Assembly: GCA_963785235.1 (NCBI GenBank)
Contig: CAWAUM010000003.1
Location: 96,001 to 160,000 of the forward strand
From: an uncultured delta proteobacterium
GTDB lineage: Bacteria; Desulfobacterota; Desulfomonilia; UBA1062
Length of the DNA stretch: 64,000 nucleotides
Reading direction: 5' to 3'
A model generated the notes under the pieces. The model was not told the origin of the DNA and ran no database searches. It was given only the letters and a program-made list of their open reading frames with translations. Within the stretch, counting starts at the first letter, position 1. Each line of letters begins with the position of its first letter. Below, one piece after another: positions 1 to 64,000 of the stretch. Both the position numbers and the translations under genes were made by a program.

Positions 1-1212
1 GTTCAGGACCTGATCGGGGTTATGGAACCCCATGCTGTTTTCCGCAGCCACGATGTCCCAGAACCATTGGGCCTTGCGGACAAGTTCCCTCGCCTTGTCA
101 AGTCCGGCCTTGTCGGCCTTGTCTACTGCAGCAGCCTTGCCGATGACCTCATGGGCCCGGGCCACTGTCTGCCCTGCTATCCGCTGAAGCTGCCAGACAT
201 TGTTCTGCTGTGTCTTGACCCTTTCCAGAAACCACTGCGCGCCCTGGGTGTGGCAGGTCTGGCAGGATTCTTTCGCATGCTTCATGGGACTCGTCACCCA
301 GTGTGAAGAGTATTTCTGTCCGTTTTCCCGCATGAACGGCATGTGGCAGTCGGCGCAGGAAACACCCGATTTCGCATGAACGCCACCCGCCCAGGTTTCA
401 AAATCCGGGTGCTGGGCCTTGAGCATCTTGGCCTGGGAATCGGGGTGTACCCAGTCCTGCTCGAAATTGGCGGGCTTCTCTTCATAGTAGGCATACATCT
501 GTTCGGGGAGGTAGCCCTTGTCCCAGGGGAAGACGACCTTTTTTGTCTTGGGTTCGAAATAGTATTCAGCGTGGCACTGGCCGCATACATAACTGCGCAT
601 ATCTTCTCGGGGCGCTTTCTTGCACATCGATACCTTTACGCTGCATGGCCTCAATGAAGGCAGGATTGACGACACGGAGCTTCATGGTAGCCGGGTCATG
701 GCAGTTGGCGCAGGTGATGGGATGTTTCATTTTCAGAAATAAATCCGCAAGCGGCATGATGGCATAACCCCACCCCTTGCTCCTTGATAGATGTCTATGA
801 TGTTGGCCGTCTTGCACGTCATGCAGGCGCCCACACTGGCCGGTGTGACACGCTTCGATCCCTTGAGGTCCTCGACGGCATAGGGATGGCCCCGGTCTTC
901 CGAGTAGTCTTTGCTGAAGGGCATGCCCTTGAAGTTCATCGAGGATCTCCGGCTCCTTGATGGACTTCTGCACCTTCTCGCTGCCGCCGAACCCTGTGGG
1001 AGATGGCGCCATCTCCAGATTCTTCTTATAGCTCTTGTATTCCAGCGGGTAATACTTGCCCCATACAGCGGGGTCATATTCGCCTGCAGGCAGCTTGGCC
1101 AGTTTCATGGCTGTGGGGGGCTCAAGCAGGAATGCCTGGACGATTACAGCCGCAACAGCGACTACGCACCGAGCCCCACAATCATTATGATAATTTTTAT
1201 CTTGTTATTCAA
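1..1212 (-). CDS. nrfA: Cytochrome c552 ammonia-forming nitrite reductase NrfA; frameshifted in this sequence, 3' end runs off the window
   Basis: Pieces across frames give the CMTCK (CxxCK) active-site heme, CANCH, CGQCHAEYYF, KAQHPDFE, CADCHMP and CQTCH. TTG start at 1212 preceded by AGGAGG. Confidence 0.9.
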
Positions 1213-1640
1213 CTTTGATCCCTCCTGTTTCCTGTACAGGGCCATGGACAAGTCTGTGATGGCACTTGAGGCAATTGCCCCCTGTAAGGCCATGAACGTA
1301 TTTCCTACGGTGGAGTAGTGGCAGCGCAGACAGTTTCCTTCGGCGATCCCCCTCGCTTCGGCGAGATACCGGATTGAGGCCGGATAGCTCCGCAGGGTTT
1401 CATGGTAAAGATCATTGAGCCCGGCCTTTGTCTTGTAGGCAACCTTAATGGCGATGTTGCTGTCTGGCAGGTGACACTCGATGCATGCGAACTGTTTGTG
1501 GTTGGATTGCTGCCAGTGTGCGCCCACGTCTGCAACCAGACACTTCTATCGGTGGGACTGTTCTTCAATAAGAAGTAGGGCGAATCTGGTCATAATGAGA
1601 GCAATGGGCTTCTGAACCTGGGTTTTAAGCCTCCCCAACA
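1205..1640 (-). CDS. nrfH: NrfH/NapC-family cytochrome c quinol dehydrogenase; frameshifted, N-terminus looks damaged
   Basis: WQQSNHKQFACIECHLP, CLRCH and CLKCHH motifs. Stop overlaps the nrfA start. The first heme motif and TM anchor are not cleanly readable. Confidence 0.75.
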
Positions 1641-1677
1641 TTTCTTCCTGGTGAAGGGAGTTCTCTGCCGGGTTTAT

Positions 1678-2055
1678 CTATGGTTTTATCCTTTTCCAGA
1701 TCGTATCCTGTGAGGACTTCTGCCGCAATGTTCCACCGCCATCAGGTGAATAAATCAAGGTGAAAAGGCTTTCAACCCCTGATGTATCTGAACAAAAGAC
1801 CCTGTAGGTTGTGCTGTTATGGAGATGGCTCTTCTCTGTTTTGACCTTTTTGATCGTATACGTGAAGCCCTCTGAATCCTGTGAACCGAAGGTAATGGAT
1901 TGGCTTGAAATATCTATGTATTCACCTTTGTAAGCCTGATTATCCGTTGTCCAGGTACCTGCAATATCAAGAGGCAGGGACTTGCTGGAGTTACACTGGA
2001 TCATAAAAACACTGAATAGACAAAAGAGAATCCACAATAGTCTGTGTGTATTCAT
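1678..2055 (-). CDS. Hypothetical exported protein or lipoprotein
   Basis: 125-aa ORF with hydrophobic N-terminus ending MIQC, IAGTW motif, abutting the HD-GYP stop. Confidence 0.7.
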   Translation of the reverse strand: MNTHRLLWILFCLFSVFMIQCNSSKSLPLDIAGTWTTDNQAYKGEYIDISSQSITFGSQDSEGFTYTIKKVKTEKSHLHNSTTYRVFCSDTSGVESLFTLIYSPDGGGTLRQKSSQDTIWKRIKP

Positions 2056-4168
2056 TTACGCACACTCCTTGATCACATCATGTGCCGACATAACCTTCAG
2101 AAAAGCTTGGACTACCTCAGGATCGAACTGCCTGCCGGCTTCTTTGCGGATCTCTCTGAGGACAACAGCCGCCTCCATGCCGGGACGGTACGGCCGGTCA
2201 GAGGTCATGGCGTCGTATGTATCCGCAACCGCCATTATGCGCGCTCCAAGGGAAATCATATGCCCAGCGAGCCTTCTCGGATAACCCTTGCCATCGAAAC
2301 GTTCATGGTGCTGCAAAACTATTGGGATCATTTCCGCATATGACGATATCGGCTCCAGGATACGGGCACCACTTTCCGGATGCTCCTGGATTATTGCATA
2401 TTCTTCATTGGTGAGCTTCCCGTTCTTGTCGAGTATAGCCCGCGGGGTGCTTACCTTTCCTATGTCATGGAGCATGCCTGCCTTATTCAATACATCAAGC
2501 TGGTGCTTGCCGAGCCCCATGGTCTCTCCGATCCTCAAGGCTATTGCAGCGACCCGCTCGGAATGTCCTGCAGTCCAGGGAGATTTCGCATCAACCACCC
2601 TTGCCAGGGCTGTCAAGGTACCCCAGTTGAGGGTCTTGAGCTCACTGATGAGATATGCATTGGATAAGGCCACTGCCACGCGGTCGGTTATCTGACGTGC
2701 CCTGACCTGATGATCCTTGTCTTTGAAGACATCGTCCCGTGCCGCCAGAAAGACAATCGCCATCATATGGGTATTTAAGGTTATCGGCATGACAAGAAAG
2801 GAGGCCATATCCTTATGCACCAGCGAAGAGAGGTATTTCGGGATATAACTGTCCCGGGCAGAGATCAGGCACTCGGATTTATTATAAAGAAAGACAAGAT
2901 CATCATTATTCAAAGAATGTATTTCCAAGTCACTTTTTACAGCATGTGAAGGGATAGCACGATAATGGGTTATCCATCTTTCATCCGTACTAAGATAACG
3001 GTAGCAGACACCTGCCGCATGGCACGGACACAGGTCGTCAATCCGGGTTATAAAGGTATCGATGATACTTTCAAAGTCAAACTCGGACAGGATTGCCCGG
3101 TCAATATCCGTCATGGTCTGCAATGTTTTGAACTGCTCGTCTATGCGGGTAATCATTGTATTGAAGGACCCTGCAAGGTTCTCGAACTCATCTCCGCTGT
3201 TTATGATCACCCTTGATTCAAAATCTCCCTGGGATATCTTGAGCGTCCCCTGCTGGAGCCGTTCCAGAGGAACGAGATATCTTCTGATCTGATTGGTGCT
3301 GATCAACACAATGACAACGAAAGCCAACAGGATAACAAGGATGAATGTTATCTTAAAACTTTTCACCGGACTGAAGACATCTGCCATGGGCTCGGTCATG
3401 GCAAGTGACCATAATGGCCCGCTGAACCTGCTTCCCAAAAAAACCGGTACGCTGCTGAGGATGTCGTCGCTTATCATCTGGCTGAAAATAATCTGATCCC
3501 CTAGCTTGCCGTCATTTATCCGCTGATGGAGTCGGCCTGTCTGTTCCTCTGGCAGTGTAGTGAAGATGACTCGACCTTTTTCAACAATGCTCACCCCGAC
3601 ATTACCAAAAGAATCCTCATGACTTTGTAAGATGCCAAGCAGGAAGTATGGCCTTATCTCTGCCAAAAATGTCAGCTCTTTTCCTGATTTCTCTTTTTTG
3701 AATTTATACATGAAGATCGAGGCCGAGGTCTGTGAGCGGCTGTGAGTAAATAACACGGTTTTCCCTGCGGCCAGTTCTCTTTTCTGCTTACTGCTTAAAG
3801 CAGGCCAGTCCTTTTTATCCCCTAAGAGGTCTGAAAGAAGAAATCCGTCCTGAGAGGCTACCGACACTGCCGAAAAGTATCGATCGAATCCGTACGACTG
3901 TGTCCGAAGGTCGGTGTTCCTTATCCGTCTCATAATAGGCTGAGATCAATTCAATCTCATCTTCTGCAATGACGCACCGCTCTATCATAGACATCCCCAG
4001 GGTTACTGCCTGGTGATGGAGGCGGTCCTGGGAGGACTGTACGAGCTGATGGGATACCTGGTAGAAGGTGATGAAAGAAAGGATCACTAAGGGGACAATG
4101 GCGCTGAAGATAAACAACAGAAAGATACGATACGCGAATTTGCTCTTGAATAGCTCAAAGGATATCAT
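2056..4168 (-). CDS. Membrane HAMP-GAF-HD-GYP c-di-GMP phosphodiesterase, one frameshift near 3930
   Basis: TM in 3815..4168 ORF; second TM, HAMP (GDEFENLAGSFN), GAF, HDIGK and HHERFDGKGYP in 2056..3933 ORF. Confidence 0.88.
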
Positions 4169-4179
4169 GGCGTGGAGTT

Positions 4180-4785
4180 TTAAATAATGTCTCTGGCTAT
4201 GCCGAGGTATGACCCGTTGAATGCCCTGATGATGTCATCTTGGCTTGGATTTGCCTGGATGGTGTCTTGGCTCTTGCCGTCCTTGCCGATGCTGAACAGG
4301 TCATAATCCGTATTTATGGGATGTACAGGCCCGTTTTTCCTGCAACCAGTGCACTTGTGTTTATTGTCATTTGCCATTATGAATTCATTATTTTGATACT
4401 GGTAAGCTCTATCCCAAGGATCTTTCAGGCCACCCCTGCCGATATCACCCAGCGAATCGGGGTAGCGGTTGTTCTCGGCATAAAACTTCTCAATCAGCAG
4501 CCCAATGCCGGTCATGTCCGCCACAGCCTGTGCGGCATCAGTTTTTTCCTTGTATCCTGTATACGCCGGGACGGCTATTCCTGAAACAATGGCGATAATA
4601 CAGACAACCAGCATCAACTCTATGAAGGTGACCCCGCGGTTTGAACAGGATATCCACGTCATCATACCGCGCCGGATCGATCTTGCCGCATTTTGCGAAA
4701 AGATCTGTTTTGACTTTAATTCTTTTATATTTTCAGTATGATATGAAGGCTTCATATTCATCCTCAATATATTATTGAACATCAA
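4180..4785 (-). CDS. GspG-like prepilin/pseudopilin (true start may be nearer 4662)
   Basis: RG|VTFIELMLVV prepilin cleavage motif with E+5, DPWDRAYQY, and YDLFSIGKDG GspG-like C-terminus. Confidence 0.8.
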   Translation of the reverse strand: MMFNNILRMNMKPSYHTENIKELKSKQIFSQNAARSIRRGMMTWISCSNRGVTFIELMLVVCIIAIVSGIAVPAYTGYKEKTDAAQAVADMTGIGLLIEKFYAENNRYPDSLGDIGRGGLKDPWDRAYQYQNNEFIMANDNKHKCTGCRKNGPVHPINTDYDLFSIGKDGKSQDTIQANPSQDDIIRAFNGSYLGIARDII

Positions 4786-4946
4786 TTCTTTATCGGAATT
4801 ATCACAGCTATAGATTAATCGGGGCTATACCCTGAATAGTCTGCAAAACCTGCATGATCAGACCATGCAGCTAATCATTCTTTTCTCTTTGATCCCCAGT
4901 GTTGATGGATTATAACAAAACCATAGCGCAGAGAAAGGAACATGCC

Positions 4947-5261
4947 ATGTCGGAATTCAGGGATGTAACAATAGTCAAAAAGGCCAATGTTTATTTCAAC
5001 GGAAACGTTACCAGCCGCTCGATCATCTTTTCAGACGGTTCAAAAAAGACGCTTGGCATCATGCTTCCAGGCGAATACGAGTTCACAACGGCCGAGAGCG
5101 AGATCATGGAGATCTATGCCGGTGATCTGGATGTCCTGCTGCCTGGAACACAGGAATGGAAGGCCATCAAAGGCCCGGGTGCCTTTGAAGTGCCGGCCCG
5201 ATCCAAATTCAGCCTGAAGGTGAGGAGCCTGACGGATTACTGCTGCTCCTTTGTCAAATGA
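4947..5261 (+). CDS. ppnP: Pyrimidine/purine nucleoside phosphorylase (YaiE/DUF1255)
   Basis: [26 protein letters not shown] and DYCCSF; AAGGA RBS before ATG 4947. Confidence 0.9.
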
Positions 5262-5279
5262 GATCTTGTTCTCTATTTT

Positions 5280-7253
5280 TCAAACCTCGATGGCATCTCC
5301 TGCAATGAGTTCTTCCACGGTGATGGCCTCAGCCATGATATTGCCGATGATCTTTGAAAAGTTCGCAGGGTCATCGGGTTTTGAACCCTCTGATATGAGC
5401 GCCAGATCAAAGAGGAGACGGGCATAATCCTTAAGGGCAGGATCCTTCCTGTTCTTCTCAAATATAAACTTGATATTGGAAACGGCCGGATGGTCGATAT
5501 TGAGCTCGAGGATCCTCTTGGCAGGCTCGGTCTTCTGCCCGCTCGCCTTCATGATCTTCTCCAGATAGGGGCTCATATCATAGGTTTCCCCGGAAAGGCA
5601 CGCAAGGGAATCCTTCAGGTGCGTGGATACCTTCACATCCTTTACCCGGTCTTTCAGCTCTTCCTTGAGAAAGCCGAAGAAATCGCTGAACTCGTTCTTT
5701 TTCTTTTCATCTACCTCTGTGAGGCTGAGGTCGCCCTTTTCCGCGCTCGTGAATTTCTTGTGGTCGAACTCCCTTAAGACCTGCACGACAAACTCATCGA
5801 TGGGGTCGGTCATGAACACCACCTCGATGTCCTTTTCCTTGAGGCGCTCCAGGTGGGGGCTGTTCAGCAGGGCTGCGACATTCTCGCCGGTGATATAATA
5901 GATAGTATCCTGTCCGGGTTGCATGCGGGCCGTATAATCGGTGAGTGAAACATATCCCCCCTCGGATTTCGTGGTCTGGTACCTCAGGAGCTTCGAGATC
6001 CTCTCCCGGTTGTCGTGGTCGGTGGGGATGCCGATCTTCATGACAGGTCCGAACTCGGCATAGAACTGGTCGTATTTCTCCTTGTCCATGCCTTCCAAAA
6101 GGTCGAAGATACGCTTGATGAGGTTCTTGCGGATGTTCCTCACCAGGCTGTCCTGCTGGAGGATCTCGCGGCTGATGTTGAGGTTCAGATCCGGGGCATC
6201 CACCACGCCCTGGATAAAGCTGAAGTATTCGGGCATGAGCTCCTTGCAGTCATCCATGATGAACACGCGCTTGCAGTAGAGGTGGATCCCGTGTTTGCGC
6301 TCACGCATGGTAAAGTCCAGGGGGATCTTGGAGGGGATGTACAGCAGGGCGTTGTATTCGGTGGTCCCTTCGAACCTGATGTGGATATGCTCCAGGGGCG
6401 GATTCCAGTCATGGCTGATGTGCTTGTAGAACTCTGTATACTCTTCTTCTGAAACATCAGCCTTGTTTCTGGTCCAGATGGCCTTCATGGAGTTGAGCGT
6501 CTCTTCGCGCTTCACCTTACGGGTCGTTTCACCCATGGGTTGCCCTTGGCTGTCCTTGAGGAGTTCGGCATCCGGGATGGTTTCGTCGCGCTCCACATCC
6601 ATGACAATGGGGTAGTTCACGAAGTCGGAGTGGCGCTTCACCACATCCCGTATGGTCCATTCGTCCGTATAGTCGGGCTCATCTTCGTTCTTTTCCTTGA
6701 GCTTGAGGGTAACCGACGTGCCCCTTCCCTTCTTTGTGGTCTCCTCGATGGTATAGGAGCCGTCTCCTGTGGATTCCCACCTGGTCGCGGTCTTGGCGCC
6801 TGCAGCCTTCGTGATGAGGGTGACCTTTTCGGCCACGATGAACGAGCTGTAGAACCCGACACCGAACTGGCCGATGAGCTCGGGTGCGATGCTTTCCTTT
6901 TTCTTCATGGCGTCGATGGCTTCAAGGAAGGCCTTTGTGCCGCTCTGGGCTATGGTCCCGATGTTTTCCACCACCTCGTCGTACGTCATGCCGATCCCAT
7001 TGTCCTCGATGGTGATGGTCCTGGCTTTGGGATCAGGGATTATCCTGATCTTGAATTCGGTGTCCTTGCCAAGGATTCCCTGTTCGGTCTGCGAACTGAA
7101 CCTGATCTTGTCGATGGCGTCAGAGGCATTCGAGATGAGCTCCCGCAGGAAGATCTCGGGATGCGAATACAGCGAATTGATAATGAGCTTCAGAACTTTC
7201 TGAACCTCTGCCTTGAACTGGTGTGTCTCTTTCTTATGCTCTGCCTTCTCCAT
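5280..7253 (-). CDS. htpG: Hsp90 chaperone HtpG
   Basis: [24 protein letters not shown] and LNISREILQ. Confidence 0.97.
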
Positions 7254-7302
7254 AGCGCCTCCGTTTGTTCTGGTGTTTAAATTATGTCGGATATCATAGG
7301 AT

Positions 7303-7332
7303 TACATAGGCACTCAAGGCTCAAAAATCAAG
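7303..7332 (-). promoter_or_regulatory. Putative RpoH (sigma32)-type promoter of htpG
   Basis: Minus strand CTTG-N18-CCTATGTA about 50 nt upstream of the htpG start. Confidence 0.5.
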
Positions 7333-7346
7333 GCGCCTCACATTTT

Positions 7347-7961
7347 TCAGGAAAACACCATGCCGGGAAAGAACCTTTTCATCTCGTCTAAGAACTGCTG
7401 TTTACCTGTATAGCAGATGGCATGCAGGCCTCTTGAACGGGCCCTTTCTACATGGCCTATGGTATCGTCGATAAAGAGTGTCTCGTCCGGCCTGAGACCC
7501 ATGACTGCAATGACGTCGGAAAAGATGCTCGGGTCGTTCTTGCTCTTGCCCAGATAGAAGCTGTTGAACACACGCTCGAACTCCTTGAAGAAATGCAATT
7601 TTGAATCAAGCTCATCAAGCCAGTTGGTCTGATCGCTCAGGATAGCCACGCGTACAGATGCCTCCTTCAACCTTTTTACCAGTACCATCATCCAGTCCCT
7701 CAGGATAAAGCGCTCCAGGATGATGGTCTTCAGCTCTTCATCACTGCTTGTAATCCCTGTTCGCGCCCTCAGTTGTTCCCATAAGGAGGCCTCGCTGCCA
7801 TGGCCGGTGAGGTACCCGCTTGAGAAGATCAGGCCCTGCACTGTATGAAAAAATTCATCCGCATCCAGAGAATTCACCGAAGCGATATGCATAATCCCGT
7901 TTCGGAACCCCTCTTCTGCAATCACCCCTCCAAAGTCGAACAATACGGCATTTATGTTCAT
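7347..7961 (-). CDS. HAD-superfamily phosphatase
   Basis: Motif I FDFGGVI, LSD, K, and FIDD motif IV. Confidence 0.9.
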   Translation of the reverse strand: MNINAVLFDFGGVIAEEGFRNGIMHIASVNSLDADEFFHTVQGLIFSSGYLTGHGSEASLWEQLRARTGITSSDEELKTIILERFILRDWMMVLVKRLKEASVRVAILSDQTNWLDELDSKLHFFKEFERVFNSFYLGKSKNDPSIFSDVIAVMGLRPDETLFIDDTIGHVERARSRGLHAICYTGKQQFLDEMKRFFPGMVFS

Positions 7962-7976
7962 CAGTCCCTCCTTCTG

Positions 7977-8936
7977 TTAGACCAGGAGCCCTAAGAAAAA
8001 GCCCCTGAAGATAAAGAGCACAGGCAGTATCCCTGCAAGAAATATAATGGAATTCCACACGAACAGATTGGATGCAAACCCTGCATCCAGATCGAACAGG
8101 ACGCATGATACCACTGAATAAATGGCGGCAGGCATGAATGACTGGATGAATATCACGGTCTCGATGGCAGGGTTAAGATGGAGTGCCTTAAGGATGAGGA
8201 GAGTTACTGCCGGCACAAGCAAAAATTTTATTGCTGCAAGGGCTGCATTCTCTTTTCCTGAACCAAAAAAGGCAGGCAACTCGAAATTGAGCCCCAGGGT
8301 AAAGTAGTACAGCGCCATGGATATGATGATGAAGATATCCACAGGGAATAAAATATGGGGTCTTTCAAATCCAAGGGCAAGGAAAACAAGCGATAGGACA
8401 ATGGCAAAAAGCGGCATGTTCTGGAGGCTCAGGAAATAGTCAAATACAGTTGCAAGGTCAAGGCCTTTTCCCGTTGATTGCCTGCGGGCATAGGGGAAGA
8501 TGACGAGAAAGACAAAGGGCATGAAATAGGAAAGAAAGAGAAACGCCAGCCCGAGCCCCTGTTCCCCTATAAGGAGGTAGCACAGAAAGGCCCCCATGGT
8601 AAATCCGTGGTTGGCCAGGGTTGAACTGATCAGAAAGGTTGCACCCTTTTTCTCAGAAAGGCTTAGCATGCCCTTGAATACCTTGCCGAAAAACATGCCC
8701 GACATCACCAGGAAGAACCCGGCCAGAGGTAGCCAGAAAAGCTCTTGGGTGAGGGCCAGCCCCCATGTGCTCCACAGGGCGATAATAGGCTCGATAATGA
8801 CCAGATTGACCCTGATGAGCTTCTTGGTAAAACCTGATAGATCGGGTATCCTGTGTAGGCTTTTTACCGCCATGCCTGAGGCAAAGGGGACAATGATCAG
8901 TATCTGGAAGAGAATGAATCTCGTCGATATGTCCAT
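7977..8936 (-). CDS. AEC (auxin efflux carrier)-family transporter
   Basis: About 10 TM helices, ANHGF and MPAA crossover motifs. Confidence 0.75.
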   Translation of the reverse strand: MDISTRFILFQILIIVPFASGMAVKSLHRIPDLSGFTKKLIRVNLVIIEPIIALWSTWGLALTQELFWLPLAGFFLVMSGMFFGKVFKGMLSLSEKKGATFLISSTLANHGFTMGAFLCYLLIGEQGLGLAFLFLSYFMPFVFLVIFPYARRQSTGKGLDLATVFDYFLSLQNMPLFAIVLSLVFLALGFERPHILFPVDIFIIISMALYYFTLGLNFELPAFFGSGKENAALAAIKFLLVPAVTLLILKALHLNPAIETVIFIQSFMPAAIYSVVSCVLFDLDAGFASNLFVWNSIIFLAGILPVLFIFRGFFLGLLV

Positions 8937-9052
8937 GGCGGCAAAAGTATCAAGCTCCTCATATAAGGATCAGTTACGACAGACCTTGTATCACACAACG
9001 TACCCGGCATGAAACTCATAGAGACAATTGTATTGTTTTTAAAATGTAGTCC

Positions 9053-9132
9053 GTAAAAAACCATCATCTCGCAGCCTTGATGGTCCGTTAAGATTAGCAT
9101 TCTTCAGTGGCTGCGAGATGATGGTTTTTTAC
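9053..9132. repeat. Perfect 24-bp inverted repeat with 32-nt spacer, related to the dispersed palindrome family
   Basis: GTAAAAAACCATCATCTCGCAGCC (9053-9076) and GGCTGCGAGATGATGGTTTTTTAC (9109-9132). Confidence 0.9.
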
Positions 9133-9212
9133 TGATCAAGTTTTGCGTATCTTAAGCGCAAAATCTGGGTTTATTGAAGTCCCGGGAACCAGCCTTACAG
9201 ACGATCAGTTTT

Positions 9213-12155
9213 CTAAGGTATTGATACTGGTGGGCTAGGAAGTGTATCCTTAGTCTTATCAAGTTCAGACCTTACAGCCCGAGCAAGATCACTTAAGGCA
9301 TAGGGCTTACGAATATACGCACCCACACCCAGTTTAATGGCTTCCCTTACCCTGTCCGTCTCAGAGAAGCCACTGACGATGATGGCCTTCTGGTGACCCT
9401 GTACGGCAAGCATCTTCTTGTAGGTGTCCAAACCATCTATCCCGGTGTCCATAATCATGTCGAGAATAACAAGGTCTACTGCATTGAGTTTGATCAACTC
9501 CACGGCATCCTCACCGCTCATAACCGTATCCACATTGTAGCCGAGCTTTTTTAACAAACTTCTCGTTATTTCCCTTTGTTCCTCTGAATCATCCACCACA
9601 AGGATATGCTCCGTGCCTGAATAATCCTGGATCGACCCATTGTCAGCCTTCTCTTTGATAATGTGTCTGGTAACAGGGAAATAAAGGTCGAACCTTGTGC
9701 CCTCGCCTTCCTTGCTCTCCACATCGATGTAACCGTTGTGATCCTTGACCGTGGACCACACAACAGTCATTCCCAAGCCTGTACCGCTCCTGCCCATGAC
9801 CTTCTTTGAGAAGAATGGTTCAAAGATCTTTCTCAGGTCATCTTCTGAAATTCCAATACCGTTATCTGCAACCGACAGCACCGCATATTCTCCCTGGGAT
9901 ACCGTGTCATAGCCCTTGAGAGGCTTATCAAGATGCCTGTTGCCGGTGCTCACAGACACAGTTCCGCCCTTGTGCATAGCCTCGGCTGCATTCGAAACGA
10001 GGTTCATCAGGGTTTTGCCTAGGTGCACCTCTGAACCCAGTATATACTTGAGTTCATCATCAAGGCGTACATCAAAATTAACATGGGGGTGATACTCCTG
10101 GAGTTTCGAGAATTCAGGGCTTTCAAAATAGTCTCTCAATATTGCGTTGAGATCAACGACATTCGAGACATTGACCCCCCTGCGTGCAAGGGTGAGGAGG
10201 TCTTGAACCATTGCTGCAGCCTTGTCTCCGGACTTCTTGATGGTTTGTACCGCCTTCCTCATGGGGCTTTCCTCCGGGATTTCCATAAGGAGGAGTTCAG
10301 GATAGCTCGTGATACCACTTAAAATATTGTTCAGGTCATGGGCCACACCGCCGGCCAAGGATCCTATGGCCTCCATCTTCTGTGCCCTGATGAGCTGTTC
10401 CTCCAACTGTCTCTTCTCACGCTCGGCCTTTTTCCGGGCCGTGGTGTCATAGCCCACACAAAGGATCTCGGAGACATTGCCCTCTTTGTCGTAGATGGCC
10501 TTACTGCTCCAGTTTATCCATACTCGCTCTTTGCTTTTCAGGATATTCTCGCTCTCCATTGTATCATAACTTTCCGGGTTTGAGAGGAATACACTCATGG
10601 CAGAGGTCAAGTCCCTCCCGTTGAGATCTTTTTCCGGCACGATGAAGCCCAGGATGTTCCTGCCGAGCATCTCAGCTTCGTCATAGCCATAGAACTCCTT
10701 GGCATAACGGTTGACAAAGGTTACTTCACCCTTGGTATTGATCCTGAGGATGATACTGTTGGCACTCTCCACGAGCACACGGTATTTCTCCTCACTTGCC
10801 TGCATCATCTCAAAGGTGCGTGCATTATGAATGCTGATGGCGATCTGAGGGGCAATTCCCATGAGGAGATTGAGATCGCTCTGTTTGGGAGGGCCTATAG
10901 TCTTTGTATTATCGAGAGAGAGAACCCCCAGCGGCTCATCCTCATAGATAATCGGGACACAGATAAATGATCGGGCGCCTGATGTGCGGACAAGATCCTT
11001 GCTCCGCTGAGACAGGTTATCTATGATTTCATTCACATCATTCACAAGGAATGGCTTTTTCTGCCTGAAAGCCATGACGAATGGCCCCTTTGACCCGGGA
11101 TTGTCAAGATGAAGCTCAGTAGTTCTCAGTGATTCCAACTGCCCGGCCGTATACCCATATCCGGCTTTGATTTGAAGCCTTTTTCTTTCATGGTTCGCAA
11201 GGAGGATCATCCCCCTGTCATAGTCGAGGTGTTTCTTGAGGGTGACCATTGCAATATTTAAGAGCTCATCTATATCGAGTACGCTGGAGATTGCCTGGCC
11301 AAGCTCCTGTATCAGTTCTGCATCGCTGTATCTTCGGTTCGATTCAGCCATGAGCTGTTCCGCCATTTTGCCCTGATGCTCGATCTGCCGCCTGAGGTCC
11401 TGCTTCTCCTTAATCCCGATATAAGCTGAGAAGCCTAAAACCATCGAAAGCAATCCGAGACCGATGTCTGCTGTGTGAGTAGTGGATAGAAAAAATGAAC
11501 CGATGGCTGTGGATAGTATACTTAAGAGAAGAATGAGATTTCTCAATCGTTTAAGCTTGAGCGATAACGGCTCATTCCAGGAAATAAGATATTTACAGTA
11601 GTTTGCCCCTTTGTGAATGCATTCGTTATGCTCAACAATTGCATACTCTCCGGTAAAAGGCATGGCCAGGGCTTCCATTGATCCAAGACGGTTTTGGCAT
11701 TGATAGAGTTTTTCCTTTACCCCTGGATTCTGTTCGAAGACAGCCTCAACCTTGTTTGATGCAATTTTATTAATTGTGATCTTGGTTCCTCTTGTAAGCT
11801 TTGATCCGATCTTTCCCATGACTTCATAGGCTGTTGATGGTTCGATAAAACTGAAGATATACTGGCGGATTATGCCATAGGACGCAGATGTCGTGCCATA
11901 CCTGCCTGCATCACGTGCGATATTAGTATGATTGGTGAGTTTGTCTACAATCTCATGAAAACGGTCAGCCTGTTCCTGTGTATACCAATAACCGTCATCA
12001 TCTAACTGAGACTTCGTAATACCAGAGTAATCAAGGATATGGTCAATATTCAGTTCAGGATAATTCTTTCGGACATACTCCAGGTATGTCTTTATAATTT
12101 TTATATGATAGAGGTGCTTACCCTGTTGCCCAGCATCATTCATGCATCGATCCAT
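9213..12155 (-). CDS. Hybrid sensor kinase: V4R/H-NOX-like N-domain, 2 TM, GAF, PAS, HisKA, HATPase, REC
   Basis: VAHDLNN H-box, DNGIG and GTGLG boxes, receiver LDMIM; N-terminal CQNRLG...[12 protein letters not shown]. Confidence 0.9.
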
Positions 12156-12349
12156 TATTCCGTATTAAAAGAAGCCCCGATCGAGAAGGCTTCCTTCTCC
12201 ACAAAAACTTCAGGTTCGAATTTCGAAATTACATCAATCAAACCGTACTTTTATAATCGGCAATATGAAAAGGGAACATGACTTTATTCTGAATGCTTCA
12301 AGAGATCATGAATGCACGGTTTGCGGACATATTGACGGTTACTTAACTC

Positions 12350-14488
12350 TCACTTTTTGAATATTCTTGCGAGAAGGATCTTCAGGAAAAGTCGTGCAGG
12401 GCGGATTTTTGCCTGCGTCTTCAAATGTTCTGAATAATCATCACTAGCCCGGGCACTGAGAACCCAAAGGTTGTATTTTTTACTGTATGGTATGGCCTGC
12501 TCGTCGGCATATTGGTATGGGTAAACGAGAACAGGGACATTGGATGTCCTATAGAGCCCTGAAAACATCCCGACAGAGGCCTTCAGTATGCTCCATGGAA
12601 GATCCGTCTTATCGGTTACTATGATCTTGATACTGTTGAGAAGTTCCGAAAGGTTTACTCCCATGTCCGACTCGTCTACGATCATATACGCCTTTGTCTT
12701 TCCATTATATTTCAAGACATGCGCCCTATATTTTCGTTTGAGTCCATATTTGCTGTAGAGGTCACTGATCGATCCTGTAGAATCAATTCGGCCATCGAGA
12801 CAGAAAGCATCGACCATAAGGCCGCCGGAGAGCTCTTTATAACTTGATCGCAGTTCGGCGATGTCTTTGGTGGAAGTCTCACTCAGAGTCCAATTCTCCG
12901 GCAGTGCTTTCTTGGTTGGCGTCAGCGGATGTGTGATATAAGCAAAACAATCCATTGAGCAACCCTGTGGATTTTTGTATTCTCTGCAGAATCCTCCGAA
13001 AAAGTGATCCGGGAATTTATTATCAGGCCGGAAGTAGAAGATCATGTAGTCCATGCCGATTGAAGGCATTCGATAAAAGCCATCAAAGTAGTTGAGTATA
13101 TGATTCAGTACAAACAGGCCGGTCCTTTTTGTTCCCATTGGTTTAGCCGCGAGGTGGTGAATCATCCAGGTCCGTTCGTAGGACTTGATTATGGACACAT
13201 GGCCATATATTGCGTCGTTCTCCCGGTAAGTAAAGTTGGCAAATATTTCAGGACTGCTGTGATAGAGCTTTTCGTAGGTTTTTTTATAATCTTCTTTATA
13301 CTGGCTGAAGCAAGAATACTTGTTGGGATAAATAAAACCTGACTCGAAGAAAAATCCCCAGAGGAGGTCCATGTTGACATCACGGGAGACATTTGCATGC
13401 CTGTCAATGGCGTTGCTGTACATGTCAAACAGCTGGTTATACGTTACTACGTCTGTGTCGTTAATTGCAAAGCCGTACTTAACTCTGTTTTTTTTCTGCG
13501 GGCTGGCATGCACGATTTGCGCAGAACATTTCATCTTGAACAGGCCGGGACGGGTAATCGTGACCGTGTCGATTATCATACCCGGGATCAGAAGAGAAGT
13601 ATCGGATTTTGCCTCCACGGAGAAACCGGAGGTTGTTATGTCAACCACATCAAAAGTGACCCGCTTTAAAGTGAACGGGTGATTGAAGATCACCTTGGGG
13701 CCTGGAGAAAAGATCATCCTGGGATTTCGGAATTTTTTCTGTTTGTAACGCTGCTGAGGAATGTTGAGAGGATTTACTACAAGTACGTTATTTCTCTCTT
13801 CGACACGGATAAGATTACCAAGGCCCGAGAAGATACGATCATCCCCTCTTGTGAGATGAATGGTGAATTCTTGTTCAGAACGTAGAGATGATATGACCTC
13901 AGCAATATTGTCCTTCAGGGAGATACGCAGCCCGGAAGGATTAAACTCCTCAAGCGATCCCTCTATTTCTCTATCCCCTTGCTTCAGCACAGCATCCACA
14001 AGATGACAGTAAAACCTCTTTGCATGACGTGCGTTGTATATTGTCCCGGATTTCCTGAGCTTCATCGTGATGGACTTTGAAGATACCCGGACAGGGTCCA
14101 CATTCATGATAATTATTGATTGTCCATTATCTATTACAAGCCCTTTAATCAAAAAGTTATCAAAACTCAGGTGTGATCCTTCGGGAAGTGTACAGATAAG
14201 CTCGTTAGCAATACAAGGACCCGGGAGCACCCAGAAGAGCAACTCCTCCTTGGTAAGAGGGTGGACCATCAGTACGAAAATCTGCTCGTCATTAAAATTG
14301 TGAAAATTAATGGTATTGATAATTTGTTTCTGGTCGATCCTTGATGAAGAGAACACGGACCGCTTCAGATTCGATCTCTTGAATTGTACGGCCTGTGGAT
14401 ATATTTTGGATAAAATCCCTGTTACATCCTTGATATCAGTAATGTTATGAACATCATTGTCCATACAATTCCCCCTGTACATGTTCAA
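12350..14488 (-). CDS. PilZ-domain protein with C-terminal acyltransferase (GNAT)-like region
   Basis: RHAKR...EFNPSG and FRNPR...DITTSG PilZ-type motifs. The GNAT-like call for the C-terminal half (WMIHHLAA, YFRPDNKFP) is by family recognition only. Confidence 0.65.
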   Translation of the reverse strand: MNMYRGNCMDNDVHNITDIKDVTGILSKIYPQAVQFKRSNLKRSVFSSSRIDQKQIINTINFHNFNDEQIFVLMVHPLTKEELLFWVLPGPCIANELICTLPEGSHLSFDNFLIKGLVIDNGQSIIIMNVDPVRVSSKSITMKLRKSGTIYNARHAKRFYCHLVDAVLKQGDREIEGSLEEFNPSGLRISLKDNIAEVISSLRSEQEFTIHLTRGDDRIFSGLGNLIRVEERNNVLVVNPLNIPQQRYKQKKFRNPRMIFSPGPKVIFNHPFTLKRVTFDVVDITTSGFSVEAKSDTSLLIPGMIIDTVTITRPGLFKMKCSAQIVHASPQKKNRVKYGFAINDTDVVTYNQLFDMYSNAIDRHANVSRDVNMDLLWGFFFESGFIYPNKYSCFSQYKEDYKKTYEKLYHSSPEIFANFTYRENDAIYGHVSIIKSYERTWMIHHLAAKPMGTKRTGLFVLNHILNYFDGFYRMPSIGMDYMIFYFRPDNKFPDHFFGGFCREYKNPQGCSMDCFAYITHPLTPTKKALPENWTLSETSTKDIAELRSSYKELSGGLMVDAFCLDGRIDSTGSISDLYSKYGLKRKYRAHVLKYNGKTKAYMIVDESDMGVNLSELLNSIKIIVTDKTDLPWSILKASVGMFSGLYRTSNVPVLVYPYQYADEQAIPYSKKYNLWVLSARASDDYSEHLKTQAKIRPARLFLKILLARIFKK

Positions 14489-14705
14489 AATAAATCATCA
14501 ACTTTATCAAAAAGTAAAAGTGTTTCCTCTTAACTTGATACTATAAAACTAATAAAATATCTATGATTATCTCCACAAGTGAACATTCAAAAGAATAAAA
14601 AGAGACTAATTAATATAATGTATTCACGTTTTATTATATTTGAAATATCCATCTCAGTTATTTCTTACACAAGGGGATATTCCCCCTTAGCATTGTATAC
14701 TTTTT

Positions 14706-15521
14706 TTATTTTACCGGCTTCCTGCCTGTGCAGATTATAAGCGGCGTGTAGGTAAAACGCCTCGGATCGTGGAAGAAGTCATTAAAGTCTTTAAAAAAAC
14801 CTTCATAACCACCCGGATAGTCATCAAAGAGGGTTTTGGCCTTTACAGATGCCATCTCTACTTTCTTTATCCAATTAAAATCATCGCTTGACTGAAGATC
14901 TCCATAAATAAGGTGGTGGGGTATCAGGCTGACCTCGATATCTCGGAACCCGAGGTCATACAGGTACGTGTACATTTTCCTACCGACAAAGGCATCAAAA
15001 TTATATTTTGTCATCATTTTCTGCACTAATTTCTGAAGTATTGACTCCATCTCAGGCTTTATTGGGTAATGACTCAGGCAATTATAATCAAGGTCCAGGA
15101 GACACAGCCGGCCTAGTGGCTTCAGGCTTTCTGCAGCATTCCTGATAATATCAAGAGATCCCTCCAGGTAATACTCAAGTACAAAACGGATCCAGATAAA
15201 ATCAAAGGAACCCAGTTCGTCAAGGGGCTTCATAAGATCCATGCATCGAAACTCGATGCCGTCTTTGTTTCCGTAATGCTTATCTGCAAAATCAACCCTG
15301 TCCTGTGCGAAGTCTATACCTACTGCGGAACCGCCGGGCCGAACCATCTCATGAATAATGGAAGTTGTTTTTCCTGATCCGCAACCTGCATCAAGTACCC
15401 TTGCCCCGGGACCTATACCGCAAAGCTCGACCTGCCTTCGCACCGCATCGGGGTCTGTCTTGACGTCAAGCCTGAGGGCTTCCTCGGAATTCTCCATGAG
15501 ATATGCATCAGAACCGGACAT
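14706..15521 (-). CDS. Class I SAM-dependent methyltransferase
   Basis: VLDAGCGSG motif I, GID, FDFIWIRFVLEY and LKPLG. Confidence 0.9.
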   Translation of the reverse strand: MSGSDAYLMENSEEALRLDVKTDPDAVRRQVELCGIGPGARVLDAGCGSGKTTSIIHEMVRPGGSAVGIDFAQDRVDFADKHYGNKDGIEFRCMDLMKPLDELGSFDFIWIRFVLEYYLEGSLDIIRNAAESLKPLGRLCLLDLDYNCLSHYPIKPEMESILQKLVQKMMTKYNFDAFVGRKMYTYLYDLGFRDIEVSLIPHHLIYGDLQSSDDFNWIKKVEMASVKAKTLFDDYPGGYEGFFKDFNDFFHDPRRFTYTPLIICTGRKPVK

Positions 15522-15624
15522 ATCCCCTCCTTATTTGCAGTGATTTGATTTATTGCAGAATATTAACCAAAATAGCTACATACCTTTATAAGAATCACCT
15601 TACTGTGTGGCTCACCCTTGCACA

Positions 15625-15993
15625 TCAGTCAACGACATCCTTAGATTTATCCCGTGCGCGTTTAGCCCTTTTGTTCTTCTGCTTCCGCACTCTATCGACT
15701 TCCCTTGCCTTGGCGCAGTGCCCTCCATGAAGAAGCTCATCTATCTTGTCCGCCAGGGTCCTTCTGGCAAAAAACCTGTTCATGGCCTGACTCCGGGCCT
15801 TCTGACACTTCACTTCAATGCCGGTAGGGGTATGCTTTAAGTATACACAAGAGGAGGTTTTGTTCACCTTCTGGCCCCCTTTGCCCTGAGAACGGATGAA
15901 CTTTTCTTCAATGTCCTTCTCTTGTATCCCGAGATCCTTCATGCGTTCTTCCAGGGCATGAATCTTTTCAGGGCTTATGTGCGAATCACCCAT
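15625..15993 (-). CDS. arfB: Peptidyl-tRNA hydrolase / ribosome rescue factor, ArfB-like
   Basis: GKGGQKVNK (GGQ), RSQ..NR and basic C-terminal tail. Confidence 0.8.
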   Translation of the reverse strand: MGDSHISPEKIHALEERMKDLGIQEKDIEEKFIRSQGKGGQKVNKTSSCVYLKHTPTGIEVKCQKARSQAMNRFFARRTLADKIDELLHGGHCAKAREVDRVRKQKNKRAKRARDKSKDVVD

Positions 15994-16046
15994 ATAATCA
16001 TGAAAAGAAGAAGAATTTCATGTACCACATACCTTTATCCTTGAAC

Positions 16047-16379
16047 TCAATGGAAATATAAAAGGTAGATGACCGAGAAAAGGATATATGCAACGCCGAT
16101 CAACAGGGTAACTGCCAATTTATCGTAAAATGAAAATGGGCCCAAGAGCCAATAGCGGCAGTGTGGACACTTAATGAACCACCTGCGCCGAACAACACCC
16201 CTGCAACGTGGGCAGTAAATTATCGTTCCCACCTCTCCGAGTTCCCTCACGCTGATGTTTCTCTTCAGTTCTTTATGAACATTCAGGCGCTCTCCACACT
16301 TACCGCACCGTATGTCAATGGGCTGGAAGTCATCCCACACCGTTTTTTTGCCGCAAGTCGGACACTTGACTATAAACAT
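16047..16379 (-). CDS. Double zinc-ribbon membrane protein
   Basis: CPTC, CGKC, CPRC, CPHC followed by a C-terminal TM helix. Confidence 0.75.
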   Translation of the reverse strand: MFIVKCPTCGKKTVWDDFQPIDIRCGKCGERLNVHKELKRNISVRELGEVGTIIYCPRCRGVVRRRWFIKCPHCRYWLLGPFSFYDKLAVTLLIGVAYILFSVIYLLYFH

Positions 16380-16413
16380 GTATACAGATCTCCCCTATAT
16401 GTATAATAGCCCT

Positions 16414-17001
16414 TCATGATGAGGCCCACCTTCCCCCTTGTTTGACCAGAAACAGAATCGTTACAGCATCAGTTCCATAGTTGACTTCCATTGTAACATT
16501 TTTTCCAGCAGGCTTGAAGAAAAGATCAAGCGCCATGGCACTTGGAACATGAAGTTCTGTAGGCAGAGTGGCCTCATTAACCCTCAAAACCCCCCAAGTA
16601 TATACAACTTTCATTCCGCCCGGGATCTTTTGTTTATACAGGTACCTCTGTGAAGGCATATCACCGGCTATCAGACCTGATACCCCGCTCACCGGAAGCT
16701 TTATCATGTCCATCTCTCTACCCCATATGTCCTTGATTACAAGCCTATCCTCATGGATGTCGATTGTGTTGGAGGGCATACCACCCGGAAGGTAGGTCTG
16801 AATAATCCCTGTATTGCTGGAGGTGAGGTATATGGCGCCGTTCACGTTCATATCCTTACCCTGAATGTTTCCCTGTGCAACGAACTCGGCGCGGAATGGA
16901 TAGATCATTTGTGCCGGCACCTCCATTTGAGCGCAACCGGCAAGCAGGACCATACATGCAAGAATATGTGCAGAGAGCTTCATCTGAGGCCTCATATACA
17001 A
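16414..17001 (-). CDS. Hypothetical lipoprotein
   Basis: Lipobox LAGC after a hydrophobic signal; beta-rich body. Confidence 0.65.
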   Translation of the reverse strand: MYMRPQMKLSAHILACMVLLAGCAQMEVPAQMIYPFRAEFVAQGNIQGKDMNVNGAIYLTSSNTGIIQTYLPGGMPSNTIDIHEDRLVIKDIWGREMDMIKLPVSGVSGLIAGDMPSQRYLYKQKIPGGMKVVYTWGVLRVNEATLPTELHVPSAMALDLFFKPAGKNVTMEVNYGTDAVTILFLVKQGGRWASS

Positions 17002-17084
17002 GTTTGTGGCGATAATGGCAAGAATCGCCGTATGGAAAGAATCACTGTATTGACAAATGCGAAATCAAAACTAATTTCTACATT

Positions 17085-17543
17085 ATGATAAATAAAATAC
17101 TCATACCTACCGACTTCAGTATTTCTTCCCGGCATGCATTCAGTTTTGCAGTTGATCTGAACAAGCTTTTCAAGGCGAGGCTGTATCTTGTACATGTCCT
17201 GCAGGACTTTACCGAGTTCTCTGAATACACCCTCAGCGCCACCATCCTTCCTCAACTCTATCTTGAATTCGAACATAATGCATCAAACAAGCTTGAAGAG
17301 ATGGTTAGTGCCATCGTACCGGACGAAATGCACTGCGATACCTATATCCTCCATGGAATCCCCTTCTATGAGATCATCCAGTTCGCCCGAAATGAGCAGA
17401 CAGATCTCATCGTAGTAGGATCACATGGCCGCACAGGGCTCAAACACGTGCTTTTTGGAAACACGGCAGAAAAGATAGTCAAGAAGGCCCCATGCCCCGT
17501 GCTATCGGTAAGGCATCCGGATGCTGAATTCGAAATGCCCTGA
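17085..17543 (+). CDS. Universal stress protein (Usp family)
   Basis: KILIPTDFS, DLIVVGSHGRTG, GNTAEKIVKKAPCPVL. Confidence 0.95.
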   Translation: MINKILIPTDFSISSRHAFSFAVDLNKLFKARLYLVHVLQDFTEFSEYTLSATILPQLYLEFEHNASNKLEEMVSAIVPDEMHCDTYILHGIPFYEIIQFARNEQTDLIVVGSHGRTGLKHVLFGNTAEKIVKKAPCPVLSVRHPDAEFEMP

Positions 17544-17592
17544 GCCACCTTTCATAACCCGCCAAACATTTTGTTTGAGAAGAAAAAACTGA

Positions 17593-17664
17593 CCTGTTCA
17601 AATATGGCATCTCGGCTTCACCGAGATGCCATATTTGAACAGGCTAATTTTTGGTTTGCATCTC
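17593..17664. repeat. Dispersed palindrome copy A: 23-bp arms, CTTCA loop, conserved tail
   Basis: CCTGTTCAAATATGGCATCTCGG-CTTCA-CCGAGATGCCATATTTGAACAGG then CTAATTTTTGGTTTGCATCT. Confidence 0.92.
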
Positions 17665-17708
17665 AGAGATTCTTGAAGTTGTATGATTACCTGAATTCAG
17701 TCTATCGC

Positions 17709-18458
17709 TTATCGGATCGGGTTGATGGGGCCTTCCAGCAATCCTTCAACAAACTGTCTTACAAGGGGTTCCTTTGTCTTATTGAAGTCATCCGGCGACC
17801 CATGAAAAGCCACCTTCCCCTCATAGAGTATTGCCATGTTATCGGCCAGTTCAAAGGCGCCATGGATGTCATGGCTGATAACGAGGCTCGTTGCACCCGA
17901 CTTATCCTGGACACCTTTGATAAGAGCATTTATGGCGCTTGTCATTACCGGGTCAAGCCCTGTAGTGGGTTCATCAAAAAGCAAAACCTGCGGATTCATG
18001 GCAAGCGCCCGGGCAAGACCTACCCTTTTACGCATGCCGCCTGAAAGCTGGGCGGGCATTTTGGCCTCGATGCCTGCCAGACCTACCTCTTTGAGTAGTG
18101 CGGCCACCTCGGCTGCTATCTTGTCTTTATCAAGTTTCGTATGCATGGCAAAAGGAAACCCTACATTGTCTCCCACGGACATTGAATCGAACAAAGCCGA
18201 ATCCTGAAAGCATACACCGAATTTTTTCCTGATCTCGGTAAGATCCTCTTCATTCATGGCAACAATATCCTTGCCGTCAAAAAGGATCTGTCCGGAGTCG
18301 GGTTTCATGAGTCCGAGGATGAGTTTGAGCAAAACGCTCTTGCCGGTGCCGGTGGGGCCCATGATCACCGTTATCTTCCCTTCGGGGATATCGATATCAA
18401 GATTATCAAGTACCTTCTGTGTCTTGAATGTCTTACAAAGTGACCGGATCTCTATCAT
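17709..18458 (-). CDS. MlaF/Ttg2A-like ABC transporter ATP-binding protein
   Basis: GPTGTGKS, FQDSALFDSMSV, LSGGMRKRVGLARA, DEPTTGLDP. Confidence 0.88.
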   Translation of the reverse strand: MIEIRSLCKTFKTQKVLDNLDIDIPEGKITVIMGPTGTGKSVLLKLILGLMKPDSGQILFDGKDIVAMNEEDLTEIRKKFGVCFQDSALFDSMSVGDNVGFPFAMHTKLDKDKIAAEVAALLKEVGLAGIEAKMPAQLSGGMRKRVGLARALAMNPQVLLFDEPTTGLDPVMTSAINALIKGVQDKSGATSLVISHDIHGAFELADNMAILYEGKVAFHGSPDDFNKTKEPLVRQFVEGLLEGPINPIR

Positions 18459-19336
18459 GAACCACCCTTCCATAGCGTCTGGTAGAGATCAACCCTGCGG
18501 TGAGCACATAAGGGAAACTGTGCCCTGATCTTATGGATTTCAGCAAGATCCAGCTTCACGACCTGAACGGTCTCGTCTATGCCGGCATCAAGGAGTATCT
18601 CTCCCCAGGGGGAGGCTATCATGGAATGGCCCCAGGGGATATACTTCAGGTCCGGATTGTATGCCGGCTGAACCCCGATGACAAAGGCCTGCAACTCAAT
18701 GGCACGCATCCTGACCAGCATCTCCCAGTGGGCCTTGCCTGTTGCCTGGGAAAAGGCAGCGGGTATAAACAAGAGCCGGACATCCTTATCTGCAAGGAGT
18801 TGAGTGAGGGGGGTGAACCTGATGTCGTAACAAATGATCACCGATGCGTTCCCCCATGGGGTTTCAAAATGTGCAAGTGAGCTGCCGGGGACAATCACCT
18901 CTGATTCCTTCACCAAAGGACCACCCACAGGGGTACAATCAAAAAGGTGGATCTTGTCATGGTGATAGATGATCTCCCCATCAGGGCCTGCCACATATGC
19001 ACGGTTGTATAACCTCTTTCCCTGCGATTTCCAGGGCATGGAGCCGGTGACAATATAAATTTTTTTGCTAGCTGCTGTGGCCCTCATGACATCAAGGGCC
19101 TGTGAGCTGAATTGTGCAGCAGAGCGGATCGCCTTTGGTTCATAGGGCGTAAAGAACATCTCGGTAAACACAACGATGTCCGCACCCATATCCGCAGCCT
19201 TTACTGCCATGACCGAAGCTTTTTTGATGTTAAGCTCGAAATCGTATGTTAAAATGTTTTGGCAGATGCCTATGGATACCTGGTCAACCATACTGGATTT
19301 CAAGGCCCCCTCCGGCATATCATCTTGGATACGCAC
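18455..19336 (-). CDS. Carbon-nitrogen hydrolase (nitrilase superfamily, Nit/omega-amidase-like)
   Basis: Glu-Lys-Cys triad: FTEMF, DKIHLFD, ICYDIRF; TGKAHW..L.R.RAIE. Confidence 0.9.
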   Translation of the reverse strand: MRIQDDMPEGALKSSMVDQVSIGICQNILTYDFELNIKKASVMAVKAADMGADIVVFTEMFFTPYEPKAIRSAAQFSSQALDVMRATAASKKIYIVTGSMPWKSQGKRLYNRAYVAGPDGEIIYHHDKIHLFDCTPVGGPLVKESEVIVPGSSLAHFETPWGNASVIICYDIRFTPLTQLLADKDVRLLFIPAAFSQATGKAHWEMLVRMRAIELQAFVIGVQPAYNPDLKYIPWGHSMIASPWGEILLDAGIDETVQVVKLDLAEIHKIRAQFPLCAHRRVDLYQTLWKGGS

Positions 19337-19525
19337 GAGAACTGACTTTACCGGTCAAGAAATTTGTATCGACAATGCATGAAGGAGTCAATTCTTTTAT
19401 CGGTTATGGCCGGCACAACAGATCTAATCAGTTACATCTCTTAAGTCGGTCTGCGCGAAAGAGGTAACCTTACAAAACGATTACGGCGTGTTGACAACAC
19501 GTCAAAAAGAAAAGGAGGAACATAC

Positions 19526-19822
19526 ATGAAGGGTATTGTTGTATTGGCAGTATTGCTCATCACATCAGTCATGGCCTTTCCGGCTTACACGGCAGATCAG
19601 GCGCAGGAACAAAGGACCAGGAACGCTTTCAAAATGATCCTGGAGCAGGCGGATACGAACAAGGATGGAAAACTTTCCATGACTGAATGCATGGCGATAT
19701 ACAAAGACAAAAACATGGCGGATAAGAACTGCACCTTCTGGGATATCAATAAGGACGGTATCATCACGGAAGACGAATATGTGAAGCAGGCATCGAGTCT
19801 GGGTAAGAAGAAAAAGAAATAG
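19526..19822 (+). CDS. Secreted EF-hand calcium-binding protein
   Basis: Signal peptide; DTNKDGKLSMTE and DINKDGIITEDE loops; AGGAGG RBS. Confidence 0.85.
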   Translation: MKGIVVLAVLLITSVMAFPAYTADQAQEQRTRNAFKMILEQADTNKDGKLSMTECMAIYKDKNMADKNCTFWDINKDGIITEDEYVKQASSLGKKKKK

Positions 19823-19976
19823 TCCGGAATCGTTCTCCCACCCTGCTCGGGTGTACTTTGCGGAATAAGGGGAGTCCGGCCAGGGCTGCGACAGCAACTA
19901 GACATTCAATATCTTTTTTGCCGATATCCAAGGGGATGCGCTGAAGGACTACGCTGCTGCACTAAAGGAAAAAGGC

Positions 19977-20215
19977 GGCGACAATGACCCGCTCGATATC
20001 TGAGTGATAAGCGGGAGGCCGGTGGCCCATTCAGAGGTGATCCTGAACGCTCGTGTCGTGGGTGGGATACAGCAGATCGACAATGGGCTAGCCGATGACA
20101 AGATCATTGGTATCCTCGCCAACGATACCGTGTGGGACAAGGACAAAGACATCTCGGAACTGCCGGATATCTTTGTCGAGCGCATGAAGCATTCCTTCAG
20201 CACCTATAAACCAGT
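19977..20215 (+). pseudogene. ppa: Inorganic pyrophosphatase remnant
   Basis: GDNDPLDI-TGA-VISGRP...ARVVGG...DDKII...STYK; N-terminal half absent. Confidence 0.75.
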
Positions 20216-20235
20216 AAAAGCTTGTTTCTGCTATC

Positions 20236-23200
20236 TTATCGATCATCCATGATTCCCTTGATTTTCTTAGATAATTCCAACATGGTGAACGGTTTCTGGA
20301 TGAATCCCTTGCAACCACTCTGCATGATCTCCTTTGCCTGACCATTGAGGCTGTACCCGCTCGACAGAAGTACACATACTTCCGGATTAATCCGTCTCAG
20401 ATCATCAAAAGTCTCTTTCCCGCTGTAATCGGGCATGATCATGTCGAGGATAACAAGATCAATATCACCCCGGCCTTTTTCATAAATCTGTATACCTTGT
20501 CTCCCGCCAGCCGCAATTATCACGTTATACCCGAGGCTTTCAACCATCTTAGAACCGATATCAAGGATCATTTCCTCGTCGTCGATGAGCAGTACGGTTC
20601 CCTGACCTGTCAGGATATCATCCTTGGATTTGTCTATATCCTCAATCTCTTTGTCCGAAGCTGGGAGATAGATTATAAAGGATGATCCAATTCCTTTTTC
20701 ACTCTCCACTGTGATAAGCCCACCATGATTCTTGACTATACCGTATACAGAGGCCAGACCGAGACCAGTCCCACGGCCACGCTCCTTTGTAGTGAAGAAT
20801 GGCTCGAAAATCCGTGCCTTGGTCGCCTCGTCCATTCCAGTGCCAGTATCGGTAACGATAACCTTTACAAAATTACCCGGTTTAATACCGTAGGGGCCTA
20901 CATCAATCTCATCAAGTTGGACATTTTCAACTGAGAGATAAAGGTCACCACCGCCTGTCATGGCCTGCCAGGCATTCACATACAGATTGAGGAGCACCTG
21001 CTCCATCTGTCCCCGGTCTACCTCCACTGTCCAAAGTCCTTCCTGGGCCTTTTGATGTATGCGAATCTCCTTCTTGGTCCTTCCGAACATCTCCGAGCTT
21101 TTCAGTATAAACTCGCCAAGATTGGTGGGTTTAACCTCATATTTTCCACCCCTGGCAAATCCGAGCAACTGCTTCGTGAGGTCAGAGCCGCGTTGCACAT
21201 ATTCCTCAACATTTTTCAGTCGCTCACGTAGCGGATTACCCTCATCCATTCTCATGAGGGCTAATGATACATTTCCAAGAATCCCTGTGAGGAGGTTGTT
21301 GAAGTCATGAGCAATTCCACCTGCCAGTGTCCCTATGGACTCCATCTTCTGGGCCTGGTTGAGCTGGTCTTCCAGCTTTTTATTCTCCTCTTCCGCTTTT
21401 TTTCGCTCTGTGATGTCCGTTACCATGGTTAGGAGATAATCTTCATGTGCGATTTGTATCTTTGTTGAGTTAAATAACCCGTATCCTATCTCTCCTTCTT
21501 TTATTCTCACCTGTAACTCAAGATTCTCAACACGCCCTTTCTCTGTAAGCTCCTTCAGCACGAGAGCTCTCTGCTCCGAATTAATGAAACCTACCCCTGT
21601 CGATGTATTCCCGATAACTGTATCTCTATCCTGGCCGATCCATTCCAGGAATGTCTCACTAACGTCAATATATCGACCTTCCTTGATCGTGCTTATTGCC
21701 ATGGGAATTGCATTTTGCAGGAAAGCCCTGGCGAATTTATCTACGTTCTTCTTGAGCGTCTCCTCTGCCTGCTTCCTCTCTGTGATGTCGTTGATGATTA
21801 CACCAAGAAGGGGCGATGTATCCGAGCGTTCGATACGGAACTTCCGCGTTTCGAAGACATGATCATTCCCTGCTTTGTCTCTCCATGTTTCCTCGTATTG
21901 TATATACCCCTCGGCAAGGGCCTTGTTGTCATTCTCTATCATGGAGACTGCGATGTCTGGCGGGAATGTATTTTCCGGGGTTTTCCCCAGCCACTCATCG
22001 GCGGGAAAGATATCTCCAAAAGGGCGGTTAAAATAGACAGGCCGCAGGTTGTGGTCTTTTATGATTACGAGACTGGGAGAATAATCCATGAAGGCCCGGA
22101 AGCTGGTATCGCTCTCCCTGAGGGCTTCCTCCGCCTGCTTTCGTGCAGAGATATCCCGAGTTACACCCATGATGCCTGTGGGCTCGCCATTCTCATTGTA
22201 GACGATGTTCATTGTAGCCTCTGTCCAGACAGTAGAACCATCTTTACGGATCATTTCGAGTTCAGATTTTAATGACCATTCAGGTCCATGGCGTTGTCCA
22301 CTGAATTCAAGCGTGAATTCCCTGTCGAGAGCCTCCTTGACCTTTTGATAGGATTCCGGTGCCAGGATTTGGTCGAGGCTCTGTTCCAATGCCTCTTCCA
22401 CGGTGTATCCTCTCAGCTGCAGTACAGACGGAGTCACATAGGTGTAGCCTAGGTTCAGGTCAAAGATCCAGATAACATCACGGGCATTTTCAGTAATAAA
22501 ACGATAGCGTTCTTCACTCTTCCGGAGAGCATCTTCGGCCTTCTTTCTTTCGGTGATGTCTCGGGTTATTCCTTTGAAACCAATTGGGTTACCCTGAGAA
22601 TCCCTGCGGAGAGAGACGGACGCTTCCACATTAATCTCATTGCCATCCTTATGTCTGAGTTTCCAATCAATCCCCTTTATTGTCTCTCCGGTGACATAGA
22701 CTTGGTTGAAAGCCTTGAACACCTTTTCAATGTTCTCCTTATCCATGGCTATTATGTAGCTTTTACCCATAATCTCATCTTTCGTATAACCATAGGTCCT
22801 TGTAATTGATGGGTTGAAAAATGTGAATTTCCCTTCCAGGTCCACCTCGTAATAAGCCTCCTCCATATCCTCAAGAATACCCCGATAGCGTTCCTCACTC
22901 CTGTGCAGAGCCTCTTCAGCCAACTTGCGTTCCGCAATCTCACTCTGTAGGGAGATATTTGTGCTCTGCAGAAGTTCGCTCTCGTGTGAGAGTTTATTGT
23001 GTAAGTCACGTTCAAGGAAAAATGAGGTGTTCAGCCTCTTTAAGAGTAAACTCACCGGTAAGCTTGCAACCAAGGAAATGACGGAGAGACTCACTACGAA
23101 AATAATCCAGTTAGTTGCTGGTTCCATGTATAACGGTGCCCACGATTGCAAGTTAGGGCCGATGAACACATACAGGACTATAAGAATTGCTGCATTGATC

Positions 23201-23598
23201 ACAGTAGCCGTTATTGCTGCCTGTACACCAAATAAGAGTGCTGCAGTAACTGAACAGAGAACAAGCCACCCTGGACGTGCATAGAACGGTCCCAGGGAAA
23301 TGAAAAACATGATAACCATCATATAACCAGCGAATATGAATATCACCCCGCGCAGCGCTGAATCACGCATGGCAAATAATATCAGCAGGAGGATGAATAT
23401 TCCTATTTGAAAAGCTATAACCCCAAAATTTTTCCCGGCAATATAAGTGGAAATAGATACAATAAGCGCAATGGGCAGGAGAATGAGAGATAATAACAAC
23501 ATGAGGTCAAAGTAGTAATTTCTCCAACCGGCAAGGTCTGAGAACTCAGCCAATGCTTTTTTATGCCTGAGTCTCTCCAACCATTTATCGATATTCAT
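20236..23598 (-). CDS. Multi-TM, multi-PAS hybrid histidine kinase
   Basis: About 6 TM helices, four PAS/PAC repeats (DITERK), IAHDFNN, GTGLGL, receiver LDMIMP. Confidence 0.93.
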   Translation of the reverse strand: MNIDKWLERLRHKKALAEFSDLAGWRNYYFDLMLLLSLILLPIALIVSISTYIAGKNFGVIAFQIGIFILLLILFAMRDSALRGVIFIFAGYMMVIMFFISLGPFYARPGWLVLCSVTAALLFGVQAAITATVINAAILIVLYVFIGPNLQSWAPLYMEPATNWIIFVVSLSVISLVASLPVSLLLKRLNTSFFLERDLHNKLSHESELLQSTNISLQSEIAERKLAEEALHRSEERYRGILEDMEEAYYEVDLEGKFTFFNPSITRTYGYTKDEIMGKSYIIAMDKENIEKVFKAFNQVYVTGETIKGIDWKLRHKDGNEINVEASVSLRRDSQGNPIGFKGITRDITERKKAEDALRKSEERYRFITENARDVIWIFDLNLGYTYVTPSVLQLRGYTVEEALEQSLDQILAPESYQKVKEALDREFTLEFSGQRHGPEWSLKSELEMIRKDGSTVWTEATMNIVYNENGEPTGIMGVTRDISARKQAEEALRESDTSFRAFMDYSPSLVIIKDHNLRPVYFNRPFGDIFPADEWLGKTPENTFPPDIAVSMIENDNKALAEGYIQYEETWRDKAGNDHVFETRKFRIERSDTSPLLGVIINDITERKQAEETLKKNVDKFARAFLQNAIPMAISTIKEGRYIDVSETFLEWIGQDRDTVIGNTSTGVGFINSEQRALVLKELTEKGRVENLELQVRIKEGEIGYGLFNSTKIQIAHEDYLLTMVTDITERKKAEEENKKLEDQLNQAQKMESIGTLAGGIAHDFNNLLTGILGNVSLALMRMDEGNPLRERLKNVEEYVQRGSDLTKQLLGFARGGKYEVKPTNLGEFILKSSEMFGRTKKEIRIHQKAQEGLWTVEVDRGQMEQVLLNLYVNAWQAMTGGGDLYLSVENVQLDEIDVGPYGIKPGNFVKVIVTDTGTGMDEATKARIFEPFFTTKERGRGTGLGLASVYGIVKNHGGLITVESEKGIGSSFIIYLPASDKEIEDIDKSKDDILTGQGTVLLIDDEEMILDIGSKMVESLGYNVIIAAGGRQGIQIYEKGRGDIDLVILDMIMPDYSGKETFDDLRRINPEVCVLLSSGYSLNGQAKEIMQSGCKGFIQKPFTMLELSKKIKGIMDDR

Positions 23599-23909
23599 AA
23601 ACCCTCCACGGTGAGACCTCTTCCTTCTGATAGCCTATAGATAGAGTCACCGTTGATGATGTGCTAAGGCCAATGGTTATTCAAGATCAAAGATTTATTT
23701 TGATAATCATCGCAAAAGAAGGGCAAGGTAAATCGAAGATACCATGCCAGCTGTGACTCTCTGGTATGAAGTGATAAGATTCGTCTGTTTCAACTCAAAA
23801 TCATGGGCCTTCAAACCCTTACAAAGAGCCAATCAAACCTGGAACTTGAAATCTTTGCATCTGTAGTAATGGAGAAAGGAGTGTGCCTATTCATTGCCCA
23901 CGACATCTA

Positions 23910-24017
23910 AACTTCTACCAGTTCCACCCAACTTCTACCAACTTGCCATTTCCGCTAACTCTCTGAAATCCTTTGCTGGTGTGCCTCTGCAGGCATGTGG
24001 AATCCAGAGGTTAGCAC
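23910..24017. repeat. 10-bp-period direct repeats plus an imperfect inverted repeat
   Basis: ACTTCTACCA-GTTCCACCCA-ACTTCTACCA (23911-23940); GCTAACTCTCTGAAATCC ... GGAATCCAGAGGTTAGC. Confidence 0.55.
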
Positions 24018-24049
24018 TCTTAAGAATCCCTCGGCATGAATCGTGTCCG

Positions 24050-26845
24050 TTATCCCAGTTGCTCCACGCACCTGGGGCATATCTCCGGATGGGCCTGGCT
24101 CTTGCCGATACCTTCACGGTAGTGCCAGCATCTCGGGCATTTTTTCCCTGCAGCCTTTTCCGCCTCGATGCGGAGCATGGTGAAGTTCTCGCTCTCCATA
24201 TACGGGCCGTCACCCGTGGCAACCTCTACCCCAGAGCAGATGAAGACATCTTCCAGGAAAGGCTCCACGTCTTTCAGGAAGGCCAAGGTATCTCCCTGCG
24301 CCACAAGCTTCACCTTGGCATCCAGGGGGTGGCCGATGACCTTGTCCCTGCGGGCCCCTTCGAGAACCTTGGACACCTCCTGTTTGAGCTGCAGGATGCG
24401 TTCCCACTTTCCCTTCAGTGCCTCATCCTTGAGCGCCGTATCCGAAACAGGCAGGCTGCTCAGGTGCACGCTGTCCTCCTTGCCGGAAAAGGCAGGGATG
24501 AAGTCCCAGATCTCTTCGGCCGTGAAGGACAAGACCGGGGCGATGAGCCTGGTGAGCGCCACCAGGATCCTGAACAAGGCGCTCTGGGCCGACTTGCGGC
24601 CCTTGGAGCCCGGCCTTGTACACATAGAGCCTGTCCTTGAGCACATCGAGATAGAAGGCGCTCATGTCCACCACACAGAAGTTATGCACCTGCTGGTAGA
24701 TGACATAGGGTTCGAAATCCTCATAGGCCTTGCGTACCTTCTCGATAAGATCCTGTGTTGCATGCAGTGCATAGCGGTCTATCTCGAGCATGTCATCGTA
24801 GGCAACCATGTCCGTGTCAGGGTTGAAGCCGGAAAGGTTGCCCAGCAGGAAGCGTGCCGTATTCCTGATACGCCGGTAGGTCTCCACCAGGCGCTCGATG
24901 ATCTCTTTGGAGATCCTGATGTCGTTCGTGTAGTCCTGGGCGCTCACCCACAGCCGCAGGATCTCGGCGCCGTACTTGTCGATAATCTCCTGCGGGCGCG
25001 ATGGTGTTGCCCAGCGACTTGGACATCTTGCGGCCCTCGCCGTCCACCACGAACCCATGGGTGAGTACGGTCTTGTACGGCGCGGTGCCTCTTGTGCCCA
25101 CGGATGTCAGCAGGGTGCTGTGGAACCACCCCCTGTGCTGGTCAGAACCTTCAAGGTACATGTCCACAGGTACACCCAGCCTCTCGTCGTTCTCGCACAC
25201 CGCGGCATAGCTCACGCCCGAGTCGAACCAGACATCCGCAATGTCCTCTTCCTTGACCAGGTTGGTGCCGGAACACTTTGCGCACGTGGTGCCTTCGGGC
25301 AGCAGGTCTTTCTCAGGATCGGGTGAACCATGCATCCGCACCCTCCTTCTCGAAGATATCCGCCACATGCTGGGCCACTTTCTCGGATGCCAGCACCTCG
25401 TCGCAGTCCTTGCAATAAAACACCGGTATGGGCACTCCCCAGGCGCGCTGCCTGGAGATGCACCAGTCAGGCCTGTTTTCCACCATGCCGTAGATGCGCT
25501 CCCTTCCCCACGACGGAATCCACCGCACGTTCTGGATCGCCTGCAGGGCCTTCTTGCGCAGGTCATCATGCTCCAGGGAGATGAACCACTGGTTGGTGGA
25601 GCGGAAGATGATGGCGCTCTTGCACCGCCAGCAGTAGGGGTATGAGTGGCTGTATTTGTCAACCGAGAGCAGGGCGCCTTCCCTCTTCAGGGCCTTGTTC
25701 ACGTCGTCATTTGCGTCAAAGACGAATTTGCCGGCAAACTCTTCGACCTCTTTGGTGAACTTCCCTTCGTTGTCCACAGGTGCATAGATATCCAGGCCAT
25801 AGGCCTTGCCGATCTCATAGTCCTCTTCACCGTGGCCCGGCGCGATGTGCACCAGACCCGAACCGGCATCCAGCGTGACAAAGGGGGCCAGGATAAGCAA
25901 TGATTCGCGGTCGTAAAGGGGGTGGCGTCGCCTTGAGGCGGTCCATGATCTTGCCCTCGAACACGGCCAGGGTCTCATAGTCCTTCACCCCGATCTGGTC
26001 CATGACTGCATACACCAGGTCCTTTGCCATGATGAGCACGCCGTACTCCTCCGTCTTGACGGCCGATATTCCAGGTCCGGGTGGAAGGCCACTGCCAGGT
26101 TGGCCGGGATGGTCCATGGGGTGGTGGTCCAGATCACCACATAGGTATTGTCTTTATAATCCTTGAGCTCCGGAACTACCGTCGGAGACATCGGATATCA
26201 TCTTGAACCGCACGAAGATGGCCGGCGTTGTCTGATCGTTGTACTCCACCTCTGCCTCGGCCAGGGCGGTCTGGCAGGTGGCGCACCAGTACACGGGCTT
26301 GCGCGCCTTATAAAGCGACCCCTTGCCGATGAACTTGCCCAGCTCCCGGACAATGGTGGCCTCATACTTATACGACATGGTCACATACGGGTCCTCCCAC
26401 AGGCCCAGCACACCTAAACGCTTGAACTCGTCCGCGCTGGATGTCCAGGAACTTCCCGGCATACTCACGGCACTTCTTGCGTATCTCGGCCTTGCTCATA
26501 CCGGCGATCTCGTCGCCCGATGATATCTCCACCTGGTGCTCGATGGGCAGGCCGTGGCAATCCCAGCCCGGCATGTAGAACGTGTCGTACCCCATCATGA
26601 ACATGGACTTTACGATAATGTCCTTCAGATATCTTATTAAGGGCCGTGCCAAGATGAATATGCCCGTTGGCATATGGCGGTCCGTCATGGAGAATGAACT
26701 TGTCCCTGCCTGCAGAGGCCGCGATAATCTTATGATAAAGGTTTTCCTTTTCCCAGCGCTCCAGGATCTCGGGCTCCTTCTGCACAAGCTTGGCCTTCAT
26801 GGGGAATTCGGTGTTCGGCAGACACAATGTATCCTTGTAATCCAT
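24050..26845 (-). CDS. ileS: Isoleucine-tRNA ligase, type 1; multiple apparent frameshifts
   Basis: [60 protein letters not shown]-terminal CPRC..CPRC. Confidence 0.95.
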
Positions 26846-27011
26846 TCCTTCCTCCTTGTTTTTCAAACGCATTCGAATCTATCCCACATGGCAAATGATT
26901 GTCAATGGTCTCAGGGCTCGAGGTAATTGGTATGAGCAGGAAAAAACACACCGGACTTCATTAGTTGTATTTATGCACGGATATTGAGTTTTTAAAGAGC
27001 AAAAACCTTGA

Positions 27012-27083
27012 CCCGTTAAAATCATGCATATCGGCTTCACCGATATGCATGATTTTAACGGGCTAATTTTTTGGTTTGTATCT
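27012..27083. repeat. Dispersed palindrome copy B
   Basis: CCCGTTAAAATCATGCATATCGG-CTTCA-CCGATATGCATGATTTTAACGGG then CTAATTTTTTGGTTTGTATCT. Confidence 0.92.
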
Positions 27084-27108
27084 AAAAATATATACTTTAC
27101 TCTGATCA

Positions 27109-27982
27109 CTACCTCTTCATCACGTTTTCAAGCTTCCTGACCGCCAGCGAACAGGAAAACGTAAGAATGAAATACATGGCCGTGATGGTTATCCAGATTT
27201 CAAAGGTGTGGTAGGTGGCGGACATGATCTCCATGCCCTGGAAGGTGAGTTCCTGGATGGATATGACCGAGACAATGGCTGAATCCTTGATGGTGGAGAT
27301 CACCTGACCTGCCAGCGGCGGCAGGACCCTCTTGGTTGCCTGCGGGAAGATAATGTGGCGCATCTGCTGGGGCTTGGTAAACCCCAAGGCACTGGAAGCC
27401 TCCCACTGGCCCTTCTCGATGGACTCTATACCCGCACGCACAATCTCGGTGATATAAGCCCCTTCATACAGGGCGAGCATGACCACGGCCGAGATGAAAA
27501 GCGGCAGCTGAGGCGCCGGGACGCAGCAGCCTGCCAGAAAAGCCTGCGTGCCCGGACGCAGAGAGCCAAGCAGGTTATTGATTCCCATGGCGCTCAATAT
27601 CTGATCGCTGATGAAATAATACACTATGAACACAAGCACCAGAGGCGGCATGTTGCGGATGAGCTCAACATAGGTCCTGCCGATCATTCGGCGCAGCAGG
27701 CTTTTGCTGACCCTGAACAGGGCCATGATGACCCCGAGAAGCGTTGCCAGCAGCGGTGGACCATATGCTGAGTTTGATAGTGGTGAGAAACCCCATGATA
27801 AGGAAGTTCGGTACCCAGGCATGCCTTTTTTCATCAAACCGGAAGAGGTACTGGGGTATGGCCTCCCAGTGCCAGTTATAGTGCAGGTCCACCCTGATTC
27901 GGTGGAAAACCCACAGAGAAATGGCTGCAAGTGCACACAGCACTAGTGCATCCAGGACAGTTACCTTAAGCCTTTTCTCCAT
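27109..27982 (-). CDS. Polar amino-acid ABC transporter permease, one frameshift
   Basis: YVELIRNMPPLV, AYITEIVRAGI, GQWEASSALG, IKDSAIVS. Confidence 0.88.
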
Positions 27983-28070
27983 ATGTGCATCATCCCGGCC
28001 AGTGCCGGCAGAGGACATCATTCCATCATGGAAAAACACTCCCCCCTATCGGTACTGCAGTGTGCCTTCC

Positions 28071-28910
28071 CTATTCAATCAGATTCTTCCACTCCTTGGT
28101 CTCGAACCAGTAGTGCTTGCGCTCCTTAAGCCACCCTTCCGCATCCACTATGGTGATCCAGCTGTTCAGGAAATTCAGCGTATCCACATCGCCCTTCACC
28201 ACGGCAAAGCCTATGGGCTCACGCGTAAAGCTCTCTTTGATGGGCAGGAAAAGCCTGTCCGGATATTCAAGGGCCTGGTAAGCGGGCAACGGGGCCGATG
28301 CGATCAGTGCATGGACGCGTCCGTTCAGCAGCTCCTGAACCGCCTGGGACTCATCATCGAAAAGCTTGAGATTGGCATTCGGGACATGCTTTTTGGCCGC
28401 TGCCGCCGCTGTCGTCCCGATCCTTGCTGCAATGGTCACGCCGGGTTTGTTAAAATCCGACAACGATTTAAATCCCTTGGCAAGCTTCTTACTCGCAACG
28501 ACAGACATGCCGGTATAATCATAGGGTATGGAGAAGTTCACCTTGAGATTGCGCTCAGGGGTGATACCCATGCCCCCTATGATGATGTCGAACTTGCCGG
28601 TAAGTAAGCCGGGCAGGATCCCTGACCATTTGGTGGGTACAAACTCCACCTTCACACCCATATCCTGGGCGAGCCTTTTTGCCACATCTATCTCGAACCC
28701 CACAAGGTTGCCCTGCTTGTCCTTCATGGCCCAGGGCACAAAGGTGGACATCCCCACCCTGAGCACGCCCTTCTGAAGCACCTGCTCGATGGTGCTCTGG
28801 CTCGTCAGGTCCTCCCTGATGCCCTTGGCGGCAATGAGCAGCCCTGCACATGCAATGATGATGAGTACAAGAACCGTTGTACTGATGATTCTTTTCTTAT
28901 TTTTAACCAT
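28071..28910 (-). CDS. Polar amino-acid ABC substrate-binding protein (family 3)
   Basis: Signal peptide, GFEIDVAK, GKFDIIIGGMGITPER, GTT. Confidence 0.92.
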   Translation of the reverse strand: MVKNKKRIISTTVLVLIIIACAGLLIAAKGIREDLTSQSTIEQVLQKGVLRVGMSTFVPWAMKDKQGNLVGFEIDVAKRLAQDMGVKVEFVPTKWSGILPGLLTGKFDIIIGGMGITPERNLKVNFSIPYDYTGMSVVASKKLAKGFKSLSDFNKPGVTIAARIGTTAAAAAKKHVPNANLKLFDDESQAVQELLNGRVHALIASAPLPAYQALEYPDRLFLPIKESFTREPIGFAVVKGDVDTLNFLNSWITIVDAEGWLKERKHYWFETKEWKNLIE

Positions 28911-29056
28911 TGTACCTCCTTTTCCTTAGAACAGTTTCTGCATAAACAATTATTATAAAGTCAAGAAATGTTATGCGCAATGCCTTCCAAAAAAACGATC
29001 TTGATTATACCATGTTGTCCATAGCTCATGTTCAACCTTTATGCACCTGCATGTTG

Positions 29057-29107
29057 ATTATGCAAATTGTAAATTAATTTGACAATTTGCATAATTAAAT
29101 GTAGCAT
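29057..29107 (+). promoter_or_regulatory. 14-bp perfect inverted repeat overlapping a sigma70 promoter
   Basis: ATTATGCAAATTGT-N11-ACAATTTGCATAAT; TTGACA(29079)-17-TAGCAT(29102). Confidence 0.7.
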
Positions 29108-29113
29108 CACCTC

Positions 29114-30120
29114 ATGATTGCTCGTGATGCCGAACAAACCATCCGAACCCTGCTGCGTGGTTTCCCATCGTTACCCTGACCGGGCCGCGACAGTCCGGCA
29201 AGACAACCCTTGCCAAGGCTCTTTTCTACCAATCTCCCCTATGTCTCACTGGAAGATCCTGACATCCGCCTTGCTGCACAGGAAGACCCCGATCCTTTCT
29301 AAAACGTTCCCGATGGCGCCGTGCTCGATGAGGTGCAACGTGTCCTGATATCCTCTCGTATCTCCAGACGATAGGTTGATGCCGATGGCCGCATGGGGCT
29401 CTATATCCTGACCGGCTCCCAGCAGTTCGGACTATGTCAGGAATCACCCAATCTTAGCAGGTCGAACCGCCTTTGTTGAACTGCTCCCTTTTTCAATCCC
29501 AGAACTTGACCAGGCAGACAAATTGCCTGCAAGCTGCCGATACACATGCTTTTAAGGGCTGTTATCCGCCGCTCTACGACCGTGACGTGCCTACTTCCGC
29601 CTGGTTTGCCGCTTATGTCACGGCATATGTCGAACGGGATGTAAGGCAAATTCTCAAGATACAGGAACTGGAGACATTCCAGCGTTTCGTGAGGCTCTGC
29701 GCCGGGCGGACCGGGCAGATGCTCAATCTATCCTCCCTTGCCACGGATTGCGGCATTCCCCATAACACCGCCAAAGCATGGATATCGGTGCTTGAAGCAA
29801 GCTATATTGTGTTTCAGCACCGCCCGCATCATGCCAATTTCAACAAGCGTCTGGTTAATATGCGGAAACTGTATTTTTACGATGCTGGACTCGTCTCATG
29901 GCTTCTGGGAATCAGAACGCCGGAATATATGGAGACTCAACCGTTACGCGGTACATCTTCGAGACGTTGATCGTTTCAGAACTGATAAAATCACGATCTC
30001 AATCGACGGAGAACATCCGGCTTATCTTTCTGGCGCGACAGCAACGGCAATGTGGTCGATCTCATTGTCGAGGCGTTCCACCATGCGGATATCCCATGTC
30101 ATCAATCGGCAAGACGGCCT
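29114..30120 (+). pseudogene. AAA_14/DUF4143 (COG1373)-like ATPase, disrupted
   Basis: TGPRQSGKTTLA Walker A, LDEVQR, LTGSQQF, LAGR, GCYP, YVERDVR, KLYFYDAGL; several frame breaks and a decayed C-terminus. Confidence 0.8.
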
Positions 30121-30442
30121 GTAACGGCTGAAATGGCCTTGACTGTTTGGCAAGGCCTTCGGCCAAACCCCTCAATACTAGGCTGAATCTCCAAGCAGAT
30201 TATGACCTGAAAACGGCCGCTCGGGATCTTGGTCGCAAGGCTTGCACACGTTCATGAGGTACAAAACCACGGGGAAAATTGCACAGGCGAAGAGGTGAAG
30301 AAGTTAAAATTGGGGACAGGTTCTTATTTCGTTCCATATGCTTGCTCTTGATACTAGACAAAAATCCGAGCCCTGTTGTGAAAGTATTTCTTGTTTATGA
30401 GTTTCGTTGTAAAGGAGCTGAAAACTCTATACTCGGTGAGGG

Positions 30443-30612
30443 TGCACCTTCATGTTGCTTATGCAAATTGTAATTAGCTTTGACAATCTGCATAATTTAA
30501 TATCCCTTTATGCTTGCTCGTGATGCCGAACAAACTATCCGAACCCTGCTTCGTGGTTTTCCCATCATTACCCTGACCGGACCAAGTCAGTCCGGCAATA
30601 CAACCCTGGCCA
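30443..30612 (+). repeat. Diverged ~170-bp direct copy of 29042-29214 (operator plus ATPase 5' end)
   Basis: TTATGCAAATTGT..TGACAATCTGCATAA followed by MLARDAEQTIRTLLRGFPIITLTGPSQSGNTT, with the Walker A Lys lost. Confidence 0.9.
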
Positions 30613-30639
30613 GAATATCTTCAGTTATGAATCCCGTTT

Positions 30640-31439
30640 CTAAAAAATCAGATCGGCAAGCATGCCCGTTGCCTTCTCAAGGTCTGAGTCATCAATCCCA
30701 TGTTCCCTCAAAAAGCTGCGATAAAGCAGGTGAGGGCCTGCCTCTATTCCGGTAATGCGTTTGTCTGCGCTATCTTTGACAAGGTTGAATACCCCGGAAG
30801 ACCGGTGGGTGATGGCGCCATCTTCAAGAACCAGCACCTCATCAGCACTCTCCAGGTCTTCCAGGCGGTGCGAGATGTGGATCACGGTCTTGCCCAGGTC
30901 GGCATTCATCTCCCTGATGGTCTTCAGAAGGGTCTTTCTGCTCTGCCGGATCGAGCATCACGGTGCCTTCGTCCAGCACCAGGATATCCACATCCATTGC
31001 AAGCTGGCCTGCATAGGCTATCTTGGCAAGCTGGCCGCCGGAGAGTTTTGAGGTTAGGGCATATCGAAGGTGTTCGCCATGGACATCAGCCAGTGCCTTC
31101 CCTATCCTTGACTTGATTTCAAGGCTTGGAAGACCCATGTTCTCCGGGCCGAAGGCGATGTCTTCTTCAACCACAAGGCTTACGATCTGATTGGCCGGGT
31201 TGCGACAGCACAAGGCCTATACGCATTCCGTGGGTATCGATGGTGCCTGAAGCAGGCTTGAGGATGCCCGCAATGAGAAAGGCGAGCGTGGTCTTGCCGC
31301 TGCCGTTGGACCCTACGATGCCTAAATAAGAACCGGCGGGCACCGTCAGATCGATGCCCGCCAGGGCGTTTGTTTGGGGATAGGAAAATGTTACTCCGCT
31401 CAGCGTGAGCGCTCTCGGAGATGTTTCCTTCCTGATCAA
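30640..31439 (-). CDS. ECF transporter ATPase (EcfA/CbiO), frameshifted
   Basis: GSNGSGKTT, NPANQIV..VEEDIAFGPEN, LSGGQ, LDEGTVMLDP. Confidence 0.85.
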
Positions 31440-31454
31440 TTCAACTCTTGCGGC

Positions 31455-31958
31455 CTACTTCTCTTTGGCCTTTTTCTCGTCGGCCTTCTTTGCTACTGCC
31501 TTTTTCTTCGGCGCGGCCTTCTTTTGTGCGGCTTTCTCTTCAGAAGCCTTTTTTTCAGCGGCCTTTTTCTTTGATACCTTCTCTTCAGGGACCTTTACCG
31601 CTGCCGACTCCGTCCATTCGATTATCGCCATGGGCGCATGATCGCCGTGGCGGTTCTTATAGTGGATAATACGGGTGTAGCCGCCGTTACGGGCGGAAAA
31701 AAGCGGTGCAAGGTCATTGAAGAGCTTGCCCAGGGCCTCTTTTGTTCTGACAGTCTGGGCGGCCTTGCGAATGGCTGCAAGGTTCCCTTTCTTCCCCAGT
31801 GTGATCATCCGGTCGGCAATCCTTCTGAGTTCCTTTGCCTTTGCCTCGGTAGTGGTGAGCCTCTCATGAGTGATCAGCGATGTCACCAGGTTCCTGAGCA
31901 TCGCCAGCTTATGATCCGTTGTCCGTCCGAGTTTTCTTCCTGCAATATGATGATTCAT
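31455..31958 (-). CDS. rplQ: 50S ribosomal protein L17 with Lys/Ala-rich tail
   Basis: GRKLGR..H..AMLRNL, TTEAKAKE, RNGGYTRI. Confidence 0.97.
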   Translation of the reverse strand: MNHHIAGRKLGRTTDHKLAMLRNLVTSLITHERLTTTEAKAKELRRIADRMITLGKKGNLAAIRKAAQTVRTKEALGKLFNDLAPLFSARNGGYTRIIHYKNRHGDHAPMAIIEWTESAAVKVPEEKVSKKKAAEKKASEEKAAQKKAAPKKKAVAKKADEKKAKEK

Positions 31959-31973
31959 GTCTCCACTCCGATC

Positions 31974-33012
31974 CTACTTGCTTTCCTCTTCTTCCATCCG
32001 TTTGCGCCGTGCCTCTATCTCATCAATCGAGGGCAGATCCGGCAGCTTCATCCCGATATGCAGCCCCATCTTGGAGAGCTTTTCCTTGATCTCTTCCAGA
32101 GACTTCCTGCCGAAGTTCTTGGTCTTTAACAGCTCGGCCTCGGTCTTCTGCACGAGTTCGTAGATATAGGTCATATTCGCATTTTTCAGGCAGTTGGCGG
32201 AACGTACCGAAAGCTCGAGTTCCTCAACGGTCCTGAAGAGATTGTTGTTCAGTTCCTTGTCCTTCTCTTCTTCCTGGTACTCGTGCTCGATCTCTTCCTC
32301 CTGGAAGTTGATGAACACATCCATATACTCTTTCTGGATCTTGGCTGCGTATGCCAGTGCATCATCCGGGGTTACTACGCCGTTCGTCCAGATCTCAAGC
32401 GAGAGCCTGTCATAGTCCGTCCTTCTCCCGACAATGGTGGGCGTGACGTTGAAAGACACCCTCCTCACCGGAGAAAAGATGGCGTCAATGGGTATCCAGC
32501 CATGGGTATCGAGCTTCTCCTTGATGAGTTCGGCCGGGACATAGCCGCTCCCCCAGTCCACCCTCAGTTCCATCTTGAGGGTGATGTCGCTCTGGATGGT
32601 GGCGATCATCTGTTCCGGGTTGATTACATCGATCTTGCCCCCGGCTTCGATGTCTCCGGCCGTAACCTCGCACGGCCCCTTTTTCTCCAGGGTCACGGTC
32701 TGGGGCTTGTCCGTATGCATGCGCATGACAACCTTCTTGAGGTTAAGAATTATGTCGGTTACATCCTCATAAACACCCGAGATGCTGGAGAATTCATGGA
32801 GAACGCCTACGCTTTCTTCAAACCTCACCCCAATGATGGCAGAGCCGTAGATGGACGACAGCAGTATCCTTCTCAAGCGAATTCCCTATGGTGACACCGA
32901 AACCCCGCTCCAGAGGCTGTGCATTAAAGCGGCCATAGGTATCCGTGTACGTATCTTCTACGATCTCCAACTTGGACGGCTTAATAATCTCTTTCCAGTT
33001 CTTCTCAATCAT
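31974..33012 (-). CDS. rpoA: RNA polymerase alpha subunit, frameshift near 32875
   Basis: [36 protein letters not shown]. Confidence 0.97.
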
Positions 33013-33034
33013 CCCTCACCCCAAGTTCTAAGTC

Positions 33035-33663
33035 TTATTTGGAATAGTACTCAATGATCAAGGTCTCCTGGACCGACATTGGCATATCCTTGCGCTCCGG
33101 CAGCGCCTTTACCTTGCCCTTCTTGGCATCCTTATTCATTTCGAGCCATTCAGTGACGCCGCGCTGTTCACGGTTCTCCAATGACGCCCCGATGGCACTC
33201 GATCTTCTTGCTCTTTTCCTTAACCTCGATCCTCATCCCCGGCCTTCACAAGGAATGAAGGAATATTAACTTTGTGTCCGTTCACTACAATATGTCCATG
33301 GCTGATGAGCTGGCGTGCGCCACTACGCGAAGGCGAGAACCCGAGACGATATACGATATTGTCGAGCCTCCTCTCCAGAAGCTGCAGGAGCTGCTCGCCG
33401 GTGACACCTTTACGGCGCTTGGCCATATCATAGTACTTACGGAACTGCGACTCGGAAACCCCATAGGTGCATCTGACCTTCTGCTTTTCCCTCAGGTGGA
33501 TCCTGTATTCAGTAGTCCTGACTCTTCCCTGGCCGTGCTGCCCCGGGGGATATTCCCGCTGCTCAATGGCACACTTATCCGTAAAGCACCTCTCACCCTT
33601 TAAGAAGAGCTTCATTCCTTCTCTGCGACAGATCTTACAAACAGGTCCTGTATATCTCGACAA
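33035..33663 (-). CDS. rpsD: 30S ribosomal protein S4, frameshifted
   Basis: [21 protein letters not shown], ends EYYSK. Confidence 0.95.
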
Positions 33664-33681
33664 GATTATTCCTCCTTCTTG

Positions 33682-34075
33682 TTATACCCTTCTTCTCTTC
33701 GGCGGCCTGCACCCGTTATGCGGTATCGGCGTAATATCCCTGATGCCGGTGATACGGATACCGCTGGCATTAATCGCCCTTAGCGCCGATTCCCGTCCGC
33801 CGCCCGGCCCCTTGATGTAAGCAAATGCGCTCCTGACTCCGAATTCGGCTGCCTTCTTGCAAGCCTCCTGGGCTGCGGTCTGGGCTGCAAACGGAGTGGA
33901 TTTGCGGGAACCTTTAAATCCCTGGGCACCCTGCAGACGACCAGCCCAGCGTATTACCCTGCTGGTCTGTGATGGTCACGATGGTATTATTGAAGGTGGC
34001 CTGGATGTGAACGATACCCTCGCTCACCTCTTTCCTGGCCTTTTTCCGTCCTGTTTTCTGTCTAGCTTTCGCCAT
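33682..34075 (-). CDS. rpsK: 30S ribosomal protein S11, frameshifted
   Basis: [37 protein letters not shown]. Confidence 0.95.
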
Positions 34076-34096
34076 GCAAAGCGCTCCTTAGCAAGG

Positions 34097-34465
34097 TTAT
34101 TTCTTCTTGCCGACCACGGCTCTTCTCGGGCCTTTCCTGGTCCGGGCATTGTTATGAGTATGCTGTCCCCGACAGGGCAGACCCTTGCGGTGCCTGATCC
34201 CACGATAGGAGGCGATGTCCATGAGGCGCCTGATGTTCATGGTGACTTCTCTGCGGAGGTCTCCCTCAACCACCAGAGTCTTGTCGATATAATCCCTCAT
34301 CAGAGATATGTCATGTTCCGTGAGGTCATCGCTCTTCTTTGCCGGGTCGATACTCACCGCTGCGATGATCTCGGAAGCCTTTGTCCTGCCGATACCGAAG
34401 ATGTAGGTCAGTGCGATATCGATGCGCTTGTTCCGTGGTAAGTCTACTCCTGCAATCCTAGCCAA
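34097..34465 (-). CDS. rpsM: 30S ribosomal protein S13
   Basis: [16 protein letters not shown]. Confidence 0.97.
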
Positions 34466-34480
34466 GACTCATGCCTCCTT

Positions 34481-34594
34481 TTAACCCTGTCTCTGGTTAT
34501 GACGCGGATTATCGCAGATTACCCTGACAATCCCGCTTCTTCTGATAATCTTGCACTTCCTGCACCGCTTCTTCACTGATGCGCTTACCTTCAT
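34481..34594 (-). CDS. rpmJ: 50S ribosomal protein L36
   Basis: Hand translation [37 protein letters not shown]. Confidence 0.95.
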
Positions 34595-34607
34595 ATCCGC
34601 CTCATTA

Positions 34608-34824
34608 TCACTTTGATCGGTAGACGATCCTGCCTTTTGTCAGATCATAGGGCGAAATCTCTACCTGTACTTTATCCCCTGGTAATATCCGGATGTAATG
34701 CATCCTCATCTTGCCCGAGATATGCGCGAGTATCTGGTGCCCGTTGGCCAACTCCACCTTGAACATGGCGTTCGGGCAGCGGTTCCAGTACCTTTCCTTC
34801 AGCCTCGATTACATCCTTTGCCAT
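34608..34824 (-). CDS. infA: Translation initiation factor IF-1, one extra base
   Basis: [14 protein letters not shown] then [35 protein letters not shown]. Confidence 0.93.
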
Positions 34825-34831
34825 ACGTTCG

Positions 34832-36815
<1,984 letters not shown>

Positions 36816-36824
36816 ATTTAACCC

Positions 36825-37272
36825 CTAAAGAGCTTCGAAGGTCCCACCGGCCTTCGCAATCTTGTCGACAGCCGCCTGTGATGCCTTATCCAGCTTCACT
36901 GTCAAAGGAAAATCTATATCACCTTCACCAAGCAGCTTGACGCAGGCCGTCAGATTCGGGATCTTGCCCTTGTCTTTCAGTGCCCTGCGGTCTACCACTG
37001 CGCCCTTTTCGAATATGGAAAGGTCCCTGATATTCACGACTGCGTATTCTTTCTTGAACAGGAAGTTCTTGAACCCTCTCTTGGGGAGCCTGCGGTAGAT
37101 GGGCATCTGTCCGCCTTCAAACCACTGGGGCACGCTGCCGCCGGAACGGGCCTTCTGGCCTTTTGCAGCCGCGGCCGCTGGTGGTGCCCATGCCCGATGC
37201 ATTGCCTCTTCCCACCCTCTTCTTTTTCTTCCGTGATCCTGCCGCAGGTTTCAGGTTCGATAGATCGAGCAT
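36825..37272 (-). CDS. rplO: 50S ribosomal protein L15, frameshifted
   Basis: [22 protein letters not shown]. Confidence 0.94.
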
Positions 37273-37273
37273 G

Positions 37274-37456
37274 TTATGCCTCCTCCCAGGTTAAAAGATG
37301 AGGCACCTTCTTGATGGCGCCACGTGTTGCATCGTTGTCGGGTAGCAACCTCGACCTGCCGCGCCTCTTCAGACCCAACGCCGTAACGACAGCCCTCTGC
37401 TTATGTGTGCTGTGTATCACCGAACGGCTCAATGTAATCTTTATCTTACCAGCCAT
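37274..37456 (-). CDS. rpmD: 50S ribosomal protein L30
   Basis: 60 aa, ALGL..RG, position in the spc operon. Confidence 0.92.
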
Positions 37457-37482
37457 GATTTCTTTTCCATCCCTTTTTATGT

Positions 37483-37989
37483 TTACGATGCAACGTCAAG
37501 CGACTTGCCCCGCTTGGCCTCGACAGCTTCTTTCGTTTCCATGCGCTCCAGTGCATCAAGGGTGGCGCGGATGACGTTGTTATGATTGCGCGAGCCTAAA
37601 GTCTTGGCCACAACGTTCTTATACCCTGCAGCCTCCATGACGGCCCGAACAGCGTTTCCTGCAATGATGCCCGTACCCTCGGGGGCCGGTTTCACATATA
37701 CCTTGGATGATCCGAACTCTCCGGTTATGGCATGGGGGATCGTGCCTTTAATGATGGGCACATCCACCATCGCTTTCTTGGCAGCCTCAACCCCTTTGCG
37801 TATACTCACCGCAACTTCCTTGGCCTTGCCGAGACCGTGACCGACCTTGCCATTGCCGTCGCCCACGACCACGAGCGCACTGAAACGAAAGCGTTTGCCG
37901 CCTTTTACAACCTTGGCGACGCGGTTGATGTACACAACCTTGTCGATCAACTGATCTTTGTCTTCTTCGAATTTATCAAATCTCGCCAA
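37483..37989 (-). CDS. rpsE: 30S ribosomal protein S5
   Basis: INRVAKVVKGGKRFRF, PAPEGTGIIAG. Confidence 0.97.
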   Translation of the reverse strand: MARFDKFEEDKDQLIDKVVYINRVAKVVKGGKRFRFSALVVVGDGNGKVGHGLGKAKEVAVSIRKGVEAAKKAMVDVPIIKGTIPHAITGEFGSSKVYVKPAPEGTGIIAGNAVRAVMEAAGYKNVVAKTLGSRNHNNVIRATLDALERMETKEAVEAKRGKSLDVAS

Positions 37990-38007
37990 TTTACCACCTC
38001 GCTGTTA

Positions 38008-38370
38008 TTAGAACTTCAGCCCGCCCTCACGTGCGGCTTCTGAGAGGGCCTTGATCTTGCCATGATACTTATACCCGGAGCGGTCAAATACCACCTTTTC
38101 AATACCCTTTTCTTTGGCCTTTGCTGCCAAAAGCGAACCTACCTGCTTCGCGGTCTCGATGCTGAAACCCTTCACCTTTCCGCGAATCTCAGGGCTCAGG
38201 CTGGATGCAGCTACCAGCGTAGTGCCCTTGGTGTCGTCGATGATCTGGGTATAGATGTTATTGTTGCCCCGATATACGCTCAGACGGAGCCTCTCCGGCG
38301 TACCGCTGATTGTCTTCCGGCCCCGATCTTTCCTGAGAATCCAGGCTTCCTTCACACTCTTCTTGCTCAC
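38008..38370 (-). CDS. rplR: 50S ribosomal protein L18
   Basis: [23 protein letters not shown]. Confidence 0.97.
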
Positions 38371-38395
38371 GTTACCTACTCCTTACAATTAAGCC

Positions 38396-38945
38396 TTAGC
38401 CTTTGGAAGCGCTCTTGCCAGGCTTGATCCTCACTACTTCCCCGTCGTACCGGATGCCTTTGCCCGCATAGGAATCAGGCTTGCGCACCTTGCGGATGCG
38501 TGCAGCCACATCCCCTAAAAGCTCTTTGTCTATCCCGGACAGTTCAATGAGCACCATCTTTGCTCACCGAGCCACTGACCCCCTTGGGAAGAGGAAACTC
38601 TACCGGATTCGAGTAACCCACGCTCAACACCAGCGCGTCTCCCTTGCCCTCACCGCGGTATCCGACTCCCACAATTCTGAGCTTCCTGGTAAAACCATCC
38701 GTAACGCCTATCACCATGTTATTGGCAAGCGCCCGCATGAGCCCATGAAAGGCCTTTGTTGTGCGTTCATCGTCAAGCGTGCTGAAGGTAAGCTCGTTAC
38801 CCTCAATCTTCACCTCGATGTTGCCCACGCACTTCTTTTCCAGCGCGCCCTTGGGCCCCTTCACCTTGAGGATTCCGTTGTCCAGCGTTATCATGACGCC
38901 CTTGGGTATTGCTATGGGCAGTTTTCCAATCCTTGATGTCGACAT
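38396..38945 (-). CDS. rplF: 50S ribosomal protein L6, frameshifted
   Basis: [24 protein letters not shown]. Confidence 0.95.
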
Positions 38946-38958
38946 GGCTATCGTCTCC

Positions 38959-39351
38959 TTACCAGACCTTGATCAGGACTTCTCCGCCCACGTTACTGGC
39001 CTTTGCCTTAAGGTCAGTCATGAGTCCGGTAGACGTGCTCACGATGGATATGCCAAGTCCGCCCCGTATATTCGGTATCTCGTCGGAACCTTTATAAACC
39101 CTTCTCCCCGGCCGCGAGACCCTCTGGATGCCGCTGATGACGTGACGGGAGTTGAAGTATTTCAGGCTCACCCGCAGCATGCCCTGCTTCTGGTCATCGA
39201 TAACCCTGTACGCCTTGATATAGCCCTCTTTCATGAGGATATCGGCGATATCTATCTTGAGTTTCGATGCCGGGATGTCAACGCTCTCCTTCATGGCCAG
39301 CGCTGCGTTACGAATCCTGGTGATCATGTCCGCAATGGGATCGCTATGCAT
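38959..39351 (-). CDS. rpsH: 30S ribosomal protein S8
   Basis: [25 protein letters not shown]. Confidence 0.97.
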
Positions 39352-39365
39352 CTGATGTTCCTCTC

Positions 39366-39551
39366 TTACCAGCTTGATTTCTTTAAACCCGGGATCTCGC
39401 CCTTCATGGCGTAATTCCTCAGGCATATCCGACAGATGCCGAACTTGCGGTAATATGCGTGCGGCCTGCCGCACAGCATGCACCTGTTGTATTGTCTCAC
39501 CTTGAACTTCGGTGACCTTTTCTGTTTTGCGATCAATGATTTTTTCGCCAT
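39366..39551 (-). CDS. rpsN: 30S ribosomal protein S14, zinc-binding type Z
   Basis: [17 protein letters not shown]. Confidence 0.96.
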
Positions 39552-39560
39552 AGAATCCCC

Positions 39561-40101
39561 TTACTTCCGAAATGGCATACCAAAAGCGGTAAGCAGGCTC
39601 CTGCTCTCATCATCGCTCTTAGCAGTGGTCACAATGGTTATATTCATACCCCTGAGCTTTTCAACCGCATCGAAGTCTATCTCCGGGAACACGGTCTGGT
39701 CCGTAAGACCCATCGTGTAATTCCCGCGTCCGTCAAAACCCTTCGGAGCAGATCCCGCGAAAGTCCCTTACGCGGGGGAGCACCGCATTGATGAACCTGT
39801 CGAGAAACTCAAACATCTGGCTTCCGCGCAGAGTAACGGCGCACCCCACAGGCATACCTTCCCTGAGCTTGAATGCGGCAATTGACTTGCGCGCCTTCCT
39901 GACAATGGGCTTCTGTCCGGTGATGAGCGTGAGTTCGTTCACTGCCTTGTCGATGATCTTGACGTCTGCGACTGCCTCACCCAGACCCATGTTCAAGACG
40001 ACCTTCGTAATCTTGGGGATCTGATGGATATTGCTATATCCAAATTCCGCCTTCAGTGCAGGCACGATCTCTTTACTATAATAATCCTTGAGCCTTGCCA
40101 T
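39561..40101 (-). CDS. rplE: 50S ribosomal protein L5, frameshifted
   Basis: [29 protein letters not shown]. Confidence 0.95.
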
Positions 40102-40109
40102 CTATAACC

Positions 40110-40445
40110 TCACTTATCCAATTCCTCGCCGCAGCGCCTACAGACCCTGACCTTGGCGCCGTCTTCATGCGCCTTATATCCGATGCGTACACCTTTTTTG
40201 CACTTGGGGCAGACTAGCGCCACATTGGATTTATGTATACCCGCCTCTTTCTCCACGATACCGCCTTGCGAGGTCTGCGTGGGCTTGGTGTGCTTCTTGA
40301 TGATATTCACCCGCTCCACAAGAAGCTTATCCTTCTTGTGGATCAGCCGCATCACCTGGCCCTGCTTGCCCTTGTTCTTTCCGGCAAGGATTACTACCGT
40401 GTCGCCTTTTTTTATCCTGCCTGTCTCGTACCTTACCACTGCCAT
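40110..40445 (-). CDS. rplX: 50S ribosomal protein L24
   Basis: KKGDTV..AGKNKGK, EAGIHKSNV. Confidence 0.96.
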   Translation of the reverse strand: MAVVRYETGRIKKGDTVVILAGKNKGKQGQVMRLIHKKDKLLVERVNIIKKHTKPTQTSQGGIVEKEAGIHKSNVALVCPKCKKGVRIGYKAHEDGAKVRVCRRCGEELDK

Positions 40446-40459
40446 GTGTCAACTCCTAA

Positions 40460-40828
40460 TTAGAGCACTTCCGGTGCCAGCGAGACTATCTTCATAAAGT
40501 TCTTTGCCCTGAGCTCGCGGGCAACAGGTCCGAATATACGTGTGCCGATGGGCTCATTCTGGGTGTTCAGGATAACGGCCGAGTTCTCATCGAACCTGAT
40601 GCTCGTCCCGTCAGAGCGCTTCTGCGTCTTCTTGGTCCTTACGACCACGGCCTTAACCACCTCGCCCTTCTTTACCTTGGAACGGGGAATTGCTTCTTTT
40701 ACACTCGCGACGATTACGTCGCCCAAATAGGCATATCTGCGCCTGGTTCCGCCTAACACCTTAATGCACATAATCTCTTTCGCACCTGAATTATCCGCAA
40801 CCTTGAGCCTTGTCTGCTGTTGGACCAT
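40460..40828 (-). CDS. rplN: 50S ribosomal protein L14
   Basis: [20 protein letters not shown]. Confidence 0.98.
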
Positions 40829-40857
40829 GGGTAGCCTCCGCCACTAAAACCTTACTT

Positions 40858-41115
40858 CTATTCCTGTCTCTCGAGGATCTTCACAATCCTCCAGCTCTTG
40901 TCTTTGCTGATGGGCCTGCACTCACGGATAAGAACCTTATCACCAGGTTTGCACTCATTACGTTCGTCATGAGCCTTGAACTTGGTGCGTCTGCGAATAT
41001 ACTTTTCAAAGACGGGGTGCTTCTCAAGCCGTTCAACGGTCACTACAGCGGTCTTGTCCATCTTGTCGCTCGTGACCACTCCTTGCAACTCCAGCTTTCC
41101 TGATTTTTCTACCAT
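40858..41115 (-). CDS. rpsQ: 30S ribosomal protein S17
   Basis: [16 protein letters not shown]. Confidence 0.96.
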
Positions 41116-41300
41116 TACTGTTTCTCCCGGGTGATCGTATTGATCCGCGCAATATCACGACGCAGCTTGCCAATAAGGGTCTTGTCCTTGAGCTGGCCCA
41201 TGGCCTTCTTAAAGCGTGTGTCCATCAGTTCGCGCTCGAGTTTCGTCTTGATCTGGGAGACCTCGCCGGCTGTCTTCTCGCGTATTTCCTTCACCTTCAT
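41115..41300 (-). CDS. rpmC: 50S ribosomal protein L29
   Basis: RRDIARINT, operon position. Confidence 0.94.
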
Positions 41301-41722
41301 ATGGCTGCTCCCTCACGTGCAACAAACCTGGTCTTCACGGGCAGCTTGTGGGATGCAAGACGGAAGGCCTCCTTGGCCTGTTCCAGGGTAACCCCGTCGA
41401 TCTCGAAGAGTATCCTGCCGGGTCTTACCGGCGCAACCCATTCCTCCGGGGCGCCTTTGCCCTTTCCCATACGCGTCTCAGCAGGCTTCTTGGTGATGGG
41501 CTTATCAGGGAAAAGCCTGATCCATACCTTGCCGCCTCTTTTAATAAAGCGCGTGATAGCTACGCGTGCCGCTTCTATCTGTCTTGCAGTAATCCAGTGG
41601 GGCTCCAATGTCTGCAGTCCATATGTCCCAAAGGCCACCCTAGCTCCACGCTCCGGGCTGCCCTTCATGCGTCCCCGCATCTGTTTTCTATGTTTTACCT
41701 TGTTCGGCATCAACATGGCCAA
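41297..41722 (-). CDS. rplP: 50S ribosomal protein L16
   Basis: RQIEAAR, RMGKGKG. Confidence 0.97.
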
Positions 41723-41730
41723 GATCTCCC

Positions 41731-42381
41731 TTAAGTAGTGCTTGCCTGTTCCTGTTTCTTCATGATGTCACCGTGGTATACCCACACCTTCACACCAATG
41801 ACCCCATACATAGTGAATGCTTCCTTGAAGCCGTAGTCAACGTCGCTGCGAAGTGTGTGCAAAGGCACCCGGCCTTCGCGGTACCACTCCCTGCGGGCGA
41901 TTTCAGCCCCACCAAGCCTTCCGGAACAGGCAACCTTGATGCCCTGGGCGCCCATCCTCATGGCCTGGCTCACTGCCCTCTTCATGGCGCGACGGAATGC
42001 GACCCTGCGCTCAAGCTGGCTCGCAATGCCTTCTGAGACGATCTGGGCATCGGTCTCGGGACGTCTGACTTCCTTGATCTCCAGCATGATCTCTTTGTTC
42101 ACGAACTTGGCAAGGTCGTTCTTTATGGTTTCCGCGCCCTGGCCCTTCCTGCCGATCACAAGACCAGGCCTGCCTGTAAAGATTACAAGCTTCACCTTGT
42201 TGGCGGCGCGCTCGATAATGATGTTCGAGATCCCTGCATGGCTTAAGTTCTTATGAATAAAATTGCGGATCTTGCGATCTTCAACGAAGAGAATGCCAAA
42301 ATTTTTCTCAGCATACCACTTGGCCTTCCAGTCCTTGGTAATCCCAAGCCGAAATCCGTACGGATGAATCTTCTGTCCCAC
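41731..42381 (-). CDS. rpsC: 30S ribosomal protein S3
   Basis: [21 protein letters not shown]. Confidence 0.98.
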
Positions 42382-42396
42382 TTATCGACCCCTTTC

Positions 42397-42729
42397 CTAA
42401 AGCTCTTCTAAGACCACGGCTATGTGAGAAGTCCTCTTGATGATGCGGTTTGCCTTGCCTTGGGCACGTGGGCGAAACCTCTTCATAGTCGGGCCTTCAT
42501 CAATCTGGATGGATTTCACATAGAGATTATCCACATCCATCATACCCGTATTCATGGCATTGGCCACGGCCGAGTTCAGGACCTTGGCAATGATACGGGC
42601 GCGCTTGGTGCCGAGCAGATTAAGCATGCGCAATGCTTCGGCTATACGCTTACTTCTTACCTGGTCAGCCAGGAGCCTCGTCTTCTGGGGCGAAACCCTG
42701 GAATGTTTTAATATTGCCTTGGCCTCCAT
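42397..42729 (-). CDS. rplV: 50S ribosomal protein L22
   Basis: SAVANA, PRAQG, KRTSHI. Confidence 0.97.
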   Translation of the reverse strand: MEAKAILKHSRVSPQKTRLLADQVRSKRIAEALRMLNLLGTKRARIIAKVLNSAVANAMNTGMMDVDNLYVKSIQIDEGPTMKRFRPRAQGKANRIIKRTSHIAVVLEEL

Positions 42730-42732
42730 TGC

Positions 42733-43014
42733 CTACCCCTTCCTCGATGACTTTCTGTCGCCTGCATGGCCGAAGAAGGTTCGTGTCGGCGAGAATTCCC
42801 CAAGCTTGTGCCCCACCATCTCCTCGGTGCAGTAGACCGGGACAAACTTCTTGCCGTTGTGCACGGCAAAGGTAAGCCCTACAGACTCAGGGAGGATGAC
42901 CGAGCGCCTCGACCAGGTCTTGATAACCTTACGACTGCCTGACTCCTGGGCCTGGAGAACCTTTTTCAGCAGGTGATCATCAACGAACGGCCCTTTCTTC
43001 AGTGAGCGTGCCAC
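42733..43014 (-). CDS. rpsS: 30S ribosomal protein S19
   Basis: [21 protein letters not shown]. Confidence 0.98.
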
Positions 43015-43017
43015 GGT

Positions 43018-43839
43018 TTACTTCCTCCTCTTTACTATATACTTATTGGAGTCCTTTGTGCGGTTCCTGGTCTTGTGACCCTTCGTGGAAACGCCCCATG
43101 GCGTGACGGGATGATTGCCCTTAACCCTGCCTTCGCCGCCTCCGTGCGGATGATCAACCGGATTCATGGCAACGCCTCGCACTGTCGGCCTGATGCCCAT
43201 CCAGCGTTTCCTGCCTGCCTTGCCGATGGTGATGTTCTGATGGCTTACGTTGCCCACCTGCCCGATGGTGGCCTTGCACTCGGCAAAGACCTTGCGTACC
43301 TCGCCAGAAGGCATCTTGATCTGAACGTATGTGCCTTCTTTTGCAAGCACCTGCCCGTATGTGCCGGCGGACCTGATGAGCTGTCCGCCCTTGCCCATCT
43401 TGCATTCAACATTATGAACGAACGTGCCAAGAGGCATGGCCTTCAGGCTCAGGACATTACCCGTCCTGATCTCAGCCTCTTCGGAGGCAAGGACCATGCT
43501 GCCCACGGTCAGTCCTTCGGGCCAGAGCATATAGCGCTTCTCTCCGTCCGCATACTGCACAAGCGAAATCCTGGCAGTACGGTTGGGATCGTACTCGATG
43601 GTCATGATCTTGCCGGGCACGCCTACCTTATCCCGTCTGAAATCAATGATGCGATAGAGCCTTGTGCTGCCGCCGCCCTGATGTCGCACCGTGATACGGC
43701 CCAGGTTGTTCCGGCCGCTGTTCTTCTTGAGACGGAAGGTCAGGGCTTTTTCAGGCTCAGTTACCGTGATCTCCTCAAAGGTGGAGACAGTCATGGACCG
43801 CCTGCCGGCCGATGTTGGTTTGAAGCCGCGTATGCTCAT
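43018..43839 (-). CDS. rplB: 50S ribosomal protein L2
   Basis: [23 protein letters not shown]. Confidence 0.98.
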
Positions 43840-43842
43840 CGG

Positions 43843-44133
43843 TTATACCCCTTCTATAAAGTCGATGGACTCGCCTGTTTTCAGCGTGACTATCGCCTTC
43901 TTCCAATCGGAGCGCTGGTAGGTACGTTGTCCCCAACGCTTCATCTTGCCCTTGAAATTCATGGTCTTCACGTCTTCGACGTGCACACCAAACATCTCTT
44001 CCACAGCCTGCTTGATCTCTATCTTGTTGGCGTCCGGCGTCACGGAGAAGATCACCTTGTTGCCCTTTTCTTTGAGCATGGTCCCTTTTTCCGTAACGAG
44101 GGGCCGCTTCAGTATGCTGCTTGCGGTCTTCAT
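43843..44133 (-). CDS. rplW: 50S ribosomal protein L23
   Basis: PLVTEK, WKKAIVTL. Confidence 0.96.
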   Translation of the reverse strand: MKTASSILKRPLVTEKGTMLKEKGNKVIFSVTPDANKIEIKQAVEEMFGVHVEDVKTMNFKGKMKRWGQRTYQRSDWKKAIVTLKTGESIDFIEGV

Positions 44134-44754
44134 GGCTTCAGCCTCTCTTGAATAAGCTCTACAGCCTTGACGTCAATGACCAGGCCTTTGTATTTCAGGA
44201 TGTCATAGACATTCAGGCCTTTCACATCCAAAAGTTTGCTCTTGGCATGGTTCCTGGAGGCGAGCGCAACATTCGCAGGCGGCATCGCCGATAATCACCA
44301 GCGAATTCTCCATACCTAAAGAGCCAAGGGCCTTTGTGTACAGCTTGGTCTTGGGCTCTGTGAACTCCATGGCGTCCACTACCCTGAGCATGTTCTCGTT
44401 CGCCTTCATGGACAGCGCCGAGCACAGCGCCTGTCTCCTGACCTTCTTGGGCAGGCTTATGACATAGTTCCTGTTGTTCGGTCCGAAGATCACACCGCCG
44501 TGTCTCCATATGGGGGAACGGTTGGTGCCGGCCCGAGCACGTCCTGTGCCCTTCTGCCGCCATGGCTTCTTCCCGCCGCCACTGACCTCGGCCCTTGTCT
44601 TGGTCTTGGCTGTGGCAGCCCTTTTATTGGCCCTCTGCCAGATGACCACATCATGTATCAGGTGAGGTTTCACCTCGCACCCGAACACGGAATCATCGAG
44701 CTCTATCTCTCGAACCTTTTCACCTGCAATGTTGAACACATCAACAACCGGCAT
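44130..44754 (-). CDS. rplD: 50S ribosomal protein L4, frameshift near the 3' end
   Basis: KPWRQKGTGRARAG. Confidence 0.96.
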
Positions 44755-44757
44755 GAC

Positions 44758-45387
44758 TTAACCCTCTTGCTTCCTCAATATAACGAGCTGTCCCTTGCTA
44801 CCGGGGACTGCCCCACGGATAGCGATCATGTTCTTATCTTCCAAGATGTCAATAACTCTCAAGCCCTTCGTCGTGACTTGTTTGCAACCCATATGCCCGG
44901 GCATCTTCTTGTTCTTGGTAACCTTGCCCGGCGAGGTGTTGGTGCCGATGGACCCTGTTTCGTTCAGGATGAGCGAGCCATGGCTGGCCGGCAGACCGCC
45001 GAAACCGTGCCTGCGGATAACGTTGGCAAAGCCCTTTCCCTTGGAGATACCGGTGATCTTGATCTTCTCGCCCTTGGCGAATACTTCGCTCGCCTTGATC
45101 TCCTGGCCTTCTTCCACGGCACTCACATCATCACATGGCACTTCGCGCAGGTTATAGAAAAAACCCTTGCCGGCCTTTTCCTGGTGGCCTTTATCCGGCT
45201 TGCTGACGCGCGATTCCTTCTTTTGGCCAAAGCCGAGCTGCAGCGCATCGTAGCCGTCTCTGTCCTTGAACTTCTTCTGGACAACATAGCATGGCCCCAC
45301 CTGAATGAGCGTTACCGGCACCACATCCCCGTTCTCATTGAACACCTGGGTCATGCCAAGCTTTTTTCCAATTATACCCTTGATCAT
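44758..45387 (-). CDS. rplC: 50S ribosomal protein L3
   Basis: GKKLGMTQ, SKGKGF, KMPGHMG. Confidence 0.97.
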   Translation of the reverse strand: MIKGIIGKKLGMTQVFNENGDVVPVTLIQVGPCYVVQKKFKDRDGYDALQLGFGQKKESRVSKPDKGHQEKAGKGFFYNLREVPCDDVSAVEEGQEIKASEVFAKGEKIKITGISKGKGFANVIRRHGFGGLPASHGSLILNETGSIGTNTSPGKVTKNKKMPGHMGCKQVTTKGLRVIDILEDKNMIAIRGAVPGSKGQLVILRKQEG

Positions 45388-45405
45388 GGCTGTCTCCACA
45401 AAGCT

Positions 45406-45714
45406 TTAGAGCTTGATCTCTACATCCACCCCGGCAGAGAGATCCAGTTTCATCAAAGAGTCTACGGTCTGCTGGGTGGGGTCAATAATGTCCAGGAGAC
45501 GCTTAAAGGTTCGAATCTCAAACTGGTCCCTTGATTTCTTGTCAACGTGAGGAGACCTGAGGACACAATACTTCTCGATCTTGGTGGGTAAAGGGATCGG
45601 ACCGGCCACGTGGGCGCCTGTCCTTCTGGCTGCATCAACAATCTCCTGAACGGACTGGTCGATAAGCTTGTGGTCATATCCTTTCAGTCGTATGCGAATC
45701 CTTTGTGTCTCCAT
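45406..45714 (-). CDS. rpsJ: 30S ribosomal protein S10
   Basis: [17 protein letters not shown]. Confidence 0.98.
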
Positions 45715-45753
45715 GCTTTTTATACTCCTGTTTTCTTCTGGGTAAGCCCTTTA

Positions 45754-46942
<1,189 letters not shown>

Positions 46943-46950
<8 letters not shown>

Positions 46951-49027
46951 TGAGCTGTCCTCCTTTAACTTTTAAGGTCTCGGAGATGCTGCTCGGCACC
47001 GGCTCATAATGGGATACCTGCATGGTAAAGGTAGCACGGCCCTGGGTGAGTGAGCGTATGGATGTTGCGTAGCCGAACATCTCTGCCAGCGGGACTTGGG
47101 CAGCCACCACCCTCACATCAGAGCGGGTGTCCATCCCGAGCACCTTACCTCTCCTTGAAGAGAGGTCACTTATCACGTCTCCGACATAATCCACCGGGCA
47201 GACCGACTCAACGTCCATGATGGGTTCGAGCAAAATGGGGCCTGCCTTTTTCACTGCGTTCTTGAATGCCATGGAGCCTGCGATCTTGAAGGCGAGCTCG
47301 GAGGAATCCACCTCGTGGAACGATCCGTCCAGCAAGGAGACCCGCATATCCTGCAAAGGGTAGCCTGCAATGGGTCCGATATGCAGCGCCTCTTCGATCC
47401 CCTTCTTCACGGCAGGTATGTATTCCCGTGGTATCACGCCGCCGACGATCTTATTCACAAATTCAAAACCGGATGCCGGCTCCAAGGGCTCCACGGAGAT
47501 GACCACGTGTGCGTACTGGCCATGGCCGCCGGTCTGCTTGACGTATTTTACGTTTTCGGAGACAGTCTTGCTGATGGTCTCGCGGTATGCAACCTGCGGC
47601 TTGCCCACATTGGCATCCACGCTGAATTCCCGTCTCAGCCTGTCCACTATGATCTCAAGATGCAGCTCGCCCATACCGGAGATGAGCGTGTCGCCCGTCT
47701 CGTGGTTGGACTGCACCCTGAAGGAAGGGTCTTCCATTGCAAGCCTGGACAGGGCAAACCCCAGGCGTTCCTGGTCTGTTTTGCTCTTGGGCTCTATGGC
47801 AACGGAAATGACGGGATCGGGGAAGTCCATGGACTCCAGGATTATGGGCCTGTCGGGATCGCACAGGCTATGGCCCGTGATGGTGTTTTTCAGCCCGAGC
47901 ACTGCGGCGATCTCACCCGCACAGAGGGTCTTGATCTCCTCGCGCTTATCCGCATACATGCGCACGAGCCTGCCGATACGCTCTTTCTTGGTGGTAGAGC
48001 AGTTGTAGATGGTATCACCGGAATTGAGCACACCGGAATATACGCGGATAAAGGTGAGCTGGCCTACGTACGGGTCGTTCATAACCTTGAAAGCCAGGGC
48101 GGCAAAGGATTCGTCATCCCTGGGATTGCGGCTCTCTTCCTCCCCGTTCAAGGTCTTGCCCTTGATGGCACCGACCTCTACCGGGGAAGGCAGATAGTCA
48201 ACGACCGCATCCAGCATGGGCTGCACGCCCTTGTTCTTGAAGGCGGACCCGCACAGGACCGGCGTGACCAGACCCAGCAGGGTGCCCTTCTTGATGGCTA
48301 TCTTGATGGCGTCCTTGGCGATCTCTTTGCCGGCCAGGTACCCCTCCATGATGCCTTCATCCACATCGCACAGCGATTCGATGAGGCGCTCGCGGTACTC
48401 CTCGGCTATGTCTTTAAACAAGGGAGGTATCTCAATAAAGTTATAGCTTGCACCCTTGCTGGATTCTTCAAAGGTGACGGCCTTCATCTCTACCAGGTCC
48501 ACGACACCGGAAAAGGTCTCTTCGGCACCCATGGGAAGCTGCAGCGCAATGGGTCTGGCGCCAAGCTTGTCCTTGATCTGTCCTACAACCTTCAGGAAAT
48601 CCGCGCCCGTGCGGTCCATCTTGTTGACAAAGGCGAGCCTGGGCACCTTATAGCGCTCAGCCTGCCTCCAGACCGTCTCTGACTGAGGCTCAACGCCTCC
48701 AACGGCGCAAAATACCGCCACGGCTCCGTCAAGAACCCGTAAAGACCGTTCTACCTCAATAGTGAAGTCCACATGGCCGGGCGTATCGATGATGTTGATG
48801 ATATGATCTTTCCAGAAACAGGTGGTTGCGGCGGACGTGATGGTGATGCCGCGCTCTTTTTCCTGCTCCATCCAGTCCATGGTGGCCTGGCCGTCATGCA
48901 CCTCGCCGATCTTGTAGCTCCGCCCCGTATAGAAAAGGATACGCTCGGTAGTCGTAGTTTTGCCCGCATCGATATGGGCCATGATACCGATGTTCCTGAG
49001 TCTTTCTATCGGAACTGATCTTTTCAC
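46943..49027 (-). CDS. fusA: Elongation factor G
   Basis: [21 protein letters not shown]. Confidence 0.99.
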
Positions 49028-49038
49028 CGTTATATTCC

Positions 49039-49512
49039 TTACCAGCGATAATGAGCAAACGCCTTGTTGGCCTCCGCCATCTTATGCGTGTCTTCTTTCT
49101 TTTTAATGGAAGTTCCCCTGTTGTTGTACGCATCGAGGATCTCGGCGGCCAGTCGTTCGCTCATGGTGTGCTCCGAGCGCTCGCGTGCTGCGTTGATGAT
49201 CCAGCGGCGTGCCAGCATGTCTCTCCGGTCGGGCCTTACCTCCTGTGGTACCTGGTACGTGGCGCCGCCGATCCTGCGGGACTTGACCTCAAGGGAGGGC
49301 TTTATATTGTCAAACCCCTTATTAAAGACCGTCAGCGCGTCTTCCTTGGTTCTGGCGGCAAGTATATCGAGAGTCTCGTAGAAGACTATCTCACTCACGG
49401 ACTTCTTGCCGTCCCACATGAGGCAGTTGATGAACTTGGCTACGTTCAGGTCGCCGAACTTTGGGTCCGGTGCGATGTTTCTCTTAAGGTTTCCTCTGTT
49501 TTTCCTCGGCAT
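49039..49512 (-). CDS. rpsG: 30S ribosomal protein S7
   Basis: [21 protein letters not shown]. Confidence 0.98.
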
Positions 49513-49522
49513 GGCAGTTCCT

Positions 49523-49894
49523 CTACTTCGGTCTCTTCGTGCCGTATTTGGACCGGGCCTTACGGCGTTCGGATACGCCTTCGGAGTCCATTACGCCACG
49601 GACAATGTGATAGCGAACACCGGGAAGGTCTTTGACACGACCGCCCCTGATCAGCACCACCGAGTGTTCCTGCAGGTTGTGCCCCTCACCCGGGATGTAC
49701 GAGGTCACTTCATAGCCATTGGTAAGGCGCACACGGGCAACCTTCCTCAGGGCTGAATTGGGCTTCTTCGGCGTGGTGGTGTACACCCTCACGCATACGC
49801 CCCTCTTCTGGGGGCATGCCTGAAGGGCCCTCGTCTTCTGCCTCTTCTCGATGGTCTTTCTGCCTTTCCTCACAAGCTGATTCAGTGTGGGCAT
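49523..49894 (-). CDS. rpsL: 30S ribosomal protein S12
   Basis: [17 protein letters not shown]. Confidence 0.99.
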
Positions 49895-50004
49895 TGCTTT
49901 TATCCTTTTTATTTCATCAATAGGAAATAATAAAATTTTCCTTAATCCGTGCTCGGATAGCCGCAGTCTTCTAACAATCCATACCTCTATCTGTCAAGGA
50001 CTTT

Positions 50005-54337
<4,333 letters not shown>

Positions 54338-54349
54338 TGTTATCTCCCC

Positions 54350-57300
54350 TTAGTGTTGGCCCTGACCCTCGATCAACGAGATGTCCAAGCCTAAGCTCTT
54401 GAGTTCTCTGGTGAGAACGTTGAATGACTCGGGTATTCCGGGCTCCAGCTCGTGCTGTCCCTTGACGATGGATTCGTACATCCTGGTCCTGCCGGCCACG
54501 TCGTCGGACTTGACCGTGAGGAATTCCTGCAGGGAATACGCTGCCCCGTAGGCCTCGATTGCCCAGACCTCCATCTCTCCCAGGCGCTGACCACCGAACT
54601 GCGCCTTGCCGCCGAGCGGCTGCTGGGTGACCAGCGAGTAGGGGCCGATGGACCGTGCATGGATCTTGTCATCCACCAGGTGATGCAGTTTGAGCATGTA
54701 CATGATGCCTACCGTCACCTTGCTGTCAAAGGCCTCTCCGGACCTTCCGTCGTACAGGGTGACACGGCCGCTGTCGGCGGCGCCGGAGAACTTGAGCATG
54801 CCCGCGATATCGGCCTCGGTTGCGCTGTCGAACACCGGTACCGCTACGGTCAGGCCGTTTTCCCTGATCTTGCCGGCAAGCTCCAGAAGATCCTCGCGGG
54901 AGCACTTTTCAATGATCCTGCTGATCTTCTTTGAAGCGTACACCTTCTTGAGCATGGACTTGAGTTCTTCGTCCGGGAATTTTTCTTCCACCATTTTATT
55001 AATGAGCTTGCCTATGCCGTGCATGGCCCAGCCAAGGTGGGTCTCCAGCAGCTGGCCCACATTCATGCGCGAAGGGACGCCCAACGGATTGAGCACGATG
55101 TCCACCGGGCTTCCATCGTCAAAGAAGGGCATGTCTTCCTCGGGCAGTATGCGCGAGATTACACCCTTGTTGCCGTGGCGGCCCGCCATCTTGTCACCCA
55201 CCGATAGCTTGCGCTTGATTGCGACATAGACCTTCACCATCTTGTTCACACCAGGCGGCAGATCGTCGCCGGCGGAGAGTTTCTCGATCTTGCCGTCATA
55301 GAAGTCCAGGATAAGCTTCTTCTGGTGGTCGATACGCGAAATGACCTTCTCGATCTCCTGCTCCACATCCTCGCTGTCTGCGACCCGGATGTCCTTGAAG
55401 TCGTCGATCCTGAGCTGGTCAAGCATTTCCTTGGTGACGTGGCTGCCCTTCTTGGCGATGATGACGTCGCCCAGGTGGGAGAGCATGGGTGCTGAGAGCT
55501 TCTTGCCCACAAGCAGGTCTTCAAGTCTTGCCCGGCCGCCTTCCATGATGATGGCCATCTCGTCTTCCTGGTCTTTTCTGAGCTGCTCGATCTCGGTCTG
55601 CTCTATCTGGAGGGTCCGTTCATCCTTTTCCTGGCCGCGCCGGTTGAAGACCCGCGCGTCGATGATGGTGCCTTCGATGCCCGGCGGTACGCGCAGAGAA
55701 CTGTCCTTCACCTCGCTTGCCTTCTCACCGAAAATGGCGCGGAGCAGCTTCTCCTCGGGCGAAAGCTGGGTCTCACCCTTGGGGGTGACCTTGCCCACAA
55801 GGATAAACCCTGGTTTTACCTCGGCGCCGATGCGGATGATGCCCGAGTCGTCGAGGTCTTTGAGCGCCTCTTCGCCGGCATTGGGGATGTCACGGGTGAT
55901 CTCTTCGCAGCCCAGCTTAACGTCACGGGCCATAACCTCGAATTCCTCGATATGCACCGAGGTGTAGAAGTCTTCTTTAACCACGCGTTCGCTGATAAGG
56001 ATGGCGTCTTCATAATTATAGCCGCCCCATGGCATAAAGGCCACGATGAGGTTCCTGCCGAGCGCCAGCTCGCCGCTTCTGGTAGCGGGCCCATCGGCGA
56101 TGATCTCGTTCCTGGCCACGTGCTGGCCCTTGTGAACGATAGGCTTCTGATTGAATGATGTGTTCTGATTGGCGCGTTTGAACTTGGTGAGCCGGTAGAT
56201 GTCGATGCCGGTGTCTTCCCGGTCCTTGCCCATGGAGTCGGCCTTGAGAACGATACGCTGAGAGTCCACATCCTGTACTGTCCCCGGCCTGTGGGCAACC
56301 ACGCACACACCCGAGTCCCTTGCCACGAGCTGTTCCATTCCTGTTCCCACCACCGGGGGCATGGAGAAGAGCAACGGCACTGCCTGGCGCTGCATGTTGG
56401 AACCCATGAGTGCCCTGTTGGCATCGTCGTGTTCCAGAAACGGGATAAGGTTTGCAGAAACGCTAAAGAGCTGGTTGGTCGCCACATCCATAAAGGTGAC
56501 CTGGGAACGTGAGACGATGCTGTACTGACCGTTACGGACCCTTACCCGCACCAGATCGGCAATGATCTTGGAATCCTCATCCAAGGGCTCGGTGGCCTGG
56601 ACGATGACCTGCTCATCTTCTGCAATAGCGCTCAAGTAGCGGATTTCGTCGGTTACCACGCCGTTCTTCACTATATAGTACGGTGTCTCGATAAACCCGA
56701 ACTCGTTCACGCGACCGTAGGTGGAAAGGGACACAATGAGGCCGATGTTCGGACCTTCAGGGGTCTCGATGGGGCATACGCGGCCGTAATGTGAGGGATG
56801 CACGTCTCGCACCTCGAATACGGCCCGCTCCCTGGTGAGGCCGCCGGGGCCCAAGGCCGAAAGTCTGCGCTTGTGGGTAATGGCGGACAGAGGATTGGTC
56901 TGGTCCATGAACTGGCTCAGCTGGCCGGAGCCGAAGAATTCGCGGATAACGGCCGAGACGGGCTTGGGGTTGATAAGGTTGTTGGGCATCATGGTCTCAA
57001 CGTCCTGGAGGCTCATGCGCTCTTTGATGGCGCGCTCCATACGGACCAGGCCGATACGGTACTGGTTCTCCAGGAGTTCGCCTACGGAGCGCACCCGGCG
57101 GTTGGACATATGGTCGATATCATCCACGGTCCTGCCGGCCATGCCGTCTCTGAGCTGCAGGAGGTACTTCACGGTGAACAGGATGTCCTCCTTGCGGAGC
57201 ACGGTAAAGTCAAGAGATGCCTCTTCTTCGCTGATACCAAGCTTCTGGTTGATCTTCATCCTGCCCACCCGGGAGAGATCATAATAGGAAGGGTTGAAGA

Positions 57301-58492
57301 ACAGATTGTCAAAGAAATGGGTTGCGATCTCGAGCGTGGGCGGATTAGAGGGACGCAGGCGGCGGTATATTTCAATGAGCGCCTCTTCGGGTGTGTCAAC
57401 CCTGTCCAGCGCCAGCGTCTTGCTCAGAGAACTGCTGTAGTTCATCTCATCGAAATAGATGGCCTTGATCTCTGTAATCCCGTGCTCATGGAGTTTCTCC
57501 AGGAGCTCCTCGGTGATCTCCTCGTTGGCGTCCACAATGATCTCGCCGGTTTCCATATTCACGATATCTTCAGCCAGGATCTTGCCGAACAGGTCGCTTT
57601 CTTCCATGACAATGGGCTCGAAGACCTTGTTCTTATATTTAGCGGCAGTCTTTGCCGAGACCTTCCGGCCTGCCTTTACCACCACCTCATCAGAGCCCAG
57701 AAGCTTGATGTCGAAGTCCACCTTCAGGCCCATGAGGCTTTCCATATCGATGTGCTTGTGGACCGCTTCACCTTCGAAGGTATACCGCTCCTTGGGGTAG
57801 TATATGGCCAGCACGTCCTGATTGGAAAATCCCATGGCCTTCATGAGCGTGGTGACCGGCATCTTTCTGCGGCGGTCGATCCTCAGATAGAGGATGGTCT
57901 TGGCGTCAAAGTCCAGGTCAAGCCAGGAACCCCGCGCAGGGATGATCCTTGCCGAGTAGAGGACGCTGCCGCCCGTTGCCGCCCGGGCAGTGGTCTTGTC
58001 AAAGAAGATGCCGGGCGAGCGGTGAAGCTGACTTACAATGACGCGCTCCGTGCCGTTAATGATAAAGGTGGAGCTCGGGGTCATGAGCGGGATCTCTCCG
58101 AAGTAGACTTCCTGCTCCTTGATGTCCCTGATGCTCTGTGTGCCGGTCTCTTCATCGCGGTCGTAGACAACAAGCCGCACCTTCAGATTCACAGGGGCGG
58201 AGTATGTCAGCCCTTTCTGAAGGCACTCATCCATGTCATACTTGGATTCACCCAGGCGGTATTCCACGAATTCCAAAGAGGCGTCCTCATTGAAATCCTT
58301 TATGGGGAATACGGATTTGAACACCTGCTGAAGACCTGCGATCTTCCTTTTTTCCGGCGGGACATCCTTTTGCAGAAAGGCTGCGTAGGACGTCTTCGGA
58401 AGTTCAACCAGATCGGGGATGTCCAGAACGGTCTGTCTCTTTCCGAAGTTTTTCCGCCTTAATTGGGGATTTAAAAGGATGCTTTCTATCAT
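54350..58492 (-). CDS. rpoB: RNA polymerase beta subunit
   Basis: [33 protein letters not shown]. Confidence 0.99.
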
Positions 58493-58538
58493 CTTTTGGG
58501 TCTTCCTCTTTTAGTGAGTTGTGATTCCTACACTAGGC

Positions 58539-58578
58539 AAGAAAGGGGGACAGGCGGCGCCTTCCCCCCTGCTTTTCG
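58539..58578 (-). terminator. Putative intrinsic terminator/attenuator between rplL and rpoB
   Basis: Minus strand GGGGGA...TCCCCC stem followed by TTTCTT. Confidence 0.5.
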
Positions 58579-58599
58579 GTGTCCGATATTTATCTTACG

Positions 58600-58983
58600 T
58601 TACTTAATCTCTACGACAGCGCCTACTTCCTCAAGCTTCTTTTTGGCGTCTTCCGCGTCTTCTTTGGAGATACCCTCCTTGATTGTCTTGGGAGCTCCCT
58701 CAACCGCATCCTTGGCCTCTTTGAGCCCCAGGTCGGTGAGTGCACGCACAACCTTGATCACCTGTATCTTCTGCGGGCCCACATCCTTGAGAACCACATC
58801 AAAGGTGGTCTTCTCTTCGGCTGCTTCAACCGGCGCTGCTGCGCCCGGCATGGCCATCATGGCTACGGGAGCGGCAGCTGAAACACCAAACTTCTCTTCA
58901 AGCTCCTTGACGAATTCGGACAACTCGAGAACGGTCATGTTCTCGATAAATTTTATAACGTCTTCACGTGTGATCTGTGACAT
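58600..58983 (-). CDS. rplL: 50S ribosomal protein L7/L12
   Basis: [18 protein letters not shown]. Confidence 0.98.
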
Positions 58984-58985
58984 CT

Positions 58986-59510
58986 CTACTCTCCTTGACT
59001 CTTTTTGTTTTCAATTGCTTTCAGCACATGAACCAACTGGGAGACAATAGCCGACAGAACGCCCACAAAATTGGAAACCGGAGCGTTCATTGAGCTGAGC
59101 ATCCTAGCCAGCAGCACTTCCCTGGACGGCATCTTTGAGAGTTCCTGGATATCTGCTGCGGTAATAGCACGGTTCCCCAGCATACCTGCCTGGATCTCAA
59201 ATTTTTCGTTGTCTTTGGCGAAGTTCACCAGCGCCTTGGCAACGCCCACTGCATCGGTTTTTGCAATGGCGATGGCCGTGGGCCCGACGAAAAACTTCTC
59301 AATGCCCTTTGCAGGCGTTCCTTCGGTTGCCCTTCTGAGAAGGGTATTCTTTACAACCTGATAGGAACCTCCTACGCCTTTGATCTCTCTCCTGAGCTTG
59401 GTAATCCTTTCAACGGTCAGCCCCATGTAATCGGTTACGAAGACCGCCTGCGATTTTTCAAGCTCAGCGTGCAGTATCTGCACTAACTGTTCTTTTCCAT
59501 CCCTTTTCAA
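58986..59510 (-). CDS. rplJ: 50S ribosomal protein L10
   Basis: DYMGLTV, VVKNTL, GPTAIA; TTG start. Confidence 0.96.
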
Positions 59511-59539
59511 TAAACACCTCACCCCTTTCTTTTTTAGAT

Positions 59540-59632
59540 TAATCCCGTCAAAGGGTGCCTATGAGATACCCGGATCTCGGCGGGAAAATTAAGCACATAG
59601 TTATTATGCGCCCCCGCTGTCTTTGACCAGGA
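59540..59632 (-). promoter_or_regulatory. Ribosomal protein L10 leader
   Basis: AAGACAGCGGG...CTTAA...CCCGCCGAGA pattern in the rplA-rplJ gap. Confidence 0.75.
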
Positions 59633-59637
59633 CTTAT

Positions 59638-60342
59638 TTACTTTATAAAGCTCGAAATCTCGGACGGATCAATCCTTACACCCGGACCCATGGTGGAAGA
59701 TACGGCCACGCCCTTGACATACGTCCCCTTGGAACCCGACGGTTTGAGTTTCATGATCATCTCAAGCAGGACCTTCAGGTTGTCAAGGAGCTTATCCAGG
59801 CCAAAGGATACCTTGCCCACGCTACAGTGAACGATGCCCACCTTGTCGACGCGAAAGTCCACCCTGCCCGCCTTCATGTCGGACACGGCCTTGGCCACGT
59901 CAAAGGTGACGGTGCCCAGCTTGGGGTTCGGCATCATGCCGCGAGGGCCTAAAACCTTGCCCAGCTTGCCCACAGTGCCCATCATGTCAGGCGTAGCGAT
60001 GACCTTGTCGAAATCGAGCCAGCCGCCCTGTATCTTCTCGGCGATGTCCTCGGCCCCCACATGGTCCGCTCCGGCATCCATGGCCTCTTTTTCCTTCTCG
60101 CCCTTGGCGAATACAAGGACCCGGGTGGTCTTTCCCGTACCATGCGGAAGAACCACAGAGCCTCTCACCATCTGATCAGCATGCCTGGGGTCGACACCAA
60201 GCCTTAATGCCACATCGACACTCTCGTCAAACTTGGCAAAGGCATTGTCGATCACCAGGGTAACTGCGTCAGTCAGTACGTATTTCTTCTGAGGGTCTAC
60301 CTTGTTTCTAGCCTCAGCAAATTTCTTGCCACACCTCGCCAT
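59638..60342 (-). CDS. rplA: 50S ribosomal protein L1
   Basis: [24 protein letters not shown]. Confidence 0.98.
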
Positions 60343-60356
60343 AGCGTGCATCTCCT

Positions 60357-60782
60357 TCAGTCAACAATCTCTATTCCCATGCTGCGGGCAGTGCCGGCAA
60401 TGATGTTGACGGCATTGTCCATGTCCTCCGCATTGAGGTCATTCATCTTCTGTTTCGCGATTTCCATCAACTGGTCTCTGGTGACTTTACCCACCATGTC
60501 CTTGTTGGGGACCGCTGATCCCTTCTCGATTCCCGCGGCCTTGATAAGCAGTGTCGAAGCCGGCGGGCTCTTGGTGATAAAGCTGAACGAGCGATCTGCA
60601 AAAACCGAGATCTCCACGGGAATCTTGTATCCTCGCTGCTTATCCGTGGCTGCATTGAATGCCTTGCAGAACTCCATAATGTTCACCCCGTGCTGACCCA
60701 GTGCAGGTCCTACGGGAGGCGACGGCTTGGCCTCGCCTGCGGGAATATGAATCTTAATCTTTGCCAGTAGTTTCTTTGCCAT
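60357..60782 (-). CDS. rplK: 50S ribosomal protein L11
   Basis: [15 protein letters not shown]. Confidence 0.98.
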
Positions 60783-60799
60783 ATGTTACCTCTAAAGGT

Positions 60800-61345
60800 C
60801 TATTTCTTGGTTATCTGGTCGAAGCTGAGCTCCACGGGCGTCGAACGTCCGAATATGCTCACGAGCACACGTACCTTGCCCTTGTCGGGCTTGCAGTCAT
60901 CCACAACACCGCTGAAGTTCTGGAACGGTCCTTCATTGACGATCACCTGGTCCCCAACGGAAAATTCACACCGTAAGGTCTGTGACTCCATGCCTTCTTC
61001 GAGCTGAGATCGTAAAGTCTCCACCTCCGAGTCCGGGATGGTGGACGGGGTGATCCTCCCGCCGACGAAGCCTGTTACCTTGGGCGTACTCATGACCACA
61101 TGCCAGGTCTTGTCGGTCAGGGCCATCCTGACCAGAATATACCCGGGGAAGTACTTCCTGGCCGAGGTCTTTTTCTTGCCCGGGGCAGTCGACTTCTTGA
61201 TCTGCTCCGATGGCACGAGGATACCGGAAAAATAATCCTCGCAATCGTAAGCCTTTATGCGTTCCTCAAGGGACAATTTCGCCTTGTGCTCGTAATTGGA
61301 GTGGGTGTGTACCACGTACCACTTGTGTTCCAACTGCTCGTCCAT
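60800..61345 (-). CDS. nusG: Transcription factor NusG
   Basis: WYVVHT, FPGYI, VTGFVG, FGRSTPVEL. Confidence 0.97.
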   Translation of the reverse strand: MDEQLEHKWYVVHTHSNYEHKAKLSLEERIKAYDCEDYFSGILVPSEQIKKSTAPGKKKTSARKYFPGYILVRMALTDKTWHVVMSTPKVTGFVGGRITPSTIPDSEVETLRSQLEEGMESQTLRCEFSVGDQVIVNEGPFQNFSGVVDDCKPDKGKVRVLVSIFGRSTPVELSFDQITKK

Positions 61346-61350
61346 GTTCT

Positions 61351-61563
61351 TTACCCGAGCCCCAATAAGAGCTTGACCACCTGGGACAGGCCTGCGTCGA
61401 TAACCGAGAGGAACACCGATATGATTATACTCAAGATAATCACGGCAATTGTCCCGCTCATGACCTGTTTCCTGCCGGACCAGGTGACCTTCTTCAATTC
61501 GGCCTTGATCTCCTTGAAGAACTGTTTGACCGTCATGATCACCGCTACTTTATCGTTTTCCAT
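61351..61563 (-). CDS. secE: Preprotein translocase SecE
   Basis: ELKKVTW plus a single TM helix. Confidence 0.93.
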   Translation of the reverse strand: MENDKVAVIMTVKQFFKEIKAELKKVTWSGRKQVMSGTIAVIILSIIISVFLSVIDAGLSQVVKLLLGLG

Positions 61564-61583
61564 ACCTTCCTTACCAACTCAAT

Positions 61584-61660
61584 TGGCAGGCCAGGAGGGA
61601 CTCGAACCCCCAGCATCCGGATTTGGAGTCCGGCGCTCTACCAATTAGAGCTACTGGCCT
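61584..61660 (-). tRNA. tRNA-Trp (CCA)
   Basis: Cloverleaf, anticodon CCA, GTTCGAG T-loop, 3' CCA. Confidence 0.96.
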
Positions 61661-61670
61661 GCATTTATTT

Positions 61671-61820
61671 TTACTTTGTCTCTTTGTGGAGTGTGTGAAT
61701 CCTGCAAGAAGGACAGTACTTCTTCAACTCCAACTTGTCCGTAGTCTTCTTCTTGTTCCGTGTGGACATATAATTACGTCTCTTGCAATCGGAACACGCC
61801 ATCGTAATGATATCTCTCAT
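61671..61820 (-). CDS. rpmG: 50S ribosomal protein L33 (zinc-binding)
   Basis: Hand translation [17 protein letters not shown]...[17 protein letters not shown]. Confidence 0.95.
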
Positions 61821-61832
61821 GGATGTCTACCC

Positions 61833-63029
<1,197 letters not shown>

Positions 63030-63076
63030 GTACTTCCCCCTTATGTAATATTTTTTCTCCGCACAAGCCCTAAAGG

Positions 63077-63154
<78 letters not shown>

Positions 63155-63181
63155 ATGTCTCCACATAATTAAGAGGGGATA

Positions 63182-63258
63182 TGGAGCGGGAAACGGGATT
63201 CGAACCCGCGACCCTCAGCTTGGAAGGCTGACGCTCTAGCCAACTGAGCTACTCCCGC
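63182..63258 (-). tRNA. tRNA-Gly (TCC)
   Basis: GCGGGAG...TCAGC-CTTCCAA-GCTGA...CCA. Confidence 0.96.
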
Positions 63259-63318
63259 ATCACTTTTTTAGGATTGTGCAGTCTTACGACTCACGTCTCC
63301 TGCAATCCCTCATACTTA

Positions 63319-63403
63319 TGGTGGAGGGGGGAGGATTCGAACCTCCGAAGGCTTCGCCGACAGATTTACAGTCTGTTCCCTTTGGCCGCTCGGGAACCCC
63401 TCC
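63319..63403 (-). tRNA. tRNA-Tyr (GTA)
   Basis: GACTGTAAATC anticodon arm, long variable arm, CCA. Confidence 0.96.
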
Positions 63404-63417
63404 CAATGTCTCTTTTG

Positions 63418-63493
63418 TGGAGCTGGAGATGGGACTCGAACCCGCAACCTGCTGATTACAAATCAGCTGCTCTACCGATTGAGCTACTCCAGC
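63418..63493 (-). tRNA. tRNA-Thr (TGT)
   Basis: GCTGA-TTTGTAA-TCAGC, GTTCGAG, CCA. Confidence 0.96.
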
Positions 63494-63771
63494 CTTTCTT
63501 GGCGCACCCATAGCTTGCGCACCAGGAGTCTGTATCTCAATGGTCAGGGAAAAGTCAAGGGGCAAATAGACACCTGAAAATTATTTTTTCATGAATCATT
63601 TCGGGCAACCATTGACCGTGAAATCTGCGTTTAGATATTTTTATAATCGCTGGAATGTTTGTCTTTAAGGTGTTGTTTTTGAAACCTTACAGATGAACAA
63701 CTCCAGGTTACACTTGCAGTTGTATAACAATGAACTCCCTGAAGACTTCGTTGCGAGTGAGAAAAACCTTA

Positions 63772-63845
63772 CCTGTTAAAATCATGCATCTCGGTGAAGC
63801 TGAGATGCATGATTTTAACAGGCCAATTTTTTTGGTTTGCATCTT
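63772..63845. repeat. Dispersed palindrome copy C with inverted loop TGAAG
   Basis: CCTGTTAAAATCATGCATCTCGG-TGAAG-CTGAGATGCATGATTTTAACAGG then CCAATTTTTTTGGTTTGCATCT. Confidence 0.92.
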
Positions 63846-63941
63846 AAGAATGTTATTTGTGCTAATAATCTTTAATCGTTGACCACATCTCTCCCTACTG
63901 ATTGTTGACCCTCCATACCCCCTGTGTTAACAAGATTTCCC

Positions 63942-64000
63942 ATGCAGAATAAGATTAACCACCTTGCCATCATCATGGATGGCAACGGAAGGTGGGCGCA
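63942..64000 (+). CDS. uppS: Undecaprenyl diphosphate synthase, 5' end only
   Basis: MQNKINHLAIIMDGNGRWA. Confidence 0.9.
   Translation, partial: MQNKINHLAIIMDGNGRWA

Follow-up and report, generated by a model that had tools for sequence, protein, structure and literature searches.

Three co-oriented genes in the stretch of DNA analysed here (64 kb, referred to as the window) form a conserved unit, which encodes a PilZ-GNAT protein, a methyltransferase and a membrane-anchored receptor. With moderate confidence, we read this unit as one whose c-di-GMP-modulated acyltransferase and tailoring enzyme together produce a small N-acyl acid derivative that the receptor then binds.

The locus

The three open reading frames, described as co-oriented in a first-pass annotation of the sequence, are intact, all on the minus strand and located where that annotation had put them. 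They are the methyltransferase gene (MT; 14706..15521, 271 aa), the PilZ-GNAT gene (12350..14488, 712 aa when counted from a TTG) and the gene of a hybrid histidine kinase, the receptor (9213..12155, 980 aa). For the PilZ-GNAT protein, the true start is probably the ATG at residue 10 (~14461), because a purine-rich ribosome binding site precedes it and the resulting product of ~703 aa matches the length of the homologues. The genes had also been called more AT-rich; their GC contents (0.470, 0.439 and 0.457) are indeed under the window mean of 0.516, but the effect is weak, the neighbouring genes being at 0.454-0.498. Since the GC of the neighbours is similarly low, and since the flanking gene order is preserved in several relatives, the cassette is not a recent island; no match to it was found in plasmid records.

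An Rfam search over the 64-kb window returned 5 tRNAs only, and no riboswitch. Promoter-like sites were at chance level (13 versus 14.1 expected). There were 10 terminator-like sites (5.4 ± 2.1 expected), none of them in the gaps separating the three cassette genes. Comparison of the MT-GNAT intergenic gap from 10 loci gave no conserved element.

Conservation of the cassette and diversity of receptor outputs

The neighbourhoods were compared at GTDB loci, taking the closest 80 of 541 matches, with gene counts derived from a six-frame scan. A receptor was present in 58 of these 80 loci and an MT in 33. In 64 loci at least 1 kb of downstream sequence was available, and 52 of these have the receptor gene next after that of the GNAT; the three families thus recur together across genomes, as had been predicted. 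The other 12 GNAT copies lack an adjoining receptor and nonetheless retain the conserved residues. The hosts are anaerobic lineages, and the cassette is common in the Syntrophales (Smithella, Syntrophaceae), Desulfobacterales and Desulfomonilia, groups responsible for syntrophic degradation in digesters and sediments. That the three genes adjoin by chance, or came in recently as an island, and have no function in common would be in keeping with their slightly low GC and with the sampling of the closest 80 of 541 matches. This explanation is largely refuted by the persistence of the linkage across different flanks, two MT arrangements and three types of output, in loci down to 34-45% identity.

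The output part of the receptor is variable. Among 50 loci it was a kinase in 23, an HD-GYP domain in 22, a class III cyclase in 4 and incomplete in 1; among the best 120 database matches there were 56 cyclases, 35 kinases, 19 HD-GYP proteins, 1 cyclase plus kinase and 9 proteins without output or truncated. The sensor domain is therefore swapped between kinase, HD-GYP and cyclase outputs, as had been anticipated, and it follows that the GNAT is tied to the input part of the receptor rather than to its output. Of the 22 HD-GYP receptors, 21 have intact motifs and one is truncated, and REC–HD-GYP genes are found downstream of 4 kinase-type versions.

The PilZ-GNAT protein

The 712-aa protein, a candidate c-di-GMP-modulated acyltransferase for which a sequence search gave 334 homologues, is organized as YcgR-N barrel–PilZ–PilZ–tandem GNAT according to its AF2 model (pLDDT 89.9, pTM 0.84) and to fold searches. 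NCBIfam has no model for it, and a profile search of solved structures gave 3 non-significant matches only. The two PilZ-type motif sets recognized at first pass, the second one degenerate, are where they had been reported (the R154/E181 and R254/D283 sets), but the barrels are three rather than two, the additional one being YcgR-N-like (14033..14368, minus strand, aa ~41-152; 5y6h, Z 8.1, rmsd 3.4, 103 aligned).

Structure comparison shows a PilZ barrel fold for both domain 1 (13763..14038, minus strand, aa ~151-242; 8u0i, Z 9.2, rmsd 2.4, 84 aligned) and domain 2 (13409..13738, minus strand, aa ~251-360; Pfam PilZ, E 7e-6; 4xrn, Z 12.1, rmsd 1.9, 99 aligned). In domain 1 the first motif, RxxxR, is intact (R154-x-x-x-R158), with both arginines in 104/104 rows of the alignment and in 112/124 and 115/124 distant representatives, respectively. 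Its second motif reads E181-F-N183-P-S-G186 in the window versus [D/N]hSxxG for the canonical form, and the family (n = 104) varies there (D72/E30, S54/N34/T12, G65/A34). In domain 2 the first motif, F253-R254-N-P-R257, has its two invariant arginines (104/104 rows) spaced one residue short of the canonical RxxxR. The second, D283-I-T285-T-S-G288, conforms to [D/N]hSxxG with Thr replacing Ser in the window; D is found in 96/104 rows, G288 in 104/104 and Ser in 128/142 distant rows. Neither window domain has both canonical motifs intact together. PixB of Myxococcus xanthus, the product of MXAN_2604, is described as binding c-di-GMP despite imperfect second motifs (PMC8316039).

The C-terminal half had been proposed to be a GNAT-type enzyme, to be checked by AlphaFold and Foldseek. 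The fold is there (12413..13402, minus strand, aa ~363-692; Foldseek, and 9emp with Z 12.4, rmsd 4.7, 264 aligned), but in tandem and not single, since the AF2 model has two GNAT lobes over ~330 aa. In this it differs from the FeeM/LuxI-type synthases suggested, which consist of a single GNAT-fold domain; the catalytic Glu of FeeM is Glu95. No family of the FeeM/LuxI type was among the 21 Pfam families matched by 74 GNAT members (E ≤ 1). FeeM, LuxI and FemABX were also absent from the fold matches listed, which implies no exclusion. The top Foldseek matches were VipF and clavulanate Orf14, with Eis and NMT also found; some of the fold neighbours thus acylate proteins (NMT, Eis, VipF) and others small molecules.

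The first GNAT lobe carries a conserved FFxxGFxYPxKY segment and a His cluster (H430, H444, H445); H445 is present in 148/148 and H430 in 143/147 distant representatives. The CoA pyrophosphate loop motif of GNATs is Q/RxxGxG/A; here G457 alone is retained (71/74 members, 140/148 distant representatives), and the acyl donor may differ from acetyl-CoA. Matches in the ESM Atlas were mostly unnamed clusters, including members of 344-373 aa from Acidobacteriota, which may be PilZ-less GNAT forms.

The methyltransferase and its replacement

The class I methyltransferase call proved correct: the 271-aa candidate tailoring enzyme matches Pfam Methyltransf_25, 11 and 31, all class I SAM-dependent models, above cut-off. 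Its family alignment has 27 rows at 51-86% identity to the window protein. In the 33 loci having it, the MT gene is upstream on the same strand in 11 and downstream and convergent in 22. None of the NCBIfam MT models among the 25 matches listed reached its own cut-off. Its relatives in the PDB (3mgg, phosphoethanolamine N-methyltransferases, juvenile-hormone-acid O-methyltransferase) are N- and O-methyltransferases alike, a point against the favoured reading. A search for longer forms gave one 650-aa protein with MT domains only, weak evidence against fusions.

The third enzyme turned out to be swappable, a new observation which adds support to small-molecule chemistry. Among the 27 fully assessable cassettes, 16 had the MT, 11 an epimerase-like enzyme of the enolase superfamily, and none had both. 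The swap corresponds to 4 changes on the tree, and grouping of the enolase-associated GNATs in a single clade is rejected (AU p 8e-35); as for the mutual exclusion, the independent pairs behind it number 4 (sign test, p 0.125), and an MT absent from an enolase-type locus could sit elsewhere in the genome. In two loci (L064 and L071) the enolase gene and a WbuX-like PP-loop gene occupy the slot which the MT has in four others (L034, L039, L062 and L079). Among solved structures, the enolase types come closest to dipeptide epimerases, with N-acylamino acid racemases lower and for one type; in the five-member type the KxK motif is without its second Lys, which makes simple epimerization doubtful there. 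Beside the receptor-less GNAT copies, neither an MT nor an enolase-type enzyme was found (0/10 assessable). No convergent residues tracking the MT versus enolase state were detected in the receptor or the GNAT; convergent change is what an altered ligand might demand, and its absence counts against the signal reading.

These results bear on a different explanation, which we find quite unlikely, where no small signal exists: the PilZ-GNAT protein would bind or acylate the cytoplasmic domain of the receptor, or some other protein, under c-di-GMP, and the MT would methylate protein. The replacement of the MT by an enolase-superfamily enzyme fits it poorly, as small acids and dipeptides are the substrates of the solved relatives, and so does the N-domain of the receptor, which has a cavity-type fold for small ligands (see below). 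On the other side, it would account for the protein acyltransferases among the neighbours of the tandem GNAT, for the predicted cytoplasmic location of both enzyme and receptor domain, for the 29 of 56 GNAT and receptor gene pairs whose ORFs overlap or abut, as those of subunits often do, and for the fusion of two PilZ-GNAT homologues to NERD–Ser/Thr kinase modules. GNAT and sensor N-domain distances also correlate (rho 0.73), which shared ancestry explains equally well, and the substrate of PixB is given as not known in its description (PMC8316039).

The receptor and its H-NOX-fold domain

The receptor is laid out as H-NOX-fold domain–TM hairpin–GAF (294-443)–PAS (456-572)–HisKA (H606)–HATPase–REC (D899), and thus has the HisKA His (H-box AHDLNN), the HATPase and the REC Asp of a hybrid kinase. 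Hydropathy and Pfam agree with the first-pass view of a kinase having TM, GAF and PAS segments behind its N-domain. The N-domain itself (11565..12116, minus strand, aa ~14-197; AF2 pLDDT 88.6) had been called V4R/H-NOX-like. The H-NOX half of this label stands for the whole fold (4u99, Z 15.7, rmsd 3.3, 178 aligned, TM 0.70), and the top Foldseek matches are H-NOX proteins throughout (TM ~0.6-0.7). The V4R sensors PoxR/DmpR are the poorer match (Z 8.9, rmsd 4.1, 140 aligned), VirS being in between (8rcw, Z 12.9, rmsd 4.0, 179 aligned). Pfam V4R was matched by 50/54 receptor members at E ≤ 1 (best 2e-7), with the window protein under cut-off (E 0.083). The receptor and GNAT profiles are unrelated to each other.

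The zinc ligands reported for the Shewanella oneidensis H-NOX (C139, H161, C164 and C172; PMC7108781) align with C153, H176 and C179, each in 54/54 rows, and C187, in 51/54; the Cys3His site of the Shewanella-type H-NOX subset is thus predicted to be present. G84 and G158 are invariant, and a set of polar residues conserved outside the zinc ligands (D53, Q60, E148, Q152, R156 and E161) may serve a specific ligand. The proximal His, on helix F, is described as absolutely conserved across 598 H-NOX sequences (PMC7108781), but between positions 97 and 125, a region placed by spacing and not by residue-level superposition, no His occurs in more than 5/54 rows. The domain is probably heme-less and zinc-stabilized. 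That it would be a true gas sensor with an unusual mode of heme binding, the enzymes being effectors, is thus very unlikely, in spite of the H-NOX top matches and of the His conserved elsewhere (H56 in 41/54, H67 in 33/54 and H181 in 54/54 rows).

The conserved zinc site leaves room for a redox-sensor reading, which we rate as fairly unlikely. There, the H-NOX-fold domain would sense oxidation through the Cys3His zinc (or an outside cue) and set c-di-GMP or cAMP, thereby switching the PilZ-GNAT protein and the MT, whose product, instead of being the receptor ligand, would be an aminolipid of the membrane or a modification of the envelope. The mapping of the four zinc ligands agrees with it, as do the response of the heme-free Vibrio cholerae H-NOX to Cys oxidation described in PMC7108781, the anaerobic host lineages, the 22 HD-GYP outputs out of 50 and the continued conservation of receptor-less GNAT copies. 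But PilZ receives no direct input from a kinase or cyclase output, a general redox sensor could do without lasting coupling to a single pair of enzymes, the third enzyme is missing beside 10/10 assessable receptor-less copies, and the polar residues off the zinc site could point to a specific ligand.

The two-helix TM hairpin (11412..11537, minus strand) shows hydropathy peaks at 207-225 and 230-248. Of 53 receptors, including that of the window, 31 have two peaks, and in 22 the peaks are merged into one over this same short segment. There is almost no outside loop, which would place the N-domain and GAF on the same, cytoplasmic side; the sensor domain is accordingly predicted, from hydropathy, to be cytoplasmic.

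A proposed signal module

In the small-molecule reading that we favour, the tandem GNAT, to go by its fold, would transfer an acyl group; the acceptor would be a small acid with an amine function, probably an amino acid or else a short peptide. Binding of c-di-GMP to the PilZ pair, for which the folds and the conserved arginines argue, would modulate this transfer. The third enzyme would tailor the product; here the MT would, most simply, methyl-esterify the carboxylate, and in other lineages its place is taken by an epimerase-like enolase-superfamily enzyme, sometimes with a hydrolase, an amidotransferase-type PP-loop protein or a B12 radical-SAM enzyme. The product would enter the cavity of the H-NOX-fold domain and switch the kinase, HD-GYP or cyclase, and an HD-GYP-output receptor, by removing c-di-GMP, would exert feedback on the synthase. 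Two precedents are relevant: PilZ-fused enzymes that synthesize N-acyl amino acids are described as producing N-acyltyrosine (PMC4897644), and VirS, of the same fold as the sensor domain, as having a ligand inside a closed hydrophobic cavity (PMC13234193).

Where the product acts is a separate question. The sensor domain being predicted cytoplasmic, the cell-cell reading is weakened and requires a membrane-permeant product; we retain it as a tentative possibility, and action inside the cell as a slightly less probable one. A more speculative proposal, also tentative as a whole, is a quorum-sensing-like system of syntrophic and sulfate-reducing Desulfobacterota. It would have a c-di-GMP-gated tandem-GNAT synthase of an N-acyl amino acid or peptide, lineage-specific dialects generated by interchangeable tailoring (methyl ester, epimer, amide) and a heme-less H-NOX domain repurposed for lipid-signal reception, through which the signal would be turned into a phosphorelay, c-di-GMP or cAMP output and the synthase would be subject to feedback.

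If the signal reading is true, the synthase, tailoring enzyme and receptor of a new signal are named, the heme-less H-NOX domain gains a small-molecule ligand, and c-di-GMP is tied to signal production. Even under the rival explanations, two large unannotated families are brought out, the GNAT half (1120 clusters at 50% identity) and the receptor (at least 910 proteins). No description of the cassette, and no publication combining V4R/H-NOX with GNAT, PilZ or acyltransferase, came out of a literature search that had most subscription literature outside its reach; nor did a signal synthase for these anaerobic groups turn up in the portions of the literature on their signalling that it covered. 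The PilZN type of the cassette protein may be listed in bioRxiv 10.1101/814665 (Table 2/supplements).

Comparison with known systems

The PixB-like layout initially suggested holds for the PilZ-PilZ-GNAT order, the GNAT acetyltransferase of PixB being preceded by two PilZ domains, but not for the GNAT itself. As far as its description goes (PMC8316039), PixB has a single AT domain and lacks an additional barrel, whereas the cassette protein has a tandem GNAT and a YcgR-N-like barrel; its role is in motility through Frz, and no H-NOX-fold receptor or MT partner is described. Nas343 and Nas354 are also GNAT-fold acyltransferases fused to a PilZ-type domain, with an N-acyl amino acid product and a proposed control by c-di-GMP. 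According to the account in PMC4897644, they have a single NAS domain (residues 1-200), N-terminal to PilZ and with a catalytic Glu, and are encoded outside a biosynthetic operon, whereas in the cassette the GNAT is in tandem, C-terminal and His-rich, with an adjoining receptor.

Natural products of the predicted kind, i.e. acylated and methylated amino acids, exist in the form of NAME and stieleriacine, neither of which has a link to the cassette. In the stieleriacine cluster, NAS genes occur together with a methyltransferase, the methylation being on the tyrosine ring; the synthase genes of NAME are reported as unidentified. In the Ralstonia PhcB/PhcS system, a fatty-acid methyl ester made by a methyltransferase is sensed by a histidine kinase (PMC11960443, PMC8578825); compared by these descriptions, it differs in that no GNAT/PilZ partner is mentioned and in that the MT of the cassette is replaceable.

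On the receptor side, bacterial H-NOX/HnoK and soluble guanylate cyclase share with the sensor domain the fold, the zinc ligands and the glycine positions, and H-NOX systems are described as having kinases, c-di-GMP hydrolases or cyclases for outputs (PMC7108781). The cassette sensor, however, is without the conserved proximal His, is fused in cis before a TM hairpin and GAF, and has biosynthetic partners. The AraC N-terminal domains of VirS and CdpR and the V4R sensors DmpR, MopR and PoxR belong to the same fold family; the VirS ligand is described as small and hydrophobic (PMC13234193), and those of the V4R sensors are phenols, as given by PDB titles. These proteins are transcription factors, whereas the cassette sensor is membrane-anchored and has enzymatic outputs.

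Three intact genes

The methyltransferase (MT; 14706-15521), the 712-aa PilZ-GNAT protein (12350-14488) and the 980-aa hybrid kinase, or receptor (9213-12155), are co-oriented on the minus strand of the window, each as an unbroken ORF. Pfam supports the MT, recognizes one PilZ domain in the 712-aa ORF and GAF-PAS-HisKA-HATPase-REC in the kinase, and assigns nothing to the GNAT half or the kinase N-domain. Against a near relative (L002/L003), synonymous to non-synonymous differences in the stretches compared were 37:23 (MT), 37:13 (GNAT C-terminus) and 72:33 (N-terminal part of the receptor). The AT-richness ascribed to the cassette is a slight bias, present in the neighbouring genes as well. 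Judging from ORFs and Pfam matches of its neighbours, no cognate response regulator adjoins the kinase.

Elsewhere in the window, an isoleucyl-tRNA-synthetase-like gene (24050-26872, minus) is split by frameshifts into about six pieces and rpoC (50005-54337, minus) into two, probably through assembly indel errors; the cassette genes are free of such frameshifts. The kinase is followed by a Mem_trans (Pfam) membrane transporter and a HAD hydrolase (7347-8936, minus), which occupy this place in five and six related loci, respectively; an export role for the transporter is conceivable, as is simple lineage synteny. There is also a second hybrid kinase (MASE11–4xPAS–HisKA–HATPase–REC; 20236-23598, minus), with no visible link to the cassette, and a HAMP–GAF–HD-GYP protein (2056-4785, minus) with an apparently split N-terminus (3815-4168), whose gene is preceded by a pilin-like N-methylation gene.

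A tandem GNAT with PilZ domains

The AlphaFold model of the PilZ-GNAT protein (pLDDT 89.9, pTM 0.84), computed from a 104-row alignment (the window and 103 of 120 listed matches), consists of three beta-barrels and two GNAT lobes. Residues are numbered here on the 712-aa ORF, the model and the PilZ-GNAT alignment A1 being one lower. The Foldseek top ranks were tandem GNATs (VipF, clavulanate Orf14, GlcN acetyltransferase, Eis, NMT) and YcgR-type PilZ proteins. With VIA, the GNAT half matched histidine acetyltransferase 9emp (Z 12.4, rmsd 4.7, 264 aligned), the PilZ part 4xrn (Z 12.1, rmsd 1.9, 99 aligned) and a barrel YcgR-N (Z 8.1, rmsd 3.4, 103 aligned). The acyltransferase fold proposed for the C-terminal half is thus borne out, as a tandem GNAT; such matches of a predicted structure settle the fold and leave the substrate unfixed.

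In the 104 rows, PilZ1 retains RxxxR with a loose second motif; in PilZ2, RxxR is invariant and the second motif well formed. Among the 148 distant representatives listed (25-45% identity, of 1120 matches), H445 is invariant, H430 is found in 143/147 and position 446 is His in 105/148, which suggests that lobe 1 holds a live His-centred site. G457 is all that remains of the CoA loop. Two homologues (P0314, P0358) carry NERD–Ser/Thr kinase modules fused ahead of PilZ-GNAT; a third (P0364) has an N-terminus of similar appearance, with no Pfam match there.

Neighbourhoods and outputs

A genome scan confirmed at least 541 relatives among at least 600 pattern matches; the best 80 loci, from about 74-75 genomes, were used. 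By deposited name, Syntrophales account for 29 of them, Desulfobacterales for 9 and Desulfomonilia for 3; many other labels are vague or doubtful. A six-frame profile scan located the receptor in 58/80 loci; of the 64 with 1 kb or more downstream, 52 have it. Co-location does extend across genomes, and chance neighbours are hardly credible. The 50 receptors long enough to judge ended in a kinase (23), an HD-GYP (22, the motifs intact in 21 and one truncated) or a class III cyclase (4), one being cut off: the sensor domain is swapped onto other outputs, as had been anticipated. Output changed six times on the GNAT tree (quick LG+G4, 74 GNAT halves, six short loci omitted and the window added). 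REC–HD-GYP genes lie behind four kinase-type cassettes.

In L032 (6170-7483), a REC–PAS–GGDEF diguanylate cyclase gene is directly upstream of an HD-GYP-type cassette. In L028 (1750-11728), one B12 radical-SAM gene separates the GNAT gene from that of the receptor, and another, PhpK-like, adjoins the MT.

The third enzyme

The MT was found in 33/80 loci, in two arrangements, and an enolase-superfamily enzyme in 15/80, never with an MT. The 27 fully assessable cassettes (receptor-bearing, with 2.5 kb or more of sequence on each side) comprised 16 with MT, 11 with enolase and none with neither; where a receptor locus showed neither enzyme (13 cases), the sequence always stopped within 1.6 kb on one side. 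This enzyme changed four times on the GNAT tree, and an AU test on 45 rows rejects one common origin for the GNATs linked to an enolase (p-AU 8e-35). Independent MT/enolase pairs were concordant in 4/4 cases (p 0.125), a number with which significance is unreachable; a Fisher p of 8e-8 ignores kinship and is unusable as support.

The two enolase types share about 29% identity. Type 1 (ten Smithella-type loci, gene upstream) has an intact KxK and is mostly fused to an alpha/beta hydrolase with Cys at the nucleophile position (Gly in two); type 2 (five loci, gene downstream) is without the second Lys. Dipeptide epimerases are the nearest matches for both types, which fall below all NCBIfam cut-offs. 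Extras are PP-loop genes (WbuX-like in L064/L071, TtcA-like in L004/L005) and, in seven loci, B12 radical-SAM genes. The common theme may be chemistry at or beside a carboxylate, as would suit a short peptide or an N-acyl amino acid. It counts against this that, across the four lineages, no receptor or GNAT residue changes in step with the swap.

One genome (L020 and L042, same assembly prefix) has two full cassettes, one with enolase-hydrolase, the other with MT and a B12 radical-SAM gene. The L005 MT (8097-8934) is spread over two frames. Enolase-hydrolase fusions in L020 (3730-5472) and L025 (8659-9879) are shorter or interrupted; either error or decay may explain these cases.

Neither MT nor enolase was seen near the 10 assessable receptor-less GNAT copies, and three genomes hold a full cassette together with a receptor-less paralogue. 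In one paralogue clade (L006, L007, L009, L014-L017, L024, L065) no receptor was seen adjoining, an absence limited in L015 and L024 by the contig edge. Receptor-less copies show H444N in 7/12 and Y672H in 7/12, perhaps reflecting a changed substrate.

The receptor N-domain

The N-domain, initially called V4R/H-NOX-like, is in its model (pLDDT 88.6) closest to complete H-NOX domains (4u99, Z 15.7) and next to VirS (Z 12.9); the V4R part of the label fares less well (Z 8.9). The Zn ligands of S. oneidensis H-NOX, given as C139, H161, C164 and C172 in the available text of PMC7108781, correspond to C153 (placed by spacing) and, by profile alignment, H176, C179 and C187, kept in 54/54, 54/54, 54/54 and 51/54 rows. 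The same text claims absolute conservation of the proximal His; the matching receptor helix has no conserved His in 54 rows, so the domain is probably heme-less, and heme binding in some unusual manner is very improbable. A short two-helix hairpin comes next, which is expected to place both the N-domain and GAF on the cytoplasmic side.

A possible circuit

The data show folds, conserved sites, gene linkage and swaps of both output and tailoring enzyme. In the reading that we favour by a little, the GNAT, influenced by c-di-GMP, would produce a small acylated acid, which the third enzyme would tailor; the H-NOX-fold cavity would bind the product, by analogy with VirS, which has the same fold and, in the accessible part of PMC13234193, binds a hydrophobic ligand. 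HD-GYP outputs and REC–HD-GYP genes would close a feedback loop on the PilZ pair. That the receptor instead performs redox or other sensing and controls a lipid or envelope enzyme seems rather unlikely, and so does action by protein modification or direct binding. For an acylated signal, a methyl ester would pass membranes and could reach a cytoplasmic receptor; signalling from cell to cell is doubtful, if conceivable, because export is only putative.

Comparison with known systems

The genomic case for the cassette is strong and exceeds the first reading; its chemistry is a prediction. No description was found in the literature searched, whose coverage mostly excludes subscription papers. Because its GNAT is a tandem and its receptor, while sharing the fold of heme-binding H-NOX proteins, fails the heme test, the cassette is not placed in known systems, and membership in those of PhcB/PhcS, PixB or Nas354 is not established. 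As far as the available descriptions go, it resembles synthase-receptor pairs such as PhcB/PhcS in working principle, and its PilZ-GNAT combination is common to PixB and to Nas354.
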